Of a stretch of DNA of 17,908 bases, positions 1-17,908 are shown one piece after another. This stretch comes from Gemmatimonadales bacterium (GTDB lineage: Bacteria > Gemmatimonadota > Gemmatimonadetes > Gemmatimonadales > GWC2-71-9). The translations under genes and the position numbers were made by a program. The stretch lies in the NCBI GenBank assembly GCA_039794085.1, contig JBDIWC010000068.1:1-17908 (forward strand), in the 5' to 3' direction. Numbering within the stretch: the first letter of the stretch is position 1; the number at the start of each line of letters is the position of its first letter. The notes below the pieces were generated by a model. The model was given only the letters and a program-made list of their open reading frames with translations, was not told the origin of the DNA and did no database searches.

Positions 1-45
1 GGTGAACTCGAGTCGCTGCGCGCCGTGACGGGGCAGGGCCTCTGA
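1..45 (+). CDS. possible 3' end of a gene entering from the left edge (…GELESLRAVTGQGL*)
   Basis: Frame 1 is open from position 1 to TGA at 43-45 with mostly G/C-ending codons; too short to identify. Confidence 0.4.
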   Translation, partial: GELESLRAVTGQGL

Positions 46-57
46 ACCCACCCGAAC

Positions 58-198
58 GAGACCGCGGAGGGAGGCACACCGGACCACGAAGGCCAGGTGT
101 CGGGCCGCATCTGGTCTTGGGAGTAGGCCCCGCAGACCGCGAGCGTGCCCGGGCAGTATCTGTGGCTCCGAGTGTGTAAGCCTCTTTGGTTCCGGCTC
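58..198. ncRNA. rod-shaped imperfect inverted repeat, candidate structured RNA (6S-like shape, unconfirmed)
   Basis: Nested pairings: GGGAGGC 69-75/GCCTCTT 180-186, ACAC 76-79/GTGT 172-175, CGGA 80-83/TCCG 167-170, CCACG 84-88/TGTGG 161-165, CGGGC 101-105/GCCCG 147-151, GGTCT 113-117/AGACC 134-138. Confidence 0.35.
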
Positions 199-206
199 TG
201 CCGGCT

Positions 207-317
207 TAGGACATAGGACATAGGACATAGGACATAGGACCCAGGACTTGGAATTTGGGACACAGGACATCCTGCCAAGCCCCCCAATACCCAGCACCCA
301 ACCCCGAACCCCCAGCA
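207..317. repeat. heptamer tandem array (TAGGACA x4 plus degenerate copies to 269; C-rich CCCAGCA-like heptamers 283-317)
   Basis: Direct reading. The same TAGGACA unit recurs at 14967-15015. Confidence 0.9.
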
Positions 318-333
318 CCGCCCCGTGGGGAAA

Positions 334-416
334 TGTGGATCAACATTTCCACATTCTGTGTTCAGGCGATTCAATCTGCTGTCCCCCACCACGTTTTCAC
401 CCACAAACAATCCACA
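334..416. promoter_or_regulatory. cluster of DnaA-box-like 9-mers
   Basis: TGTGGATCA 334-342 (reverse strand, 1 mismatch to TTATCCACA), ATTTCCACA 345-353 (1 mismatch to TTWTNCACA), TCACCCACA 397-405 and CAATCCACA 408-416 (2 mismatches each), in a locally AT-richer tract. Confidence 0.4.
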
Positions 417-449
417 CGAAAACGTCGTAACCCGAATAAAATCAGGCAC

Positions 450-477
450 TTGCGCGATTTTTCCAGAGTGGTATCTT
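450..477 (+). promoter_or_regulatory. sigma70-type promoter with extended -10
   Basis: -35 TTGCGC 450-455, 16-nt spacer, TGn-TATCTT (TG 469-470, -10 at 472-477), A-rich tract upstream. Predicted start near 482-485. Confidence 0.6.
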
Positions 478-481
478 GTTG

Positions 482-900
482 CTGTCGGCACGGTGCCAAA
501 GGCCTTCTCAGGGGACGAGGCATCACCGCTGACAGGTTCGGGCTGGAGCGCAGGGGAAGGATCGGGAGTGCAAACACCCATCCTGTTGATCCTGATGATC
601 ATGCCATCCCGGGCAGGTGGAGCCAGTCGCGCGCTCCATCCACCCCGACGCGGCGCCTCGGGGTGCAGTGCGAAAGGTCGGTCCGCGACCCGATCCGAAT
701 CGCAGCGCCCGCACGAATGAACCAGGCGGGATGGCCATCCGGCCTGGGGATGGAAGCTGAGGCCTCGTCCTGCCCTCCCGATCGGCGAAACAGCCAAACG
801 GTGGCAGGCGGGAGAAGAACGGTGGCGAAAGCGCTGACCTCGGGTAATTCGTGTGCGGGACGGCCGTCGCAGCCCAGTGCTGGACGGCCGTTCCTGTTTT
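482..900 (+). ncRNA. candidate large structured ncRNA or leader (~415 nt), family unrecognised
   Basis: Bounded by a promoter and a terminator. Helices 482-489/528-535, 544-551/631-638, 558-563/588-593, 641-648/658-665, 669-673/700-704, 676-680/686-690, 708-718/847-859, 722-727/742-747, 775-780/809-814. Overlapping ORFs look non-proteinaceous. Confidence 0.55.
857..900 (+). terminator. intrinsic (Rho-independent) terminator
   Basis: GGGACGGCCGTC 857-868 pairs with GACGGCCGTTCC 883-894, inner CAGC/GCTG, followed by TGTTTT 895-900. Confidence 0.75.
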
Positions 901-995
901 CCGAACCTCCAGATCCCCCTCCTCCATTCACCGCAGGGGCCTCCCTGTCGGTCGCATGGCTGTCACCCGGCCCGGTCCCTGTCTAGCTTCCCCTC

Positions 996-1403
996 ATGGC
1001 GATTGATCGCGTAACCATCGTATCCGCTGACGTGACGACCATCGAGCGCCTCAGCCGAGCCCTCCGGGCGGCCGGATTCGGCGTGGCACCAGCGGTGCCA
1101 CACGTCCGGGATCTTCCGGACCCTGGCCAGCACCCCGACGGAAACTGGGTTCTCCTCGAACGCCGACCCGGTGATGGTTCTGACCTCGTTTCGGTTCAGG
1201 ATCCCGGGGCGGGGTGGTCCTCTGAGGGGAGTGGCATGTTCGCGCCGGTCACGCTCGAGGAGATCGAGCGAAGACACGTCGCGGCCACCCTGCGTCACAC
1301 CGGAGGGAACAAGCGCCAGGCGGCACGCCTGCTCGGCATTGCCCGATCGACGCTCCAGCAGAAAGTGCGGCGATACGGTCTCGATCGTGGGGTCACGGAG
1401 TGA
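996..1403 (+). CDS. small Fis-family helix-turn-helix (HTH_8) protein
   Basis: C-terminus TLEEIERRHVAATLRHTGGNKRQAARLLGIARSTLQQKVRRYG is the Fis/NtrC-type HTH; no AAA+ domain in 135 aa. Confidence 0.85.
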   Translation: MAIDRVTIVSADVTTIERLSRALRAAGFGVAPAVPHVRDLPDPGQHPDGNWVLLERRPGDGSDLVSVQDPGAGWSSEGSGMFAPVTLEEIERRHVAATLRHTGGNKRQAARLLGIARSTLQQKVRRYGLDRGVTE

Positions 1404-2485
1404 TTCTCCTGGTGCTGCTCGCGGGCATCGGAGCGGGGTGGTCTGATCAGGCCAGGCCGGATCGGCCTTCGCAGGATACCCTTCCTCCGCTCCAGGTTCT
1501 CGGCGGAACGCTCTCGTTTGATGCCAGGGCCACCGCAGGGAGGTTTACCGGCACCACGTCAACCATCCACGGATGGGTCGATGGAGGTTCCCTGTCGGGC
1601 GCCCGGGGTTGGGTGGAAGCGCCCGCAGCCAGCCTCATCACCGGGAACGGTCGCCGGGACCGGGACATGTACAAGTCCCTCGAATCGGACCGTTTCCCCA
1701 CCATCCGGTTCGACCTCGACAGCGCCCGGGACCTGACCCACAGGGGGGATTCCCTTCTGGTGCGCCTCGAGGGGAGATTCACCCTGCACGGGGTGGTCAG
1801 GCCGGTGAGCATTCCCGCGGCCCTTCTCCGATCCGGCGACACGGTGGCTCTCTCCTCGACCTTCGATCTCAACGTGAAGGACTACCAGATCGGGGGCCTG
1901 AGCAAGTTCCTGGGACTGTTCCGCATGGAAGAGGTGATCGGGATCCGGGTGGATGTCCTCTTCGGTCCGGTTTCCCCGCCGGTCTCACCGGGGCACGATG
2001 CGGACACGGCCGTAACGGGATACCACCACGTCGCGCCGGACCAGGTTCCGGGAAAACCGCCAGGTGCCATTGATGACGCCCAGGGGGAGTCCCGAGGGTG
2101 CGAGGCGGATGACCGTGGACGGGGCGGACAGGGTCACCCCCGAGAGCGTGGGACCCGGCTGTCTCCAGACCACGACCGGTCCACTGTTCTCCAGGGCGAT
2201 AACCTGGAATTGAGCAGGGTCGAGACGAAGTTCGGTGGGAATCTGGCGGGCAAACGCGATCGCCCTCGCCTGCCGGAACGCGATCGCCATGGCGTTGCTG
2301 GCAGAGGCCACCCGCGCCCGGTCCCGCAGGGACGTGATGCGCGGAGGGACAGTCAGCACGAGCAGCCCCAGGATCACGAGGACCACGAGCATTTCGATGA
2401 GGGTGATTCCCCGGGGCGGCATGAGAGAAGAATGCCCCTCACGAGGGTGGACACGCGGCGTCTTTCCACGCGGGCCGGGGCCTGA
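1400..2485 (+). CDS. YceI-family (polyisoprenoid-binding) exported protein; the domain ends near 1970 but the frame stays open to 2485
   Basis: Signal-like N-terminus; motifs SLITGNGRRDRDM…LESDRFPTIRF and LEGRFTLHGVVRPV. GTG start overlaps the upstream stop (GTGA). Confidence 0.85.
   Translation: MILLVLLAGIGAGWSDQARPDRPSQDTLPPLQVLGGTLSFDARATAGRFTGTTSTIHGWVDGGSLSGARGWVEAPAASLITGNGRRDRDMYKSLESDRFPTIRFDLDSARDLTHRGDSLLVRLEGRFTLHGVVRPVSIPAALLRSGDTVALSSTFDLNVKDYQIGGLSKFLGLFRMEEVIGIRVDVLFGPVSPPVSPGHDADTAVTGYHHVAPDQVPGKPPGAIDDAQGESRGCEADDRGRGGQGHPRERGTRLSPDHDRSTVLQGDNLELSRVETKFGGNLAGKRDRPRLPERDRHGVAGRGHPRPVPQGRDARRDSQHEQPQDHEDHEHFDEGDSPGRHERRMPLTRVDTRRLSTRAGA
1985..2422 (-). CDS. GspH/FimT-type pseudopilin with prepilin N-terminal methylation motif
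   Basis: MPPRG|ITLIEMLVVLVILGLLVL (class III signal, Glu at +5); C-terminal VVVSRYGRVR typical of GspH/FimT. Start reassigned to ATG 2422, with GAGGGG upstream. Confidence 0.85.
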   Translation of the reverse strand: MPPRGITLIEMLVVLVILGLLVLTVPPRITSLRDRARVASASNAMAIAFRQARAIAFARQIPTELRLDPAQFQVIALENSGPVVVWRQPGPTLSGVTLSAPSTVIRLAPSGLPLGVINGTWRFSRNLVRRDVVVSRYGRVRIVPR

Positions 2486-2542
2486 ATGCGCGGGCACTCC
2501 CCAGGCGTGGACCGATCGGCGTCACTGGGCCGGTATGAGGCG

Positions 2543-3106
2543 ATGCCCCCCCTCACCCTCCGCGATCTGACCGCCCTGGCGGCGGCGGTCGTGGAGGCCG
2601 GACGTCCGGGGGAAGGTCGGGGGGGAGCACCTCCCTCGGAACGCTCCATCCGGTTCTACATTTCCCGGGGCTGCGTCGACAAGCCGACGGGCCGGGGAGC
2701 GACCGCCTCCTACGGCTACCGTCACCTGCTTCAGGTGCTCTTTGTGCGCGCCAGCCAGGACGCCGGCCGGAGTCTGGATGACGTGGCCCGCGCTGCCGGT
2801 GGATCGGACGAGGTCCTGCTGGCCGTGGTGGATCCGTGGCTCGGAGGACGGGCGCCCGCCCCGGGGGATCTTCTCCCGGCGCTGGGGTCCGGTGCGGCCC
2901 GGCCCGCGCCGGACGAGACGGCACCAGCCGAGGCCCCTGGCCTGGTGCGAAAGATCGTGATCGAGGATGGGTGCGAGATGCTGGTGGACGTGACTCATCC
3001 GGTGTTCCGCCTCTCGGCGGCTCGGCGGGCGCAGGTGAGGGCGGAGGTGGCGGCGGCGATTCACCGCGTGATGGCCGCGGAAGGTTCTCACTCCCCGAAG
3101 GTCTGA
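2543..3106 (+). CDS. MerR-like helix-turn-helix transcriptional regulator
   Basis: LTLRDL…SERSIRFYISRGCVDKP…ASYGYRHLLQVLFVRASQDAGRSLDDVA matches the MerR HTH pattern. Start at 2543 or 2486. Confidence 0.75.
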   Translation: MPPLTLRDLTALAAAVVEAGRPGEGRGGAPPSERSIRFYISRGCVDKPTGRGATASYGYRHLLQVLFVRASQDAGRSLDDVARAAGGSDEVLLAVVDPWLGGRAPAPGDLLPALGSGAARPAPDETAPAEAPGLVRKIVIEDGCEMLVDVTHPVFRLSAARRAQVRAEVAAAIHRVMAAEGSHSPKV

Positions 3107-3131
3107 TTTACCCCTGATCCCGGAGGTTCCC

Positions 3132-3701
3132 GTGGGACTCATGCTCTTTCTGGTCGTGGTGGTAGCGGTGCTGTTCTGGGGGGTGGTGATCTACAACGCC
3201 CTGATTGCCCTCCGGAATCAGGTGGCCAATGCGTGGAAGCAGATCGACGTGCAACTCAAGAGGCGCCACGACCTCATCCCCAACCTGGTCAACACGGTGA
3301 AGGGGGCGATGGACTTCGAACGAGGGACCCTGGAGGCCGTGATTGCCGCCCGCAGCCGGGCGATGACCGCCACCACGGTGCCGGAAACGGCCGCGGCCGA
3401 AGGGATGCTGACCCAGGCTCTGGGACGTCTCTTCGCCCTGGCCGAAGCCTATCCCCAGCTGACGGCCACGACCAACATCGGGAGTTTGCAGGAGGAGTTG
3501 GCCAGCACCGAGAACAAGATCGCGTTCGCCCGGCAACTCTACAACGACGTCGCCACCCAGTACAACATCCGTCAGGCTCAGTTTCCCGCCAACCTCGTGG
3601 CCGGTCTTGCCAAGGCCGTGCCGGCGGAACTCTGGGAAATCGAGGACCCCGGGGAAAGGGCCACTCCGGTGGTCGATCTGTCGTCGCCGCCGCGGCAGTG
3701 A
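3132..3701 (+). CDS. lemA: LemA family protein
   Basis: N-terminal TM helix; YNAL…AWKQIDVQLKRRHDLIPNLV; AEAYPQL; ENKIAFARQLYND. GGAGG RBS at 3122-3126. Confidence 0.95.
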   Translation: MGLMLFLVVVVAVLFWGVVIYNALIALRNQVANAWKQIDVQLKRRHDLIPNLVNTVKGAMDFERGTLEAVIAARSRAMTATTVPETAAAEGMLTQALGRLFALAEAYPQLTATTNIGSLQEELASTENKIAFARQLYNDVATQYNIRQAQFPANLVAGLAKAVPAELWEIEDPGERATPVVDLSSPPRQ

Positions 3702-4684
3702 ACGGCGCCGATCTCTTCTCCCAACAGGCCTCCAACCGTCGTCGGTCCGCGTGGCTGACGGCGGGGTTCGTGGTGTTCTTCGCCTGGATCGGTCTCGGGG
3801 GAGACCTGGTCCGGTTTCTCATGGCCCCGGGCGGGGGGTTCCCTGTTCCCTGGCTCGGAATGCTGACCGCGACGGTGGCCGGGGGAATCGCCTGGTATGC
3901 CTGGCGCCGTGGGCCGGAAAGGGTCCTGGGGGCGACGGGAGCGTACGAACTCCTCCACCCCGGCACCCCATCGGAGGTGCAACTTGCCAACGTGGTCGAG
4001 GAGATGGCGATCGCCTCGGGCACGCCCCGGCCGCGGATCTGGATCGTCCCCGAGGACGATCCGAACGCCTTCGCCACGGGCCGCGATCCCGCCGGTGCCA
4101 GCGTCGCGGTAACCCGGGGACTCCTCGATCTGCTGGATCGGGACGAGCTCCAGGGAGTCGTGGCCCATGAGATGGCCCACATCCGGAATCTCGATGTGCG
4201 TCTGATGACCCTGCTGGCGGCGATGGTGGGTGCGCTGGCGCTGATGTCGGACACGCTCCGGCAGCTGTTGCGGGGCGGGGGCCGACTCGGGCGTGGGGGG
4301 GGAGGACGTGGCGGCAAGGGATCGCCGCTCACACTTGTGGTGATGGCCCTCTGGTTGCTGAGTCTTCTGGTCGCTCCCCTGGTGGGACGGGTACTGGCGC
4401 TGGCGGTGAGCCGGAAGCGGGAGTACCTGGCGGACGCCACTGCGGCCCAGTTCACCCGGGATCCGCTGGCGCTGGCGCGGGCGCTGGCCAAGCTGGAGGA
4501 GAGAGCCGAGCCGACCCGGACGATCAGTCGGGGGGCCGCGCACCTCTGCATCGTGGATCCGGGGTCGCGGCGGCTCAGCGATCGCGAGGGTCGACTTGGA
4601 GATATTTTCGCGTCTCATCCGCCGCTCCGCGTTCGGGTGGCACGGCTGAAGGCGATGGGATATTCGGGGAAGTTTGAAGTTTGA
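3698..4684 (+). CDS. htpX: HtpX-like M48 zinc metalloprotease
   Basis: PNAFATG, VVAHEMAH (HExxH), SRKREYLAD, FASHPP. GTG start at 3698 overlaps the lemA stop (GTGA); the lemA-htpX pairing is well known. Confidence 0.92.
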   Translation: MNGADLFSQQASNRRRSAWLTAGFVVFFAWIGLGGDLVRFLMAPGGGFPVPWLGMLTATVAGGIAWYAWRRGPERVLGATGAYELLHPGTPSEVQLANVVEEMAIASGTPRPRIWIVPEDDPNAFATGRDPAGASVAVTRGLLDLLDRDELQGVVAHEMAHIRNLDVRLMTLLAAMVGALALMSDTLRQLLRGGGRLGRGGGGRGGKGSPLTLVVMALWLLSLLVAPLVGRVLALAVSRKREYLADATAAQFTRDPLALARALAKLEERAEPTRTISRGAAHLCIVDPGSRRLSDREGRLGDIFASHPPLRVRVARLKAMGYSGKFEV

Positions 4685-4824
4685 AGTTTGAAGTTTGAAG
4701 TCTGAACTGTGAAGTGTGAAGTGTGAAGGTGGAAGTGGGAAGTGGGAAGTGGGAAGTAATCACCCTTCAAACTTTTCACTTCTCTCCTCTCACTTCTCTC
4801 CTCTCACTTCTCTCCTCTCACTTC
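4669..4824. repeat. inverted heptamer arrays between convergent genes: GAAGTNN-like x13 (4669-4759) and TCACTTCTCTCCTC x3+ (4776-4824)
   Basis: Direct reading; GAAGTG in the left arm is complementary to CACTTC in the right arm. Confidence 0.9.
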
Positions 4825-5117
4825 TTCCCCACCGTTTCCTCCTTGAGCACCTTCTTGGCAAACCAGAACACCAGCAAGGCCACGATCAGAAAGTCGATGG
4901 CGGCGCCGATGAAGGGGCCGATCGTGAGCTCGATGGGTCCGACCGGGATAATGGCTTCTCGCCAGTTCCCGTCGGGGACGAAGAAGGTGATGACGGGCAT
5001 GAGGACGCCGTCGACCAGAGAGGAAACCAGGGCGTTGAGCTTGCCCCCGATGATGACCGCAATGGCGAGTCCGACCACACCGTAGTTCTTGAGGAAGTCA
5101 AAAAACTCACGTCGCAT
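4818..5117 (-). CDS. mscL: large-conductance mechanosensitive channel (short form)
   Basis: MRREFFDFLKNYGVVGLAIAVIIGG…LVSSLVDGVLMP…GPFIGAAIDFLIVALLVF; AAGAGG RBS upstream of ATG 5117. Confidence 0.92.
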   Translation of the reverse strand: MRREFFDFLKNYGVVGLAIAVIIGGKLNALVSSLVDGVLMPVITFFVPDGNWREAIIPVGPIELTIGPFIGAAIDFLIVALLVFWFAKKVLKEETVGKK

Positions 5118-5157
5118 GACAGGCCTCTTGGCAAGGGGCGAGGTACTCGTGTGGATG

Positions 5158-6219
5158 TCAGGCGCGCATGGCGCCGGCGATGTCCTGCACCACCGTCGCC
5201 GGGTCAAAAGGTTGCAGGATCACCATGCGGCTCAGGTCGCGGACGGCCTCGGCCTGGTCGGCGGTGCTGGCCAGGGCGATCACCGTGGCGCGGCAGGTGT
5301 CGGGCGGTCGCCACCCCGCCGGGTCGAGAAGAACGGCCGCGGGGAGCACGATAAGATCGTGCGGGTGGCAGGCGGTCCCGGGCAACCGGCCGGGTTCGGT
5401 CGTGGTGGTGACCGCGTATCCCGCATGCCGAAGGAGGAGTCCGAGCACCCGTTCCACCTGGGGGTCCGGGGTGTGGATGGTGGCCGTTCCCAACAGGGCT
5501 CGTGGGCCGGGGGCACCGTCGCCCTGCCACAGGTCGATCATGGGGAGCCCGTCGAGATACTCGGTGCGGTCCGTGGTGCGGAGGGTACCGGCGCGGCGAA
5601 GGATGCCCCGCACCCGGTGGAGGGCCTCCCGCGTGGCTCCCAGTCCCTCACGCACGGCGGGCGGGAGGTCCGGTTCATCCATCATCAGGTCCACCTCGGC
5701 CATCGCCGCCATGAGGGGGTTGTTGATCTCGTGATGGATGCTGACCGTCATCTCGCCGATGGCCGCGAGCCGCTCCGCCCGGAGTACGTCGGCCTCGGCA
5801 GCCGCGAAGGCGGCCCGAAGGGACCGGCGCCGCCGGGCCCGTTCGAGAACCTCGGGCAGGAGATCGCGGAGGGAGGGATCCTTCCGCAAATAATCCTCGG
5901 CGCCCTGGCGCAGCGCCGTGGCCGCGAGCGCCTCGTTTCCATGGGCTGTGATGAGAATGACCACGGGTTGGGTCGGTGCCGAGAGAAGGCGGGGGAGGAG
6001 CTCCAACCCCGTGGCGTCAGGCAACTGCTGGTCGAGCAGGATGAAGTGGGACCGGGGGGCTTCCCGCAGGGCCTCCGCGCCGGTGGTGACATGACGGACG
6101 GACCGGTAGCCGGCATGGGCCAGGATGCGGAGCAGGAGGCGGGCGATGGTCTGATCGTCGTCGACCACCAGGACGCGGAGATCCTCGGCGTCGGCCTGGA
6201 GGTTCGACGGGAGGGTCAG
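5158..6219 (-). CDS. receiver + HisKA (DHp) + degenerate receiver protein with no HATPase domain
   Basis: RVLVVDDD…ILLDQQLPDATG…ILITAHG…YLRK receiver; IHHEINNPL H-box; C-terminal receiver-like fold ending ILQPFDP. The start codon is uncertain (CTG at 6219 proposed). Confidence 0.8.
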   Translation of the reverse strand: MTLPSNLQADAEDLRVLVVDDDQTIARLLLRILAHAGYRSVRHVTTGAEALREAPRSHFILLDQQLPDATGLELLPRLLSAPTQPVVILITAHGNEALAATALRQGAEDYLRKDPSLRDLLPEVLERARRRRSLRAAFAAAEADVLRAERLAAIGEMTVSIHHEINNPLMAAMAEVDLMMDEPDLPPAVREGLGATREALHRVRGILRRAGTLRTTDRTEYLDGLPMIDLWQGDGAPGPRALLGTATIHTPDPQVERVLGLLLRHAGYAVTTTTEPGRLPGTACHPHDLIVLPAAVLLDPAGWRPPDTCRATVIALASTADQAEAVRDLSRMVILQPFDPATVVQDIAGAMRA

Positions 6220-7265
6220 GAGCCGGTCTCCGCCTGATTCGGGCGCGACGCGAGTGCCCGGGTGACGACAGCGGTCAGGGCGGCATGTACGTTGGGATCG
6301 AGCACCGTTCCCACCAGATCGCCGAGCCGTTCGACCGCCACCGGCTCCGGCATCTGTTCCTGATAGGGCCGGGCGGTGGTCAAGGCGTCGAAAATCTCCA
6401 CGATGCCGATGATCCGGGCCCCGAGGGGAATGGCGTTGCCCGCCAGTCCATCCGGATACCCCCGGCCGTCCCACCGTTCGTGATGCCCTCGCACATAGCT
6501 GACGATGGGCCGCAAATGAGTCAACGGCGCCAAGATCTGGGCGCCGATGATGGCGTGCGCCTTGACGTGCGCAAACTCGTCGTCGGTCAGCGGGCCCTGC
6601 TTGTTCAGGACCTCCTCCCGAATGGCGATCTTGCCGATGTCGTGCAGACGCCCCGCGGTCCGGACCAGGGCCACCTCGTCGTCGGAGAGATTCAGCTCGA
6701 CGGCAATCTGCGCGGCGAGGTCGGACACCCGCATCGAGTGGCCCCGCAGATAGGGATCCTTGGCTTCGAGTGCGTTGACCAGGGCTTCGAGTGTGGCCAC
6801 CGAAATGTGCTCGAGATTGGCGCGCTCCCGGTGCAGTTCGGCCGTCCGGATCGCCACCTCCTCCTTGAGCCAGGATTGCATCTGCCGGCTGTCCATCAAC
6901 TGCTCCCGCTGCTGCAGAGCCCGCTGAATGGCGCGATGCAGGTCGCTCAGATCGACCGGCTTGGTCAGGTAGTCGATGGCTCCCCGCTGCATGCAGAGCG
7001 CCGCACTGGTCGCATCGTTGACGGCCGTGAGCATGAGAATGGCGGCGTTCGGCTCCAGGTCGAGAACCTGCGGGACCAGGTCGATGCCGCTCACACCCGG
7101 CAAACGGACGTCGAGCAGCACGCAGGCGATCTTGTGGAGGCGGAGAAGGTTGAGGGCCTCCTCCCCGTCGCCCGCCACATGCACGGTGTACCCCTGCTGG
7201 GTGAGGAAGCGACGCAGAGCGCTTCGGATCGGCGCCTCGTCATCCACCACCAGCAGGGAAAGCAT
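6216..7265 (-). CDS. response regulator with HD-GYP c-di-GMP phosphodiesterase domain (RpfG-like)
   Basis: Receiver LLVVDDE…LLDVRLP…YLTKP; GHSMRV, LHDIGKI, HHERWDGRGYP, DALTTARPY. GGAGGAG RBS before ATG 7265. Confidence 0.93.
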   Translation of the reverse strand: MLSLLVVDDEAPIRSALRRFLTQQGYTVHVAGDGEEALNLLRLHKIACVLLDVRLPGVSGIDLVPQVLDLEPNAAILMLTAVNDATSAALCMQRGAIDYLTKPVDLSDLHRAIQRALQQREQLMDSRQMQSWLKEEVAIRTAELHRERANLEHISVATLEALVNALEAKDPYLRGHSMRVSDLAAQIAVELNLSDDEVALVRTAGRLHDIGKIAIREEVLNKQGPLTDDEFAHVKAHAIIGAQILAPLTHLRPIVSYVRGHHERWDGRGYPDGLAGNAIPLGARIIGIVEIFDALTTARPYQEQMPEPVAVERLGDLVGTVLDPNVHAALTAVVTRALASRPNQAETGS

Positions 7266-7380
7266 CGCTGTCTCCTCCGGTGAGGAGCGGTCCTTCGAGG
7301 GCAGGGTCACGAACGGAAGTCCCCGGGAAGCGGGTTGCCCGGAAACTACCGGACTCACGGGACGCCCGTCAAGCAAGGGT

Positions 7381-8223
7381 TCATCCGACAAAGGTGACGT
7401 CGACCGCCTCCGGGAGGACCCCCTCGGCGTGTCCGCGCGCCAGCAGGCGCCGGACCGCCTCCCGACCCCGGGCGCCGTAATCGAGGGTCCAGTCGTTCAC
7501 ATACATGCTGACGAAGGTGTCGGTCCGCTCGTGTCCTATCCCACGGTTGTACTGCATGGCATGATCCAGGGCCTCCTGCCGGTGGTCCAGCGCCCAGGCG
7601 ATGCTGGCCTTGAGGTCCCGGGCGATCTGCTCCATCAACTCGGGCCCCAGATCCCTCCGCACCACGTTCCCGCCGAGGGGCAGGGGAAGGCCCGTCTCCT
7701 CCATCCACCACGCCCCCAGATCGGCGTGGAGATGGAGGCCCCGGTCGGCGTAGGTGAGCTGCCCCTCATGAATCAGCAACCCCACATCCACCGTCCCCTC
7801 CAGTACCGCGTCCTCGATCGCATCGAAGGGCATCACCACCGGGTCGCACCCCGGTTGATAGAGCCGCAGGGCGAGCCAGGCCGTGGTGAGCGTGCCGGGG
7901 ATCGCCACGCGGACTCCCCTGAGCGCGCGCCGCGGATCCTCCGGCGCCGGGGCCCGCGAGACCAGCCGCGGTCCGTACCCGTCTCCCATCGAAGACCCGC
8001 TGGCCAGGAGGGCATAGCGATCGGCCAGATAGGCATAGGCGTGGATGGACACCGCGGAGACTTCCAGCTCGCCGGCCCGGGCACGATGATTGAGGCTCTC
8101 GATGTCGCTCAGCTCGTGCTCGTAGACCAGGTCGTTGGTGTCCAGCTTGCCGGCGGTGAGCGCGTAGAACATGAACGCATCGTCGCTGTCGGGACTGTGG
8201 GTGACGCGGATGGTTCTGGGCAT
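7381..8223 (-). CDS. mqnD: 1,4-dihydroxy-6-naphthoate synthase (futalosine menaquinone pathway)
   Basis: HSPDSDDAFMFYAL, DIESLN, GDGYGP, LIHEGQLTY, LPLPLGG, MYVN motifs. Confidence 0.9.
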   Translation of the reverse strand: MPRTIRVTHSPDSDDAFMFYALTAGKLDTNDLVYEHELSDIESLNHRARAGELEVSAVSIHAYAYLADRYALLASGSSMGDGYGPRLVSRAPAPEDPRRALRGVRVAIPGTLTTAWLALRLYQPGCDPVVMPFDAIEDAVLEGTVDVGLLIHEGQLTYADRGLHLHADLGAWWMEETGLPLPLGGNVVRRDLGPELMEQIARDLKASIAWALDHRQEALDHAMQYNRGIGHERTDTFVSMYVNDWTLDYGARGREAVRRLLARGHAEGVLPEAVDVTFVG

Positions 8224-8259
8224 GGGCCTTGGGTGAGGGAGTGGAGGAGGGATCGCCGC

Positions 8260-9069
8260 TCAGGGGGAGACGGCGGCTGTGGCGGTGGACCGGAACTGGT
8301 CCAGGATATCGCGGTGATCAATGTATTCGGGCCGCTCCAGCGAGATCTGGGCGGGAAAGGCCTTCAGAAAGGCGCGGTATGCCTCCCGGCTGGCCGCGGT
8401 ATCTCCCCGCAGTTCGGCCACGGTTCCCCGCACGACGAAGCCGAACAGATTGTCGGGGGACACCCGATGGATGGTGTCGGCCAGGGCCAGGGAGCCGGCC
8501 CAGTCCCCGGCACTGGCCCGGAGGACGGCGCCATGGTAGCGGGCATCGACCGTGACGGTATCCAGCTGGGCGTAGGCTCCGAGGGCCATCGGAGTGAAGT
8601 TGTTCGCGGTGGCGGTGTCGCCCTGGGCGGCGGCCTCCATGATCCGGTCGTTCAACCGGATGAAGCGCTCCAGGGGGGACATCTGGCTGATGTCCGGCGC
8701 GGTGCCGGAGGCGGGGGCGCCGACAGCTCCCACATTGCCCGCATTGCCCATGTCGGGAACCACCCGGGTCCGGGTCCCCTGGACCAGCCACCAGGCCACG
8801 ATGAGCAGGGCCACCACTCCCACGCTCGCCGCGGCGATCCACCCGCGCCGGCTTCGACCAGGGACCGCCGGGCGGCCCCCCGACTCGTATCCGCAGCGAT
8901 GACAGTACCGTGCTCCCGGCGACAGGGGGGTCTGGCACGCGGCACAGGTGCCTGCCCGGGCAGGGGCTCCGCACTGCCCGCAGAACTGTCCGAGAACCGG
9001 TTCACCGCAGGAGGCGCAGAATGGCACCGGTGGGACGCTGGATCCGGACGGGGGAGGCGGAGGAGTCAT
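8260..9069 (-). CDS. double zinc-ribbon protein with one TM helix and a helical (TPR-like) C-terminal domain
   Basis: Four CxxC pairs (CASC, CGQC, CAAC, CHRC), hydrophobic WIAAASVGVVALLIVAWWLV, Ala-rich helical repeats. Confidence 0.75.
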   Translation of the reverse strand: MTPPPPPSGSSVPPVPFCASCGEPVLGQFCGQCGAPARAGTCAACQTPLSPGARYCHRCGYESGGRPAVPGRSRRGWIAAASVGVVALLIVAWWLVQGTRTRVVPDMGNAGNVGAVGAPASGTAPDISQMSPLERFIRLNDRIMEAAAQGDTATANNFTPMALGAYAQLDTVTVDARYHGAVLRASAGDWAGSLALADTIHRVSPDNLFGFVVRGTVAELRGDTAASREAYRAFLKAFPAQISLERPEYIDHRDILDQFRSTATAAVSP

Positions 9070-9167
9070 GGTGGGCGGCAAGATAGCCCCGGAGGGCCCC
9101 TCCCGGGAGGCAACGGGTGGCGCGAAACGAGGAGTTCGCTTAGCATGAAGGATTGGAGGATTCGCCT

Positions 9168-9434
9168 ATGGACGCACAACCGTCGGTGGTTCCCGATGCG
9201 CCCGTGGTCGGACGTCATCTGGGAGACTTGGCCCGGGGGGGGACAACGTGGCAGGTGCACCTCGAAACCCGGCGCGAGGGGGACCTCGTCACCGGCCGGG
9301 TTCACTTCGTGTCACCCCAGGCTTCCCGGCACACGGGATGGATCTTCGTGGAGTGGAGTGAACCGGAAACCATTCAGCGTTTCAACGAATTCAGCCCCGT
9401 CGAACTCTGGAAGATCCTGGAGAGTCTCGCCTGA
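9168..9434 (+). CDS. hypothetical 88-aa protein
   Basis: GGAGGA RBS 9155-9160, ATG 9168, globular composition (WQVHLETRREGDLVTGRVHF…GWIFVE…ELWKILESLA). Confidence 0.75.
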   Translation: MDAQPSVVPDAPVVGRHLGDLARGGTTWQVHLETRREGDLVTGRVHFVSPQASRHTGWIFVEWSEPETIQRFNEFSPVELWKILESLA

Positions 9435-9465
9435 GGGGCATGCCGGTCGTTTCCGCCGTCGTCGC

Positions 9466-11121
9466 TTGACCTCTTCCCCCGCTTCCCGCAGGTGGCGTCT
9501 CTGGATCGGGCTCCTCCCGGCGCTGGTGCTGGCACACACCGGAGCAGCCCAGGGCTCAGGGCCCTCCACGGCTCCGCCCCCGGCCGATCTGACCATTCGC
9601 GCCATCGAAATCGACCGGGAGAATGTCTTCCCCGGGGAGGACGCGACCAGCTTCTTCCCGCGCCTCACCAATGCGCTTCACCGGACCACGCGCGCCTGGG
9701 TGGTGCGCCGGGAACTCCTCTTCAGCGTCGGGGAGCAGTATGACTCCGCCCGTGTGGCGGAGACGGCGCGAAATCTCAGGAGCCGGGGGGTGTTTCGATT
9801 CGTGTCGATCGACACGGTCCGGTCTGACACCGGCCTCGTGGTGAAGGTGCGCACCGGGGATGGGTGGAGCACCAAGTTCTCGCCCACGATCGGGCGTAGC
9901 GCCGACCGGACGGTCCTCTCGGTCTCCCTGACCGAAGAGAATCTTCTCGGAACCGCGATCCTCACGTCGGTGGCGTTCCGGAAGGATGTGGACCGCAACA
10001 GCGTCATCTCGGCGGTCAACGCCCCCCGAATCATCCGCGGGCAGCTCGACGTGGCGGCGCAGGTCGTGGCGTTCACGGATGCCGGGGACGGGCGGATCTT
10101 TGCCGGGCAGGTGGCCTCCCCCTGGCGTACTCTGTCCACCCGGTCTGCTTGGTCCCTCAACGCCCGGGACGAACGACGGCGCATCCTCCGGTTCTTCGAC
10201 GGGGAACGGATCGCCTCCGACACCAACCAGCGGAGGTTCACCTCCGTGATCGGGGCCTGGGGGTTCGCTCCCCGTGCCAGCGCCACGGGATACACCCGGG
10301 TCGGGTTCTGGGGAGAGTTCCGCCGGGAGAACTTCACGACGGAGCTGGGGGCCGACACGGCGGGTTTCGCTCGCTCGGAATTCGGGACCTTCGGGACCAC
10401 GGTGGAGTGGAGGAGGGCGCGGTTCGTTGTCACCCGGAGCTTCCAGGGGGTGGACCGGGAGGAGGACGTGGATGTCAGCACGACCATCCGGTTCGGCCTG
10501 GCAGTCACGGCCGAGGCCCTGGGGTACGAGGAGGACGGGGTGGTCCCCAGCATTGGATTCCGCACCGGCTTTGCCGTGCCGGGCGGTTTCGGTTACATCG
10601 ACGGCCTGGCCTACCGGCGCCTCAGCTCCGCGCCCGACTCAGGGGCGGTTCACATCGGGGGGACGGTGGTGCTGCAGCCCCGGCCGCGTCATGCGGCGGT
10701 GTTCTTCGCCGGTGCCGGGTGGCAGGAGGGATCCCGACCCGGGGGAGAGTTTGACCTGGGGGCGGACATCGGACCTCGCGGGTTCCGGCCCCACGCCTTC
10801 ACCGGGGAACGCGCCTTTTTCACCTCGGCGGAGTACCGGATTCTGGTGGCGGAGAACCTCCTGAACGTGGTCGGGGTCGGCATCGCGGCCTTCGTGGACT
10901 ACGGGGGGGCCTGGTACCCCGGCGAGGAGCGGCGGACCGGCTGGGACGCCGGGATAGGTCTGCGGACGGGCACCAGCCGCTCCATCGACCTGCAGGCCAA
11001 CCGGTTCGATCTGGTTCGCTGCTTCGGGGCCAACCGTTCCTTCTGCGGGTCGGAGGGAGGCTTTGCCCTGGTGGTGGCCAAGGGGTTTCCCTTCTCCACG
11101 AGCGGTCGGCTCTTCCGATAG
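9466..11121 (+). CDS. Omp85/BamA-TamA-family outer-membrane protein with N-terminal POTRA-like domain
   Basis: Signal-like RRWRLWIGLLPALVLAHTGAAQ; POTRA-like IRAIEIDRENVF…VVRRELLF…AETARNLRSRGVF; barrel motifs GPRGF, SAEYR, AAFVDYGGAW, DAGIGLR. Start uncertain (TTG 9466). Confidence 0.8.
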   Translation: MTSSPASRRWRLWIGLLPALVLAHTGAAQGSGPSTAPPPADLTIRAIEIDRENVFPGEDATSFFPRLTNALHRTTRAWVVRRELLFSVGEQYDSARVAETARNLRSRGVFRFVSIDTVRSDTGLVVKVRTGDGWSTKFSPTIGRSADRTVLSVSLTEENLLGTAILTSVAFRKDVDRNSVISAVNAPRIIRGQLDVAAQVVAFTDAGDGRIFAGQVASPWRTLSTRSAWSLNARDERRRILRFFDGERIASDTNQRRFTSVIGAWGFAPRASATGYTRVGFWGEFRRENFTTELGADTAGFARSEFGTFGTTVEWRRARFVVTRSFQGVDREEDVDVSTTIRFGLAVTAEALGYEEDGVVPSIGFRTGFAVPGGFGYIDGLAYRRLSSAPDSGAVHIGGTVVLQPRPRHAAVFFAGAGWQEGSRPGGEFDLGADIGPRGFRPHAFTGERAFFTSAEYRILVAENLLNVVGVGIAAFVDYGGAWYPGEERRTGWDAGIGLRTGTSRSIDLQANRFDLVRCFGANRSFCGSEGGFALVVAKGFPFSTSGRLFR

Positions 11122-11178
11122 GGATGCCTCACCCCCGGCCCCCTTGTCGGGAGGCGGCGCCAGCCGCCGTGGCGGTCT

Positions 11179-11205
11179 ATGGACCCCGGCGTTCGCCGGG
11201 GTGAC
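11179..11205. repeat. REP-like palindrome ATGGACCCCGGC-GTTC-GCCGGGGTGAC
   Basis: Stem ACCCCGGC/GCCGGGGT between convergent genes; near copy at 15078-15102. Confidence 0.7.
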
Positions 11206-11224
11206 GTCCTAATGTACGCTCGTT

Positions 11225-11268
11225 CCTCCGTGTCCTTCGCGTCTCCGTGCCCTTCGCGCCTCCGCGTG
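11225..11268. repeat. degenerate ~9-nt tandem repeat (CTCCGTGTC/CTTCGCGTC-like)
   Basis: CCTCCGTGTCCTTCGCGTCTCCGTGCCCTTCGCGCCTCCGCGTG read directly. Confidence 0.6.
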
Positions 11269-11288
11269 ACGGGTGATCAGAGATTCCT

Positions 11289-14135
11289 TCAGGGTGTCAG
11301 GGGATCGGGCTCCCTCACCTGATCCCGTCCCTTCTCCAGATACGGGATTCCGTCAGTCATCCACGCCGGGGCCGGCATCCCGCGCAGATGGTGATCGAAG
11401 AACTCCATCGTCCGCCGTGCGATGTCGGCCTGGTTGGCCCGCTTGGTGGGGTTGTGGGCGTCTCCATTGTAATTGAGGAGATAGACCTCGCGCTGCAGGC
11501 GGCGGAGGGCCACGAACATCTCGATGCCCTGATACCAGGGCACCGCTCCATCGGCGTCGTTGTGCATCATGAGGAGCGGAGTCCGGACCCGGTCCGCGGC
11601 AAAGAGAGGTGAGTTCTCCAGGTACCGGAGCGGGTACTCCCAGAGTGACCCCCCGATGCGACTCTGGGTCTTCTCGTACTGGAACGAGCGCGCGAGCCCC
11701 GACTGCCACCGGATCCCGCCGTAGGCGCTGGTCATGTTGGCCACCGGAGCGCCCGCCATGGCAGCCGAGAAGAGAGTGGACCGCGTGATGAGGAAGGCGG
11801 TCTGGTATCCCCCCCACGACTGCCCCGCGATCCCGATCCCATCGGGCTTGACGAAACCGCGCGCCAGGAGCGACTGGACCCCGGGGACGATCGCCTTCTC
11901 GGCATCGGGACCGGGGTATCCGGTGGTATAGGCGATGTCGGGCATGAACACCAGATACCCGTTGGACACGTACCAGGTCGGCTGGATGGTGTTCCGCGGG
12001 TGGGTCATGACGTAGTTGTGGAGATTGTTGCTCAGTTTTTCGTAGAAGTACACCACCATCGGGTACTGCTTCGAGGGATCGAAGTCGTCGGGCTTGAAGA
12101 GCATCCCCTGTAGCGGGACCCCATCGTCGCTGTTCCAGGACACGAGTTCCACGTCGCCCCAGCGAATCCCCGCCTGCTGGGGATTCGCGTCGCTGATCCG
12201 GGTGAGGCGGTCCAGGCGCTCGCCAGCCCAGAGATCGGGGAACTCGCGGAAGGTGGAACGGGTGACGGTCATCATCGTGCCCTTCCGCGCGCGGGACGGC
12301 GCGCCCCAGGCATGGTCGGACATGACGATCGGGGAGGGAGGGGACGCGCGCCGGTCGATCCGGTCGGTCCAGAAGCCGCTCTGCTTCGAGATCTCCTGGA
12401 AGGCACTCAGGAGCAGGTCCTCGTCCTCGGCGATCCACGGGTCGTCGCGGTCGAGGTCGACGAGTCGGAAGGTGATCTGTCCCGTGCGGCCCGCCGAGTC
12501 GGTGACCACCCGAGGGGGCCGGGACCCCGAGGGATCGAACTCCCAGATGTCGTACCGGTCGTAGAGCAGGACGCTCCCGTCGTTCCGGGTCCACCCGGCC
12601 ACACCCCAGGGAGCCGGCTCGCTCGGCGTGTCCCAGGTTTCCCGGTCAAATCGGACGTCGGGGACTGCTGCGTTGAGCGGCGCGGTGGTGCCCCGGCGCA
12701 CATCGTGGCTGAACCAGGTTCCCTTGTCGAACCAGAGGGCGTAGCGGCCCCCCGGGCTCAGGGTACCACCGAACCGGGAGCGTGTGGCGATCTGGCGCTG
12801 TTCGCCGGTTTCGGCATTGATCAGATGGATGTCGTTCCCCCCCTCGCCCCACATCGCCTCGATCCGGTAGGGCTCGCCCGTGACGCCAAGAGCGGTCCGG
12901 CCGTCGTTCGCCACCGTCACCTGCGGAAGATCGGGGCTTCCGAGCGGGATCACTCTCCGAAGCCGGGGCTGCCACACGGCGGCGTATGTGGCGTTCCGGT
13001 CGCGCCGGGCTTCCACCTGCTGCTGCGGTTGAAGCCGGGCGTCGCGATAGTGCCAGAGGTCCACCACGGCCTTGCCCCGCAGGCTGTCGAGCGGGACCGA
13101 ATCGGGCAGGATCGGAGCGAGGGAAAACACCAGGGCCGAGCCATCGCGCACGAACTCGAGCCGCCCTCGCTCCGCGACCGTCATCCCCCTCCCCGCACTG
13201 TCCGGGGTGGCCACCACCTGGGTGGTGGCTCCCCGCGGGGTGAGGGAGGTGACGTAGAGACTCATGCGGGGAGACGCTGTGGTATCCCCTCGGTCGGACA
13301 CGAAAGCAACCTGGGTCCCGGAACGGGCAAACACCGCCTGGCCATAGGTTCCCGGCCCCGCGAGGAGCGGGCTGACGGTTCCGGAGGGGAGGGCGCGAAG
13401 GTACACCCCGTTGCTGTCGGCGCTGCGACTGCTGACGCTGTATGCCAGGTAACGGGCGCTGTCCTCCAGCGCAAAGCTGCGGACATCGGGAATGCGGATC
13501 TCCGCGCCGGTGTCGAGGTCCCGCAGCACCAGCGTGGTGCCGGGCTCGGGTCCCCGCCGCCGCGCGGGGGCCGCGCCATTGCTGTCTGCGGGGGCTCGCG
13601 AGGCGCTGTCGGCCTCCAGCAGCCAGGCGAGGTAGCGTCCCGATTCCCGGGCCATGCGGAAGGACCGGACCCGGTCCACCGTCTCCAGTTCCCCGGTCCG
13701 GGCCTGCCAGATGCCGAGCCGGTTCCGCGGGGCATTGGCTCGTCCGCGCCCCCGGGCGGGGAGACCCTCGACCGAGTCCCGCGGGGGAAAAATGGTGAAG
13801 GCGAGGGTGCGGCTGTCGGCGCTCCAGACGGCGGGCGGAACCCGGAAGCCCGAGTCGGCGGAGGGACGGAGCTCCGGACGGCCCACGTATCCTCGTGGGA
13901 ATCGATGCTCGGTGGTGCCGGTGGTGGCCCGGATGACCAGGTCCCCATTGCCCACCTGCGGCGCCAGGGTCCAGGCGGTCCACTGCCCGTCCGGCGAAAG
14001 GGCCGGGGCGGCGATCGACTTCCAGTGATCGAAGTCGCTCTGGGTCAGGGGACGGCGGGTTCCCGGTTGGGCGGCGAGGGACGGCGCCAGGATCAGGGCC
14101 AGAAGGAGCGGCAGCAGGGCGGGATGCGATCTCAT
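11289..14135 (-). CDS. secreted S9-family (prolyl oligopeptidase/acylaminoacyl) peptidase
   Basis: Signal peptide; propeller-type repeats (LSPDGQW, LSPGGRY); nucleophile GQSWGG; triad Asp in HNDADGAVP and His in NGDAHN. Confidence 0.93.
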   Translation of the reverse strand: MRSHPALLPLLLALILAPSLAAQPGTRRPLTQSDFDHWKSIAAPALSPDGQWTAWTLAPQVGNGDLVIRATTGTTEHRFPRGYVGRPELRPSADSGFRVPPAVWSADSRTLAFTIFPPRDSVEGLPARGRGRANAPRNRLGIWQARTGELETVDRVRSFRMARESGRYLAWLLEADSASRAPADSNGAAPARRRGPEPGTTLVLRDLDTGAEIRIPDVRSFALEDSARYLAYSVSSRSADSNGVYLRALPSGTVSPLLAGPGTYGQAVFARSGTQVAFVSDRGDTTASPRMSLYVTSLTPRGATTQVVATPDSAGRGMTVAERGRLEFVRDGSALVFSLAPILPDSVPLDSLRGKAVVDLWHYRDARLQPQQQVEARRDRNATYAAVWQPRLRRVIPLGSPDLPQVTVANDGRTALGVTGEPYRIEAMWGEGGNDIHLINAETGEQRQIATRSRFGGTLSPGGRYALWFDKGTWFSHDVRRGTTAPLNAAVPDVRFDRETWDTPSEPAPWGVAGWTRNDGSVLLYDRYDIWEFDPSGSRPPRVVTDSAGRTGQITFRLVDLDRDDPWIAEDEDLLLSAFQEISKQSGFWTDRIDRRASPPSPIVMSDHAWGAPSRARKGTMMTVTRSTFREFPDLWAGERLDRLTRISDANPQQAGIRWGDVELVSWNSDDGVPLQGMLFKPDDFDPSKQYPMVVYFYEKLSNNLHNYVMTHPRNTIQPTWYVSNGYLVFMPDIAYTTGYPGPDAEKAIVPGVQSLLARGFVKPDGIGIAGQSWGGYQTAFLITRSTLFSAAMAGAPVANMTSAYGGIRWQSGLARSFQYEKTQSRIGGSLWEYPLRYLENSPLFAADRVRTPLLMMHNDADGAVPWYQGIEMFVALRRLQREVYLLNYNGDAHNPTKRANQADIARRTMEFFDHHLRGMPAPAWMTDGIPYLEKGRDQVREPDPLTP

Positions 14136-14247
14136 GGGGTCACCAGGTGGCGGACAAGGTTGCCGGAAGTCGGCGTGTTGTCATAGCTTGGATGGCCCCC
14201 GCAACGATCCGGGGGGGCACGGCCACCCTGGGAGCGGGAGTTATCAC

Positions 14248-14937
14248 ATGACGGATATCGCACAATTTGTTGACGCGGTCAAGCGGGGTGACCTCGGAAA
14301 GGTGGAGCTGCTTCTGGCCCGGGAGCGTGATCTGGGTCGCGCCACGGATGACCATGGTGTCTCCGTCATTCTCCTCGCCCTCTATCATCGGCATCCCGCC
14401 GTGGCGGAGGCGCTGGTGTCCCGGCGCACCCGGCTCTCGATGCCCGAAGCGTGCGCCCTCGGCCGGCTCGATGAGGCCCGGTCCATCATGGCCGCGAACA
14501 AGGAGCACGCCCGGATGCCCGCGCCGGACGGGCACACGCCCCTCGGCCTCGCCTCCTTCTTCGGACATGTCGAGATGGTGGCCCTCCTGCTGGACAACGG
14601 AGCGGACCCGACGATTCCGTCGGCGAATTCGATGCATGTGACTCCGCTGCACAGTGCGGTGGCGGTGGCCGAGCCCGACCACGCGCTCGCGAATGTGCGC
14701 CAGCTGCTGGCGCACGGGGCGGACCCCGATGCGAAACAGCAGGGAGGGTGGACGGCGCTGCACGCGGCGGCGCAACGCGGGCTGCGGGACGTGGTGGCCG
14801 TGCTGCTGGAGGCCGGAGCGAGCCCCGCGCCGGTTTCGGATGACGGGATCACGCCCGCCATGCTGGCCCGGAAGGGGGGACTGGAGAGCCTGGCCGCCTC
14901 CCTGGAGAGCCGGAAGACAGTGAACAGTGAACAGTGA
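14248..14937 (+). CDS. ankyrin repeat protein
   Basis: GHTPLGLASFFGH, VTPLHSAV, GWTALHAAAQRG, GITPAMLA; GGGAG RBS before ATG 14248. Confidence 0.92.
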   Translation: MTDIAQFVDAVKRGDLGKVELLLARERDLGRATDDHGVSVILLALYHRHPAVAEALVSRRTRLSMPEACALGRLDEARSIMAANKEHARMPAPDGHTPLGLASFFGHVEMVALLLDNGADPTIPSANSMHVTPLHSAVAVAEPDHALANVRQLLAHGADPDAKQQGGWTALHAAAQRGLRDVVAVLLEAGASPAPVSDDGITPAMLARKGGLESLAASLESRKTVNSEQ

Positions 14938-15015
14938 CCCGCTCTCAACACCCGACAACCAGGGCATAGGACATAGGACATAGGACATAGGACGTAGGAC
15001 GTAGGACATTGGACA
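14917..15015. repeat. heptamer arrays ACAGTGA x3 (14917-14937) and TAGGACR-like x7 (14967-15015)
   Basis: Direct reading; the last ACAGTGA supplies the ankyrin stop codon. Confidence 0.9.
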
Positions 15016-15077
15016 TCAGTCGGGCCCGAATCAATTGGCTGGGTAGCATCGGCCTGCCAATTCGACATCCAGGCAGG

Positions 15078-15102
15078 ATGGACCCCGGCCTTCGCCGGGT
15101 GA
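15078..15102. repeat. REP-like palindrome ATGGACCCCGGC-CTTC-GCCGGGTGA
   Basis: Near-identical to 11179-11205. Confidence 0.65.
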
Positions 15103-15123
15103 GAAGCTCGGGTTCCTGGGGCT

Positions 15124-15146
15124 GGGCGAACGCCGTTCGCCCCTAC
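15124..15146 (-). repeat. GTAG-family REP element (GTAG-GGGCGAAC-GGC-GTTCGCCC)
   Basis: 8-bp palindrome with a 5' GTAG foot on the minus strand, followed on + by CYAYTCC heptamers 15150-15177. Confidence 0.65.
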
Positions 15147-15183
15147 ACCCTATTCCCTACTCCCCACTCCCCACTCCCTGCCT

Positions 15184-16092
15184 TCACAGGATCCGCAGGC
15201 CGAATGCGCTGGTCACCAGGCCCACGGCGAGTTCCGCCGTCCGGTTGTGGGCGTCCAGCACCGGGTTGATCTCCACGATGTCCATCGACACCAGCTTCTG
15301 GGAATCGGCGATCAACTCCATCGCCAGGTGCCCCTCACGGTACGTGGCCCCTCCCCGAACCGGGGTTCCGACCCCGGGCGCCTCCCCCGGGTCGATCCAG
15401 TCGGCATCACAGGACACATGGATCCCGCCCGTGTCACGGCCGGCGATCGCGAGGGCGTCGGTCATCACCGCCTTGAGCCCCCGCTCGTCGATCTCGCGCA
15501 TGGTGAAGGTGCGGGCGCCGAACTCGCGGATGTGCTGACGCTCGGCGGGATCGAGATCCCGGACCCCGACCAGTGCCACGTTCTCGGAGCGGACCGCCGG
15601 GTAGACCGAGGCGAGGCGCGCCATGCGGGGGTCGCCGTGGCCGAGCAGATGGGCTACCGGCATGCCGTGGATGTTGCCGCTCAGGGAGCTCTCCGGCGTG
15701 TTAAGATCGCCGTGGGCATCGAGCCAGATGAGGCCAAGCCGCTGGTCCCGCTCGGCGAGGGCGGTGGCGACCCCGGCCACGGAGCCGGCCCCGATCGAGT
15801 GGTCCCCGCCGAGCACCAGGGGAGAGCACCCGTCGCGGATGGCGGTGGCGGTGGCCTCGGAGAGGAGGCGGCACGCCTCGACGATGACGGGGAGGAGGTC
15901 GAGGCCCTCGGGGCCCTCAGGGATGGCGTCGCGGTCGGGGATCGGGATGTTGCCGATGTCCTCGACGTCGTGTCCGATCTGGCGGAGACAGCGGCCGAGC
16001 TGGGCGATGCGGAGCGCGGAGGGCCCCATGTCGACGCCGCGGCGGCTGGCGCCGAGATCGAGGGGGACACCGATGAGTCGAATGCGGGTCAT
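15184..16092 (-). CDS. rocF: arginase
   Basis: GVPLDLGASRRGVDMGP, LGGDHS, WLDAHGDLNTPESSLSGNIHGMP, APGVGTPVRGG, VEINP. Start moved to ATG 16092. Confidence 0.95.
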   Translation of the reverse strand: MTRIRLIGVPLDLGASRRGVDMGPSALRIAQLGRCLRQIGHDVEDIGNIPIPDRDAIPEGPEGLDLLPVIVEACRLLSEATATAIRDGCSPLVLGGDHSIGAGSVAGVATALAERDQRLGLIWLDAHGDLNTPESSLSGNIHGMPVAHLLGHGDPRMARLASVYPAVRSENVALVGVRDLDPAERQHIREFGARTFTMREIDERGLKAVMTDALAIAGRDTGGIHVSCDADWIDPGEAPGVGTPVRGGATYREGHLAMELIADSQKLVSMDIVEINPVLDAHNRTAELAVGLVTSAFGLRIL

Positions 16093-16104
16093 GGAGGCAC
16101 CGGA

Positions 16105-16195
16105 ACAATGGACAATGAACAATCGCCAATGAACAATCGCCAACGAACAATCACCAATGAACAATCACCAATGAACAATCACCAATGAACACTGA
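16105..16195. repeat. heptamer/14-mer tandem array (CCAATGA-ACAATCR), 13 heptamers
   Basis: Direct reading, immediately upstream of the arginase start. Confidence 0.9.
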
Positions 16196-16235
16196 ACGAG
16201 GAGGAATGAATAGCCCGATGGGTCCACAATGGCCT

Positions 16236-16314
16236 GTCATTCCCGCGCACGCGGGAATCCATCTTCCTCCTCGGTCCCTCATTTTGCATAGAAGCCCGGT
16301 TTCGCGAGGATGAC
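16236..16314. repeat. REP-like pair: GTCATTCCCGCGCACGCGGGAATCCAT plus a degenerate inverted partner ending GGATGAC
   Basis: ATTCCCGC/GCGGGAAT palindrome 16239-16258; partner 16289-16314. Confidence 0.7.
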
Positions 16315-16376
16315 GATTGATCGGGGATTCCTCAGGCACTGGAGGAGCACCGATCGGATTTGAGTATATCAGTTAC

Positions 16377-16404
16377 TTGACAATGGGGGGGGGTAACGTA
16401 GCGT
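16377..16404 (+). promoter_or_regulatory. sigma70-type promoter with a G9 tract in the spacer
   Basis: Perfect TTGACA 16377-16382, 16-nt spacer containing G9 (16385-16393), TAGCGT 16399-16404. Confidence 0.55.
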
Positions 16405-16517
16405 CGAGATGCCGCCGGTCCCTGCTGGGAGTGCGGCAGGTATCACCCGGGGACAGGCGGGTGGGGCGGTGCCGGTGCACCGGACCCCGGAGGACGGTAC
16501 TTTGCGAGGAGGGGACC

Positions 16518-17908
16518 ATGCAGGGATGGAGCGAGGGTACGGGCAGGTTGGTGGGTGCGTCGGGTGCGGCGCACTCGAACCGGCAGGACGGCCCATCGGG
16601 CCGAGGAGGGATCATGATCATGTCGGTGGCGGCCTGCCTGCTGGCGGGCTGCGGGGACCCGGTGGCCCCGTTGCAGGCGGGACAGGTGGGGGCGCCGGGG
16701 GTGGTGCAGGCGAGCGTCGCGGAGACCCCGTACGAGTGCCGGGAGGTGACGTTCACGATCACGGGACCGGAGACGGTGGTGGGGCAGTGGCCCGATTCGA
16801 CCTGCCAGCAAGGGATCAAGGTGATCCCGGGGGCACCGATGGAGTGGCAGGAGGAGGGGGGCCGGCGGCTCCGGATGATCGTGCGGTACGTGAACCTGAC
16901 GGGGGTGGCGGTGGGGTTGCCGCTGGACGTGATGCTGCCGGTGGGAAGCAAGTTCCCGTTGGATCCGCCGACAGCGGCGCACAGCACCATGGTGCCGCTG
17001 GAGTTCGACAGTCTGGGGATCAACGGGCGGACCTGGTGGATCCTGGCGGGCCCGGCGGGGGTGCTGGGAGTGGGGGACACGAGCCGGGTGGACACGCTGC
17101 TGTTCCAGATCAAGTCGCCGGTGCTGAGCGCCCGGTTCCGGTTCAACCATTACCCCGTGGAGGCGGCGATAGGCGACACGAGTCGGCCTGCGGCACCATG
17201 GCCTGGGGTCTATCCCGAAGGGGAGCCGCTGCTGGTTGTAAATCCCGCACGGCCGTGGCTGAAGTATCGAAGAACTGTATTCCAGGTATTCTTCGACGAT
17301 ACGACGTCCGGTCTCGGTGTCAGGGACTTCATGACCAGATTCTCGGCCCGGATCATCGGGCGGTTCACGGAGCAGCCTGCCGTTACGGATCAATACCTAA
17401 TCGAAATCCCGGATCCGGGTATAGAGTGGGCGCAGGTTGATTCGCTTGGCACCACGATGAGGGCATTCCCAGGCGTTCGTTTTGCCGGGCCATCGGGGTT
17501 TGGCAGTCGAATGCGGTTCAGATCGCGGTTTCCTATTGACTCCGGAGTGTCGGAGACCCGGGCGGTCTGGTTTTCCGATGATGCGCGGACCTGGCCTTGG
17601 AGAGCGGTTCGGGCTCCGCTGGCCTGGGCGTGCGAGAACGGAATGTACGGTACAACCCAGGCCAGAATCGCGGTGATCGACGCACTGTTCTCGGCCAACC
17701 GCATTCCACAGGATCTCTTGCCCTCCCTTGGGCAAGGAAGTGTGGTGACGGAATTCACCGGTGTGCCGTATCGTCTGGATTTGAACCCGGATCCTGCAAT
17801 GGAGGGATCTGAGATAGATGCGAAACACCGTCTGCGGCCTTATTTTGTGCGGACTTCTTCGCGGAAGTATCCTCACAAAACGGAGGCACCCAGACGGTGC
17901 GATCACAT
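16518..17908 (+). CDS. lipoprotein, probable S8 subtilase precursor (partial, runs off the window)
   Basis: Own translation finds no stop from ATG 16518 (alternatives 16614/16620, each after GAGGAGGG) to the end. Lipobox LAGC 16641-16652; …RFPID…WPWRAVRAPLAW…RIAVID (17667-17681) resembles the subtilase mature N-terminus and catalytic Asp motif. Confidence 0.7.
   Translation, partial: MQGWSEGTGRLVGASGAAHSNRQDGPSGRGGIMIMSVAACLLAGCGDPVAPLQAGQVGAPGVVQASVAETPYECREVTFTITGPETVVGQWPDSTCQQGIKVIPGAPMEWQEEGGRRLRMIVRYVNLTGVAVGLPLDVMLPVGSKFPLDPPTAAHSTMVPLEFDSLGINGRTWWILAGPAGVLGVGDTSRVDTLLFQIKSPVLSARFRFNHYPVEAAIGDTSRPAAPWPGVYPEGEPLLVVNPARPWLKYRRTVFQVFFDDTTSGLGVRDFMTRFSARIIGRFTEQPAVTDQYLIEIPDPGIEWAQVDSLGTTMRAFPGVRFAGPSGFGSRMRFRSRFPIDSGVSETRAVWFSDDARTWPWRAVRAPLAWACENGMYGTTQARIAVIDALFSANRIPQDLLPSLGQGSVVTEFTGVPYRLDLNPDPAMEGSEIDAKHRLRPYFVRTSSRKYPHKTEAPRRCDH

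Follow-up and report, generated by a model that had tools for sequence, protein, structure and literature searches.

A stand-alone structured RNA of Gemmatimonadales with a constant double-pseudoknot core and a co-distributed orphan protein

The window analysed here, the whole 17,908-nucleotide stretch of a Gemmatimonadales contig (JBDIWC010000068.1 of assembly GCA_039794085.1), almost certainly holds a real, stand-alone non-coding RNA gene at positions ~483-900 of the plus strand. The RNA is ~415 nt long and belongs to no catalogued family; its proposed function is set out below. It is preceded by a sigma-70-type promoter (450-477, plus strand) with a -35 element TTGCGC at 450-455, a 16-nt spacer and a -10 element TATCTT at 472-477, from which transcription would start at ~483-485. 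The original prediction had read this as an extended -10 promoter, and a TG does stand before the -10 hexamer, but it is the -35 element and not the TG that is conserved; the pattern TTGC(G/A)-N17/18-TAnnnT could be located upstream of the RNA core in 75 of 92 copies. A 22-nt element directly before the -35 (TAACCCGAA.AAA..CAGGCAC; 428-449, plus strand), most positions of which are common to 52-75 of these 75 promoters, is possibly an activator or UP-like site. The gene is closed (857-900, plus strand) by an intrinsic-terminator-like hairpin at 857-894 with a U-rich tail, TGTTTT, at 895-900, and most homologues, shortened ones included, likewise end in a GC-rich hairpin and a T-run. The strong terminator and U-tract predicted at 900 stand as to the hairpin-like end, but the U-tract is moderate, and a consensus scan of positions 1-1500 called no promoter and no terminator.

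Further upstream lie DnaA-box-like hexamers (334-416), namely TGTGGA at 334-339 and TCCACA at 348-353 and 411-416. Two to five such hexamers occur within 150 nt before the -35 in 63 of the 75 copies with a located promoter, whereas random 150-nt genome windows contain two in 34 of 20,000 cases and three in none. We take the hexamers to be DnaA sites by the E. coli box consensus, and the region upstream of the genome's own dnaA has TTTTCCACA beside TTGACT; together these suggest that DnaA may bind at the boxes. Second copies of the RNA in one genus (g35) have the upstream box pair in reverse orientation. A reading of the boxes as the replication origin appears less likely, as they also precede second copies elsewhere and a denser cluster is present at positions 2980-3300 of contig C32 (L295). 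This AT-rich intergenic region, with many TCCACA/TGTGGA boxes, is a candidate oriC or DnaA-box cluster and lies upstream of a 471-aa ORF that presumably resembles a class II aldolase.

Positions 1-215 of the window are the end of a repeated element with 27 copies (this one included) of at least 100 nt at 90-100% identity, none of them more than 200 nt from the end of a contig; it is probably an unassembled insertion sequence that parted the RNA from its usual upstream gene. Heptamer tandem repeats of the ACATAGG and CCCCAGCA types at 207-330 and 14960-15020 turn up in many other parts of the genome, often beside the repeated element. Downstream, on the same (plus) strand as the RNA, a small Fis-family HTH gene occupies 996-1403, and 27 of 92 loci have a gene of this family close to the RNA.

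Homologues were sought in related genomes, as the original prediction had advised, and BLAST matched the stretch in 27 of 40 relatives, while a covariance model of the core (613-712) matched 74 of 151 genomes of the phylum. The carriers are 71 of 72 genomes of the window's own family and both genomes (2/2) of a sister family; there were no matches in 31 genomes of a further family, which we infer to be the type family, nor in 45 genomes of nine others, making 0 of 76 other phylum members. One Gemmatimonadaceae title among the carriers described below argues against a clean split along this line. More than one match (2-3) is present in 18 of the 74 carrier genomes. A broader model matched none of 40 non-carrier genomes of the phylum, in a search run without a positive control, and none of 28 mixed genomes, where both positive controls were detected. 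When 185,579 genomes were scanned with a relaxed pattern, 19 of the 120 matches listed were real by the model and 101 scored at most 25 bits. All 19 real loci among the matches listed are titled Gemmatimonadales, Gemmatimonadota, Gemmatimonadetes or, in one case, Gemmatimonadaceae, and it is from these titles that the clade is named as Gemmatimonadota; more distant relatives may exist, and the scan gives at least 19 real loci. None of 24 viral loci from a pattern search was real by the model (one viral pattern recovers 29 of the 92 known copies), and a looser viral pattern gave one real match among the 120 listed. The latter (L309, 660-778), a 5'-truncated fragment of the RNA at the extreme end of a 3248-nt IMG/VR contig, most likely arose through chimeric assembly with an abundant RNA of cellular origin. 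The two 26-row alignments used below include one unpublished genome (G016), which also contributes to the core model, and a second unpublished genome (G081) is counted in the tallies of the RNA and of the orphan protein; both were left out of the 92-copy alignment.

The case for a folded RNA rests on covariation among these homologues. A structure of 104 pairs is 95.2% paired over 26 full-length copies, and two-sided changes occur in 69 pairs against a shuffled mean of 38.8, with none of 500 shuffles as high. Over 92 copies, 97.4% of 3493 cells of the core are paired, and the two pseudoknots are paired in 98.0% and 98.9% of cells in this alignment, which was fitted to the nested helices and not to the pseudoknots. 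A tree was also built from that core alignment; on it, paired columns change together on a branch 111 times, whereas shuffled partners do so 20 +- 5 times (at most 42 in 2000 shuffles), and compensatory events include six in pseudoknot 1 and five in pseudoknot 2. The reading as protein-coding sequence is rejected on indel lengths and phase-free conservation: among the 131 indels in 536-855, 97 have a length that three does not divide, and the three codon phases are conserved alike (0.78, 0.79 and 0.81). The absence of protein-like conservation leaves the RNA call standing. Folding energy by itself does not reveal the RNA, and this part of the proposed checks is weak beside the strong covariation. 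The z-score of 482-900 is -2.10 for the plus and -2.36 for the minus strand with the terminator; without it, at 25 shuffles each, the values are -0.58 and -1.69. The plus strand scores better than the minus in eight of nine copies tested, again with 25 shuffles each, the window being the exception. The assignment to the plus strand is thus upheld by the orientation of promoter and terminator and by G-U-tolerant covariation in homologues, but not by the folding energy of the window.

The RNA (all features on the plus strand) comprises a variable 5' hairpin and three side-by-side domains. The centre is a constant core of ~95 nt (616-709) with hairpins at 616-640, 641-665 and 669-704, in which the loop of the first hairpin kisses that of the third to form pseudoknot 1 (626-631/684-689), and the loop of the second pairs with the 3' tail over 5 bp to form pseudoknot 2 (652-656/705-709). 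The junction letters GC 665-666, GA 697-698 and AG 704-705 are invariant. Domain I (536-614) has a closing helix 536-545/604-614 and inner helices 551-555/590-594 and 558-561/581-584, which are 89.6-97.4% paired with two-sided changes, and a small stem-loop with a GAUC centre at 595-602. Domain III (710-855) consists of a junction closed by 710-718/847-855, a helix 757-762/838-843, hairpins 764-812 and 820-836 and a further hairpin with a GGCC loop at 722-747, and contains the conserved single-stranded words GAAC, GGGAU and AGAAGAAC. Conserved letters throughout sit in helices and junctions and not in one long seed for pairing with a target. The 5' hairpin (482-535) is variable in sequence and absent in several copies, with no consensus helix recovered; all eight of its pairs form in the window's own copy, but by alignment column homologues pair in only 55 of 131 cells, so that the sequence of this predicted 5' domain is not conserved.

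Much of the fold originally drawn from the sequence is kept in homologues, including hairpins 641-665, 669-704 and 722-747, the closed junction (209 of 224 homologue cells paired) and the hairpin at 820-836 (75/75 cells). The two GNRA-like loops proposed at 570-573 and 827-830 recur as a GNRA word within three columns in 16 and 24 of 26 aligned copies, respectively. On the other hand, the perfect 8-bp helix claimed to close a domain (544-551/631-638) is a feature of the window genome only, being paired in 50.0% of 190 cells with 367 of 500 shuffles scoring as high; homologues instead pair 536-542/608-614 and 616-623/633-640. The hairpin proposed at 748-770 is similarly not conserved (68 of 122 cells), its positions 757-762 pairing with 838-843 instead (148 of 150 cells). 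The accompanying caution that high GC content inflates chance pairing was right for these two helices, and the two pseudoknots had been missed altogether.

While the core is constant, the outer domains have been lost separately in some lineages. Copies without the 5' hairpin, without domain I or without domain III exist and are closed by a terminator-like hairpin; domain I is lost or reduced to one hairpin in some, domain III is partly or wholly missing in others, and seven (L080, L088 and L082-L086) have little beyond promoter, core and terminator. Second copies at unrelated loci have their own terminators, and part of them keep the promoter pattern. Second or third copies (L062-L073, L075-L079, L081, L029 and L030) mostly lack the 5' hairpin, and in some of them domain I is a single hairpin. 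In one genus (g8; L028 and L087), pseudoknot 1 has decayed and domain III is lost, with domain I and pseudoknot 2 remaining.

A search of positions 380-1000 of the window and of one homologue (L010) against the 4227 families of Rfam 15 gave no match at the gathering score, the leftovers being chance miRNA and lncRNA rows at E-values of 1.7-7.9; the suspicion of an unrecognised class, with raiA, OLE, GOLLD, ROOL and HEARO among the families to be checked, was borne out. The RNA is also not RNase P, tmRNA or SRP RNA, as had been argued from missing signatures, for the genome has its own copies of these elsewhere (RNase P on contig C28, tmRNA, and SRP RNA on contig C32) and none matches the window. 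The description as a large, independently transcribed structured RNA agrees with the homologues, the covariation, the conserved promoter and terminator and the absence of a coding signal. A published description was not found in the searchable literature, a scope outside which most subscription journals fall; the main text of PMC11109978 does not name Gemmatimonadota, and its supplement could contain the motif. Our verdict is that the RNA is a new family, to be placed in the loosely defined class of large, structured orphan RNAs already known from bacteria.

The most consistent companion of the RNA is an orphan protein of ~203 aa, found once per genome in the same 74 of 151 genomes as the RNA and in no others. 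At 69 of 92 loci its gene lies within about 2 kb (the fetched flanks) of the RNA: 61 of these genes are upstream in the same orientation and eight are downstream and convergent, an arrangement for which one inversion suffices. The 23 loci without an adjacent protein gene are 21 second copies, one further locus (L009) and the window, whose genome retains both RNA and protein gene on different contigs (protein at C27:32705-33328, L102). Members of the protein family (another lies at L002:629-1255) are 36-81% identical across two Gemmatimonadales families, show a weak internal duplication and are net acidic (K+R-D-E median of -6 in 54 sequences). No Pfam or NCBIfam family scored above its cut-off, and no PDB sequence match or Atlas match was obtained; a profile search of 1.84 billion representatives returned 137 matches, a few of them full-length family members and most of them fragments. 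The predicted structure, a mixed alpha/beta chain modelled at a pLDDT of 88, found a best Foldseek E-value of 0.024 and a best VIA Z-score of 5.8 over 68 residues, and matched no RNA-binding fold; these searches of a model point to no clear known fold and do not thereby prove a new one. A YhaM-like HD protein resembling a 3'-5' exonuclease (E-value 7.5e-20, far below its family's cut-off) is encoded next to the RNA in 30 of 92 loci, mostly convergent, its gene ending near the RNA terminator in 29.

Expression is suggested by metatranscriptomes. Of 24 runs listed with word shares of 0.10-0.21, the contigs of four were examined, and in all four they include pieces lying within 498-853. One size-fractionated metatranscriptome (X6) yielded nine short contigs from several relatives, eight of them at depths of 13-347, and another run (X2) gave, in addition, two short pieces outside the RNA. 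Being strandless sequences of relatives that come without a DNA control, these contigs are consistent with an abundant transcript but do not prove it.

We propose, with a probability of about 0.4, that the RNA is an independently transcribed, abundant, trans-acting protein-binding RNA, a scaffold or decoy in the manner of raiA/ModT. Its own promoter and terminator would yield a discrete transcript acting in trans, the core would fold into a compact three-dimensional surface that is the functional part, and the RNA would form a ribonucleoprotein of which the orphan protein is the first candidate partner and the YhaM-like exonuclease next door, in part of the clade, a second and weaker one. The DnaA-like boxes would link transcription to replication or growth state, and for this reason the RNA probably acts at growth transitions. 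This reading is favoured by the promoter and terminator, the covarying fold, the constant double-pseudoknot core and the dispensable outer domains, by conserved letters that do not form one pairing seed, and by relatives' contigs at depths of up to 347. The sharing of 74 of 151 genomes and adjacency in 69 of 92 loci would fit a partnership of RNA and protein. However, shared history alone can explain their co-occurrence, since the two genes lie next to each other and the carriers are a single clade made up of two sister families, and the one genome of the window's family without both may reflect a single deletion or an assembly gap. Against the protein as partner, it is net acidic and its model matched no RNA-binding fold, it remains well preserved alongside RNAs that lack domains or have a decayed pseudoknot 1 (L028 and L087), and second RNA copies come without a second protein copy. 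Against the YhaM-like protein, it is adjacent in just 30 of 92 loci and mostly convergent.

By analogy, the RNA may work most like raiA/ModT (RF03072). As described in PMC12968392, raiA has a two-pseudoknot core, variable peripheral stems and a P1 helix joining its 5' and 3' ends, with PK1 formed between the P3b loop and a single-stranded linker and PK2, of 2-4 bp, beside PK1; PMC11706538 reports action on growth transitions and first evidence of association with protein. Both are orphan non-coding RNAs with a compact two-pseudoknot core and variable outer stems, and both contain GCCAGUCGC, whose loop forms a 6-bp pseudoknot; the likeness of the cores is one of analogy only, and the pseudoknot partners differ. 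The AGUCGC loop here pairs with the hairpin loop at 684-689, and the second pseudoknot is a 5-bp loop-to-tail pairing; unlike raiA, the Gemmatimonadales RNA has three side-by-side domains and no helix joining its ends, is about twice as long and belongs to another phylum. Membership in the raiA family fails on model match, P1 and pseudoknot wiring: RF03072, a model that detects raiA in Nocardioides, gave no match up to E 10 in positions 380-1000 of the window or in L010 and none in the window's genome, and our broader model scores the Nocardioides raiA at 6.1 bits.

An alternative that we regard as rather unlikely, and that is compatible with the protein-binding reading, is that the RNA forms dimers or oligomers by itself through self-complementary loops, the assembly being the functional unit. 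It would then resemble OLE, ROOL and GOLLD, which are likewise large, multi-domain and covarying and likewise have palindromic four-letter loops that change from one self-complementary word to another; in OLE and GOLLD, according to PMC12286853, such switches pointed to kissing loops between molecules. Of the 48 copies in which the stem-loop at 595-602 takes an 8-nt form, 41 have a palindromic centre (GAUC in 37, AGCU in two, GUAC and GGCC in one each) and three more are wobble-compatible. GAUC also persists at the tip of the single hairpin to which domain I is reduced in some copies. In hairpin 722-747, 53 of 57 main-locus copies have a GGCC loop and one has GAUC. However, the 8-nt element is absent in 44 of 92 copies, which have ordinary hairpins or no domain I, four of the 48 forms are not self-complementary, and most of the palindrome count is one inherited GAUC. 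The 722-747 loop is non-palindromic in 16 of 20 second copies scored, and the core-only copies have neither loop. Unlike those RNAs, ours has no Rfam match, is smaller and, in the loci read, shows no tie to phages or to arrays of tRNA genes. A further parallel is with OLE, whose protein partners are encoded close to it.

We consider it unlikely that the RNA binds RNA polymerase as a 6S-, Ms1- or CoRP-like replacement for a lost 6S RNA. It shares with 6S (RF00013) and Ms1 (RF02566) a stand-alone and probably abundant nature, has a strong housekeeping-type promoter and belongs to a clade without detectable 6S. The Rfam 6S model finds nothing in 72 genomes of the window's family or in two of the sister family, against 9 of 17 genomes of other classes, where 6S lies between zapA and rny; one unpublished genome (G118) is counted in this 6S survey. 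This gap is 1-71 nt in all eight genomes measured of the window's family (G000 C2:108455-108500, L264; L265-L294 for further loci), which shows that 6S is gone from its old place; elsewhere the gap is 91-263 nt in three of four cases from the sister family and 9-238 nt in five of the six loci measured (10 fetched) of the putative type family. Among relatives of the same class as the window's genome, 6S went undetected in 129 of 130, and other classes of the phylum keep it. The putative type family nevertheless has neither detectable 6S (0/31) nor the RNA (0/31), so the loss of 6S is not matched to a gain of the RNA. The RNA has no RF00013 match and no conserved long duplex with a central bubble, whereas 6S is a rod of ~180 nt with such a bubble; the core-only copies have no long duplex at all, and the RNA does not sit in the zapA/ygfA/rny context of 6S. 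Similarity to Ms1 was absent in either search direction: RF02566 gave no matches at E 1 in the window's genome, and two actinobacterial Ms1 loci gave no nhmmer match with the full profile and at most ~6 bits by the broader model over the Ms1 span. A supposed likeness of domain I to Ms1 was not borne out by these two real loci.

That the core is a ribozyme or a ligand-binding aptamer in trans, with accessory outer domains, appears improbable. A double pseudoknot of ~95 nt is of the size and topology class of small ribozymes, and the invariant junction letters would suit such a role, but Rfam ribozyme and riboswitch matches are absent, a self-cleaving RNA would need no promoter and terminator of its own, and pseudoknot 1 has decayed in one genus (L028 and L087). 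A cis element is highly improbable, whether as leader or attenuator of the gene that follows, as an antisense terminator RNA to the convergent yhaM-like gene, or as something produced incidentally by a cluster of DnaA boxes. In its favour, the Fis-family gene starts at 996 on the same strand, convergent yhaM-like genes end near the terminator in 29 loci and boxes lie upstream. Against it, the gene after the RNA differs between loci in both identity and orientation, the sister family and L080 carry the RNA inverted with respect to the genes around it, and no conserved helix could serve as an alternative anti-terminator. Core-only copies together with second copies at unrelated loci also imply that it is not the leader of a fixed gene.

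The protein-binding reading could be extended to a new ribonucleoprotein system in which a DnaA-controlled RNA of undescribed double-pseudoknot fold binds the orphan protein, forms dimers by way of its palindromic loops and links the state of replication to transcription or to the decay of RNA. It might also recruit the YhaM-like exonuclease, or stand in for the lost 6S by recruiting RNA polymerase; we offer this as a doubtful yet conceivable scheme. Few large structured non-coding RNAs are near-universal in a bacterial clade, and those already solved (RNase P, SRP, tmRNA and 6S) do core biochemistry. The Gemmatimonadales RNA offers good handles in its ~95-nt minimal core, as delimited by natural deletions, its two covariation-backed pseudoknots, a candidate regulator and a candidate partner protein with an identical distribution, a confident model and no clear structural match. 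It is open to in vitro probing and structure solution without culturing of the host, and provides an independent case for asking what compact RNAs such as raiA do.
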